Shown here piece after piece: positions 1-64,000 of a DNA stretch of 64,000 nt (position 1 is its first letter; each line of letters starts with the position of its first letter). Source of the DNA: Torpedo marmorata (lineage: Eukaryota); contig OZ360233.1 of NCBI GenBank assembly GCA_977017645.1, forward strand, positions 18,290,001-18,354,000, read 5' to 3'. Made by a program: the position numbers and the translations under genes. The notes under the pieces are model-generated. The model was not told the origin of the DNA, made no database searches, and worked only from the letters and a program-made list of their open reading frames with translations.

Positions 1-781
1 TGACGAAAATTATTAATGTTAGATATAGATTAGTACAATATAATTTCTTTCATCAATTATACTTAACACCTAAAAAATTAAAGAAATTTAATCCGACATT
101 ATCAGGACTATGTTTTAGATGCAATAATGAGGAAGGTTCTTTTGTTCATTCTACATGGTTTTGTCCAAAGATTCAAGATTTTTGGTTGAAAGTTAAATTA
201 TTTTTAGATAAAATATTTAATATTACATTTCCAATTACAATTACAATTGGAGACATTAGAAAATTTAGTATTAAAAAGAAATTAAATATGTTTCAAGTAG
301 AATTTTTACGAATTGCTTCAGCGGTTTCGAAAAAATGCATTGCTATTACTTGGAAATCTGACTTAGATTTAGGATTAGAAAGATGGCATGCAGAGTTCCG
401 TTCGTGTATACCACTGGAAAAAATTACTTATAATTTACGTAATAAATATCATTTCTTATTGAAAATTTGGAGCCCATATATGAGAGCTGTGCGTTTAAGG
501 ATCTGAAGATCTCGAGATATCGGATCTACTGGCATACTTGACCTCCTTAATAGAATTAGTTTATAGATGATATTCCCCTTACTCTATCTTTTCTTTTCTT
601 TCATTTTTCTATTTTTATTTTTACGTTTACTTTATATTACTAGATTAGTGGGGATGGGGGGGGTGTTAGGGAGGGGAGGGAGGGTGGGGGGGTGAAAATG
701 TATCACATGTACTTTTACAATTTTATATTTTATTTTATGTATTTTGTGATTTAAAAGTTGAAATAAAATTTAAAAAAAAAA
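1..781 (+). mobile_element. L1-clade LINE 3' end (ORF2 C-terminus, 3'UTR, poly-A)
   Basis: Frameshifted ORF2 tail (CFRC..HSTWFC, KKCIAITWKS, IPLEKITY), G-rich tract ~648-692, AATAAA then A-run at 772-781; the paralogous site at ~58880 lacks the insertion. Confidence 0.9.
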
Positions 782-1129
782 AGACGGAGTCGCGCAGAGG
801 TAGGAAGCTTAACAGAACGCTAAAAGGGGCGTGAGGGTGCAGGAAAACGAGTGAAGGTGATGGAAAGGGCAGAACGAGAGAAAAGAAGAGAGAGACGTGG
901 GGAGTGTAAATATAGGTGGCGAAACACGTCCGAAAAAGACGGAGAATGAGAAACGGCCAACATTAACAAACCAGTTTTCATTGGTTCAACAACGGCGCTC
1001 TCTTGAGCCCATGAGCGAGGAGGGCGCCCTCCTGTGTGTCCCAGAGGACGGGCTGCTACTAACGAAACGCCACTGTCTTATATCGGGGCTGAATATAGAA
1101 ATATTCGGCTGTTCACCTTCATTCTGGCT

Positions 1130-1585
1130 TCCTCACCATCCAGTAGTTTGCTGATTCTATGGGCCGTTCTGCTTGGCGAGTCTCTGTCTGATTGGTCAGC
1201 GCGTGTCCCTCCCGGCTCAGCGCAATTCCTCGCATATCACACACTGCGTGTTTCATTCCAGGCACAAATGTGTAAATCTAGTGCCCCACGGACCGATGGA
1301 ACGGATGGCCGCAGGAAGTGTCACTGAGCTCCAGTTACCCGAAAAAGGTTACCGTATGTTTTTGGTACATTCAAATTCCCGTGGAATCTTGGATATATTT
1401 GGTTAAAATGTACAGCGCAGGAGATGATGTTCCGTGTCACGATTGTCCGGACAGGATAACGGGTTCCTTGGAGAAAAGGGGCAGGTAACCTCGATATCTC
1501 CAAAGCTATTAAAGCGGACATGGCCGTTTATGTGCGCGGTGCGGCTCACACTGTTTCTGGGATATTGCGGAGACGCACAAAAGCT
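1130..1585 (+). pseudogene. TCR V pseudogene
   Basis: Leader remnant lacks ATG and has a GC donor; frameshifted V exon; RSS CACACTG 1547-1553, 23 bp, ACAAAAGCT 1577-1585. Confidence 0.85.
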
Positions 1586-2005
1586 CATTCTGAGATGGGA
1601 AGTGGTTTGAGAGAAAATGGCATAAAGAAGACGGGAGAGCGTGTTAAGGCTTGCGAAAAGTTAAGCAGGTGAAAACGTGAGACAGAGTGAGGTAGAGCAA
1701 TAGAACGAAAGAAGGGGAGAGAGGGTGGAGTGAGTGAAAGGGAGGGAGGAGATACACAGATGGAAGGAAAAAGATGCGTTGAGTGTACAGATAGAGGGTG
1801 AAATTTGCGTGAAGGACGGGGAACTAGATACAGACTGTCTTATCAACTCCGTCTGATTGGTTCAATAATGGCGACTCGAACGAATCCTGTGTGAGGGAAA
1901 CACTCACATATCTGTCATTGACGTTGATTCGCTCATAACATCGCCCCACCCCTTGTATAGCGGTAACACAAAGAAATATTCGTTTTTGACCTTAATCCGC
2001 GTACC

Positions 2006-2051
2006 ATGTCCTCCCTGAGTTGTTTGCTGATTCTGTGGGCCGTTCTGACTG
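2006..2051 (+). other. Upstream (second) leader exon MSSLSCLLILWAVLT-G
   Basis: gtaccATG, 46 nt hydrophobic peptide, GTGAGT donor; no V exon of its own. Confidence 0.8.
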
Positions 2052-2392
2052 GTGAGTCTGTCTGATTGGTCAGCGACGTCTGTCCATCGTCCTTGCTCTT
2101 CGAGTCTCCCTCTTTAACTTAATTAAAGGTGGACAATTCCCCCAAGTCAAACCCTCTCCGTCACACGTTCTCCCACCGTTTACTCATTTACACACTCTCT
2201 GTTTACTGAACTTCCTCACGGTCGCTCTGTCGCTCTATCTCTATCTCTCGCTGTCTCGCTTCTCGCCGTTCTCGTGAAAGAGAACCGGCTCGTGTCTCCA
2301 ACAGAGTTTCTGCTGCTTCCGACGTGAGTTTGCGCTCTTCTATGGGGCGAGCATTTGTAAAATATTCTTCCTTCGAATTTAATCCGAGCATC

Positions 2393-2818
2393 ATGTTCCT
2401 CCTTAGTTGTTCGCTGATTCTATGGGCCGTTCTGCCTGGTGAGACTGATTGATCAACACGTGTCCCGCGGGGTCAGCGGCGTTTCGCGCCGTTCACACAT
2501 TCTGTCGTTTGTTCCAGGGGCGAGTGGGAACGATTCAGTGACCCAAGAACCGCTGGAATTGATTGTCAATGAAGGGCAGATCGTATCACTGAGCTGCAGT
2601 TACTCGATGAATCCCAATGCATATTTTTGGTACATTCAACGTCCTGGAGAATCTCCCAAATATTTGCTAACAATCTACAGGTCAGGAGATGTGGTTCCGT
2701 CTCCCGATTGTCCGGAGAGGATATCGGGTTCATTGGAGAAAAACAGCCAGACATTCCACCTCAATAACTCGAAAACCCTTGTGGAGGATTCTGCCGCGTA
2801 TCTCTGCGCCGTGAAGCT
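2393..2818 (+). CDS. TRAV: TCR alpha/delta-type V segment, open (leader 2393-2438, intron 2439-2517, V exon 2518-2818)
   Basis: MFLLSCSLILWAVLP-G | ASGNDSVTQ...SLSCSY...WYIQRPGESPK...EDSAAYLCAVK; GT-AG phase-1 intron; canonical Cys23/Trp41/Cys104. Confidence 0.85.
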
Positions 2819-2857
2819 CACACTGTTCCAGGGCGGTGTCAGATCCGCACAAAAACT
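2819..2857 (+). other. 23-RSS
   Basis: CACACTG + 23 bp + ACAAAAACT. Confidence 0.92.
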
Positions 2858-3149
2858 CACCTCGAGACATTGAATCGGACCCTATGGCTAGGGGGCGCAC
2901 TCGGCCAAGCAATGGAAGCGAATACACGACCTTCCTGGAGAGTCTGCTGCAACGCCGAGATGCAGGAGATTTTCCCTCCTCTGAGCGTTTCTCTTTCTCT
3001 GCGTCCTCTGTGTCTCAATCCGTAATTTGAGGTGGAAGGTAGGAAGTCAGGGAGAGAGGAAGAAATGGATAGCTGTTTGACAGAATATTGTATGAAAATG
3101 AAGGCGTGTTTGTTAGATGGAAATTGAGAGGTTAAAAATGCTGTAAACC

Positions 3150-3400
3150 GCGCGGGTAGGTGTGACCGGTAGGTGATCCTTCGGCCTCTCCTTCCCAAAA
3201 TCAACAACAAGCTCCTTGGTCTTGGTGAAAATAAGAACATAATTGTTGTTCTCCAACGACCAAACCAGGTTCACCATCTCCATTCTGCATTCTGACTCAT
3301 CTTTTCCAGTTATTCGGCCACCACTGGTGGTGTCTTCAGCTAATGTGTCGGTTGAGTTGGGGCTGAACTTGGATGAACAGTCAATTGGTGCACATGGCAG
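3150..3400 (-). mobile_element. Rex1/Babar-like LINE RT fragment
   Basis: Minus-strand remnant reading ...VGRITGKDESEC..LVW..NN..KTKELVVDF; carried along in each duplicated unit. Confidence 0.7.
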
Positions 3401-3794
3401 AGATTGAAGGGAGGGAGAGATTGGAACTGCTCTCGAAAGATTAAATAAGTGTAAGACTGAGTCGCGAAGAGGTAGGAAGCGTAACAGAACGCGAGAAGGG
3501 GCGAGAGGGTGCAGGAGAACAAGTGAAAGTGATGAAATGGTGGAGCGAGAGTGAAGAAGAGGGAGACGTGGGAATGTAAATATAGGCGGAGAAACACGTG
3601 CGAAAAAGAGCGAGAATTAGAAATGGTCAACATCAACAACCAGTTTTCGTTGGTCCAACAACGGCTTCTTATTGCGCCCACGTGCGCGGAGGGCGCCCTT
3701 CTCTCTGACCTAGACGATGGGCTGCTACTGACGAGACCCCATGTCTGATATCGGGGCATAAATGTTGAAATGTTCGTCTGGTGATCTTCATCCC

Positions 3795-4261
3795 GGCTTC
3801 CTCCCCAAGTTGAGTTGTTTGATGAATCTATGGGCCGTTCTGCTTGGCGAGTCTCTGTCTGATTGGTTTCCCACCGGCTCAGCGAAATTCCTCGCACATC
3901 ACACACTGCGTGTTCGTTCCAGGCACAAATGGGGAAATCTAGTGACCCACGGACCGCCGGAACGGATGGCCGCGTGAAGGCAGACCGTGTCACTGAGCTC
4001 CAGGTACCCAACAACGGCTACCGTATATTTTTGTTACATTCAAATTCCCGTGGAATCTTGGATAGAGATGTTGAAAATCTACAGCTCAGGAAATGTGGTT
4101 CCATCTCACGGTTGTCCGGACACGATGACGGGTTCCTTGGAGAATATGGGCCGGATATTCCACCTCAATATCCCCGAAGCTCTTGAGCGGGACTTGGCCG
4201 TTTATCTCTGCACGGTGCTGCTCACGCTGTTCCTGGGAAATTGCGGAGACGCACAAAAGGT
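3795..4261 (+). pseudogene. TCR V pseudogene
   Basis: No proper leader ATG, GC donor, frameshift/stop at V start, Cys23 lost; RSS CACGCTG 4223-4229 + 23 + ACAAAAGGT. Confidence 0.85.
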
Positions 4262-4514
4262 CATTCTGAGATGGGAAGTGGTTTGAGAGAAAACGTAAGA
4301 AAGAAGACGGGAGAACGCGATAAGAATTGCGAAACGTTAAGCAGGTGAAAGAGTGAGACAGAGTGAGCTTGTGGAATAGAACAAGAGAAGGGGAGAGATG
4401 GTGGAGTGAGTGAAAGCGAGGGAGGAGATACACAGAGGGAAGGAGGAAGACGCGGGTTAGTGTACAGATAGAGGGAGAAACTTGCGTGAAGGAAGGGGAA
4501 CGAGATGCAGACTT

Positions 4515-4557
4515 TCTTGGTCTGCAGTCAAATGATCTACCACTGAGCTATGCCCTC
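4515..4557 (-). pseudogene. 3'-truncated tRNA-Cys(GCA) retrocopy (5' half)
   Basis: Reverse complement GAGGGCATAGCTCAGTGGTAGATCATTTGACTGCAGACCAAGA resembles the 5' half of vertebrate tRNA-Cys; flanked by an ~18-bp duplication (4501-4518 / 4560-4577). Confidence 0.85.
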
Positions 4558-4741
4558 ATCGAGATACAGACGTTCTTAACAACTCGGTCTCATTTGTTCA
4601 ATAATGGACACACGAACCAATCCTGTGTGAGGGAAACACTCTCATATCTATCCCCAGGCGTTGGTACGCTATAACATCGCCCCACGCCTTGTTTTGCGGT
4701 AACACAAATAAATATTCGCGTTTTACCGTAATCCGCGTACC

Positions 4742-4787
4742 ATGTCCCTCCTGCGTTGTTTGCTGATTCTATGGGTTGTTCTGACTG
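4742..4787 (+). other. Upstream (second) leader exon MSLLRCLLILWVVLT-G
   Basis: ATG, 46 nt, GTGAGT donor. Confidence 0.8.
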
Positions 4788-5102
4788 GTGAGTCTGTCTG
4801 AGTGGTCATCGACTTCTGTCCATCGTCCTTTATCGACGTGTCTCCCTCTTTAACCTAATTAAAGTTCGGCGATTCCCCCAAGACTCACACTCCTTCGCTC
4901 ACCCTCTGTTTACTCATTTAAGATTTCACTTTGTGCTCACTTAACTCACTCGCGCGGTCTCTCCCGCACTCCCGCTCTCGCCCCTCGCCGCTCTCGTGCC
5001 AGGGAAACGACCAGAGGTTCTTCTGCTTCCGACGTGCGCTGGCGAACATATGTCGGGCGAGCATTTGTAAAATATCTTTCTTTCGCATTTAGGCCGGGCA
5101 CC

Positions 5103-5528
5103 ATGTTTCTCCTGAGTTTTTGGCTGATTCTATCGGCCATTCTGCCTGGTGAGACTCGTTGGTCAACACGTGACGTGCTGGATCAGCGCCGTTCCGCGCC
5201 ATTCACACATTCTGTGTTTTGTTCCAGGGGCGAGTGGGAACGATTCCGTGACCCAAACACCTCTGGAATTGAGCATCGACGGAGGGCAGATCGTATCACT
5301 GAGCTGCATTTACTCGATGAGTCCCTTCGCATATTTTTGGTACATTCAACGTCCTGGAGACTCTCCCAAATATATGCTGAAGATCTTCACGTCGGGAGAT
5401 GTGGCTCTGTCTCACGATTGTTCGGAGATGATATCGGCTTCCTTGGAGAAAAAGAGCCAGAGATTCCATCTCAAAATCTCCGAAACCCGCGAGGAGGATT
5501 CCGCCGTTTATCTCTGCGCCGTGGAGCT
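5103..5528 (+). CDS. TRAV: TCR alpha/delta-type V segment, open (leader 5103-5148, V exon 5228-5528)
   Basis: MFLLSFWLILSAILP-G | ASGNDSVTQTPLELSIDGGQIVSLSCIY...WYIQ...EDSAVYLCAVE. Confidence 0.85.
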
Positions 5529-5567
5529 CACACTGTTCCAGGGCGGTGGCGGATCCGCACAAAAACT
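5529..5567 (+). other. 23-RSS
   Basis: CACACTG + 23 bp + ACAAAAACT. Confidence 0.92.
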
Positions 5568-5859
5568 CACCTCGAGAATTTCCATCGCTCGCTGTGGCCA
5601 GCGGGCGCACTCGGGCACCGGCAGCCAGTTCTGTCGGTCAGTGCACTGGAAGCGTCAACACGACCTTCCTGGAGAGTCTGCTGAAAACGGCAAAACCGAG
5701 TTGCAGGAGATTTGCCCTCCTCTGAGCGTTTCTCTTACTCTGCCTCCTCTGTGTCAGATTCCTTACTTTGAGGTGGAAGGTAGCAAGCCAGGGAAAGAGA
5801 AGGAGTGTTCTTGTGATGGAAATTGTGAGATTAATAAAGCGGTCTGTTTAGGACAGATG

Positions 5860-6207
5860 CGTGTTCCTTCGGCCTGTCCTTTCTAAAATCAACAACAAGC
5901 TCCTTGGTATTGGTGACATTAAGAACAGGATTGTTGTTCTGGAACCACCCAACCAGGTTCTTGATTTCCATCATGCATTTAGTCTCATTATTCCCAGTTA
6001 TCCGGCCAACACTGGTAGCGTTGTCATCTAATTTGTAGATAGAGTTGGAGCTGAACTTGGCTGCACAGTCATGGGTGCCCATGGCATAGATTAGGGGACA
6101 AAGCAGGCAGCCTTGGACTGCTCCTGTGTTGATGGTCAGCGAGGAGGAGGTGATGCTGGCGATCAGCACTGTTTGGGTCTGCAGTGAGGAAGTCAAAAAT
6201 CCAGTCG
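5860..6207 (-). mobile_element. Rex1/Babar-like LINE RT fragment (continues ~8945-9185 past the CR1)
   Basis: ORF 5831-6256(-): NTGAVQGCLLCPL...DDNATSVGRI...TKELVVDFRK. Confidence 0.75.
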
Positions 6208-8942
6208 TTCTTTCAGGCGTTATAGAACAGTGGGGGGGGGGGTGGAGGGGTCGCATTGCTTGTTAGGGAAAACATTACAGCGGTGCTTTGGCAGGATAGA
6301 TTGGAGGGATCGTCCAGTGAGGCTATTTGGGTGGAATTGAGGAATAGGAAAGGCATGAAAACACTAAGGGAGTGTATTATAGACCACCGAATGGGCAGAG
6401 GGAATTAGAGAAGCAAATTTGTAAGGAGATAGAATATATGTGTAATAAACATAAGGTGGTGATTATAGGTGATTTTAACTTTCCACACATTGACTGGGAC
6501 GCCCATACTCTAATAGGGCAGGATGGGTTGGAGTTTGTCTTATGTGTTCAGGAAAGTTTTCTGAATCAATACATGGAATTACCGACTAGATAGGGGGCAG
6601 TATTGGATATCCTATTTTGGAACGAGATAGGTCAGGTGACAGAGGTTTGTGTTGGGCAACACTTTGGGTCCAGTGATCATAATACTATTAGTTTTAGGTT
6701 GATAATGGAGAAGGATAGGGCTGGGCCTAAGGTTGAGATTGTTGATTGGAATAAGGCAAATTTCGAGGAGATGAGCAAGGATTTCGAGGGTGTTAATTGG
6801 GATAATTTATTTTTAGGGAAGGATGTCACAGATAAAATGAGGATATTCAAAGGGGAAATTTCGAGAGTACAGAGTCGGTTCGTCCCTGTGAGGATTAAAG
6901 GAAGAGTTAGAAAATATAGGGAACTTTGGTTTTCAAAGGATATTGGGAATTTGGTTCTGAGGAACAGGGATGTGTACAACAGGTATAGACAGCAGGGAAT
7001 AGATGAGGTCCTTGAGGAATATAAGGAGTGTAAAAAAATCTTAAGAAAGAAATTCGAAAGGCTAAAAGGAGATATGAGGCTGCTTTGGCAGGCAAGGTAA
7101 AAATAAATCCAAAGGGATTCTACAGGTACATTAAAAGCAAAAGAATAGTGAGGGATAAAATTGGGCCCATTGAGGATCAGACGGGTAGGCTATGTGAAAT
7201 GTCAGATGGGGGAGATTTTAAATGAATTTTGTTCTTCAGTATTTACAAAGGAAAGGAATATTGAGCCAGGTGAAGTAAGGAAATCTGGCAGTGAGGTCAT
7301 GGATAATATAAAGATTAATGAGGAGGTAGTATTGGCTAATTTAAAGAGTATAAAGGTGGATAAATCTCCAGTTCCTGACAGGATATTCCCGAGGACCCTG
7401 AGGGAGTTTAGTGTACAAATAGTGGGGGCTCTGACAGAAATATTTAAAATGTCACTGGCCACGGGCGAGGTGCCGGAGGATTGGAGGGTAGCTCATGTTG
7501 TCCCGCTGTTTAAGATGGGCTCTAAAAGTAAACTTGGAAATTATAGGCCTTGTGAGTCTGACATCGGTGGTGGGTAAATTAATGGAGAGTGTTCTTAGAG
7601 ATGGTGTATACAGTTATTTGGAAAGACAAGTATTGATTAGGAGTAGTCAACACGGTTTTGTTCGTGGTAGATCATGTTTAACAAATCTCATAGAGTTTTT
7701 CGATGAGGTTACCAAGAAGGTTGACGAGGGGAAGGCTGTGGATGTTTTCTATGTGGACATTAGTGAAGCATTTGACAAGGTTCCGCATAAGAGGCAAGTT
7801 AAGAAGGTTCAAGCATTAGGTATTAACGACGAAGTAGTGAAATGGATTCAAAAATGGTTGGATAGGAGAGGCCAGAGAGTAGTGGTGGAAAGCTGTTTGT
7901 CAAATTGGAGGCCGGTGACCAGTGGAGTGCCTCAGTGATCGGTACTGGGTCCATTGTTGTTTATCATATATATTAATGATCTAGATGATAGGGTGGTAAA
8001 TTGGATTAGTAAGTATGCAGATGATCCGAAGATTGGTGGTGTTGTGGACAGTAAAGAGGGATATGAAAGCTTGCAGGGGGATATAGGACAGTTAGAAGAG
8101 TGGGCGGAAACATGGCAGATGGAGTTTAATACTGATAAATGTGAGGTGCTACATTTTGGTAGGATTAATCAGCAAAGGCCATACATGTTAAATGGAAGAC
8201 AATTGAGAAGTGCATTAGAACAGAGGGATTTAGGAATTCTGGTACATAATTCCCTGAATGTTGAGCCACACGTAGATAGGGTGGTGAAGGAAGCATTTGA
8301 TATGTTGGCCTTCATAAATCAGAGTATTGAATATAGGAGTTGGGATGTCATGTTGAAGTTGTATAAGGCATTGGTGAGGCCAAATTTGGAATATTGTGCG
8401 CAGTTTTGGTCGTCGAACTATAGGAAGGATATAAACAGAATAGAGAGAGTGCAGAGGAGATTTACAAGAATGTTGCCTGGGTTTCTGGGTTTGAGTTATA
8501 GGGAAAGATAGAACAGGCTGGGACTTTATTCCATGGAGCGTAGGAGGTTGAGGGGTGATTTAATAGAGGTATTTAAAATTATGAAGGGGACAGATAGAGT
8601 CAATGTGGACAGGCTTTTTCCATTGAGAGTGGGGAAGATTCAAACAAGAGGGTATGGATTGAGATTGAAGGAGGAAATGTTTAGAGGAAACATCAGGGGG
8701 AATTTCTTCACTCAGAGGGCGGTGGGATGGTGGAACGAGCTTCCGGCCGAAGTGGCAGATGCAGGTTCAATTTTAATGGTTCAGGAAAATTTGGATAGGT
8801 ATATGGACGAGAGAGGTGTGGAGGGTTATGGGCCGGGTGTGGGTCAGTGGGACTAGGTGGGAGAATGTGTTCGGCATGGAGTAGAAGGGCCGAACAGGCC
8901 TGTTTCTGTGCTGTAACTGTTATATGGGTATCTGGTTATATG
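6208..8942 (+). mobile_element. CR1-clade LINE, 5'-truncated, decayed ORF2 (EN+RT)
   Basis: YRPP, GDFNFPHIDW, QHGFVRGRSCLTNL, SGVPQ, YINDLD, KYADD, LVRPNLEYC; stops and frameshifts; short-repeat 3' tail. Confidence 0.92.
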
Positions 8943-9436
8943 ACAGGGTCCCAGATGCTTTCGATTGGCCAAAGGTTTTGAGGTGAGGGTGTGGAACGAA
9001 GATGTTTCGGTGATCTAGGTGATTTAATGCAGAGTGGAGAGTCAGTGATATGGCTTCGTCCTTTGACCTATTGTGGGGATAGGCCAACTGAAATGCGTCC
9101 AGGTCATTCCCCAGATCGGAGTTAATTCGCTACATAACCAAGTTCTCAACAATTCATCACAGTCGGTCACTTTGCTCTTATTGAGCAAGTAAGGAAGGGA
9201 GAACACTGGAAGCGAAGCATGTGGGGGAAGGGCAGAGAAGGACAACCAAAGAGAAGCATTTATACCTGCTCGTTTTAATTCGTTCCATTGCAGCGTCATT
9301 CAGAACCAATGACCATTCCTGTGCTAGCGAAATGCTATAAATCTCAGCGCTGCGGCTGCTGCGGACGTGAATTTGTAAACTTACAGCGGGGAAACACGTA
9401 AGAACATATTTTTGTTTTGACCATTATTCGGGAACC

Positions 9437-9900
9437 ATGTCCCCAAGAGGTACCTGCTGATTCTATGGGCCATTCTGCCAGGTGAGACTCTGTCTGATCA
9501 GTCAGCACGTCCCGCGGATTCAGCGCAGTCCCGTACCGCTCCCACACTCCGTGTTTCCGTCCAAGCACGAGAGGGGAGGATTATGTGACACAAGGACCGC
9601 CGGTAGTCATGGCCGAGGAAAGGCAGACCGTGCCACTGAGCAGTAGTTACTCGACGAGTCAATCCGCATATTTTAGGTACATTCAACGTCTTGCAGAATC
9701 TCCCAAATATTTGCTGAAAATGTACAGCTGGGGATATGTGGCTGCATCTCAAGTTTGCGCAAGAGGAAATCGGTGTTCTTGCAGACAAAGGGCCAGAGGT
9801 TCGATTTGACTGTCTATGGGACGCTTGTGCCGGTCAGCGCCGTATATCTCTGCGTCGTGCAGCCCACTGATCCAGGGCGATGGTGGGTCCTCAAAAACAC
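9437..9900 (+). pseudogene. TCR V pseudogene
   Basis: Frameshifted leader and V exon, Cys23 and Trp41 lost, heptamer degenerate (CCCACTG). Confidence 0.8.
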
Positions 9901-9924
9901 TCTGGTAATTAGAAATAGGCAGTG

Positions 9925-9937
9925 CCACCAGGGGGCG
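9925..9937 (+). promoter_or_regulatory. CTCF-binding element-like motif
   Basis: CCACCAGGGGGCG matches the CTCF core consensus. Confidence 0.6.
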
Positions 9938-10781
9938 TGCTTTCCCCCACACAGTCCTCACCAGTGCACAGGACGGAGACGGCAACTGTGCATCACGGGA
10001 AATAGTCTTCTCCAAAGTGCAGCGCCGATATTTACCCTAGCGTGTGGAAAGACGTTTGTCTCACTCTCTGTTCCGAGGAGGAGGGGAGGAATTTAGAGAA
10101 AAGCGCCGATTAGGGTCGACCGCCTTTTGCGAGAGAGGAGGAGTGACAGAAACTGCTTGGATAGGGAGTGAGCAAAAGGGTGAAAGGAATTTAGAGAGAA
10201 AGGTGAGGAGTGAGAGAGAGCGAATGAAAGGGAGAGATCGTGATTGACGAAGAGAGATATCACAGGAGGGAGGAAGTGGACAGGGAGTTGTATGTGAGAA
10301 AGAGTGAGAAAATTATTTAATGAAGGAGACATTGAGAGGGCAAGAACGCGAATGAAAGGGACAGGCGGTAGGTGCGACTGTGGGAATTGAAGGGAGGGAG
10401 AGATTGGCACTGCTCACGAAAGTTGAAATAAGTGTAAGTCGGAGTCGCATAGAGGAAGGAAGCGTAAAAGAACGCGAGAAGGGGCGAGAGGGTGCAGGAA
10501 AACGAGTGAAGGTGATGAAAATGGCGGAGCAAGAGAGAAGAAGAGAGAGACGTGGGGGTTGTAAATATAGGTGAGGAACCACGTGCGAAAACGACGGAGA
10601 ATGAGAAACGGCCAACATTAACAACGAGTTTTCATTGGTCCAACAACGGCGTCCTTTTGAGCCCCTATGTGAGGGGAGCGCCCTCCTATGTGTCCAAGAG
10701 GATTGGCGGCTACTGACGTGACCCCTCTTTTTATATCGGGGTAGCATATGGAAATATTCGGCTGTTTACCTTCACACTGGC

Positions 10782-11253
10782 ATGGTCCCCATTGAGTTGT
10801 TTGATGATTCTATGGGCCTTTCTGCTTGGCGAGTCTCTGTCTGATTGGTCAGCGCTTGTCCCTCCCGGCTCAGCGCAATCCCGCGCATCTCAGACACTGC
10901 ATGTTTCGTGCCAGGCACAAATTGGGAAAATTTGGTGACCCACGGACAGCCGTAACGGATGGCCGCGGGAAGACCGACCGTGTCACTGAGTTCTTGGTAC
11001 CCGACAAGTGTTACCGTATATTTTTGGTACATTCAAAATCCCGTGGATTCTTCCACATATTTGCTGAAAGTTTACAGCTCAGGAGATGTGGTTCCGTCGC
11101 ACGATTTCCCAGACAGAATGACGGTTTCCTTGGAGAAAAATGGTCGAATATTCCACCTCAATATCTCCGAAGCTCTTGGAGCGTACTTCGCCGTTTATCT
11201 CTGCGCAGTGCGGTTTGCACTGTTCCTGGAGATTGCGGAGAATTTCAAAAGCT
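10782..11253 (+). pseudogene. TCR V pseudogene
   Basis: Frameshifted leader, GC donor, disrupted V start, Cys23 lost, RSS degenerate (TGCACTG). Confidence 0.8.
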
Positions 11254-12083
11254 CATTCTGATAATTTGCAATGACCGCTGTCACTAGGGGCCGCTCTGGG
11301 TAGCCGCCAGCCTATCCTGACCCGCCCATGGAATAAATGCGACAGCGAGATTTCCCTGGTGAGGGTCTTCTCACACGACAGCGTTGAGTAACAGGAGTTC
11401 ATATCTGCTCTGAGAAAAGACGTTTCTCTTCCTCTCAGTCTCCAGTGACGGAGGTTCTGAGGTGGAGGGGAAGAAGACCGAGTGATGCATATTTGGGTGG
11501 ACATTGTTTCGCGAGAGAGCAGCAGCGTCAGGAAAATGTTTGCGAAAGGGATTGAGGGATAGTGTGGGAGAAATAGATAGGGAATCAGACGGGACAGATG
11601 AGAGAGAGAAAGTGAGAACAAATGAGGTAGAGATAGAGAGCGCGAAATTGAGAGTGAGAGAGATGGGAAGTTGTTGGAGAGAAAAAGGGAGAAAGAGGAC
11701 GGGAGAGCGTGTTAAGGATTGCGAAACGTTAAGCAGGTGAAAACGTGAGACAGAGTGAGGTAGAGGAATAGAACGACAGAAGGGGAGAGAGGGTGGAGTG
11801 AGTGAAAGCGAGGGAGGAGATACACAGAGGGAAGGAGAAAGACGCGGTGAATGTACAGATAGAGAGAGAAACTTGCGTGAAGGACGGGAACGAGATGCAG
11901 ACTGTCGTAACAACTCGGTCTGATTGGTTCAGTCATGGTTCAATAATTGCCAAACCAACCAATCCTGTATGAGGGAAACACTCTCATTGCTGTTCCAGGC
12001 GTTTGTCCGCTCATAACATCGACCCACCCCTTGTATAGCGGTAACACATAGAAATATTCGCTTTTGACCTTAATCCGCGTTTC

Positions 12084-12874
12084 ATGTCCCTCCTGAGTTG
12101 TTTTCTGCTTCTATGGACCGTTCTGACTGGTGCGTCTGTCTGATTGGTCACCGACTTCTGACCATCTTCCTTGCTCTCCGTGTCTCCCACTTTAATCTAA
12201 TAAAAGTTCGGTGATACCCCAAGACTCACACTCGTTCTCTATCCCTCCGTTTACTCATTTACACTTTCATTCTGTGCTTACTGATCTCCCTCGCGCGATC
12301 TCTCCCGCACTCTCTCGCTCCTCGTCGCTCTCGTGCGAGGGAAACAACCCCTGTCTCCAAGAGAGGTTCTTCTGCTTCCGACGTGAGCTTGCGGCCTTTT
12401 ATCGGGCGAGTATTTGGAAAATATCGTTCTCCCGAATTTAAGCCGGGCATCATATTCCTCCTGAGTAGTTGGCTGATTCTATGGGCCGTTCTGCCTGGTG
12501 AGACTGATTGACAACTCATTTTGCGTGGATTCAGCGCCATCCAGCGCCGTTCACACATTCTGTGTTGTTCCAGGGGCGAGTGGGAACGATGCAGTGACCC
12601 AAAGACCGCCGGCACTGATAGTCGATGAAGGGCAGATCGTATCACTGATCTGCAGTTACTCGATGAGTGCCGAGGCATATTTCTGGTACATTCAACGTCC
12701 CGGAGAATCAACAAAATATTTGCTAAAAATTTACACGTCAGGAGATGTGGTTCAGTCTCACGATTTTCCGGAGAGGATATCGGGTTCCTTGGAGAAACAG
12801 AGCCAGAGATTCCACCTCAATATCTCAAAAACCTGTGAGGAGGATTCCGCCGTGTATCACTGCGCTGTGGTTTT
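12084..12874 (+). CDS. TRAV: TCR V segment with open V exon (12574-12874); proximal leader has ATG>ATA (12452), upstream leader 12084-12129 is intact
   Basis: ASGNDAVTQRPPALIVDEGQIVSLICSY...WYIQ...EDSAVYHCAVV; RSS CACTCTG 12875-12881 + 23 + ATAAAAACT 12905-12913 (weakened). Confidence 0.65.
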
Positions 12875-13195
12875 CACTCTGTTCCAGGGCGGTGGAGGAT
12901 CCGCATAAAAACTCACCTCGAGAATTTCCATCGCTCGCTGTGGCGAGGGGATGCACTCGGTGACGGGCAGCCAGTCCTGCCCGTCCGCTCAATGGAAGAG
13001 CCAAAACGACCTTCCTTGAGAGTCTGCTGAAAACGGCAACGCCGAGTTGCAGGAGATTTGTGCTCCTCTGAGCGTTTCTCTTTCTCGGCCTCCTCTGTGT
13101 CCGATTCCTTAGTTTGAGGTGGAAGGTAGGAAGTCAGGGAGAGAGAAGGAAATGTATAGCTGTTTCCAAGAATATTGTAGGAAAAGGGAAGGAGT

Positions 13196-13199
<4 letters not shown>

Positions 13200-13234
<35 letters not shown>

Positions 13235-16200
13235 ATTTAATTTTTAAAATCACAAAATACATATATCAAAAAAATAATATATTATTGAAAATACATGTGA
13301 TATATTTACCACCTCCCCTTCCCACCCTCCCCTCCCCAACCCTCCCACGCTATCTAATAAAAAAAGAAAATAGAGTATAAAAATGTTAATTAAAAGGAAA
13401 GAAAAATGTTGAATAATAAAGTTAAGAAAGAAAATTAGTGTTAGTATGAGGAGAAAAACTATTTCAAGCTAACTCTACTTATATATTGGAGGTTACTTTG
13501 TCAGCGGTACTAACTTCTAGAGAATTAATTCATACCCATAATTCTCATGTATGGGCTCCAAATTTCAGAAAGAAATGATATTTGTCTCGTAAATTATACG
13601 TAATGTTTTCCAATGGTATATACGAGCGTAACTCTGCATGTAATCTATCCAAATTTAAATCTAAATCTGATTTCCAAGTAATAGCAATACATTTTTTTGA
13701 AATTGCTAACACAATTCGTAAAAATTATATTTGGTACATATTCAATCTATTTCTAATACTGATTTTTTTAATATCTCCAAACAGAAATATCATAGGGTCC
13801 ATTGGAATCGTAATATTAAGAATTCTATCTAAAAATTCCTTAACTTTAGACCAAAAATTTTTAATTTCCAAACACAACCATGTACAATGTACAAAAGAAC
13901 CTATTTCATCTTTACATCTAAAACACATATCTGACAATGCCGAATTGAATTTCTTTAATTTTTTAGGTGTTATATATAATTGATGAAAAAAATTATATTG
14001 TACTAATCTATATCTAACATTAATAATCTTAGTCATACTCAGTTTACATAATTCTTTCCAGTGTTGTTCATCTATACTAGTGTTTAGATCTGATTCCCAA
14101 TTTAATCTAGATTTATGTAGTCCTACTTTAAACATTTTTTTCTGAAGTAATTTATACATTTGCGATATAAATTTGGTAACATTTCCATTAGTAATTAATA
14201 ACTCTAACCCATCTTGTCTAGGGGATATTAATTGATTCCCTAATTTCTCAACTAAAAATCCTTTAACTTGATAATAAGCCAAAACTGTATTATCCATTAT
14301 TCCAAATTTTTCTTTCAATCTAGAAAAAGTAACAAATCTTCCTGCCTCAAAACAATCTTTAATCTTCTTAATTCCTTTTTGATACCATAATTTTAAAAAT
14401 TGATTATCAATAGAAAATGGTAATAATAAATTCTGATATAATGGCATATTTAAAGAAATTGATCCTTTTCGTCCTATTTCATTATCTAATTGATTCCAAA
14501 TTTCCAATAGATGTTTAATAATCGGTGACTTTTTCTTTTTAATCAATAATAATTTAGAATTCCATTTATAAATAATATCTTCCTTATTTCTTTCTCCTAT
14601 ATTACTCAATTCTATATTAATCCAAGCCGTATTTTTAGTTAAATCAAATAGTTCATTTATAAATTTTAATTGTGCTGCCTTATAATAATATTGAAAATTA
14701 GGGAGTTGTAGTCCTCCCATTTCGTATTCCCAAGTTAATTTATCCATACTTACTCTTGCCAATTTACCTTTCCATAAAAACTTTCTAATAATAATTTTTA
14801 AATCTTTAAAAAAATTTTGAGGAATACCAAAAGGTATAGATTGAAAAAGATATTGAACTTTTGGAAAAATATTCATTTTAATACAATTCACTCTTCCCAT
14901 TAAAGTTATGGGTAAATCTTTCCAATTATCCAAATCCTTCTTTATTTTCTGAAATAAAGGTATGTAATTTAATTTATATAAATTTTCTAACTTTGTATCC
15001 ACTTTAACTCCCAAATATTTAATAGCTTCTTTAGTCCATTTAAATTTTGTAACTTCTTTACATTTAGTATAATCTCCTTGAGATAAAGCCATTATCTCAC
15101 TTTTATCCGAATTAATTTTATATCCAGATATTTCACCATAATCCCTCAATATTTTATCTAATTGTTGAAGTGATTCAATAGATTTTGTCATATATATTAA
15201 TACATCATCTGCAAACAAACTAATTTTATGCTCTTCTACACCTACATTTATCCCATTTATATTGATATCTTTCCTAATCATTTCCGCCAACGGTTCTATT
15301 GCCAATACAAATAAGGCAGGTGACAATGGACATCCTTGTCTTGTTGACCGCGTCAAAGAGAATTTAGATGATATTTGACCATTTGTAATTACTCTGGCTG
15401 TAGGTTCCTTATATATAGTCTTAATCCAGTTTATAAACGTATTTCCAAATCCATATTTCTCTAAAACTTTAAATAAAAACTTCCATTCTACTCTATCAAA
15501 TGCTTTTTCTGCATCTAATGCTATCACTAACGACAAATCCTGTTTCTTTTTTTGTAAATTAATTAAACTTATTAATCTTGCTATATTATCCTTTGAATAT
15601 CTATTTTTAATAAATCCTGCTTGATCTGGATGTATTAAAGATGGTAAAAACTTAGCTAGTCTATTTGTCAAGATTTTTGCCATTAATTTATAATCTACAT
15701 TTAACAATGATATAGGCATATACGATTCTGTTTTTAATACATCTCTATCTTTCTTTGGTATAACTGTGATAATAGCATTTAAAAATGTTTTCGGTAATGA
15801 ATGAGTTTCCTTTATTTGAGTTAATACTTCCATATATATAGGTATCAATACATCTTTAAACTTCTTATAAAACTCTGCCGGAAATCCATCATCACCGGGA
15901 GATTTACCACTATTCAATGATGATAAAGCTTCACCTACTTCTCTCATTGTAATTGGTAAATCTAATGAATCTCTATTAAAACTATTTAATTTGGGCAATG
16001 TAATTTTAGCTAAAAAATCATCAATTTTTACAACATCTTGATTCATTTGCGAAGTATATAAATTTTGATAATACTCTTTAAATGAATTATTTATTTCTTG
16101 AGGTTTATAAGTTATTTCTCCAGAACTTTTCTTTATAGCATTTATAGTTTTAGAAACTTGTTCTTTCTTTAATTGCCATGCTAAAACTTTATGTGCTCTT

Positions 16201-17526
16201 TCTCCCAATTCATAATATCTTTGCTTTGTTCTACCAATTAATTTTTCTATTTTTCGAGTTTGTAATATATTATAATGTAATTTTTTCCCAATTAAACATT
16301 GTCTCTTAGAAATTGTTTTATTTCTTTGAAAATCCTTTTCCATAACTTCAATTTCTCCCTCCAGTTTTTCTTCTTCTTTCACATAATCTTTTCTAATTTT
16401 TGCCGAGAAGCTTATTATCAATCCTCTTAAATATGCTTTTAAAGATTCCCAAATTATAAACTTATCTTCAACTGAATTATTTTTAATTCTTAAAAATTCC
16501 TGAATTTCTTTTCTTATATATTCACAAAAATCTTTTCTATTTAATAAAGAAGAGTCTAGTCTCCAGTTATATACAGTTTTTTCTTTCTCTGGAATTATAC
16601 ATGTCATTAATAAAGGTGAATGGTCCGAAATTATTCTTGCTTTATAAGAAATTTGAGTTATTCTATCTTGAATTTGTGAAGATATTAAGAATAAATCAAT
16701 CCTTGAGAATGAATTATGTCGAAATGAATAAAATGAATAATCTTTTTCTCTAGGGTTTAACTTTCTCCAAATATCTACTAAATTTAAATCATCCATTAAA
16801 TTAATAATTTTTTTAACTATCTTAGGTCTAACAGATGTTCTAGATGTTTTATCCATATTTGCATTAAGACAACAATTAAAATCTCCTCCAATTAAAATAT
16901 TTTCCTTAGCCTCAGATAAATGTAAAAAAGTATCTTGAATAAATTGTTCATCCTCTGGGTTTGTAATATATAAATTTAAAAGAGTCCATATTTCTGAATA
17001 AATTTGACAATGCACTAAAACATATCTACCAGCTATATCCGTCACTACTGATTGTATTTTAAATGGTAATTTTTTACTGATTAAAATCGCTACTCCTCTC
17101 GCTTTAGAATTAAAAGATGAAGCTACTACATGTCCTACCCATTCTCTCTTTAATTTTTGATGTTCTTTATCAATCAAATGTGTTTCCTGTAAAAAAGCTA
17201 TATCTACTTTTAATTTTTTGATATGTGCTAAAGTTTTTTTCCTCTTAATTGGATTATTAAGCCCATTAACATTAATACTTACAAAATTTATACTTCTAGA
17301 ATCAGCCATAATTAAATTTTAAACATTCTCTATCCGTCAGATCCGCCGACGCATCCCTCCTATACCATTGATTACATATTCTCTCCTCAAATAGGATGAA
17401 GTAATAGAAAAGTAAGAAAAAAGAACATCCCATAATTAACACTGGACTATATATCCCAGTGTTACCCCCCTCCGTCGCTCGAGAAGCGGTTCTAACCGCT
17501 AAAGTGGCGGTGGTTTCGGAAAAAGT
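13200..17526 (-). mobile_element. L1-clade LINE with near-complete ORF2, no ORF1, poly-A and TSD
   Basis: Poly-T ~13200-13226; TSD GGGAAGGAGTGTTCTT at 13186-13201 and 17527-17542. Confidence 0.93.
13725..17309 (-). CDS. L1 ORF2 polyprotein (APE endonuclease, RT, CCHC), premature stop near the C-terminus
   Basis: 1194 aa: [56 protein letters not shown]. Confidence 0.92.
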   Translation of the reverse strand: MADSRSINFVSINVNGLNNPIKRKKTLAHIKKLKVDIAFLQETHLIDKEHQKLKREWVGHVVASSFNSKARGVAILISKKLPFKIQSVVTDIAGRYVLVHCQIYSEIWTLLNLYITNPEDEQFIQDTFLHLSEAKENILIGGDFNCCLNANMDKTSRTSVRPKIVKKIINLMDDLNLVDIWRKLNPREKDYSFYSFRHNSFSRIDLFLISSQIQDRITQISYKARIISDHSPLLMTCIIPEKEKTVYNWRLDSSLLNRKDFCEYIRKEIQEFLRIKNNSVEDKFIIWESLKAYLRGLIISFSAKIRKDYVKEEEKLEGEIEVMEKDFQRNKTISKRQCLIGKKLHYNILQTRKIEKLIGRTKQRYYELGERAHKVLAWQLKKEQVSKTINAIKKSSGEITYKPQEINNSFKEYYQNLYTSQMNQDVVKIDDFLAKITLPKLNSFNRDSLDLPITMREVGEALSSLNSGKSPGDDGFPAEFYKKFKDVLIPIYMEVLTQIKETHSLPKTFLNAIITVIPKKDRDVLKTESYMPISLLNVDYKLMAKILTNRLAKFLPSLIHPDQAGFIKNRYSKDNIARLISLINLQKKKQDLSLVIALDAEKAFDRVEWKFLFKVLEKYGFGNTFINWIKTIYKEPTARVITNGQISSKFSLTRSTRQGCPLSPALFVLAIEPLAEMIRKDININGINVGVEEHKISLFADDVLIYMTKSIESLQQLDKILRDYGEISGYKINSDKSEIMALSQGDYTKCKEVTKFKWTKEAIKYLGVKVDTKLENLYKLNYIPLFQKIKKDLDNWKDLPITLMGRVNCIKMNIFPKVQYLFQSIPFGIPQNFFKDLKIIIRKFLWKGKLARVSMDKLTWEYEMGGLQLPNFQYYYKAAQLKFINELFDLTKNTAWINIELSNIGERNKEDIIYKWNSKLLLIKKKKSPIIKHLLEIWNQLDNEIGRKGSISLNMPLYQNLLLPFSIDNQFLKLWYQKGIKKIKDCFEAGRFVTFSRLKEKFGIMDNTVLAYYQVKGFLVEKLGNQLISPRQDGLELLITNGNVTKFISQMYKLLQKKMFKVGLHKSRLNWESDLNTSIDEQHWKELCKLSMTKIINVRYRLVQYNFFHQLYITPKKLKKFNSALSDMCFRCKDEIGSFVHCTWLCLEIKNFWSKVKEFLDRILNITIPMDPMIFLFGDIKKISIRNRLNMYQI

Positions 17527-17663
17527 GGGAAGGAGTGTTCTTGTGATGGAAATTGAGAGATTAAAAAAGTGGTGTGGGTAGGACAGGAGCGTGGCCCCTC
17601 GGCCTGTCCTTCCTAAAATCAACAAGCTCCTTGGTCTTGGTGTCATTAAGAAACAGATTGTTT

Positions 17664-18310
17664 ATACTCCAGGTGGAGCTACGACCCAATCCAATAACTG
17701 CTCTTTTCGGGGTTATTGATCCAGACATAGGGAGTTTTTCTGTACCTGTTCAACGGGTTGTGGCCTTCTCTACATTGTTGGCTTGGAGAGCCATCCCATA
17801 CAAATAGAAAGATTCTAGACCTCCAACAGTGTTTCAATAGTTTTCTCATATTATGTCTTGTTTAAGCTAAGAAAAAATTAGATATTATGTATTTGATTCA
17901 TCGGTGAAATTTTAAGATACATGGCGACCTTTTATGTCTTATTTTCATATGATGTAAGTGTTTCTAATGTGATTAGGTGTATTTACTCTTCCTTTGTTTT
18001 TTAATTTACGGTAGGTACCAAAAATTACAAAATATATATAACCTTCAGGATAAGCTGCTCAGCTGTTTTTCTTTAGTTGTTTTTTTTTAATAGCGTAGGT
18101 TAGGTAGGGTTTTTTTTTGAAAATAAAAAATATAATACTTTTGATTTTTTTTTATTGTCAACTATTGCAGTGGAGGGGGTATCGAATTTATACTGTTTGA
18201 AATTTATTTTAATATATATACTTGTGTGATATTGTATTTTCAATTTCGTTCCCTTTTCTTCATTGTATTGTATTTCTTATAATAATCAATAAAAAAGATT
18301 GAAAAAGAAA
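17664..18310 (+). mobile_element. L1-clade 3' fragment (same family as 44860-46215)
   Basis: Decayed ORF2 C-terminus and AT-rich 3'UTR ending in AATAAA/A-run. Confidence 0.75.
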
Positions 18311-18311
18311 G

Positions 18312-18830
18312 ATTGTTGTTCTGGAACCACCCAACACTGGTGGAGTCGCCATCTAATTTGTAGATTGAGTTGGAGCTGAACTTGGCTGCACAGACATGGA
18401 TGCCCATGTCATAGATTAGGGGACAAAGCAGGCAGCCTTGGAGTGCTCCTGTGTTGATGGTCAGCCAGGAGGAGGTGATGTCGTTGATTAGCACTGTTTG
18501 GGTCTGCCAATGAGGAAGTGAAAGATCCAGTCGCAGAGGGATGGACAGAGTTCTAGATCCTTTAGCTTGGTCATAGGCTATGCAGGTATGAGGGTGTTGA
18601 ACGCCGAGCTGTAGTCAATGAAGAACAGCCCCACGAGAGTGTTCCGGTGGTCCAGGTGATTTAATGAAGAGTGGAGAGTCAGCGATATTGCGCCGTCAGT
18701 TGATCTTTTGTGGCGGTAGGTGAACTGAAGTGGGACCAGGTCCTTCCAGAGATAGGAGTAAATTCGCTCCATAACCAACCTCTGAAAACACTTCATCAGT
18801 GTTGGTCAACTTGCTCTTATTGGGCACGTC
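18312..18830 (-). mobile_element. Rex1/Babar-like LINE RT fragment
   Basis: MKCFQRLV..DLVPLQF..RSTDGAI..FIDYSSAFNT; TGALQGCLL. Confidence 0.8.
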
Positions 18831-18850
18831 GGGGAGGGAGGAGACTGGAA

Positions 18851-19515
18851 GCAAATACACACAGAAATACCGGAGGAACACAGCCGGTCTCGTAGCGTCC
18901 ATAGGAGGGACAGATATCTAACCAACATTCCGGCCTAAGCCCTTTTCCAAGGAATAAGCAAAGCTCAGGAAGGCAGAATAGAAACTGACGACTGGCAGGG
19001 GAAGGAGTCCAGAATAACAGGTGTTAATTGGATATGGATGGAGGAGAAGTGAGAATTGATTTTGGCTCTGTGAAGGGAGNNNNNNNNNNNNNNNNNNNNN
19101 NNNNNNNNNNNNNNNNNNNNNNNNNNNNNNNNNNNNNNNNNNNNNNNNNNNNNNNNNNNNNNNNNNNNNNNNNNNNNNNNNNNNNNNNNNNNNNNNNNNN
19201 NNNNNNNNNNNNNNNNGCGATGGGAGGAAGAACAACGGGGGATGTTTAACGAAAAATTGAGAAGTCGATGTTCATGCGATACGGCTGGAGGTAGCCCAGA
19301 CGGAAGATGAGGTGTTGTTCCTCCAATTTGCACGTGGTCACAGTCTGGCCGTGCATGAGACCACGGACAGACATATCAGAAAGTGAGTGGATCGGCGAAT
19401 TGAAATGGGTGGCCACTGGGAGAATCACGCGTTTGCGGCGGAGAGAGCCGAGGTGCTCAACAAAGCGATCTCAGAGTCTGCGCCCAGTGTTTGCGATGTA
19501 GAGGAGACAAGAGCA
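18851..19515 (-). mobile_element. Penelope-like element 3' fragment (GIY-YIG C-terminus)
   Basis: PVATHFNSPIHS...KLEEQHLIFRLG.LQP...NIDF; N-gap inside; flanked by repeated AGACTGGAA. Confidence 0.75.
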
Positions 19516-19746
19516 GACTGGAAACGGAGCATGTGCGGGAAGGGCAGAGAAAGACAACCAGAGAGACTGCATTTAGACCTGCTCGTTTATATTGGTTCCA
19601 GCGCAGCGTCATCCAGAGGGAATGACCAATCCTGTGCGAGGGAAAGCCACCAATCTCGGAGCGGCTGCTGCTGCTGACGTGAAGTTGTAAATATAGTAGG
19701 ACAAGATGTGAGAAAATATTGTTCTTTTGACCTTCATTCGGGCATC

Positions 19747-20176
19747 ATGTCCCTCAAGAGGTACCTGCTGATTGTATGGGCCATTCTGGCAGGTGAGTCT
19801 CTGTCTGATCAGTCAGTGCGTCCCGCGGATTCAGCGCAATCCCGTGCCGCTCACACACTCCGTGTTTCATTCCAGGCACGAGTGGGGATGAATCCGTGAC
19901 CCAAGGACCGCCGGAAATGACGGCCGAGGAAAGACAGACCGTGCCACTGAGCTGCAGTTACTTGACGAGTCACACCGCATATTTGTGGTACCTTCAACAT
20001 CTTGGAGAACCTCCCAAATATTTGCTGAAAATGTACAGCTCGGGAGAAGTAGTTCCGTCTCACGATTGTCCGGATCGGATGTCGGGTACTTTGGAGAAAA
20101 AGAACCAGCGCTTTCACTTGACTATCTCTGGGGCTCTTGTGGAGGACTCCGCCATGTATTTCTGCGCCGTGAGGCC
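19747..20176 (+). CDS. TRAV: TCR alpha/delta-type V segment, open (leader 19747-19792, V exon 19876-20176)
   Basis: MSLKRYLLIVWAILA-G | TSGDESVTQGPPEM...LSCSY...WYLQ...EDSAMYFCAVR. Confidence 0.85.
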
Positions 20177-20215
20177 CACACTGTTCCTGGGCGATGACGT
20201 ATCCGCACAAAAACT
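20177..20215 (+). other. 23-RSS
   Basis: CACACTG + 23 bp + ACAAAAACT. Confidence 0.92.
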
Positions 20216-20584
20216 CGATTTGAGAATGAGGAAGGTGCCGAGCAGCGCCGCGATTTACCCTTGCGTGAGCAAAGGCGTTTCTCTTCCTCCCCGTTCCGAG
20301 CAAAACGGGGATCAATGTGAACAGCGTTTAACCAGAGGGAAGCGGAGACAGGAAATGAAGGTAAAGAGAGTTAGCGAGAGACTGATATAAATCGACAGAG
20401 AGAGGAAGAGAGGGATTATGTTGAGCAGTGAGAGAGAGAGGGAGTGAATGGGAGGGACGTGATGGACGAAGAGAGACGAAACCGCAGGGAGGGTGACAGA
20501 GAGCGGTACTGAGAGAGAGTATGACAGTGAGTGAATGAGGGATACATTGAGCGAGGCAGATGGGTAGTGAGCGGGAGTGGGTTT

Positions 20585-20641
20585 AGAGAGAGAGAGAGCG
20601 ACTGAGCGAAAGCGAGAGCGAGAGAGCGAGAGCGAGAGAGC

Positions 20642-20679
<38 letters not shown>

Positions 20680-20712
20680 GAGAGAGGGCGAGAGCGAGAG
20701 AGAGTGAGAGAT
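20585..20712 (+). repeat. (GA)n microsatellite
   Basis: Direct inspection; similar GA tracts at ~26260, 26780, 29420, 30950, 35925, 38395, 43020, 57610. Confidence 0.9.
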
Positions 20713-20933
20713 GTGGAGTATACAGAGAGGCGGAGAAACGCGAGGACGGAGAATGGGAGACGGTCGGCATTACCAACCTGCTCAATGGTAGCGTCAACCT
20801 GACCCAACAAGAAATGCTGTGCGACGAAAACGGCCGGTGCGTCCCACGGGGTTGGATGCTCCTGACTTCACCCCATCTCGTATATCGGGGTAACAAGAGG
20901 AAATATTTTTCTTTTGACTTACATTCGGGCACC

Positions 20934-21377
20934 ATGTACCCCCTGATTTGTTTGCTGACTCTTTCGGCCGTTCTGCCTGGTGAGTGTCTGTCTGGCTTGT
21001 GAGCGCGTGACCGCCCGGTTCAGTGATTCGTGTTTCGTTCTAGAGATGATTGGGGAAGATTCAGTAACTCATGGACAGCCGGAACGCATGGCAGAGGAAT
21101 TACAGACCGTGTCACTGAGTTGCAGTTACTTGATGAGTACCTTCGCACATTTTTGGTACATTCAATATCCTGGAGAACCTCTCAAATTTTACTGAAAATG
21201 TACAGCTGCGGCGATGTGGTTACGCCTCAAGATTGCGGAAGAAGATGTCGGGTTTCTTTGAGACAAAGAGCCAGAGGATTCTCTTGACAGTCTACGGGAC
21301 GCTTGAGTCGGAATCCGCCGTGTATATCTGCGTCGTGAAGCCCACTATTCCAGAGCGATGGCGGGTCCGTATAAAAC
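20934..21377 (+). pseudogene. TCR V pseudogene
   Basis: Intact leader MYPLICLLTLSAVLP-G, frameshifted V exon, degenerate RSS (CCCACTA); CTCF-like CCACCAGGGGGCG at 21397-21409. Confidence 0.8.
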
Positions 21378-22259
21378 GAAATCGAAATGGGCAGTGCCAC
21401 CAGGGGGCGTGCTCTTCCCCCAACACAGTGCGGACCAGTGCACAGGACGGAGTCGGCAACTGTGCCTCCGGGCGAGAGTCGTCTCTAAAATGCAGCGCCG
21501 AGGTTTAGCCTCGCGTGATCAAGGACGTTTGTCTCACTCACTGTTACAAGGCGGAGGGGAGGAATTCAGAGAAAAGCGCAGAATCTGGTGGTCCGCCTTT
21601 TGCGAGAGAGGGGGAGAGACAGGATCTGCTGAGATAGGGAGTGAGCGAAAGGGTGAAAGAAGTTCAGAGAGTAAGAAGGTGAGGAGTGAGAAAGAGTGAA
21701 TGAAAGGGAGAGATCGTGATTGACGAAGTGAGATATCACAGGAGGGAGGCAGTGGGGAGGGAGTGGTAAGTAAAGAAGAGTGTGAAAATTATTTAATGAA
21801 GGAGACATTGAGAGTGCAAGAGCGGGAGAGGGACAGAGGGAATGTGTGACAGTGGGAGAAAGAGATTGAAGGGAGGGGAGAGATTGGCAATGCTCTCGAA
21901 AGATTAAATAAGTGTAAGACACAGTCGCGTAGAGTTAGGAAGCGTAACAGAACGCGAGAAGGGGCGTGAGGGTGCAGTAAAACGAGTGAAGGTGATGGAA
22001 AGGGCGGTGTGAGAGAGAAGAAAATAGAGACGTGGGGAGTGTAAATATAGGTGGAGAAACACGTCCGAAAAAGTCGGAGAATGAGAAACGGCCAACATTA
22101 ACAACCAGTTTTCATTGGTTCTACAACGGCGCTCTCTTGAGCCCATGTGCGAGGAGGGCGCCCTCCTGTGTATCCTCGAGGACGGGCTGCTACTAACGAG
22201 ACCCCACTGTCTTATATCGGGGCAGAATATGGAAATATTCGGCTGTTAACCTTCATTCT

Positions 22260-22410
22260 GGGTTCCTCACCATCCAGTAGTTTGCTGATTCTTTGGGCCG
22301 TTCTGCTTGGCGAGTCTTTGTCTGATTGGTCAGCGCGTGTCCCTCCCGGCTCAGCGCAATTCCTCACATATCACACTGTTTCTGCGATATTGCGGAGACG
22401 CACAAAAGTT
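22260..22410 (+). pseudogene. V remnant: leader and partial intron fused directly to an RSS (V exon deleted)
   Basis: Paralogue of 1130-1585 lacking ~309 bp; CACACTG 22372-22378 + 23 + ACAAAAGTT 22402-22410. Confidence 0.85.
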
Positions 22411-22830
22411 CATTTTGAGATGGGAAGTGGTTTGAGAGAAAACGGCAGAAAGAAGACGGGAGAGCGTGTTAAGTATTGCGAAAAGTTAAGCAGGTGAAAA
22501 CGTGAGACAGAGTGAGGTAGATAAATAGAACGAAAGAAGGGGAGTGAGAGTGGATTCACTGAAAGGGAGGGAGGAGATACACAGCTGGAAGGAGAAAGAT
22601 GCGGGGTATGTACAGATAGAGGGTGCAATATGCGTGAACGACGGGGAATGATATGCAGACTGTCTTATCAACTCGTTCTGATTGGTTCACGAATGGCCAC
22701 ACGAACCAATCCTGTGTGAGGGAAACACTCACATATCTGTCCTTGCCGTTGGTTCGCTCATAATATCGCCCCACCCCTTGTATAGCGGTAACACAAAGTA
22801 ATATTCGATTTTGACCTTAAACCGCGTACC

Positions 22831-22876
22831 ATGTCCTCCCTGAGTTGTTTGCTGATTCTGTGGGCCGTTCTGACTG
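22831..22876 (+). other. Upstream (second) leader exon
   Basis: MSSLSCLLILWAVLT-G, GTGAGT donor. Confidence 0.8.
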
Positions 22877-23211
22877 GTGAGTCTGTCTGATTGGTCAGCG
22901 ACGTCTGTCCATCGTCCTTGCTCTACGAGTCTCCCTCTTTAACTTAATAAAAGGTATACGATTCCCCCGAGTCATACCCTCTCCGTCGCACGTTATCCCA
23001 CCGTTTACTCATTTACACACTCTCTGTTTAATGAACTTCCTCACGGTCGCTCTGTCGATCTATCTCTCTCTCTCTCGCTCCTCGCTGTTCTCGTGAGAGG
23101 GAAACGGCCCGTGTCTCCAACAAAGTGTCTGCTGCTGCCGACGTGAATTTGCGCTCTTCTATCGGGCGAACATTTGTAAAATATCCTTCCTTCGAATTTA
23201 ATCCACGCATC

Positions 23212-23637
23212 ATGTTCCTCCTTAGTTGTTCGCTGATTCTATGGGCCGTTCTGCCTGGTGAGACTGATTGATCAACACGAGTCCCGCTGGGTCAGCGGCG
23301 TTTCGCGCCGTTCACACATTCTGACTTTTGTTCCAGGGGCGAGTGGGAACGATTCGGTGACCCAAGAACCCCCGGAATTGATTGTCAATGAAGGACAGAT
23401 CGTATCACTGAGCTGCAGTTACTCGATGGTTCCCAATGCATATTTCTGGTACATTCAACGTCCTGGAGAATCTCCCAAATATTTGCTGAAAATCTATGCG
23501 TCAGGAGATGTGGTTCCGTCGCTCGATTGTCCGGAGAGGATAACGGGTTCATTGGAGAAAAAGAGCCAGACATTCCACCTCAATAACTCGAAAACCCTTG
23601 TGGAGGATTCTGCCGTGTATCTCTGCGCCGTGGAGCT
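23212..23637 (+). CDS. TRAV: TCR alpha/delta-type V segment, open (leader 23212-23257, V exon 23337-23637)
   Basis: ASGNDSVTQEPPELIVNEGQIVSLSCSY...WYIQ...EDSAVYLCAVE. Confidence 0.85.
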
Positions 23638-23676
23638 CACACTGTTCCAGGGCGGTGGCAGATCCGCACAAAAACT
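23638..23676 (+). other. 23-RSS
   Basis: CACACTG + 23 bp + ACAAAAACT. Confidence 0.92.
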
Positions 23677-24129
23677 CACCTCGAGACATTGAATCGGACC
23701 CTATGGCTAGGGGGCGCTCTCGGCCACGCAATGGAAGCGAATACACGACCTTCCTGGAGAGTCTGCTGCAACGCCGAGATGCAGGAGATTTCCCCTCCTC
23801 TGAGCGTTTCTCTTTCTCTGCGTCCTCTGTGTCTGATGCCGTAATTTGATGTAGAAGGTAGGAAGTCACGGAGAGAGGAAGAAACGGATAGCTGTTTGCC
23901 AGAATGAAAATGAAGGAGTGTTTGTTAGATGGAAATTGAGAGGTTAAAAAAGCGGTAAACCGCGCGGGTGGGTGTGACCGGTAGGTGATCCTTCGGCCTC
24001 TCCTTCCCAAAATCAACAACAAGCTCCTTGGTCTTGGTGAAAATAAGAACAAAATTATTGTTCTCCAACCACCAAACCAGGTTCACCATCTCCATTCTGC
24101 ATTCTGACTCATCTTTTCCAATTATTATC

Positions 24130-25610
24130 GAGCGGCACAAATGCGATTTGTTGCATATTTTTTTGAAACTGAAGTGGGTTGGAATAGAACTAGGAGAAAT
24201 AGGAGAAAAGAAACCACAAGAATGCATATACAAATGGAATTCAAAACTGCTGACAGGGGTTAAAGAAACGCCGTTATTAAATCATTTGATTAATGCTTGG
24301 AATAAAGTTAATGATGACATAGGGTTGAAAGGAAGTATATCACCCAAAATGCCTTTGATACAGAATAATCTGATACCATTTACAAAAGATAATCAAATTT
24401 TAAATACTTGGTCATTAAAAGGAATAAAGAAGATAGAAGATTGTTATGAAGGAAATCAAATGATGTCATTTATACAATTACGGAATAAATATGGAATACC
24501 TAATAATACACTTTTTTGTTATTTTCAATTAAGAGGTTATTTAAGAGAAAACGTAGGTCCAGACTTGTTGTTACATGATTGTAGTGAGGTAGAAACTCTT
24601 ATTAGGAAAGGAAATACTAAGAAATTTACTTCTATAGTGTATTCTTTGCTACAAAGGGGAGCTTTAAAACGAGGACTTCATAAATCTAGACAAAGATGGG
24701 AACAAGATCTTAATGTTATAATTGATGAAAAAAGGTGGTCGGATTTATGTTTAGATAGTATGACTAATACTGTTAATGTAAGATATAGATTGGTACAATA
24801 TAACATTTTACATCAATTATATCTTACACCACAAAAATTGAACAAGATAAAGTCTACGATATCAAATGGATGCTTTAGATGTGGTGAAGAAGAGGGAACT
24901 TTTTTACATTCAACGTGGTCATGTTCAAAAGTTAAAGGTTTTTGGATAGAGTTAGGAAATCGGTTAAAACAAATTACAGGTGTTACATTTCCACAGAATC
25001 CTGACTTATTTTTATTGGGAAACGTGGAAGGAACTCGACCAAAATTGAAGTTATCTACATGGCAATTGAAATTTGTTAAAATTGCATTAGCAGTAGCAAG
25101 GAAATGTATAGCAGTAACTTGGAAATCGGATACAAATTTAAGTATGGATAGATGGAATTCAGAGATGCAGAGTTGTATTCCATTGGAAAGAATAACATAT
25201 AATATGAGGAATAAATATGGGGTATTTTTGCAAATTTGGCGTCCATTTATCCAATTATTAGGAATGAATATTTAAATGTGTTGCCCTACATCCTAGACCT
25301 TACTGACTCTCTTAAATTTAAATTTAAAGAACGAACATTGTTGAATATCTTGCACCGAGCCGTGGACCCGTACAGATATTTTTCTTCCTCTATCTTTCTT
25401 TTCTTATTTTTAGTAAGGGGAGGGAATAAGGGATGGGAAGGGTGGAGGGTGGGTTGTTTTAGTGAGGGTGGGTTTAGATGGGGTTAGAATCACGGTAATA
25501 CGAATTTTGTATGTATTGAATTTATTAATGTTTATTATGTACCTTGTACTATTCTGTATTATTGTGAAAAATTTGAAAAATTAAAATAAAATATTAAAAA
25601 AAAACAAAAA
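24130..25610 (+). mobile_element. 5'-truncated L1-clade LINE (ORF2 C-terminal ~380 aa, 3'UTR, poly-A)
   Basis: ORF ending 25275 with CFRC..HSTWSC and KCIAVTWKS; A-tail ~25596-25612. Confidence 0.9.
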
Positions 25611-27544
25611 AACAAGCTCCTTGGTCTTGATGACAATAAGAACAAAATTGTTGTTCTCGAACGACCCAACCAGGTGCTCTATATCCATTTTGCAATCTGA
25701 CTCATCTTTTCCAGTTATTTGGCCAAGACTGGTGGTGTCTTCAGCTAATTTGAAGATTGAGTTGGGGCTGAACTTGGCTGACTAGTCATTGGTGCACATG
25801 GCAGAGATTAAAGCGATGGAGAGATTGGCACTGCTCTCGAAAGATTAAATAATTGTAAGACGTAGTCGCGTCGAGGTAGGAAGTGCAACAGAATGCGAGA
25901 AGGGGCGAGTGGGTGCCGGAAAACAAGTGAATGTGATGGAAAGTGTGGAGCAAGAGTGAAGAAGAGAGAGACGTGGGACTTTGTTAGGACTCCCTAAAGT
26001 TCTTGCATTTCGGAATACCACGAGATACGGCGAACCTATGTTTGGAGTTAACTCCAGATAAAGTGTTAAACAAAGTGTACTAACAAGACAAGATTGAGCA
26101 AGAGGATATTGCAATGTATCGGGATAGGACCACTAACGGATAATCGTGATGAAAAATGGCGTTTATGGATGGGGACTGAATAACTAGTGGGATTCAATGT
26201 GTGTGAAGTTGCAGGGAATTACGAGGAAGGAGCGTGAGAAAGGTGTCTAAAACAGGCAAGGAGAGAGTGAGAGAGAGAGAGAGAGAGAGAAAGAGAGTGA
26301 GAGAGAGAGAGTGAGAGAGAGAGAGAGTGTGAGAGAGATAGAGAGTAAGAGAGAAATGGAAATTAAGAGAATCTCGTGTAAAGAGGCAGAAAGAGAGAGA
26401 ACGAGAAAGGAGATATGGGTACAAATGCCAAGGGTAAGGTGGCCATGATAGAGAGCGAAAGATGTTAGGAGGAATAAGCTCAGATTGAGTGCGATGTGGA
26501 AGCAGAGAGACAGTAAGTGCGGAGCTGAGAGCGAGGACGTGAGAGAAGCAGAGGGATATAAAGAAAGAGTAATGGAGGAAGAGAAAAACAGATAGAGCGG
26601 AGAGAAATGGAGCTCTTTTATCGGTACTAGCCCTGCACTGATGCAACAGATCGACTGGCCGACACGTCTGAAGCGATGACAAGGTTGCACTGAAAGTGAC
26701 TGTACAAGTCCGGACAGTCGTTCCCGAGAGGACGTTTTCACCCCGCAATGTGGGACGGCCCCACAGCGTCCACAGAGCGAGAGAGGGTGAGAGAGTGAGA
26801 GTGAGTGTTTGTGTGTGCGAGAGAGATAGAGAGCAGAGAGCGAGAGAGAGAGACAGAGAGAGAGTGACAGAGAGGGCGAGAGAGAGAGTTACGGAGAGCG
26901 GAGAGAGAGAGGGAGATAGAGGGTGAAGAGGAAAAGTAATATAAGAGGTTGATTGACGGGGATAGAGAAGTGGAGTCACAGAAAAAATAAATAAACTGCA
27001 CTTAAATCAGGCAATCATATGAATTGAAACAGCGCAGATACTGATTGGTGTCTATCAGCTCAGCCCTGTTCACCAGTCAGTCCTGCAGGTGGGCCACGCC
27101 CACAGTGTGACCGCTGATATGACTTTATTCTCCAATATCGGTGAATTGGCGTTAAGGTTGCAGAGCAAACTGCCATTTGATCGCGCCTGACGCCTGTTCG
27201 ATGCGGTCGTGTGTTACTTCCTGATAATATTGAGGAGAGGGGGAGTGAGTAGTTCGCAAGGTTCAGAGAGAATGACAGAGGAGACAGAAAGAGAGGGAAA
27301 GGGGGAGAGAACAGAGAGAGGGAGAGAGATAAGAAATATGAAGTGTGAAAAACAGAGAATGAAAACATTGTGAATGGCGACCCACGTGTCTCAGCTCTGT
27401 TTCACAAGCAAATCTCGCAGCAGGATGCCACCCATGTTATTGCACAAAGTGAAGACTGTCCGCTGATCATAATTTACTGTACAATATAGGTGGAGGTATG
27501 AAACCCTTGAAAATAACCCGTCTCTTTCTCGCGCCTGATGCCAC

Positions 27545-27990
27545 ACAGCATGCGTGTCCCGGGTCCCTAGATTGACCGTGTTGCCTGCCGAATCTCTGCG
27601 GCATTGTGTAGAATGGGTCCCGCGGGATACGTGGAAGCCCAAGATGTTCACCCACTCCGTTCTTTATTGCTAGAACGAGTGTGAGAATATCAGTCACCCA
27701 TGACCGAGTAAGAACAGAACGTAGTCATGAACTGTACTTACTCGATAGCTGGTGAACATATTTTTGCTACATTCACCATCGGAGGCTGGAGTTGGGATGT
27801 TTCCAACTACGTGCTGAAGGTATTCAGCGCAGGAAAGATGGAACGGCTCCCAGTATGTCCGGAGAGGTTTACCGCTGTTTTGCAGAAAGACAGTACATAT
27901 CAATATTTCCGAGGTGCTGGTATCGCACTCCGTCGTGTACCTCGATGCCATGAAGCCCACACTGTTGCAGGGTGATGGCGAACAAAATCC
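27545..27990 (+). pseudogene. Highly decayed TCR V pseudogene, 17-bp-spacer RSS
   Basis: MNCTYS..., CPERFTAVLQK, YLDAMK; CACACTG 27958-27964 + 17 + ACAAAATCC. Confidence 0.75.
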
Positions 27991-29417
27991 AACCATGTAT
28001 GTTGCAAAGAGCGTGCACTGAAGCACGCGGACGCACGAACGCCAAAGGGACAGCAAGAAACACATGAGAGTCACCTTTTCCCCATTAAAAGGGCGATAAT
28101 CGGCAGCAAATATCGCCCAATCTTCAGGTATTGATCCTGAATTCACCTCATACCTCCAGGCAAAAGTCGAGACATTATATAGGATTTATATAATGAGGGC
28201 GACAGAGGGCGCGCTTTGCCGGGGAAGAGTCGCACGCGAAATTCAGAAAAATAGTTCGGCCAAGATTGAGAAATTGTCCCTGAATGCAAGTTAATACGAC
28301 TAAGAACATTATGCAGGATTTCCAGAACACCTCAATGTCTCATACTCCGTTGTCTGCAACAGGACATGGCGCGTGAAAACATTGCTCGAAACACACCTTT
28401 CACCACTTTGTTACAGTTCCCTGAAGTTCTTGCATTGAGGAGATACTGCGAATATACATTTCGAGAAAGCAGCAGATAAGGTGTTACACCAAAGGTTACT
28501 ACACGAGACAATATTCAGTAAGAGAGTATTGCCATATATAGGGGATAGGACTACTGACAGACAACTGTGATGAAAAGGGGCGTTTTGTGGATGGACACTG
28601 AATACCTCGTGGAATTCACCGTGGGCTTCATAGAGTGCTTCCTCACGATGATGGTCCCGATAAACGGAACTCGTGGAATGACTTCGAAAAGGCGCATGGC
28701 GCATGACAGATGGGTTAGAAAGTAGTGAGATGAGCGAGGGGAAAGGGGAAATGAAGAGATAGGTTATACAGGAAATTGTGGATATGCGGTGAATGAGCGT
28801 GAGAATGAAGATAAAACTGGCAAGTAGAAAGAGAGAAAGACAGAGAGAGAGATAGTGAGTGAGAGAGTGAGAGAAGTAACGGAGAAATGGAGTTAAAGAG
28901 AATACGGTGGAAAGAGGCAGAAAAGGGAGAAAGAGAAAGGGTATATGAGTACGAATAACTGGGGGAATGTGGCCAGGATAGAGAGGAAGAGATGGTCAGA
29001 AGAATAAGGTCAGAATGATTGCGAGATGGTCGCAATTACGCAGGAAGCAGAGAGACAATCCGGGCGAAGCTGAGAGCGAGGAACGTGAGTCAAACAGAGG
29101 GAAGTAAAGAAAGAATAATGGAGGAAGAGAAAGACAGATCGAGCAGAGAGAAATGGAGAGGGAGGCAGTAATAAAGCTCACCCTGAAAGTTTTGACGATT
29201 CACACGAGGGAGCGTTCTCGCCTCGATGCTCTTGCGTCGGTTCCTGCCCTGGACATCGATGCAACAGATCGAAGGATTGACAGGTCTGAAGCCATGACAA
29301 GGTTGCACTAAAGTTGACTCGACAAGTCCAGACAGTCTCTCACGAGAGGTCGTTAACACCCCGAAGATCGTGGGACGATACTCCAGTGTCCATAAAGCGT
29401 GAGAGTGCCTAAGAGAC

Positions 29418-29458
<41 letters not shown>

Positions 29459-29619
29459 TAGAGAAAGAAAGTGAGAGAGAGAGAGAGGGAAGGAGAGGAA
29501 GAGAAAAAGGAAGATGGGAGGTGAATGACAGTGAGATAGAGAAGATGAATCATGGATAAAAATAAATAAACTGCACGTAAAACAAATAATGAGATGAAAT
29601 GAAACAGCGCAGATACTGA

Positions 29620-29778
29620 TTGGTGCCTTTATCAGCTCAGCTCTGTTTATCAGTCAGCCCTGCATGTGGGTCACGCCCCCTGTCTGACCGCTGATATGAC
29701 TTTACTCTCCAATGTCGGTGAAGTTGCAGTACGTTGGTAAAAGTAAATTGCATTTTGATCGCGCCTGACGCCTGTACG
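29620..29778 (+). promoter_or_regulatory. Putative V promoter (subfamily 2)
   Basis: Inverted CCAAT (CTGATTGG), CACGCCCC (Sp/KLF), CCAAT and TGACG conserved upstream of the leaders at 32203, 34758, 37223, 40342 and 43910. Confidence 0.55.
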
Positions 29779-30210
29779 ATGTGGTCCGTGTGTTGCTTCC
29801 TGATGATATTGATCACGTTGACCGGTGAGTTTCTGTCTGAGTGTTCACCGAGTTTCCCATAAGTTGAACACGCTCGTGGATTGTTCATTCATTGTGTCAT
29901 TTGTTGCAGGGACGAGTGGGAAAGATTCAGTGACCCAGCACCCGCCTGGAATAACGGCTGAGGAAGGACAAACGATAGTAATGAACTGTGCATACACGAC
30001 AGCAAATAGTTACATTTTTTGGTACATACAACATCCCGGGGAATATCCAAAATACTTGCTGAAGATATATAGCGCAGGAAACATGATACGGTCTCCAGAA
30101 TGTGAGGAGAGGTTTACTTCTGCTTTGGAAAAAGTCAAAAAGATGGCTCATCTAAATATTTCCGGGACGCTTGTGTCGGACTCCGCCGTGTATCTCTGCG
30201 CCATAGAGCC
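29779..30210 (+). CDS. TRAV: TCR alpha/delta-type V segment, subfamily 2, open (leader 29779-29824, V exon 29910-30210)
   Basis: MWSVCCFLMILITLT-G | TSGKDSVTQHPPGITAEEGQTIVMNCAY...WYIQ...SDSAVYLCAIE; RSS 30211-30249 with nonamer ACCAATACT. Confidence 0.83.
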
Positions 30211-30973
30211 CACACTGTTGCAAGGAGATGGCAGATCCGAACCAATACTCAGGCTGTGTTCTGTAAAGTTCATTCAATAGAGGGCGCTCCGAACAGGGAA
30301 ACAGGTGCTGATGAATTGGATTCCCGCGAGCGGCACGTGGTGCCCTTCAGAGGACGACACTCAGCGAAAAAAGTCACCAGAACATTAGCAATTCGTCTTT
30401 GATACAATTCGTACGCATAAGCACAAAGAAGCAATTAAGATCGCATTAACGGGGCATCTTAGTGTTTATTATTACCGTTTATCTACAACAAGATACAACA
30501 GTTGACAACCTTTGTCGAAATCGTATTTAAAATACTTTGATCAAGTTCGCCGGAACAGTTACAGCGAGGATAGAGGGAAACATGGAGATTGAGTGACTTT
30601 CTTCATTCCCGAAAGATCGTATAAGGTGTCACGCGAAAGGCTACTGCACAGAATATACACCAGTTAGAGCCTTCTGAGTGGATGAAGGAATGGACGCTTC
30701 AAAGGAAAACAATATAGTGGAGCCAAAAGGGCGATTTTCAGATGCACAATTAATTACTGGTAGAGATCTACAGGTTTCAATCTGTTGTCTCATCGTGTGA
30801 TTATCCACGTTGATTATCTCGAGGAAATGGACATGCGCGATATAAAATTGGTGATTGATACAGTGACACGTGGGTTAACAAGGAGTAAGTAAGAAGAGTA
30901 ATGGAGAGGAGGGAGTGAGTAGTTCTCAGTGTTCAGAAGTATGATGAAGGAGAGAGAGAGAAAGAGAGAAAGT

Positions 30974-31006
<33 letters not shown>

Positions 31007-32202
31007 GAAGAGAGAGAGAGTGTGAGAGAGAGAGGAAATTATGGTAGAGATCAGAGAGAGGGAGATATATAAGAAATATGAAGAGAGTGAAAAGACAGAG
31101 AAAATATATTGTGAATGGCGACGCACTTGGCTCAGCTCTGTTTCACCAGAAAATCTTGAGGAGAGGGAGAAAGGGCAAGGCGAGAGAGAGGTGGCGATGC
31201 AGGGAATGGCGAGGAAGGAGCGTTAAGAAGATGTCAAAAACAGGTAAGCAGAGATATGGCGAGAAATATAGAGGGAAAGAAAGAGAGAGTGAAAGAGAGA
31301 GAGAGAGAGAGAGCGAGTGAGAGAGAGAGAGAAAGAAGGATGAGAGAAATGGAGATAGAGATTGTGGTGGAGGGAGAAATAAAAAGGGGCTCTGGAACAA
31401 ATGACCGGGAAAAGGTGACCAGGATAGAGGAGATGATGGTCAGAAAAACGTCAGAATGATTGCGACATGGTCGCAATTACGCAGGAGGTAGAGAGACAGT
31501 AAGGGCGGCGCTGTGAGCAAGGACAAGAGAGAAGCAGCGGGAAATATAGAAAGAATAACGGAGGAAGAGAAAGACAGATAGAGGAAACAAATGGAGAGTG
31601 AGGCAGCTTTGAAGCTCACCCTGAGAGGTTTGACGATGCTGACTAGAGGGCGTTCTCAGCCCGGAACTCTGGTGTCCGTACATGCCCCGGATATCGATGC
31701 AACAGATCGAATAATCGACAGGTATGAAGCCATGACAAGATTGCCCAAACGTTGACTCCAGCAGAATGGACAGATTCTCACGAGAGGGCGTTTTCATGCT
31801 GCAGAACATGTGATGGATCTTCAACCTCCACAGAGCGAGAGTGCGAGAGGGAGAGAGAGAGAAAGAATGTGTGTGTGTGTGTGTGTGTGTGTGCGAGAGA
31901 GAGGGAGAGAGAGAGAGAGAGAGAGAGGAGATAGGAGGGTGAATGATAGAGTGATAGAGCAGTGGAGTCAGAGAGGGAGAGAAATACTGTATATAAACTG
32001 AATGTAATACAGGCAATGAGATTAATTGAAACATCGCAGGTACTGATTGGTGCGTTTAACTGCTCATCTCTGTTTACGTCAGCCCAGCAGGAGGGCCACG
32101 CCCCCTGACTGACTGCTGATATAACCTTACTCTCCAATATCGGTGAAGAAGCGTTAAGGTCGTCAAGTATACTGCCGTTTGATCGCCCCTGACGCCAGTA
32201 CC

Positions 32203-32635
32203 ATGCTTTCGGCGTGTTGCTTCCTGATGATATTGACCACGTTTCCCGGTGAGTTTCTGTCTAATTGTTCAGCAAGTGTCCCACAAGTTGAACACGCTCC
32301 TGGATTGTCCAATCATTATGTCATTTTTTTGCAGGGACGAGTGGGAAAGATTCAGTGACCCAGGACCCTCCTGAAATTACGGCCGAGGAAGGGGAGACGA
32401 TAATAATGAACTGTACGTACACGACAGAAAATAGAAATATATTTTGGTACATGCAACATCGCGGGGAATCTCCAAAATACTTGCTGACGATATATAGCAC
32501 AGGAAACATGAAACGGTCACCAGAATGTGAGGAGAGGTTTACGTCTGCGTTAGAAAAAGTCAGCAAGATGGCTCATCTACATATTTCCGGGACGGTTGTG
32601 TCGGACTCCGCCGTGTATCTTTGCGCCATGGAGCC
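32203..32635 (+). CDS. TRAV: TCR V segment, subfamily 2, open (leader 32203-32248, V exon 32335-32635)
   Basis: TSGKDSVTQDPPEITAEEGETIIMNCTYTTENRNIFWYMQ...SDSAVYLCAME; RSS 32636-32674 CACACTG/23/ACAAATACT. Confidence 0.85.
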
Positions 32636-33830
32636 CACACTGTTGCAAGGAGATTGCAGATCCGAACAAATACTAAGGCTGTGTTCTGCAAAGTGCATTC
32701 AATAGAGGGCGCTCCGAACAGGGAAACAGGTGCTGATGCATTGGATTCCAGCGAGCGGAACGTGGTGCCCTTCAGAGGTCGGCACGCAGCGAAAAAAGTC
32801 ACCAGAACCTTAGCAATTCGTCTTTGATACAATTCGTACGCATAAGCACAAAGAAGCAATTAAGATCGCATCTTAGTGTTTATTATTACCGTTTATCTAC
32901 AACAAGATACAACAGTTGACAACCTTTGCCGAAATCGTATTTAAAACATTTTGATCAAGTTCGCCGAAATAGTTACAGCGAGCATAGAGGGAAACACGGA
33001 GATTGAGTGACTTTTTTCATTCGCGAAAGATCGAATAAGGTGTCACGCGAAAGGCTGCTGCACAGAATATACACCAGTTAGAGCCTTCTGAGTGGATGAG
33101 GGAATCGATGCGTTAAAGGAAAACAATAAAGTGGAGCAACAAAGGGCGATTTTCAGATGCACAATCAATTACTGGTAGATATCTACAGGATTCAATGTGT
33201 TGACTCATCGAGTGATTATCCACGTTGATTATCTGGCGGAAATGGCCATGCGTGATATACAATTGGGGATTGATACAATGACACGTGGTTAACAAGGAGT
33301 GAGTAGGAAGAGTAATGGAGAGGAGGACTGAGTCGTTCTCAGTGTTNNNNNNNNNNNNNNNNNNNNNNNNNNNNNNNNNNNNNNNNNNNNNNNNNNNNNN
33401 NNNNNNNNNNNNNNNNNNNNNNNNNNNNNNNNNNNNNNNNNNNNNNNNNNNNNNNNNNNNNNNNNNNNNNNNNNNNNNNNNNNNNNNNNNNNNNNNNNNN
33501 NNNNNNNNNNNNNNNNNNNNNNNNNNNNNNNNNNNGTGATAGAGAGAAAGGAAAATATGGTAGAGATCCGAGAGAGGGAGATATATGAGAAATATGAAGA
33601 GAGCCAAAAGACAGAGAAAAAATACATTGTGAATGGCGACGCACTTGGCTCAGCTCTGTTTCACAAGAAAATCTTGATGAGATAGAGGGAGAAAGGGCAA
33701 GGCGAGAGAGAGGTGGCGATGCAGGGAATGGCGAGGAAGGAGCGTTAAGAAGATGTCAAAAACAGGTAAGCAGAGAGATGGCGAGAAATATAGAGGGAAA
33801 GAAAGAAAGAGTGAAAGAGAGATTGAGGGG

Positions 33831-33869
<39 letters not shown>

Positions 33870-34404
33870 CAGAGAGAGAGAAGAATGGGAGAAATAGAGA
33901 TAGAGATTGTGGTGGAGGGAGAAAGAAAAAGGGGCTCTGGTACAAATGACCGGGAAAAGGTGACGAGGAGATTTTGGTCAGAAGAACGTCAGAATCATTG
34001 CGACATGGTCGGAATTACGCAGGAGGAAGAGAGACAGTAAGGGCGGCGCTGTGAGCAAAGACAAGAGAGAAGCAGCGGGAAATATAGAAAGAATAATGGA
34101 GGAAGAGAAAGACAGATAGAGGAGACAAATGGACAGTGAGACAGCATCGAAGCTCACCCTGAGAGGTTTGACGATGCTCACTAGAGGGCGTTCTACGCCA
34201 CGGAGCTCTGGTGTACGCACATGCCCTGGATATCGATGCAACAGGTCGACTAATCGACAGGTGTGAAGCCATGACAAGATTGCCCAAACGTTGACTCCAC
34301 CAGAATGGACAGTATCTCACGAGAGGGCGTTTTCATGCCGCAGAACGTGTGACGGATCTTCAAGCTCCACAGAGCGAGAGAGCGAGAGAGAGAGAGAGAA
34401 AGAA

Positions 34405-34456
<52 letters not shown>

Positions 34457-34757
34457 TGAGAGGGCGAGAGAGAGAGAGAGAAGAGATAGGAGGGTGAATG
34501 ATAGAGTGATAGAGCAGTGGAGTCAGAGACGGAGAGAAATACTGTATATAAATTGAATGTAAAACAGGCAATGAGATTAATTGAAACAGCGCAGATACTG
34601 ATTGGTGCGTTTAACAGCTCATCTCTGTTTACGTCAGCCCTGCAGGTGGGCCACGCCCCCTGACTGACTACTGATATGACCTTACTCCCCAATATCGGTG
34701 AAGAAGCGTTAAGGTCGTCAAGTATACTGCCGTTTGATCGACCCTGACGCCAGTGCC

Positions 34758-35189
34758 ATGCGTTCCGTGTGTTGCTTCCTGATGATATTGACCATGTTGC
34801 CCGGTGAGTTTCTGTCTAATTGTTCAGCAAGTGTCCCACAAGTTGAACACGCTCCTGGATTGTCCAATCATTGTGTCATTTTTTGCAGGGACGAGTGGGA
34901 AAGATTCAGTGACCCAGGACCCTCCTGAAATAACGGCCGAGGAAGGGGAGACGATAATAATGAACTGTACTTACACGATAGCAAATAGAAATATATTTTG
35001 GTACATGCAACATCGCGGGGAATCCCCAAAATACTTGCTGAATATATATAGCACAGGAAAGATTATACGGTCTCCAGAATGTGAGGAGAGGTTTACTTCT
35101 GCGTTAGAAAAAGACAGCAAGATGGCTCATCTACATATTTCCGGGACGCTTGTGTCGGACTCCGCCGTGTATCTCTGCGCCATGGAGCC
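34758..35189 (+). CDS. TRAV: TCR V segment, subfamily 2, open (leader 34758-34803, V exon 34889-35189)
   Basis: MRSVCCFLMILTMLP-G | TSGKDSVTQ...MNCTYTIANRNIFWYMQ...YLCAME; RSS 35190-35228. Confidence 0.85.
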
Positions 35190-37222
35190 CACACTGTTGC
35201 AAGGAGTCTGCAGATCCGAACAAATACTCAGGCTGAGTTCTGCAAAGTGCATTCAATAGAGGGCGCTCCGAACAGGGAAACAGGTGCTGATGCATTGGAT
35301 TCCAGCGAGCGTCACGTGGTGCCCTTCAGAGGACGACACTCAGCGAAAAAAGTCACCAGAACTTTAGCAATTCGTCTTTGATACAATTCGTACACATAAG
35401 CACAAAGAAGCAATTAAGATCGCATTAACGGGGCAACTTAGTGTTTATTATTACCGTTTATCTACAACAAGATACAACAGTTGACAACCTTTGCCGAAAT
35501 CGTATTTAAAACACTTTGATCAAGTTCGCCGAAATAGTTACAGCGAAGATAGAGGGAAACACGGAGATTGAGTGACTTTTTTCAATCCCGAAAGATCGTA
35601 TAAGGTGTCACGCGAAAGGCTACTGCACAGAATATACACCAGTTAGAGCCTTCTGAGTGGATGAGGGAATCGGCGCGTTGAAGGAAAACAATATAGTTGA
35701 GCAAAAAAGGGCAATTTTCAGATGCACAATTAATTACTGGTAGAGATCTACAGGATTCAACGTGTTGTCTCATCGAGTGATTATCCACGTTGATTATCTC
35801 GAGGAAATGACCATGCCTGATATACAATTGGGGATTGATACAGTGACACGTGGGTTAACAAGGAGTGAGTAGGAAGAGTAATGGAGAGGAGGACTGAGTC
35901 GTTCTCAGTGTTCAGAGAGTATGACCAAAGAGAGAGAGAGAGAGGAAGAGAGAGAGAGAGAGAGAGAGTGAGAGAGAGAGAGAGAGAGGGAGAGAGAGAG
36001 GGAGAGGGAGAGCGAGTGAGAGAGTGATAGAGAGAGAGGAAAATATGGTAGAGATCAGAGAGAGGGAGATATATGGGAAATATGAAGAGAGTGAAAAGAC
36101 AGAGAAAAAAGACATTGTGAATGGCGACGCACTTGGCTCAGCTCTGTTTCACCAGAAAATCTTGAGGAGAGAGAGGGAGAAAGGTTAAGGCGAGAGAGAG
36201 TTGGCGATGCAGGGAATGGCGAGGAAGGAGCGTTAAGAAGATGTCAAAAACAGGTAAGCAGAGAGATGGCGAGAAATATAGAGGGAAAGAAAGAAAGAGT
36301 GAAAGAGAGATTGAGGAGAGAGAGAGAGTGAGAGAGAGAGACAGAGAGAGAGAAGGATGAGAGAAATAGAGATAGAGATTGTAGTGGAGGGAGAAAGAAA
36401 AAGGGGCTTTGGTACAAATGAACGGGAAAAGGTGACCAGGAGATCTTGGTCAGAAGAACGTCAGAATCATTGCGACATGGTCGGAATTACGCAGGAGGAA
36501 GAGAGACAGTAAGGGCGGCGCTGTGAGCAAGGACAAGAGAGTAGCTGCGGGAAATATAGAAAAAATAATGGAGGAAGAGAAAGACAGATAGAGGAGACAA
36601 ATGGAGAGTGAGGCAGCATTGAAGCTCACCCTGAGAGGTTTGACGATGCTCACTAGAGGGCGTTCTCAGCCGGGAACTCTGGTGACCGTACATGCCCTGG
36701 ATATCCATGCAACAGATCGACTAATCGACAGGTGTGAAGCCATGACAAGATTGCCCAAACGTTGACTCCACCAGAATGGACAGTATCACACGAGAGGGCG
36801 TTTTCATGCCGCAGAACGTGTGACGGANNNNNNNNNNNNNNNNNNNNNNNNNNNNNNNNNNNNNNNNNNNNNNNNNNNNNNNNNNNNNNNNNNNNNNNNN
36901 NNNNNNNNNNNNNNNNNNNNNNNNNNNNNNNNNNNNNNNNNNNNNNNNNNNNNNNNNNNNNAATGATAGAGTGATAGAGCAGTGGAGTCAGAGAGGGAGA
37001 GGAATACTGTATATAAACTGAATGTAAAACAGGCAATGAGATTAATTGAAACATCGCAGATACTGATTGGTGCGTTTAACAGCTCATCTCTGTTTACGTC
37101 AGCCCTGCAGGTTGGCCACGCCCCCTGACTGACTACTGATATGACCTTACTCTCCAATATCGGTGAAGAAGCGTTAAGGCCGTCAAGTATACTGCCGTTT
37201 GATCGCCCCTGACGCCAGTACC

Positions 37223-37655
37223 ATGCGTTCCGTGTGTTGCTTCCTGATGATATTGACCACATTGCCCGGTGAGTTTCTGTCTAATTGTTCAGCAAGTGTC
37301 CCACAAGTTGAACACGCTCCTGGATTGTCCAATCATTGTGTCATTTTTTTGCAGGGACGAGTGGGAAAGATTCAGTGACCCAGGACCCTCCTGAAATAAC
37401 GGCCGAGGAAGGGGAGACGATAATAATGAACTGTACTTACACGATAGCAAATAGAAATATATTTTGGTACATGCAACATCGCGGGGAATCCCCAAAATAC
37501 TTGCTGAAGATATATAGCACAGGAAACATGATACGGTCTCCAGAATGTGAGGAGAGGTTTACTTCTGCGTTAGAAAAAGGCAGCAAGATGGCTCATCTAC
37601 ATATTTCCGGGACGCTTGTGTCGGACTCCGCCGTGTATCTCTGCGCCATGGAGCC
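37223..37655 (+). CDS. TRAV: TCR V segment, subfamily 2, open (leader 37223-37268, V exon 37355-37655)
   Basis: Near-identical to the 34758 copy; RSS 37656-37694. Confidence 0.85.
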
Positions 37656-38392
37656 CACACTGTTGCAAGGAGACTGCAGATCCGAACAAATACTCAGGCT
37701 GTGTTCTGCAAAGTGCATTCAATAGAGGGCGCTCCGAACAGGGAAACAGGTGCTGATGCATTGGATTCCAGTGAGCGGCACGTGGTGCCATTCAGAGGAC
37801 GACACTCAGCGACAAAAGTCACCAGAGCTTTAGCAATTCGTCTTTGATACAATTCGTGCGCATAAGCACAAAGAAGCAATTAACATCACATTAACGGGAC
37901 ATCTTAGTGTTTATTATTACCGTTTATCTACAACAAGATACAACAGTTAACAATCTTTGCCGAAATCGTATTTGAAACACTTTGATCAAGTTCGCCGAAA
38001 TAGTTACAGCGAGGATAGAGGGAAACACGGGGAGTGAGTGACTTTTTTCATTCCCGAAAGATCGTATAAGGTGTCACGCGAAAGGCTACTGCACAGAATA
38101 TACACCAGTTAGAGCCTTCTGAGTGGATGAGGGAATCGACGCGTTAAAGGAAAACAATATAGTGGAGCAAAAAAGGGCGATTTTCAGATGCACAATTAAT
38201 TACCGGTAGAGATCTACATGATTCAATGTGTTGTCCCATCGAGTGATTATCCACGTTGATTATCTCGAGGAAATGGCCATGCCTGATATACAATTGGGAA
38301 TTGATACAGTGACACGTGGGTTAACAAGGAGTGAGAAAGAAGAGTAATGGAGAGGGGGAGTGAGTCGTTTTCAGTGTTCAGAGAGTATGACT

Positions 38393-38436
<44 letters not shown>

Positions 38437-38699
38437 CGAGAGAGAGTGAGAGAGAGAGAGAGGGAAATAAGGTAGAGATCACAGAGAGGGAGATATATAA
38501 GGAATATGAAGAGAGTGAAAAGACAGAGAAGAAAGACATTGTGAATGGCCACGCACTTGGCTCAGCTCTGTTTCGCCAGATAAGATCGCAGCAGGTTGAC
38601 ACCCAAGTTATTTCACAAAGGGAAGAATGCCCACGGGTCGTATTTTACTCCACAATATAGGTGGAGGTATGAAACCATTGAAAGTAACCTGTCTCTCGC

Positions 38700-39158
38700 T
38701 CGCGTCTGACGCCAGACACCCGGCGTGTGTTGGATCCCTATGCTGGCCTTAGTGACAGCCAGATCTCTGCTGCAGTGGCCAGAGTGTGTCCCGAGGGTAC
38801 GTGGAAACCCCGGCTGTTAGTTCACTCTGTCCTTCTTTGCAGGAACGAGTGGGAGAGATTTAGTGACCCAGGACCGAGTAAGTACAAATTGCAATACTGA
38901 AGTGTAGTTACTGGATAGCTGGTGAACATAGTTTAGCTACATTCAGCATCGTGAGAGGTTTATAAAGTACATGCTGAAGGAATTCAACGTAAGAAAGATG
39001 CAACGGCCACCGGAATGTCCGGAGAGGTTTACCGCTGTTTTTCAGAAAGACAGCAAGATGGCTCATCTAAATATTTCTGGGGTAATGGCATCGGACTCCG
39101 TCGTGTATCTCGGTGCCTTGAAGCCCACCCTGTTGCAGAGTGATGGCGAACAAAAACC
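38700..39158 (+). pseudogene. Decayed TCR V pseudogene, 17-bp-spacer RSS
   Basis: PECPERFTAVFQKDSKMAHLNIS...VYLGAL (Cys104 lost); CACCCTG 39126 + 17 + ACAAAAACC. Confidence 0.8.
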
Positions 39159-40341
39159 GACCATGTATGCTGCAAAGAGTTCGCGGTAGCATAAAGGCCA
39201 AAGGGATAGCAAGAAAAACGCGAGGGCACATGGTCTCCATTTAAAGACGACAATCAGACTCAAATATCGTCCGATCTTCATGAATTAATCCTTAATTCAC
39301 CTCATACGTTCAGGCACAAGTGGAGACATCATTTAGGATTTATATAATGAGGTCGCCAGAGGGCGCGCTTAGCCGGGAACGAATCGCACGTGACACTCAG
39401 AAAAATAATTCAGCCAAGCTTCAGGAATTGTTACAGAATGCAAGTCAATACAATTAAGAACATTACACAAGATTTCCAGAACACCTTACTGTCTCTCACC
39501 CCGTTGTATGCAACACGACATGGCGCTTGAAACCATTGCTGGAAAATGTCTTTCACCACTTTGTTAGAGCTCCCTGAAGTTCTTGCATTGCGGAATACCT
39601 AGAGATTCAGCGAATCTATGTTTGGAGAAAGCACCAGATAAGGTGTTACAACAAGATTGAGCAAGAGATTACTGCCATGTATCGGGGTTTGAACCACTGA
39701 CGGAAAACTGTGATGCAAAAATACGTTTATGGGTGGAGACTGAATAAAACTAATGGGGTTTCATTTGGCTCTCATCGGCAGCCTCCTCAGGGAATGACGT
39801 GGAAATGGCGCATAGCATATGACGGATGGGTTAGAAATTTGCGAGGAGAGAGGGAGAACGACCAGAGGGAGAGAGATGTAAAGCTGGAGAAGAGTGGGAC
39901 GACACATCAGCCTCCGGAGAGTGTGTGNNNNNNNNNNNNNNNNNNNNNNNNNNNNNNNNNNNNNNNNNNNNNNNNNNNNNNNNNNNNNNNNNNNNNNNNN
40001 NNNNNNNNNNNNNNNNNNNNNNNNNNNNNNNNNNNNNNNNNNNNNNNNNNNNNNNNNNNNNNNNNNNNNNNNNATGGAGAAATGGGTGAATGGCAGAGAT
40101 AGAGAAGTAGAGTCATAGAGAAAAATAAATAAACTGCAATTAATTTAGGCAATGAGATGAATTGAAACAGTGAAGATTCTGATTGGTGCCTTTATCACGT
40201 CTGCTCTGTTTACCAGTCAGACATGCAGGTGAGCCACGCCCCCAGTCTGACCGCTGATATGACTTTACTCACCAATGTCGGTGAAGTGGCGGTAAGTTCG
40301 TCAATGTAAACTGCGTTTTGATCGCGCCTGACGCCAGTACC

Positions 40342-40818
40342 ATACGTGCCGTGTGTTGCTTCCTTATGATATTGATCACGCTGCCCGGTGATTTTTTTGT
40401 CTGATTGTTCACCGAGTGTCCCACAAGTTGAACACGCTCGTGGATTGTTCATTCATTGTGTCATTTGTTGCAGGAACGAATGGGAAGGATTCAGTGACCC
40501 AGGACCCTCCTGAAATAACGGATGAGGAAGGGGAGATCATAATAATGAACTGTACTTGCACGACAGCATATGGAAATATATTCTGGTACATACAACGTTG
40601 CGGGGAATCTCCAAAATACGTGCTGAAGACATATACTGTAGTACAGGACAGATTCAACGGTCTCCAGAATGTCAGGAGAGGCTTACCGCTTCCTTGGAAA
40701 AAGGTAGCAAGATGTTTCATTTAAATATTTCCGGGATGTTCGTGTCGGACTCCGCCGTGTATTTATGCGCCATGGAGCCCACACTGTTGCTAGTAGATGG
40801 CGAATCCGAATAAATACT
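40342..40818 (+). pseudogene. TCR V pseudogene (subfamily 2)
   Basis: Leader ATG>ATA, frameshift at CDR2; RSS 40780-40818. Confidence 0.85.
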
Positions 40819-41769
40819 CAGGCTGTGCGCTTGAAGAGCGAAACAGGTGTAATGCACATGCATTTCGCGAGCGTCACGTGGTCTCCTTCAGAGGATGAAA
40901 CTCAGCGCAAAACTCGCCCGAATTTCAGCAATTCATCTTTGTTACGAACCGTACGCATGAGCACAAATAAGCAATTTACATAGGTTTAACGGGGCATCTC
41001 AGTGTCGTTTATATACAACAACACACAACGGTTGACAATTCTCCCGGAAATCGTCTATAAACCACTTTTGTCGAGTTTCTCGTAATTGTTACACCGGGGT
41101 TAAAGGGAAACATGGAGAGAGAGTAAACGTTTCATTCCCAAAACATCGTATAAGGTGTCACGTGCAAGGCTACTTCCCAAAAGATAAATTAAGTTAGATT
41201 ATTCTGCATGGATGAAGGAAACGACTCGTTAAAAGAAAACAAGTAGTGGAGACAAATCGGCAATTATCCGATGGACAATTAATTACTGGTCGAGAGCCAC
41301 ATCATTCAATGTGTTGTCTCATCGAGTGAACATCCACGTTATTTATCTCGAGCCAATGTCCTTGCGTCATGTCATGGCATTGGCGATTGATACAGCGAAA
41401 GGTGGATTAGAAAGGAGTGAGTGGGAAGAGAAATAGAGAGGGGAGAGAGAGTAGTTCGCAAGGATCACAGAGAATGACAGAGGAGAGAGGGAGTGAGAGA
41501 GGGAAAGAGAGGGAAATGTGGGGAGGGGGATAAAGAGGGAGGGAGAGAGATACGAAATATGAAGAGAGTGAAAAATGAGAGAAAAAAGACTGCGAATGGC
41601 GACCGATTGGCTCAGCTCTGTTTCACCGGAAAATCACGCAGCAGTGTGATACCACGTTTTTTCACCAAGTGAAGACTGCCTGCTGGTATTATTGTACTGC
41701 ACCATATAGGTCGAGGTACAAAGCCCTTGAAAGTAACCAGTCCCTCGCTGGAGCCTGCTGCCACACACC

Positions 41770-42201
41770 ATGCGTGGACCGGGTCCCTATATTGGCCGTG
41801 TTGCCTGCCGGATCTCTGTTACAGTGGCCAGAGTGGGTCCCGCGGGATACGTAGAAGCCCAGGCTGTTCACGAACTCATTTCAGGAACGTGTGGGAGACT
41901 TTCAGTGACCTTGGACCGAGGAAGGATAGACCGTAGTACTGAACTGTAGTTACCCGATAGGTGGTGAACATACTTTTGGTGCATTCTGCATCGTCGGGTG
42001 GGGTTGCAGAGTATTCGTTGAAGGAATTCAGCACAGGAAACATGGGCCAGCCACCAGAATGTCCGGAGAGGTTTACCGCTCTTCTATAGAAGACAGCAGG
42101 ATAGCTCATCTAAATATTACCCCGCTGTTGCTGTCGCACTCCGTCGTGTATCTTGGTGCCATGCAGCCCACACTGTTGCAGGGCGATGGAGAACAAAAGC
42201 C
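41770..42201 (+). pseudogene. Decayed TCR V pseudogene, 17-bp-spacer RSS
   Basis: AHLNI...VYLGAMQ; CACACTG 42169 + 17 + ACAAAAGCC. Confidence 0.75.
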
Positions 42202-43032
42202 GATCATGTGTGCTACAAAGAGCGTGCACGAGAGTTGGCCATAGCATGAAATCCAAAGTGACAGCAAGTAAAATGCGTGGGTCACGTGGTCTCCATTAAA
42301 AGGGCGATAATCGGGAGCAAATATTCCTCAATTTTCAGGAATTGATCCTAAATTCGACTCATACCCCCAATCACAGATAGAGCCATCATATTGGATTTAT
42401 ACCATGAGGACGCCAGAGGGTGCGCTGAGCGGGAAAGTGTCGGAAGCGACGCTTAGAAAAAGAATTCACCGTAGCTTGAGGAATTTATATTGAATGCAAG
42501 TTAATACGATTAAGAACATCACACAGGATTTCGAGAAAACCTTAATGTCTCTCACCCCATTATCTACAACAGGACATGGCGCGCGAAATCATTGCAGGAA
42601 AACGTTTTTCACAACATTGTTGGAGCTCCCTGCATGGAGAACGACCTGGCGATACATCGAATTTATCTCTCGAGAAAGCAAAAGATAAGGTGTTGAAACT
42701 ATGATTCAGCTAGAGTGTCTTGCCATGTGTAGGGGATAGAACCACTAATGGTAAACTGTGAGGAAAAAGGGATTTTATTGGATGGTTAGTAAATAACTAG
42801 AACGATGTCACAGGATTCAAGGTGTGTCTCATCGAGCTCTTCCTCGCAATGATGATCCCGATAAATGCAACACGTGCAATGACATGGAAATGGCGCAGAA
42901 CATATGACATGGAGTCGCATTTTGAGAGAAGATGTAGAAAGGGCAAAGGGGAGAGAGACGTGTAGATGCAGAGAATTGCGAGTAAAGAGCGAGAGAAAGA
43001 TATCGAAAACAGACAAGCAGAAAGAGAGAGAG

Positions 43033-43081
<49 letters not shown>

Positions 43082-43909
43082 ATGCGGGGAGAAAAGAGAG
43101 ATAACGAGAATTTGGTGAAAGGTGGCAGGATGAGGGAGAAAGAGAAGGGTTATGCGTACAAATGACAAGGTGAACGCGGCCAGGATACAGAGGAAGTGAT
43201 TGTCAGAAGAATGTCAGAATTAGTGCGATATGGTCGCAAGTACGCAGGTACGGAGAGACAGTAAGGGCGCAGCTGAGAGCGAGGACGTTAGAGAAACAGA
43301 GGGAAGTAAAGAAAGAGTAATGGAGGAAGAGAAAAGCTTAATGCAAAAAGAAATGGAGAGGGATGCAGCAATAAAGCACATCCTGAAAGATTTGTCGATT
43401 GTCAGCAGGGGGCGTTCTCGCCCCGTAGGTCTTCTGTTCGTACTTGCCCTGGACACCGATGCGACAGATTGATAGGTCTGAATCCATGAGAAAGTTGCAC
43501 GAACGTTGACTCCACAAGTTCGGAGAGTCGTTCACTAGAGGTCGTATTCACCCCGCAGATCGTCGGAGGACACCTCAGCCTCCAGAGAGGTGAGAGGAGA
43601 GAGAGAGAGAGAGAGAGTGGGGGGGGGGGGGTAAGAGAAGAAGCAATATGGAGAGTAAATGACAGAGATAGGGAAGTGGAGTCATAGAGAAAACAACTGA
43701 ACTGCACTTAAAAGAAGCAATGAGATCAATTGAAATGGAGCAAATTCTGATTGGTGCCTTTATCAGCTCAGCTCTGTTTACCAGTCATTCCTGAAGGTGG
43801 GCCACGCCCCCTGGTTGACCACTGATATGACTTTACTCATTAATATCGGTGAAGAGGCGATAAGTTCGTCAAAGTAAACTTCCTTTTGATCGCCCCTGAC
43901 GCTAGTACC

Positions 43910-44379
43910 ATGCGTCCCGTGTGTTGCTTCCTGATAATATTGAGCGCGCTGCCCGGTGAGTATCTGTCTAATTGTTCAGCGAGTGTCTCACATGTTGAAC
44001 ACGCTCGAAGATTGTTCATTCGTTGTGTCATTTGTTGCAGGAACGAGTGGGAAAGATTCAGTGACCCAGGACCCTCCTGAAATAACGGCTGAGGAAGGGG
44101 AGACAATAATAATGAACTGTACTTACACGACAGACATTAGAAATATATTCTGGTACATGCAACATCACGGGGAATCTCCAAAATACGTGCTGATGTTATA
44201 TAGTTCAGGACAGATGCAACGGTCTCCAGAAAGTCAGGAGAGGTTTACTGCTTCTTTGGGAAAAGGTAGAAAGATGGCTCATCTAAATATTGCCGGGATG
44301 CTCGTGTCGGACTCGCCGTGTATCTCTGCGCCATGGAGCCCACACTGTTGCAAGGAAGTGGCGAATCCGAACAAATACT
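43910..44379 (+). pseudogene. TCR V segment with a single 1-bp deletion just before YLC
   Basis: Leader 43910-43955, V exon 44041-44340 open until GACTCGCC (paralogues GACTCCGCC); RSS 44341-44379 intact. Confidence 0.8.
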
Positions 44380-44859
44380 GCGGCTGTGCGCTGTAAAGCG
44401 CACTCACTTGAAGGCGATCTGAGGAGCAAAAATGCACATGAATGCCGCGAGCGTCACGTGGTCTCCTTCAGAGGACGACACTCAGCGACAAAAGTCGCCC
44501 GAATTTTAGCAATCCGTCTCCATACCAATCGTACGCATAAGCACAAAAAAAACAATTTACATAGGTTTAACGGGGCATCTCAATGTCCATTAAAGTTGCT
44601 GATGTACAACAAAACAGAACCGTTGACAATTTTCCCGGAAATCGTCTATAAACCACTGTTCGAGTTTCTCGTAATTTTTACAGTGGGTCTAAAGGGAAAC
44701 CTGGCGATAGCGCAACATTTTCATTCCAAAATATCGTATAAGGTGTCACGTGCAAGGTTACTACACAGAATATAAATTAAGTTAGATTCTTCTGCATGGA
44801 TGAAGGAATCGACTCGTTAAAGGAAAACAAGTAGTGAAGACATAAGGGCGATTTTATTT

Positions 44860-46215
44860 TCCAAGATTAATAGGAATATATCTAATCCGATACTCAAACA
44901 TACATTGCGAATCTGGTTAAAATTTATGAAATTTTAATTTAAAAACTTTGTGTTATCTAGTGCTATCTCTCATAACTATTTTTTCGACCATCAATAATTG
45001 ATAAATTTTTCTCTATTTGGAAAACCAAAGGTATTGTTTCTTTTGCAGATTTATTAAAGGAAGGTTGTTTAATGTCTTTTGAACAGCTTGCAAGTAAATA
45101 TGACTTACCAAATAATCATTTTTAAAGATATTTACAGATTAGAAATTTGTTAAATATCATATTACGGGATTTTCCATTTATATATCCACCATATTTAGTT
45201 GATAATATTTTCCAATTGAATCCTTCTCAGAAAGGTTTAATTGGAATTATATATGATAGATTATTAAAATTACGTCCAGTACTTCATGATAAAATTAAAA
45301 AGACTTGGGAACTGGAATTTGCAAGACCCTTATCTGAGCATCTGTGGGACAAGATTTTTAAATTGGTAAATACATCTTCTATATGTGCCCGACATTCATT
45401 AATCCAATTCAAAGTGGTGCATCGTGTTCACATGTCCAAAGATAAATTGGCGAGTATTTTGTTTGTAATATTAACCCTATTTGTGACAGATGCAAATCTG
45501 AAATTGCTACATTGACACATATGTTTTGGTCTTGTTCATCCTCAGAAAACGATTGGAAAGAAAATTTTAATATCTTTTCAACTATACTCCAGGTGGGGCT
45601 ACGACCCAATCCAATAACTGCTCTTTTCTGGGTTATTGACCTAGACATAGGGAGTTTTGCTGTACCTGTTCAAGGGGTTGTTGCCTTCTCTACACTGTTG
45701 GCTAGAAGAGCCATCCTATTCAAATGGAAAGACTCTAGACCTCCAACAGTGTTTCAATGGTTTTCTCATATTATGTCTTGTTTAAGCTTAAAAAAATTAG
45801 ATATCATGTATTTGATTAATGGGTGAAATTTGAAGATACATGGCGACCTTTTATGTCTTATTTTCATATGATGTAAGTGTTTCTAATGTGATTAGATGTA
45901 TTTACCCTTCTTTTGTTTTTTGATTTACGGTAGGAACCAAAAATTACAAAATATATATAACCTTCAGGTTGAGCTGCTCAGCTGTTTATTTGTTATTTTT
46001 TTAAATTAGAGTATGTTTGGTGGTTTTTAACATATATATGTATAATACTTTTGATGTTTTGTTTTCATTGTCACCTATTGCAGTGGAGGGGGATCGAATG
46101 TATACTGTTTGAAATTTTATTTTAATATATATACATATGTGATATTGTATTTTCAATTTCGTTCCCTTTTCTTCATTGTATTGGTAATTCCTATAAATAT
46201 CAATAAAAAAGATGG
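44860..46215 (+). mobile_element. L1-clade 3' fragment
   Basis: SSICARHSLIQFKVVHR..THMFWSC; 3'UTR and A-tail. Confidence 0.85.
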
Positions 46216-46229
46216 AAAAGGAAAGAAAG

Positions 46230-47390
46230 AAAATTCTCCAGAAAATCCATCAGGACCTGATGACTTCTCAGAATGTAATGAACGTACAGCCTCGGCTGTA
46301 CGAAATAGGTTGATCCATCTACTTTTGATTAGCAGCAGAAAGTACAGGAATATTCAATTGATCTCAAAACTATTCATTACAACATTATCCTTAGGAGAAT
46401 CGGAACTATAAAGTTCATAATAAAATTCCTCAAAGGTATCATTTATTTCTAAAGGATCAGTTGTCATATCACCATTAGCTTTGCGAATTTCTATAATTTG
46501 TCGTTGGCGACTAAAGCTTTTAATTGATTAGCCAATAGTTTACCTGTTTTATCTCCATGAATATAAAATTGACTTTTACCTATTAAAAGTTGACTTTCAA
46601 TTGAATACATTAGAAGAAGATCATATTTAGTTTTAATTTCGACACGCCGTTTATGTAAAGCAGGGGCTGGAGCCAGAGCATACTTTTGATCTAATTGTTT
46701 CAGTTGGTTAGCTAAATCAGTTTTATATTTATTGGCGTTTTTCTTAATACTTGCAGTATAAGAAATAATTTGCCCCCGAATAAAAGCCTTGAAAGCGTCC
46801 CAGACAATAAGACTGGAAATCTCTCCCTCAGTATTTTTTTTCAAAAAAGAAAGTAATTTGTTCCTCCAAGAACTTTAAACAATCTTTATCAGAAAGTAAG
46901 GTTGAATTAAATCGCCAATATCTGTTTATTTGGGGAAGACCAAGGAAGTTTAAAGATAAGAACACAGGAGCATGGTCGGAAAAGACTATATTTGTATGTT
47001 CAGAAGATCGAATTAGTGGGATCATTTGACTGTCAATAAAAAATAGTGGATCCGCGAATATGTCTGATGAACGTGAGAGAAAAACGAACACTCCCTATCG
47101 TCTGGATGACAAAAAACGCCAGACATCAATAATGCCACATTTTAATAAAATATATTGAATGAATAAAGCCGATCTGTTCAAAATGGCTGGTTTAGAAGAC
47201 GAGCTGTCCAAAACCGGATCTAACCAGCAATTAAAGTCTCCTCCCATCACTAATGAGTAAAGGCAAGGATGAAAAAAAAACGTTCAAAGAATCCAGGGCC
47301 ATCCACATTCGGAGCATAAACATCAGCAAACACTATCAATTTATTATATAATTTCCCTGTCACGATAACGAAAGGACCGTTTGCATCTCC
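46230..47390 (-). mobile_element. L1-clade ORF2 endonuclease/linker fragment
   Basis: VYAPN, SDHAPV, WRFNSTLL, WDAFKAFIRG, GDKTGKLLA. Confidence 0.85.
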
Positions 47391-47654
47391 CTTTAAAATA
47401 TTTGTATTGATTTTATAGAAAAAACCCTTTATACATGGTTTATAATTGATTACATAATTCAATTCAATTCATAGTATATACATAACATATATAGATTGTA
47501 ACACAGAATATAAACCATAATTATCAGGCAACGTACCTTCCTCAAAACCTTGGATTCTAATGTTAAACAGAAAATAACAAGATGGAATTAAGAATTCCAT
47601 ATAAATGGACTTTATATCTTCATCTTATTCTATAATGTGATCATTATTCATTGT

Positions 47655-48526
47655 CTACTGTAGCCTGGTTTTCTCTGGAAATAAGAACAAATAAAAAACA
47701 AAAAAGAAAAAAAAAAGAAAAAAAAAAGAAAAAAGAACCGCCCCTACTAATCCTACCCCTCCCACTAAACAAGGTTAACCTACATTTAATAAGTAGATAT
47801 GAATCGAATCGCGACTCCTGGACATCAGACAGGGAATCCTCAGAGCATCCACAAAACTAAATCTTCAAGTTATGATGGTAATCCATGAATGGGCCCCACA
47901 TCTTGTCGAATTCAACCTTGACATCTTTAATGTTATATCTAATTTTCTCCAAACTTAAGTAAGACATAATATCATCCAACCATTGCATATGAGTAGGTGA
48001 AGAATTATCTTTCCATTTCATCAGAATTGCTCGTCTGGTTATGAACGAGGTAAAGGCTAGGATTCATTTTTGGGTTGAAGTCAAGGGTGCATCCTCTTCT
48101 TGAGAGAAACCAAACAAAGCAATTAAGGGGCAAGGTTCTAATTTGATAAAGTTTGGAAAATTTGTTCCCAAAATTTTCTTAATTTGGGGCACTCCCAAAA
48201 GATATGAATCAGTGAAGCTTCAAAGATTTTACATTTATCACATAGTGGATCAATATCAGTATAAAAACGAGATAATTTAACTTTAGACATGTGTATTCTA
48301 TACACCACCTTAAATCGTAACAAACAATGTCGTGCACACAATGAAGATTCATTAATCAAATTTAGAGTGGTGTCCCACTCCTCATCTGAAAATAATATAT
48401 TCAAATCCCGTTCCCATTCATTCTTGATCCCAGTCACTGAGGCCATTCTTAGGTCCATCAAATTATTGCAAATAATTGATATCAATCCACCATGGGAGAA
48501 CTGAAAATCAAAAAGTAAATCAAGAA
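47655..48526 (-). mobile_element. L1-clade 3' fragment
   Basis: SSLCARHCLLRFKVVYR..CDKC...HIFWEC. Confidence 0.8.
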
Positions 48527-51230
48527 CATTTATTTCTATCACCCGTTATTAATTTTGATTCCCATTTATATATAAAATCTTCTGGTATTTTTTCTCCTTT
48601 CTTATCTAATTCTATTTTAATCCACGTTGACTTCTCTCCTTCTTGACAAAAAGATGCTATAAATTTCATTTGTGCTGCTTTATAATAATTCCTAAAATCT
48701 GGAAGTTGTAAACCTCCCAACTCATATCTGCATGTTAATTATTCTAAAGAAACCCTCGACATCTTACCCTTCCAAAGAGAGTTCCTTATAAATTTATTTA
48801 ATTCTTGTAAAAACGTTTGTGGTAATAGTGTCGGTAATGTTTGAAACAAATATTATAGCCCTCTGTTGAAACATTTGATTAATATGTGGAAAAAAAGCAA
48901 ACATTGATGATGAAATGAGGGGATCTCTGTTATCAAGAATGTCTTTCAAAGAATGAAAGATAAGTTTAATGTAGCAAACAATACAATCTTTGCTTACTAT
49001 CAAATCAGAGCATTTTTAGTTGAAAGGTTGGGCCATAGTTTGATTTTACCAAGACAGACAGAATTGGAATTATTAGTTACCAATGGAGGTGTTAATAAAT
49101 TTATTTCTCAAATGTATAGATTGTTACAGAGGAAAATGCCTAAAGCAGGAATTCATAAATCATGATTAAATTGGGAAACAGATTTGAACGTAACAACAGA
49201 TGAAGAAAATTGGAAAGAATTATGTAAACAAAGTATGAGGAAAATTATTAATGTTAGATATAGATTGGTGCAATATAAGTTTTTCATCAATTATATTTAA
49301 CACCTAAAAAATTAAAGAAATGTAATCCAACATTATCCGGCTTATGCTTTCGATGTAATAGAGAGGAAGGTTCTTTTGTACATTCTACATGGCTTTGTCC
49401 AAAGATATATGATTTTTGGTTGAAAGTTAAAAAGTTTTTAGATAAAGTATTACGAATTAAACTCCCAATGGATCCTATGATATTTTTGTTTGGAGATATT
49501 AAAAGAACCAGTGTTAAAATGAAATGAAATATGTATCAAACAGAATTTTTACGTATTGCTTTAGCTGTTTCCAAGAAATGTATTGCCATTACATGGAAAT
49601 CGGATGTAGAATTATGGTTAGAAAGATGGCATGCAGAATTGCGTTCATGTATACCACTTGAAAAAAGTACTTATAATTTACGTAATAAATATCATTTCTT
49701 TTTGAAAATATGGAGCCCATATATAAAAACTGTCGGTTTAAGGATTTGAAGATCTCCGGATATTGTATCTGAGTGGCGAACCTGTGTTCCACAATAAAAT
49801 TAGTTTATAGTTGTTTTGTTTAGAGTGACATTCTCCTTACTTTATCTTTTTCTTCCTTCTTTCTTTCTTTCGGGAGGGTTAGGGAGGGGAGGGAGGGGGG
49901 TGAAAATGTATCACATGTGATCTGATAATTTTTCATTTTAAACTATGTACTGTGTGATTTAAAATTTTTTAAATAAAATATTTAAAAAAAAGAATGTCTT
50001 TAATTCAAAATCGACTTATTCCTTTTACAATAGATAATCAACTATTACATGTATGTTCTCGCAAAAGAATTAAATATATAGAAGATTGTTATGAAGCCGA
50101 TAAATTAATGTCATTTGAACAATTAAGATATAAATATGGAATACAAAATAATACACTTTTTATTACTATCATTTAAAAGCATATTTAAGAGAAAAATTAG
50201 GCCCAACAATATTATTACCGAAACCTAGTGACATTGAAATTTTGATTCGAAATAGACGTATAAAAAGTTTTACTTCAGTTATGTATAATTTATTACATAA
50301 AGGAGCTTTAAAAATGGGATTCATAGATCTAGACAAAGATGGGAGATGGATCTGAATATAAATATTTATGAACGAAATTGGTCGGAGCTATGTCGAGATA
50401 GTATGCCAATACAATAAATGTTAGGTATAGATTGGTTCAATATAATTTCTTGCATAAATTATATATTTCACCACAGAAACTGAAAATGTTAAAATCAGAG
50501 TTATCAGATCAATGTTTTAGATGTAATCAGGAAATAGGAACTTTTTTATATTCAACTTGGTCTTGCCCTAAAGTAAGATCTTTTAGGACAGATTTAAAAA
50601 CCCTTTTCGAACAGATTATGAGAATTAAATTTCCACAAGATCCAATGTTGTTTTTATTAGGTAATATTGAGGCGAAAAGACACAAATTCAAATTAAATAT
50701 TTATCAAATTTTAAAAATAATTGCGTTAGCAGTTGCAAAAAATGTATAGGAGTAACTTGGAAATCAGACTCCCATTTGGGTATGCAAAGGTGGAATACAG
50801 AAATGCGTAGTTGTATCCCACTTCAGAAGATTACTTACAATTTAAGAAATTATTATGATGTATTTTTGAAAATATGGCGCCCATATTTACAAACTGTAGG
50901 AATAAACTTATAGTTTTGTCTTTTCCCTTATCAAGTGCCTCATCAATTTCCCCCTGAGGAATATATGAAGAACAAAAAAGTAACTAATTAAAAACCGTGA
51001 TGTAGGTTGCGACATTTTACCATTCAGGTCACTTTATCTTTCTTCATACTTTTCTTTTATTTCTTTTCATTCTTCTTTTCGGGGATTTTGGTTTGGGGAG
51101 GGGGGAGGGGGGCTGGGGTTTAACCATCGTGTATCTGTAGTGTAATAATAATAAATTGACATCTTGCTATGTATTATATGATTGTGCATGTATGGATACA
51201 ATTTTTAAAATACAATATACAAAAAAAATC
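48527..51230. mobile_element. 5'-inverted L1 (minus 48527-~48850, plus ~48855-51230) carrying a nested L1 3' fragment at 48947-49989
   Basis: Minus part ends ..WESKLITGDRN and the plus part resumes SPLLKHLINMW; nested insert flanked by TSD AAGAATGTCTTT (48935-48946 / 49990-50001). Confidence 0.75.
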
Positions 51231-53975
51231 AGAAAGTATCGACTGAACAAAATGCCTAACTTGTCAGTATCCAAAAAGATGGCTGTCAGTAAGTTTAGAT
51301 TTTGATGTCAATTTTTCGAAAGAAGCAGAATTAACTCGAATAAAAAGATCCTTGAAACTTTCTATACCTAATCTGTACCACTCCTTAAAACCTGTGTCTA
51401 ACAAGGAAGGCTGAAAATGATGATTATGTATAATAGGGCTGGCAAGAGAAAAACTATGATATCCAAAACATTTCCTAAATTATGCCCATATTCTCAACCT
51501 ATGCCTCGTTATCGGATTATCCGTAAATTTAGAAAAAGTAAAAGGGTAAAGAAGAACCTAAAATTGCCAACATGGATGAGTTTTTAGAAAAAATCAGTTC
51601 CATTTATTCCCAGGAAGGGCGATCGATTAAATTATCAAAATGTAATAATAATAACAAATTACGTATATTGACTGCCCAATAATAAAATCTGAAATTTGGA
51701 AGTGATATTCCCCTATTCCTTTTAGTCTTTTGAAGATGAGCCTTATTTATACGAGGTTGTTTTCCTTGCCATATATACGAAGAAATAATCGAATGTAATG
51801 AATTAAAGAAGGATTTAGGAATAAAAATTGGTAAAGATTGAAAATGATACATAAATCTAGTTAAATGTTTATTTTAATTGCATTATACGTCAAATCATGG
51901 TAATAAATAGGGGTGACCATCCTGATAATAATACTTCAGTCTGATTAATTAGTACCGAAAGTTTTTCTTTCAATAGGTTTTTATAACTTCTAATAATTTT
52001 AATTCCCAGATATCTGAATTGATCTTTAACTATAATTGGCATATCTTGAAAAGGACCCTTTTAGGGGTAATAATTCACTCTTATACAGATTTATTTTATA
52101 ACCCGAAAACTAACTAAATTGGAAAAATAAGGTTAATATACTTGGTATAGAAGTCTCAGGATTTGAAATAAAGAGCAAAATATCGTCTGCATAAGAGAAA
52201 CTTTATGTTAAACTCCATGCCTGATTATTCCAGTAACATCTCTACTCTCACGAAGGGCAACTGCTAGGGATCCAAAATCTGGTCAAAAAGCAAAGGGTTT
52301 AAAGGGCAACCTTGTCTAGTTCCCCTATAAAGCCTAAAAAGTTTCTATTGTTGTGAATTAGAACGATTTCAAGCCGGAGGACATGAATATAATAGTTTAA
52401 TCCACAAAAAAATTTGGAGCAAAATTAAATTTTCTTAAGGTCGAAAACAAATATTCCCATTCCACTCGATCGAACGCCTTCTCGGCATCTCATGAAAGAA
52501 CACATTCAGTCGATGGAGTGGAAGGTAAATATAGAATATTCAATAGTCGATGTATATTATAGTAAGAGTAACTATTTTTAATAAAACCTGTCTGGTCTGT
52601 ATCAATAATTAATAGTAAATATTCTCTAATCTATGAGCTAGAACTTTACATAAAATCTTCATGTCTACGTTAAGTGATGAAATAGATCTATAAGATGTAC
52701 ATTCAGTTGGTTCCTTCCCTTTTTACAAAATAAGAGATATACTTGCTTCATTAAAAGAGGATGGAAGCTTCCCATCCTTAAACGAGTCCCCAATCACTGA
52801 ACGTAGATGAGGTAAAAGCCATTTGGAGAAAGATTTGTAAAATTAGGCAGGATATCCATCTGGTCCTGGAGATTTACCAGATTGTTATGAGGAAATAGCT
52901 AAAAATATTTCCTCTTGAGAGATAGGTGCCTCCAGACTTGTACGTCTGTCCTGGGTAAGGATAGGTAAATTTAAGCGATCTACACAATCCGACATTGAAG
53001 TAATATCTTTATCAAATTCAGAAGTATAAAGGTTAGAATAAAATTCTATAAAAGTCTCATTTATTTCAAAATAATCTGTACTCGTTTTACCATCTCTCGT
53101 CCGAATTTCTTGTTGATTTGCTTTTTAGCTGAAATTCCTTTTAATTGTCCAGCCAATAATTTACCAGATTTTCCCCCATGAATATAAAAATGACTCCTAC
53201 ACCTCAACAATTGCTGTTTAATAGGGTAAGTAGAGAGAAGGTCAAATTTATTTTTAAGTTCAACTCTTCTTTTATATAAATCTGGATTTTTATCTTGAGC
53301 AAATAATAAATCAATTTGTTTAATCTGATTAATTCATTCCAACCTTTCCTTTGTGGTCTTTATCTTAATATTGGCTGTATAAGAAATGATCTGCCCTCTC
53401 AAATAAGCCTTCATTGTGTCCCACACAATCAGATTAGATATCATTGGGGAAGAGTTGGTAGTAAAAAAAACTGTATTTTCCTCTCAATAAAATTTAAAAA
53501 TTATTTGTCCGCAAGTAAAGATGTATTAAATCTCCATTGCCTTTTTTTAAATGGAAAATCAGAAAAATTCAAAGTCAGGATAACAGGAGCATGATCGGAT
53601 ATAACTATTCCTTAGTATTCACATGTTTTAGTCATGGAAATCAATTGGTTGTCAATTAAAAAGTATTCAATTCAAGAGTAAGAACGATGCACATTTGAAA
53701 AAAAAGATTATTCTTTATTGTTGGGATTTAAAAAAAGCCACACATATGAAACACCAAGATTTAATAAAGAAGACTGAACTACAGCTGCGGATTTAGGGAG
53801 AATGGCTGGTGTTGAAGAAGAACGATCTAAAAGCGTATTTAAAAAGCAATTAAAATCTCCTCCCAAAATCAATGAGTACTGATTTAAATCAGGTAGGGCT
53901 TATATATTTCCAAAAATGCCGGCTCATCAATATGTGGGGCGTAAACATTAGCCAATAATAGAAACTCCTCCGCAT
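51230..53975 (-). mobile_element. Decayed L1-clade ORF2
   Basis: [47 protein letters not shown] remnants. Confidence 0.85.
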
Positions 53976-54013
53976 CGGAAGAGGAATGAAAACATTGCCC
54001 CTTCCATCTAAAC

Positions 54014-54388
54014 CAATGGTTTTCAAACTGCCCCCCTAAACTCACATTCCACCTTAAGTAATCCCTATGCCATAAATTCTGTGTGATTAGTAAGGGATTG
54101 CTTAAGGTGGTATGTGAGTGGATATAAAAAGGTTTGAAAACCACTGTTTTAATCATACCTAATTGACTCGTTATGTGCACGGTTTCATAACTCCAAAGGA
54201 AATGGGCCAATGACAATTTTCTCAAGCAAAATATTTCAGTAACAATTGGGTCTGGAATAGTGGTTCTCAACCTTTCCTTCCCACTCACATACCACATTAA
54301 GCAACCTCTTACAATTCACAGAGCAATTATGGTATAACGATTGCTTAAGGTGGAAAGTGAGTTTAGGGGGGTAGTTTCAAAACCACTG
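54014..54388. mobile_element. Non-autonomous hAT-type element (MITE) with 8-bp TSD
   Basis: Ends CAATGGTTTTCAAAC...GTTTCAAAACCACTG; TSD ATCTAAAC at 54006-54013 and 54389-54396. Confidence 0.8.
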
Positions 54389-54659
54389 ATCTAAACATTA
54401 GTCAAGTGAAGTCAAGTCAAGTCAACTTTATTTGTCGTTCATTACCATATAAACAGTAAGACGAGATAACGATTCTCCAGGACCATGGGCAGATGTACAT
54501 AAATATCATAATACAATAGAAAAACTATAACATGCTAATACACATATATATCTAGGAATTGAGAAGCTTGATGGCTTGGGGGAAAAAACTGTTGCACAGT
54601 CTGGAAGTACGAGCCCGAGTGCTTCGGTACCTCCTTCCAGATGGCAAAGGGGAAAACAG

Positions 54660-56005
54660 TTTTTAAAAGATTCATTTATCTCTTGAGGTTTGTAAGTTAT
54701 TTCTCCAGTATTTTTCTTCCTTATAGCATTTATAGTTTTAGAAACTTGTTCCTTTTTCAATTGCCATGCCAAAACCTTATGTGCTCTTTCTCCTAATTCA
54801 TAATATCTTTGTTTAGTTTTCTGAATTAATTTTTCCATTCTATATGTTTGCAACAAATTATAATGTAATTTCTTCCCTATTAAACGATTTCTTTTTTGAA
54901 TTGATCTATTTCTCTGTAAAACTTTCTCCATAAGTTCAATTTCCGTCTCCAATTTTTCTGATTCACTAAGATAATCTTTCTTAATTTTAACGGAATAACT
55001 TATCATTAAGCCCCTTAAATAAGCTTTTAAAGCTTCCCAAACTATAAATTTATCATTAGTAGAGTTAACATTTATTCGTAAAAACTCCTGAATTTCTCTT
55101 CTTATATATTCACAAAAATCTTTCCTTTTTAATAACGACTAATCAAATCTCCAATTATATATAATTTTTTCTCTTTCCGGGATTATACAAGACAATAACA
55201 AAGGTGAGTGATCAGAAATTACCCTCGCTTTATAAGATACTTGCGTTATTCTATCTTGAACTTGTGATGATAATAAAAATAAATCTATTCTAGAATATGA
55301 ATCATGTCTAAAAGAGTAAAATGAATAATCTTTTTCCCTAGGATTCAATCTCCTCCAAATATCTATTAAGTTTAAATCTTTCATCAAACTAAGAACTTTT
55401 TTCACAATTTTAGGTCTAACAGATGATCTTGAAGTTCTATCCATTATTGAATCTAAACAACAATTGAAGTCTCCCCCAATTAAAATATTCTCATTAGCAT
55501 CTGATAAATGCAAAAAAGCATCTTGGATAAACTGCTCATCGTCTGGATTTGACACATATAAATTCATAAGTGTCCAAGATTCTGAATACATTTGACAATG
55601 TACCAAAACATATCTTCCTGCTACGTCTGTAATTACCGATTGTATCTTAAAAGGTAATTTTTTATTAACTAATATAGCTACACATCTTGCTTTAGAGTTT
55701 AATGAAGAAGACACCACATGGCCAACCCACTCTCTTTTTAATTTTTGATGTTCCAACTCTATCAAATGAGTCTCTTGTAAGAAAGCTATATCTACCTTCA
55801 ACTTTTTAATATATGCTAAAGTTTTCTTTCGCTTAATTGGATTATTAAGCCCATTTATATTTATACGTACTAAGTTTATATTCTTACTATCCATCATAAT
55901 CAAATTGTATAAGATTTTTCTCTTTTCTTTCTATTCTTTACTTTACTTGAGGGGATATCAAGTAGTTCACAATTTAGGAGGGGAAAGCCAGTGGATTTGA
56001 TTGAA
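54660..56005 (-). mobile_element. L1-clade ORF2 5' part (endonuclease), relative of 13200-17526
   Basis: ORFs 55139-55903 and 54506-55006: NINGLNNPIKRKK, FLQETH, GGDFN, SDH, YYELGERAHKVLAW. Confidence 0.9.
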
Positions 56006-56530
56006 ACAGAATAACAGGTGTTAATTGGATATGGATGGAGGATAAGTGAGAATTGATTTTGACTCTGTGAAGGGAGNNNNNNNNNNNNNNNNNNNNNNNN
56101 NNNNNNNNNNNNNNNNNNNNNNNNNNNNNNNNNNNNNNNNNNNNNNNNNNNNNNNNNNNNNNNNNNNNNNNNNNNNNNNNNNNNNNNNNNNNNNNNNNNN
56201 NNNNNNNNNNNNNNNNNNNNNNNNNNNGGAAAAGCGACAGGAGGAAGTAGAACGGGAGATGTTGAACGAAAAATTGAGAAGTCGATGTTAATGCCATCCG
56301 GTTGGAGGGTGCCCAGACGGAAGATGAGGTGTTGCTCCTCCAACTTGCACGTGGTCACAGTCTGGCAGTGCATGAGACCATGGACAGACATGTCAGAAAG
56401 TGAGTGGATCGGGGAATTGAAATGGGTGGCCACTGGGAGATCCACGCGATGGCGGCGGAGAGAGGCGAGGTGCTCAATAAAGCGATCTCAGAGTCTGCGC
56501 CCAGTGTCTGCGATGTAGAGGAGACAAGAG
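56006..56530 (-). mobile_element. Penelope-like fragment (paralogue of 18851-19515)
   Basis: PVATHFNSPIHS...LEEQHLIFRLGTLQPDGINIDF. Confidence 0.75.
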
Positions 56531-56763
56531 AAGACTGGAAACGAAGCAGGAGCGGGAAGGGCAGAGAAAGACAACCAGAGAGACTGTATTTAGACCTGCT
56601 CGTTTATATTGGTTCCAGCGCAGCGCCATCCAGAGCGAATGACCAATCCTGTGCGAGGAAAAGCCACCAATCTCGAAGCGGCGGCTGCTGCTGACGTAAA
56701 GTTGTAAATATAGCATGACAACATGTGAGAAAATATTGTTCCTTTGACCTTCATTCGGGCACC

Positions 56764-57231
56764 ATGTCCCTCAAGAGGTACCTGCTGATTGTATGGGCCA
56801 TTCTGGCAGGTGAGTCTCTGTGTGATGAGACAGTGCGTCCCGCGGATTCAGCGCAATCCCGTGCCGCTCACACACTCCGTGTTTCATTCCAGGCACGAAT
56901 GGGGAGGAATCCGTGACCCAAGGACCGCCGGAAATGACGGCCGAGGAAAGACAGACCGTGCCACTGAGTTGTAGTTACTCGACGAGTCAAGCCGCATATT
57001 TTTGGTACCTTCAACATCTTGGAGAACCTCCCAAATATTTGCTGAAAATGTACAGCTCGGGAGAAGTGGTTCCGTCTCACGATTGTCCGGATCGGATGTC
57101 GGGTTCTTTGGAGAAAAAGAACCAGCGCCTTCATTTGACTATCTCAGGGGCTCTGTGAAGGTCTCCGCCACGTATTTCTGCGCCGTGCGGCCCACACTGT
57201 TCCTGGGCGATGACGGATCCGCACAAAAACT
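56764..57231 (+). pseudogene. TCR V pseudogene (paralogue of 19747)
   Basis: Intact leader; 1-bp deletion in FR3 gives TGA at 57156-57158; RSS 57193-57231 intact. Confidence 0.85.
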
Positions 57232-57609
57232 CGTTTTGAGAATGAGGAAGGTGCCGTGCAGCGCCGCGATTTACCCTTGCCTGAGCAAAGGCGATTATCT
57301 TCCTCCCCGTTCAGAGCAAAACGGGGATCAATGTGAACAGCGTTTTACCAGAGAGGAGCGGAGACAGGAAATAAAGGGAAAGAGAGTTAGCGAGAGATTG
57401 ATAGAAATTGAGAGAGAGAGAGGAAGAGAGAGATTAAGTTGAGCAGTGAGAGAGAGAGGGAGTGAATGGAAGAGGGAGGGATGTGATGGACGAAGAGAGA
57501 CGAAAACGCAAGGGATGGCGACCGAGAGCGGTACTGAGAGTATGATAGTGAGTGAATGAGGAATACATTGAGCGAGGAGGATGGGGAGTGAGCGGGAGTG
57601 GATTCAGAA

Positions 57610-57640
<31 letters not shown>

Positions 57641-57653
57641 GTGAGAGAGCGAG

Positions 57654-57684
<31 letters not shown>

Positions 57685-57907
57685 TGTGGAGTATACAGAG
57701 AGGCGGAGAAACGCGAGAAGGATGGAGAATTGGAGACGGTCGGCATTAACAACCTGCTCAATGGTAGCGTCAACCTGACCCAAAAAGAAATGCTGTGCGA
57801 CGAAAACGACCTGTGCATCCCCCGGGGTTGGATGCTCCTGACCACCCCATCTCGTATATCGGTGTAACATGAGGAAAGGTTATTCATTTGACTTACATTC
57901 GGGCACC

Positions 57908-58352
57908 ATGTACCCCCTGATTTGTTTGCTGACTCTATCGGCCGTTCTGCCTGGTGAGTGTCTCTCTGGTTTATCAGCACGTGTCCGCCGGTTCAGCGAT
58001 TCGTGTTTCGTTCTCGAAATGATTGGGGAAGTTTATGTAACCTATGGACCGCCGGAACGCATGACAGAGGAATTACAGACCGTGTTACTGAGCTGCAGTT
58101 ACTTGATGAGTACCTCCGCACATTTTTGGTACATTCAATATCCTGGAGAACCTCCCAGATTTTGATGAAAATGTACAACTGCGGCGATGTGGTTACGCCT
58201 CAAGATTTCGGAAGAAGATGTCGGATTTCTTTGAGGCAAAGAGCCAGAGGGTCCACTTGACTGTCTACGGGACGCTTGAGTCGGACTCCGCCGTGTATAT
58301 CTGCGTCGTGAAGCCCACTATTCCAGAGCGATGGCGGGTCCGTATAAAACGA
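57908..58352 (+). pseudogene. TCR V pseudogene (paralogue of 20934)
   Basis: Frameshifts, acceptor AG lost, degenerate RSS; CTCF-like CCACCAGGGGGCG at 58370-58382. Confidence 0.8.
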
Positions 58353-59229
58353 AATCGAAATGGGCAGTGCCACCAGGGGGCGTGCTCTTCCCCCAACACA
58401 GTGCGGACCAGTGCACAGGACGGAGTCGGCAACTGTGCCTCCGGGCCAGAGTCGTCTCTAAAATGCAGCGCCGAGATATAGCCTGGCGTGAGCAAGGACG
58501 TTTGTCTCACTCACTATTCCGAGGCGGATGGGAGGAATTCAGACAAAAGCGCGAATCTGGTGGTCCGCCTTTTGCGAGAGAGGGGGAGAGACAGGGTCTG
58601 CTGCGAAAGGAAGTGAGCGAAAGGGTGAATGAAGTTCAGTAGAAAGAAGGTGATGAGTGAGAGAGAGTGAATGAAAGGGAGAGATCGTGATTGACGAAGA
58701 GAGGTATCACAGGAGGGAGGCAGTGGGGAGGGAGTGGTAAGTAAGGAAGAGTGTGAAAATTATTTAATGAAGGAGACATTGAGAGTGCAAGAGCGGGAGA
58801 GGGACAGAGGGAATGTGTGACAGGGGGAGAAAGAAATTGTAGGGCAGGGAGCGATACGCACTGCTCTCGAAAGATTAAATAAGTGTAAGACGGAGTCGCG
58901 TAGAGCTAGGAAGCATAACAGAACGCGAGAAGGGCGTGAAGGTGCAGGAAAACGAGTGAAGGTGATGGAAAGGGCGGAGCGAGAGAAAAGAAGAGAGAGA
59001 CGTGGGGAGTGTAAATATAGGTGGAGAAACACGTCCGAAAAAGACGGAGAATGAGAAACGGCCAACATTAAAAAACAGTTTTCATTGGTTCAACAACGGC
59101 GCTCTCTTGAGCCCATGTGCGAGGAGGGCGCCCTCCTGTGTGTCCTAGAGGATGAGCTGCTACTAACGAGACCCCACTGTCTTATATCGGGGCAGAATAT
59201 GGAAATATTCGGCTGTTCTCCTTCATTCT

Positions 59230-59691
59230 GGCTTCCTCACCATCCAGTAGTTTGCTGATTCTATGGGCCGTTCTGCTTGGCGAGTCTCTGTTTGATTGGT
59301 CAGCGCGTGTCCCTCCCGGCTCAGCGCAATTCCTCGCATATCACACACTGCGTGTTTCATTCCAGGCACAAATGTGGAAATCTAGTGACCCACGGACCGA
59401 CGGAACGGATGGCCGCAGGAAGTGTCGCTGAGCTCTGGTTACCCGAAAAAGGCTACCGTATGTTTTTGGTTCATTCAAGTTCCCGTGGAGTATTGGATAT
59501 ATTTGGTGAAAATGTACAGCGCAGGAGATGAGGTTCCGTGTCACGATTGTCTGGACAGGATGACGGGTTCCTTGGAGAAAAGGGGCCGGATGCCTTAATA
59601 TCTCCGAAGCTCTTGAAGCGGACCTGGCCGTTTATGTCTGCGCGGTGCGGCTCACACTGTTCCTGGGATATTGCGGAGAGGCACAAAAGCT
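59230..59691 (+). pseudogene. TCR V pseudogene (paralogue of 1130)
   Basis: No leader ATG, frameshifts; RSS 59653-59691. Confidence 0.85.
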
Positions 59692-60111
59692 CATTCTGAG
59701 ATGGGAAGTAGTTTGAGAGTAAATGGCAGAAAGAAGACGGGAGAGCGTGTTAAGGATTGCGAAAAGTTAAGCAGGTGAAAACGTGAGACAGAGTGAGGTA
59801 GAGCAATAGAACGAAAGAAGGGGAGAGAGGGTGGAGTGAGTGAAAGGGAGGGAGGAGATACACAGATGGAAGGAGAAAGATGCAGCGAGTGTACAGATAG
59901 TGGGTGATATTTGCGTGAAGGACCGGGAACGAGATGCAGACTATCTTACCAACTCGGTCTGATTGGTTCAATAATGGCCACTCGAACCAATCCTGTGTGA
60001 GGGAAACACTCACATATCTGTCCTTGGCGTTGGTTCGCTCATAACATCGCCCCACCCCTTGTATTGCGGTAACACAAATAACTATTCGATTTTGACCTTA
60101 CTCCGCGTACC

Positions 60112-60157
60112 ATGTCCTCCCTGAGTTGTTTGCTGATTCTGTGGGCCGTTCTGACTG
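60112..60157 (+). other. Upstream (second) leader exon
   Basis: MSSLSCLLILWAVLT-G, GTGAGT donor. Confidence 0.8.
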
Positions 60158-60510
60158 GTGAGTCTGTCTGATTGGTCAGCGACGTCTGTCCATCGTCCTT
60201 GCTCTACGAGTCTCCCTCTTTAACTTAATTAAAGGTGGACAATTCCCCCAGGTCATACCCTCTCCGTCGCACGTTTCCCACCGTTTACTCATTTACACAC
60301 TCTCTGTTTACTGAACTTCCTCACATCGCTCTGTCGCTCTATTTCTGTCGCTCTATCTCTAACTCTCTCTCTCTCGCTCCTCGCCGTTCTCGTGAAAGAG
60401 AACCGGCTCGTGTCTCCAACAGAGTTTCTGCTGCTTCCGACGTGAGTTTGCGCTCTTCTATCGGGCGAGCATTTGTAAAATATTCTTCCTTCGAATTTAA
60501 TCCGGGCATC

Positions 60511-60936
60511 ATGTTCCTCCTTTGCCCTTCGCTGATTCTATGGGCCGTTCTGCCTGGTGAGACTGATTGATCAACACGTGTTCCGCGGGGTCAGCGGCGT
60601 TTCGCGCCGTTCACACATTCTGTCTTTTGTTCCAGGGGCGAGTGGGAACGATTCAGTGACCCAAGAACCGCCGGAATTGATTGTCAATGAAGGGCAGATC
60701 GTATCACTGAGCTGCAGTTACTCGATGAATCCCAATGCATATTTTTGGTACATTCAACGTCCTGGAGAATCTCCCAAATATTTGCTAAAAATCTACACGT
60801 CAGGAGATGTGGTTCCGTCTCCCGATTGTCCGGAGAGGATATCGGGTTCATTGGAGAAAAAGAGCCAGAGATCCCACCTCAATAACTCGAAAACCCGTGT
60901 GGAGGATTCTGCCGTGTATCTCTGCGCCATGAAGCT
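60511..60936 (+). CDS. TRAV: TCR alpha/delta-type V segment, open (leader 60511-60556, V exon 60636-60936)
   Basis: ASGNDSVTQEPPELIVNEGQIVSLSCSYSMNPNAYFWYIQ...EDSAVYLCAMK; RSS 60937-60975 CACACTG/23/ACAAAAACT. Confidence 0.85.
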
Positions 60937-61914
60937 CACACTGTTCCAGGGCGGTGTCAGACCCGCACAAAAACTCACCTCGAGACATTGAATCGGACCC
61001 TATGGCTAGGGGGCGCTCTCGGCCACGCAATGGAAGCGAATACACGACCTTCCTGTAGATTCTGCTGCAACGCCGAGTTACAGGAGATTTTCTCTCCTCT
61101 GAGCGTTTCTCTTTCTCTGCGTCCCCTGTGTCTCATTCCGTAATTTGAGGTGGACGGTAGGAAGTCAGGGGGAGAGGAAGAAATGGATAGCTTTTTGACA
61201 GAATATTGTATGAAAATGAAGGAGTGTTTGTTAGATGGAAATTGAGAGGTTAAAAAAGCGGTAAACCGCGCGGGTAGGTGTGACCGGTAGGTGATCCTTC
61301 GGCCTCTCCTTCCCAAAATCAACAACAAGCTCATTGGTCCTGGTGAAAATAAGAACATAATTGTTGTTCTCGAACCACCAAACCAGGTTCATGATCTCCA
61401 TTCTGCATTCTGACTCATCTTTTCCAGTTATTTGGCCAACACTGGTGGTGTCTTCAGCTAATTTGTCGGTTGAGCTGGGGCTGAACTTGGCTGAACGGTC
61501 AATTGGTGCACATGGCAGAGATTGAAGGGAGGGAGAGATTGGCACTGCTCTCGTAAGATTAAATAAGTGTAAGACGGAGTCGCGTCGAGGCAGGAAGCTT
61601 AACAGAACGCGAGAAGGGGCGGGAGGGTGCAGGAGAACAAGTGAAAGTGATGACAGGGTGGAGCGAGAGTGAAGAAGAGGGAGACGTGGGAATGTAAATA
61701 TAGGCGGAGAAACACGTGCGAAAAAGAGCGAGAATTAGAAATGGTCAACATTAACAACCAGTTTTCGTTGGTCCAACAACGGCTTCTTATTGCGCCCATG
61801 TGCGAGGAGGGCGCCCTTCTCTCTGACCTAGACGATGGGCTGCTACTGACGAGACCCCATGTCTAATATCGGGGCATAAATGTTGAAATGTTCGTCTGGT
61901 CATCTTCATCCCGG

Positions 61915-62387
61915 CTTCCTCCCCAAGTTGAGTTGTTTGTTGAATCTATGGGCCGTTCTGCTTGGCGAGTCTCTGTCTGATTGGTCAGCGCGTTTCCCAC
62001 CGGCTCAGCGAAATTCCTCGCACATCACACACTGCGTGTTCGTTCCAGGCACAAATGGGGAAATCTAGTGACCCACGGACCGCCGGAACGGATGGCCGCG
62101 TGAAGGCAGACCGTGTCACTGAGCTCCAGGTACCCAACAACGGCTACCGTATATTTTTGGTACATTCAAATTCCCGTGGAATCTTGGATAGAGATGTTGA
62201 AAATCTACAACTCAGGAAATGTGGTTCCATCTCACGGTTGTCCGGACAGGATGACGGGTTCCTTGGAGAATATGGGCCGGATATTCCACCTCATTATCCC
62301 CAAAGCTCTTGAGCGGGACTTGGCCGTTTATCTCTGCACGGTGCTACTCATGCTGTTCCTGGGAAATTGCGGAGACGCACAAAAGCT
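61915..62387 (+). pseudogene. TCR V pseudogene (paralogue of 3795)
   Basis: Stop at V start (GTNGEI*), Cys23 lost, heptamer CATGCTG. Confidence 0.85.
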
Positions 62388-62640
62388 CATTCTGAGATGG
62401 GAAGTGGTTTGAGAGAAAACGTAAGAAAGAAGACGGAAGAACGCGATAAGAATTGCGAAACGTTAAGCAGGTGAAAGAGTGAGACAGAATGAGCTTGTGG
62501 AATAGAACAAGAGAAGGGGAGAGATGGTGGAGTGAGTGAAAGGGAGGGAGGAGATACACAGAGGGAAGGAGGAAGACGCGGGTTAGTGTACAGATAGAGG
62601 GAGAAACTTGCGTGAAGGAAGGGGAACGAGATGCAGACTT

Positions 62641-62683
62641 TCTTGGTCTGCAGTCAAATGGTCTACCACTGAGCTATGCCCTC
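62641..62683 (-). pseudogene. tRNA-Cys 5'-half retrocopy (duplicate of 4515-4557)
   Basis: Same sequence and flanking duplication. Confidence 0.85.
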
Positions 62684-62867
62684 ATCGAGATACAGACGTT
62701 CTTAACAACTCGGTCTCATTGGTTCAATAATGGACACACGAACCAATCCTGTGTGAGGGAAACACTCTCATATCTATCCCCAGGCGTTGGTACGCTATAA
62801 CATCGCCCCACGCCTTGTTTTGCGGTAACACAAATAAATATTCGCGTTTTACCGTAATCCGCGTACC

Positions 62868-62913
62868 ATGTCCCTCCTGCGTTGTTTGCTGATTCTATGG
62901 GTCGTTCTGACTG
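62868..62913 (+). other. Upstream (second) leader exon
   Basis: MSLLRCLLILWVVLT-G, GTGAGT donor. Confidence 0.8.
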
Positions 62914-63239
62914 GTGAGTCTGTCTGAGTGGTCATCGACTTCTGTCCATCGTCCTTTATCGACGTGTCTCCCTCTTTAACCTAATTAAAGTTCGGCGATT
63001 CCCCCAAGACTCACACTCCTTCGCTCACCCTCTGTTTACTCATTTAAGATTTCACTCTGTGCTCACTTAACTCACTCGCGCTGTCTCTCCCGCACTCCCG
63101 CTCTCGCCCCTCGCCGCTCTCGTGCGAGGGAAACGACCCCAGCCTCCAACAGAGGTTCTTCTGCTTCCGACGTGCGCTGGCGAACATATATCGGCGAGCA
63201 TTTGTAAAATATCTTTCTTTCGCATTTAGGCCGGGCACC

Positions 63240-63665
63240 ATGTTTCTCCTGAGTTGTTGGCTGATTCTATCGGCCATTCTGCCTGGTGAGACCCGTTGGT
63301 CAACACGTGACGTGCTGGATCAGCGCCATTCCGCGCCATTCACACATTCTGTGTTTTGTTCCAGGGGCGACTGGGAACGATTCAGTGACCCAAACACCTC
63401 TGGAATTGAGCATCGACGGAGAGCAGATCGTATCACTGAGCTGCATTTACTCGATGAGTCCCTTCGCATATTTTTGGTACATTCAACGTCCTGGAGACTC
63501 TCCCAAATATATGCTGAAGATCTTCACGTCGGGAGATGTGTCTCTGTCTCACGATTGTTCGGAGATGATATCGGCTTCCTTGGAGAAAAAGAGCCAGAGA
63601 TTCCATCTCAAAATCTCAGAAACCCGCGAGGAGGATTCCGCCGTTTATCTCTGCGCCGTGGAGCT
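63240..63665 (+). CDS. TRAV: TCR alpha/delta-type V segment, open (leader 63240-63285, V exon 63365-63665)
   Basis: ATGNDSVTQTPLELSIDGEQIVSLSCIY...EDSAVYLCAVE; RSS 63666-63704 CACACTG/23/ACAAAAACT. Confidence 0.85.
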
Positions 63666-64000
63666 CACACTGTTCCAGGGCGGTGGCGGATCCGCACAAA
63701 AACTCACCTCGAGAATTTCCATCGCTCGCTGTGGCTAGGGGGCGCACTCGGGCACCGGCAGCCAGTTCTGTCGGTCAGCGCACTGGAAGCGTCAACACGA
63801 CCTTCCTGGAGAGTCTGCTGAAAACGGCAAAACCGAGTTGCAGGAGATTTGCCCTCCTCTGAGAGTTTCTCTTACTCTGCCTCCTCTGTGTCAGATTCCT
63901 TACTTTGAGGTGGAAGGTAGCAAGCCAGGGAAAGAGAAGGAGTGTTCTTGTGATGGAAATTGTGAGATTAATAAAGCGGTCTGTTTCGGACAGATGCGTG

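Follow-up and report, generated by a model that had tools for sequence, protein, structure and literature searches.

The window, a 64,000-nucleotide stretch of the Torpedo marmorata contig OZ360233.1, carries six V genes of one subfamily, marked by the V-exon motif GND[S/A]VTQ, and each of them has two leader exons in front of a single V exon: an upstream leader (U) and a proximal leader (Dn), both 46 nt long. We found the six pairs where the original prediction had placed them (2006/2393, 4742/5103, 12084/12452, 22831/23212, 60112/60511, and 62868/63240), at a measured spacing of 361 to 399 bp (predicted, ~360 to 400 bp). All six upstream leaders have the predicted ATG, hydrophobic 15-mer, and phase-1 GT donor, and all six V exons of these units are flanked by a CAG acceptor and a 23-spacer RSS.

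All six units lie on the plus strand. In the first (A group), the U promoter (1706..2005) contains a GA-rich stretch, ATTGG at 1856, CACCC at 1947, and AAATATT at ~1974, and it reads CGAAT at the CCAAT position (~1881). It is followed by the U leader exon (2006..2051; MSSLSCLLILWAVLT), which ends in CTG before a GTGAGT donor, and by an inter-leader segment (2052..2285) made up of ~30 nt that would be the intron start of a lost gene and then a ~200-nt pyrimidine-rich spacer; similarity to other leader introns stops near 2075-2085. Downstream lie a truncated Dn promoter (2286..2392; an AT-rich box and, at 2321, GACGT, but neither CCAAT nor ATTGG), the Dn leader exon (2393..2438; MFLLSCSLILWAVLP; CTG followed by a GTGAGA donor), the V exon (2518..2818; open frame, CAG acceptor), and the 23-spacer RSS (2819..2857), which runs from CACACTG to ACAAAAACT. 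The second unit (B group, 4742..5567) has its U leader at 4742-4787, Dn at 5103-5148, V exon at 5228-5528, and RSS at 5529-5567, and the third (DAVTQ group, 12084..12913) has them at 12084-12129, 12452-12497, 12574-12874, and 12875-12913. In this third unit, the U donor is GTGCGT, T stands at −3, the RSS is weaker, and the Dn at 12452 begins with ATA instead of ATG, a detail that had been missed before, so that its V frame is open, and the V exon translatable, only through U. The same four elements follow at 22831-22876, 23212-23257, 23337-23637, and 23638-23676 in the fourth unit (A group, 22831..23676), at 60112-60157, 60511-60556, 60636-60936, and 60937-60975 in the fifth (A group, 60112..60975), and at 62868-62913, 63240-63285, 63365-63665, and 63666-63704 in the sixth (B group, 62868..63704). 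The B group also shows a 59-nt insertion with tRNA-like wording 5′ of the U promoter (4510-4570 and 62640-62700), bordered by repeated GAGAT[A/G]CAGAC, which is probably a SINE fragment with its target duplication.

We read the contig without gaps from 18.0 to 18.864 Mb and drew 40 samples of 10 kb further along it (the genome measures 6.2 Gb). The first 464 kb read contained 55 V genes of the subfamily (37 in the A group, 8 in the B group, and 10 in the DAVTQ group), and both leaders were present in 55/55 of them (18.046-18.451 Mb), so that the pairing goes beyond chance. These genes are embedded in a tandemly amplified cassette together with single-leader V families, for which we coined the labels C, D, E, and F. 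A generic scan at 59 V matches between 18.46 and 18.86 Mb, many of them without any detected leader, found no second true leader. The two-leader copies differ from one another by 11% on average and by 19% at most (tree length 1.10), although 27 of the 1485 copy pairs are more than 99% alike and may not be independent. An assembly artefact was ruled out as the source of the arrangement, which is common to groups up to 19% apart. Separately, four blocks of ~25 to 35 kb at 18.208-18.303 Mb are 99% identical and repeat the first units of the window; they represent either a very recent segmental duplication or assembly redundancy.

The V exons have the conserved Cys, Trp, and Cys and the phase-1 split leader that a rearranging antigen-receptor V gene requires, and their RSS consists of a CAC heptamer, a 23-nt spacer, and an A-rich nonamer (CACACTG/ACAAAAACT in most copies, weaker in the DAVTQ group). 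Between 18.046 Mb and at least 20.79 Mb, every V exon lies on the plus strand, in an array of at least 2.7 Mb that holds several hundred of them (~200 V exons or fragments in the first 464 kb), with the two-leader subfamily at its far upstream end. Among solved structures, the matches of the first V exon include TCR alpha chains, ranked below several antibody constructs. The closest relatives with a name are gene models of skate and bamboo shark (nearest, Leucoraja erinacea XP_055487445.1, 47%); the gene models returned by a wide protein search reach 49% identity and say nothing about leader use, and protein searches at E 1e-15 gave no cDNA-derived relatives with their leaders. We found no J segments in 18.0-18.66 Mb or in the 40 samples of 10 kb from 20.0-21.27 Mb, and a PF09291 search gave no match over the cut-off. 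An RSS pattern search was swamped by a dispersed genomic repeat, hundreds of copies of which contain an RSS-like motif with a 12-nt spacer, close to consensus (358 matches, versus 30 with a control pattern). The array thus fits a cartilaginous-fish TRA/TRD V locus, a name that, with J and C not found, is drawn from the V features. Like conventional V genes of such loci, the units have a 46-nt phase-1 leader, a short intron, a V exon, and a 3′ 23-RSS in a one-strand tandem array; unlike these genes, which have one split leader, they carry a second complete promoter-leader block upstream.

The neighboring pseudogenes gave a mixed picture of how leaders fare in this array. The original prediction held that their leaders have decayed, which is true of the F type only: all 47 copies of the F leader lack both the ATG and the GT, whereas intact leaders at 20934-20979 and 57908-57953 precede dead E-type V exons and the intact leader at 56764 belongs to a C-type V whose frame ends early. 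In the 20 main E-type genes (18.07-18.45 Mb), the V exons are dead and the leaders intact, with 0 disabling events against 2.6 expected; one outlying row of the E set is a misassigned C-type pseudogene, and the counts were made with and without it. The E-type pseudogene leaders, with ATG and a GTGAGT donor, lie ~2 kb upstream of a two-leader V, and they could be neutral or could act as additional donors for the V that follows, in the manner of mouse TRBV12/13. The F-type V exon is precisely deleted between two CACACTG words in 7 copies (window 22264-22420; further copies, e.g., at contig 18224103 and 18386963). This deletion joins the CACACTG of the leader intron to the CACACTG of the RSS heptamer, leaving leader and RSS in place; the simple reading is a microhomology deletion, and a germline RAG hybrid joint would leave the same junction. 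We also observed that, although the dead F-type leader lacks an ATG, it evolves at roughly half the rate of its flanks, as do the initial 50 nt of the adjoining intron, which contain CTGATTGGTCAGC (e.g., window 1130-1230 and 59234-59340), possibly due to a DNA-level element spanning the leader and the intron start.

To which of these families U is related was apparent from a leader tree of 72 regions (up to 12 distinct regions per family, randomly drawn), in which U, Dn, C, D, E, and F each formed one group and U joined E and F (support 96/82). Identity of U is 0.64 to the E/F leaders and 0.56 to Dn. Because U and Dn are not sisters in this tree, in-place duplication of Dn was ruled out as the source of U, and since U groups with neighboring V families, it likely derives from a gene whose V exon was deleted. 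No V exon lies between U and Dn. The ~200-nt pyrimidine-rich spacer between them has a single origin: a genome-wide search gave 55 candidates, 40 of which were scored, all of them in this array. Part of the spacer resembles an inverted GA-rich distal promoter, in a match that is marginal against shuffles.

The U block aligns with the single-leader E, F, and D genes over about −320..+80 of the ATG, and with C only from about −200 to −235 on; its homology covers promoter, leader, and ~30 nt of intron. For Dn, homology to other V promoters begins only at about −110 (−90 to −128), i.e., its promoter is truncated. The simplest reading of the spacer, the kinship of U to E/F-type leaders, and this truncation would be that a single old deletion, possibly combined with an inversion, took out an E/F-like V exon along with the distal promoter of the next gene; V-exon deletions do occur in this array, as the F-type example at 22264-22420 shows. 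With copies 11% apart on average and up to 19%, over a tree length of 1.10, the two-leader unit is not a fresh orphan, which weakens the null explanation of a recently copied orphan leader that had been set against the original prediction. The U block does resemble the F-type orphan at window 22264: both consist of a promoter, a leader, and the start of an intron, lack a V exon of their own, and precede an intact V. In the F orphans, however, the ATG is missing and the donor is GC, whereas U has kept its ATG, frame, and GT in 55/55 copies.

The two promoters differ in their motifs. CCAAT or ATTGG at −200..−90 was present in 54/55 U, 37/37 C, 17/17 D, 40/47 F, and 4/26 E promoters and in 0/55 Dn promoters, and the CRE-like GACGT in 50/55 Dn, 34/37 C, and 4/55 U promoters. 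CRE sites matter for TCR V promoters. The CCAAT/ATTGG box was absent from 11 of the 12 leaders detected for other V families between 18.67 and 18.86 Mb and is hence not required of every V promoter here. Of the ATTGG/CACCC block that had been described before all six U leaders of the window, with CCAAT in most, the last part stands (CCAAT in 5/6), whereas ATTGG is present in only 5/6 and CACCC in only 4/6.

The lesions are distributed unequally over the two leaders. While U retained its ATG, open frame, and GT in every copy, Dn is intact in 46/55 and broken in 9/55 (seven with ATA and two with TAG); in addition, the last exon base of Dn is changed from G to T in five copies, one of them also a TAG copy. 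As a result of splicing in silico, the frame is open via U in 52/55 genes, via Dn in 44/55, and both ways in 44/55, with eight V genes open only via U and none only via Dn. The U donor is GTGAGT in 44/55 copies, and the Dn donor is never GTGAGT, being GTGAGA or weaker. The hydrophobic core of U exceeds that of Dn in 25 of 27 distinct pairs (means, 2.99 versus 2.45).

We counted disabling events, i.e., start, donor, stop, and frameshift changes, as column-wise steps on one tree. For U, 0 events were obtained versus 9.1 expected from the flanks (P = 1.1 × 10⁻⁴), where the expected counts come from parsimony over this one tree and are overstated if the copies undergo gene conversion; the deficit persisted at 0.55 of the flank rate, the slowdown of a dead leader (P = 0.0068). 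For Dn, 4 events versus 9.2 expected were obtained (P = 0.05; P = 0.43 at the slowed rate). These four events amount to just two distinct alleles, and 0 versus 4, compared directly, is not a significant difference (one-sided 0.06); the GT donor of Dn was lost in no copy. The dead F leader had 5 events versus 9.8 expected. Accordingly, U escaped disabling change beyond chance and is probably used, which suggests selection on it. Conservation of U relative to its flanks, the comparison that the original prediction had proposed, is indeed found (substitution rate 0.52 to 0.66 of the flanks) but is not diagnostic: The dead F leader is as slow (0.51 to 0.64), so slow change alone is no evidence of U function. 

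Intact yet dead E leaders, the slow F leader, and the orphan leaders that deletion generates in this array are what one would expect if U were a neutral orphan of a deleted V gene, with Dn working and the broken-Dn copies being pseudogenes. We regard this explanation as unlikely, since it has to account for 55 U copies without a single ATG or GT loss, stop, or frameshift over a tree length of 1.10 and a divergence of up to 19% (P = 0.007 even at the slowed rate), and for lesions that hit Dn, the leader without a distal promoter, and not U. In its favor, most Dn copies are intact and retain GACGT, and the pN/pS of U (1.36) reveals no amino-acid constraint, although with 15 codons this value is uninformative; the conventional C leader reaches 1.24, which marks the test as weak (Dn, 1.00; V exon, 0.76, p = 0.07; group-wise values are rough, as two B copies fell into the A group). 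Likewise, the RSS of the ATA copies is weaker, their U donor is GTGCGT, and 5/7 of them have T at −3 of the U ATG, so that they may be decaying as whole genes.

We favor, with a little better than even confidence and from sequence comparison, the reading that each of the 55 V genes was made two-leadered by one old rearrangement and that the captured U is the likely working first exon. This event would have placed the promoter and leader of one V gene in front of the V gene downstream of it. The captured U promoter would start transcription, and U would splice across ~450 nt to the V acceptor and supply the signal peptide. Cap-proximal consensus splice donors are favored, so that the U donor would be chosen over the Dn donor and a transcript started at U would mostly skip Dn. 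Dn would then be a fallback under relaxed constraint, and its intact copies may still contribute some transcripts. Whichever leader is used, the mature V domain would be identical, and only the promoter, the 5′ UTR, and the signal peptide would differ. A three-exon U-Dn-V product was ruled out, as there is no conserved in-frame acceptor before Dn (a candidate acceptor between U and Dn occurs in 17/55 copies, with an open frame in 2).

The idea of alternative first exons, as originally put forward, holds insofar as in-frame U-V splicing is possible in 52/55 genes, but the evidence leans toward a predicted primary U and a dispensable Dn rather than toward two equal promoters. A stronger version, in which U and Dn are both selected as regulated alternative first exons, by thymocyte stage or by alpha versus delta rearrangement, would make sense of the complementary motifs (CCAAT/ATTGG in nearly all U and no Dn, GACGT in most Dn and few U) and of the 44 copies open both ways. 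The Dn events that fall below the flank expectation and the never-lost Dn GT point the same way, but that deficit disappears at the slowed rate, as it does for the dead F leader; moreover, start-loss and stop alleles of Dn precede open V exons. We consider this version rather improbable. 

Upstream ATGs in good context lower translation from a downstream start. Very unlikely, therefore, is the proposal that what maintains the U block is its promoter and donor (germline transcription opening the V for RAG), with U a mere 19-codon uORF and protein made from the Dn ATG: Unspliced U is a 19-codon ORF in 55/55 copies, U lacks detectable amino-acid constraint, and the distal U promoter changes more slowly than its flanks (0.69, p = 0.004 by parsimony), but a tree-free count shows the last signal only weakly (0.80, P = 0.09), the interval from U to Dn has no conserved acceptor, and the upstream ATG was never lost although in good context it would depress Dn translation.

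A captured U as working first exon would have a counterpart in the mouse, where the splicing of the TRBV12-2 leader to TRBV13-2 is reportedly associated with Chou et al. (PNAS, 1987). In the accessible part of a recent preprint, the TRBV12-2 leader (L-PART1) is found on the TRBV13-2 V exon in 46,029 of 69,248 transcripts first called TRBV13-2, and such borrowing is nearly confined to TRBV12/13 (bioRxiv 10.64898/2026.01.30.702900). As this is the majority form of TRBV13-2, upstream-leader splicing is feasible and not new in kind. As in the mouse pair, the leader of a V gene lying upstream can be joined in frame to a V that has its own leader, by splicing that we infer here. Unlike mouse TRBV12-2, which keeps its own V exon, the donor V exon of U is gone; U is built into the gene less than 0.5 kb upstream, the Dn promoter is truncated, and the unit was amplified to 55 copies. 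The two-leader units would therefore work like TRBV12-2/TRBV13-2 borrowing and yet not be members of that system in the strict sense. What differs here is that the donor V is gone and that the arrangement is inherited in 55 genes.

A split leader is canonical for V genes, according to the accessible part of PMC12227049. The accessible parts of that article, PMC5931798, PMC6230588, PMC4574546, and PMC8517844 and of the PMC2189544 reference list do not describe two-leader V genes, and our literature search, for which most subscription papers lay outside, found no V subfamily described as having two leader exons, an absence that carries little weight. The nurse shark alpha cDNAs in the accessible part of PMC5931798 supplement 3 start at the V region, and a search of that file for three motifs of the V exon gave no match.

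Annotation treats a V gene as a single leader followed by a single V exon. If U works, at least eight genes that would otherwise be called pseudogenes are functional, and the subfamily would escape leader-primed repertoire PCR directed at the proximal exon. With Dn naturally broken in some of them, the 55 copies provide a test set for how V promoters control accessibility and usage, and for whether the oddity of mouse TRBV12/13 can become hard-wired. We add as a speculation, doubtful at present, that the subfamily may run on the captured promoter and leader with two differently wired promoters, CCAAT-type and CRE-type, through which one V could be opened for rearrangement or expressed in two T-cell contexts, and that the capture may rescue V genes with a dead leader of their own and may have favored the expansion of the subfamily. 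Overall, if U works, promoter capture would be one of the ways in which antigen-receptor arrays evolve by birth and death.
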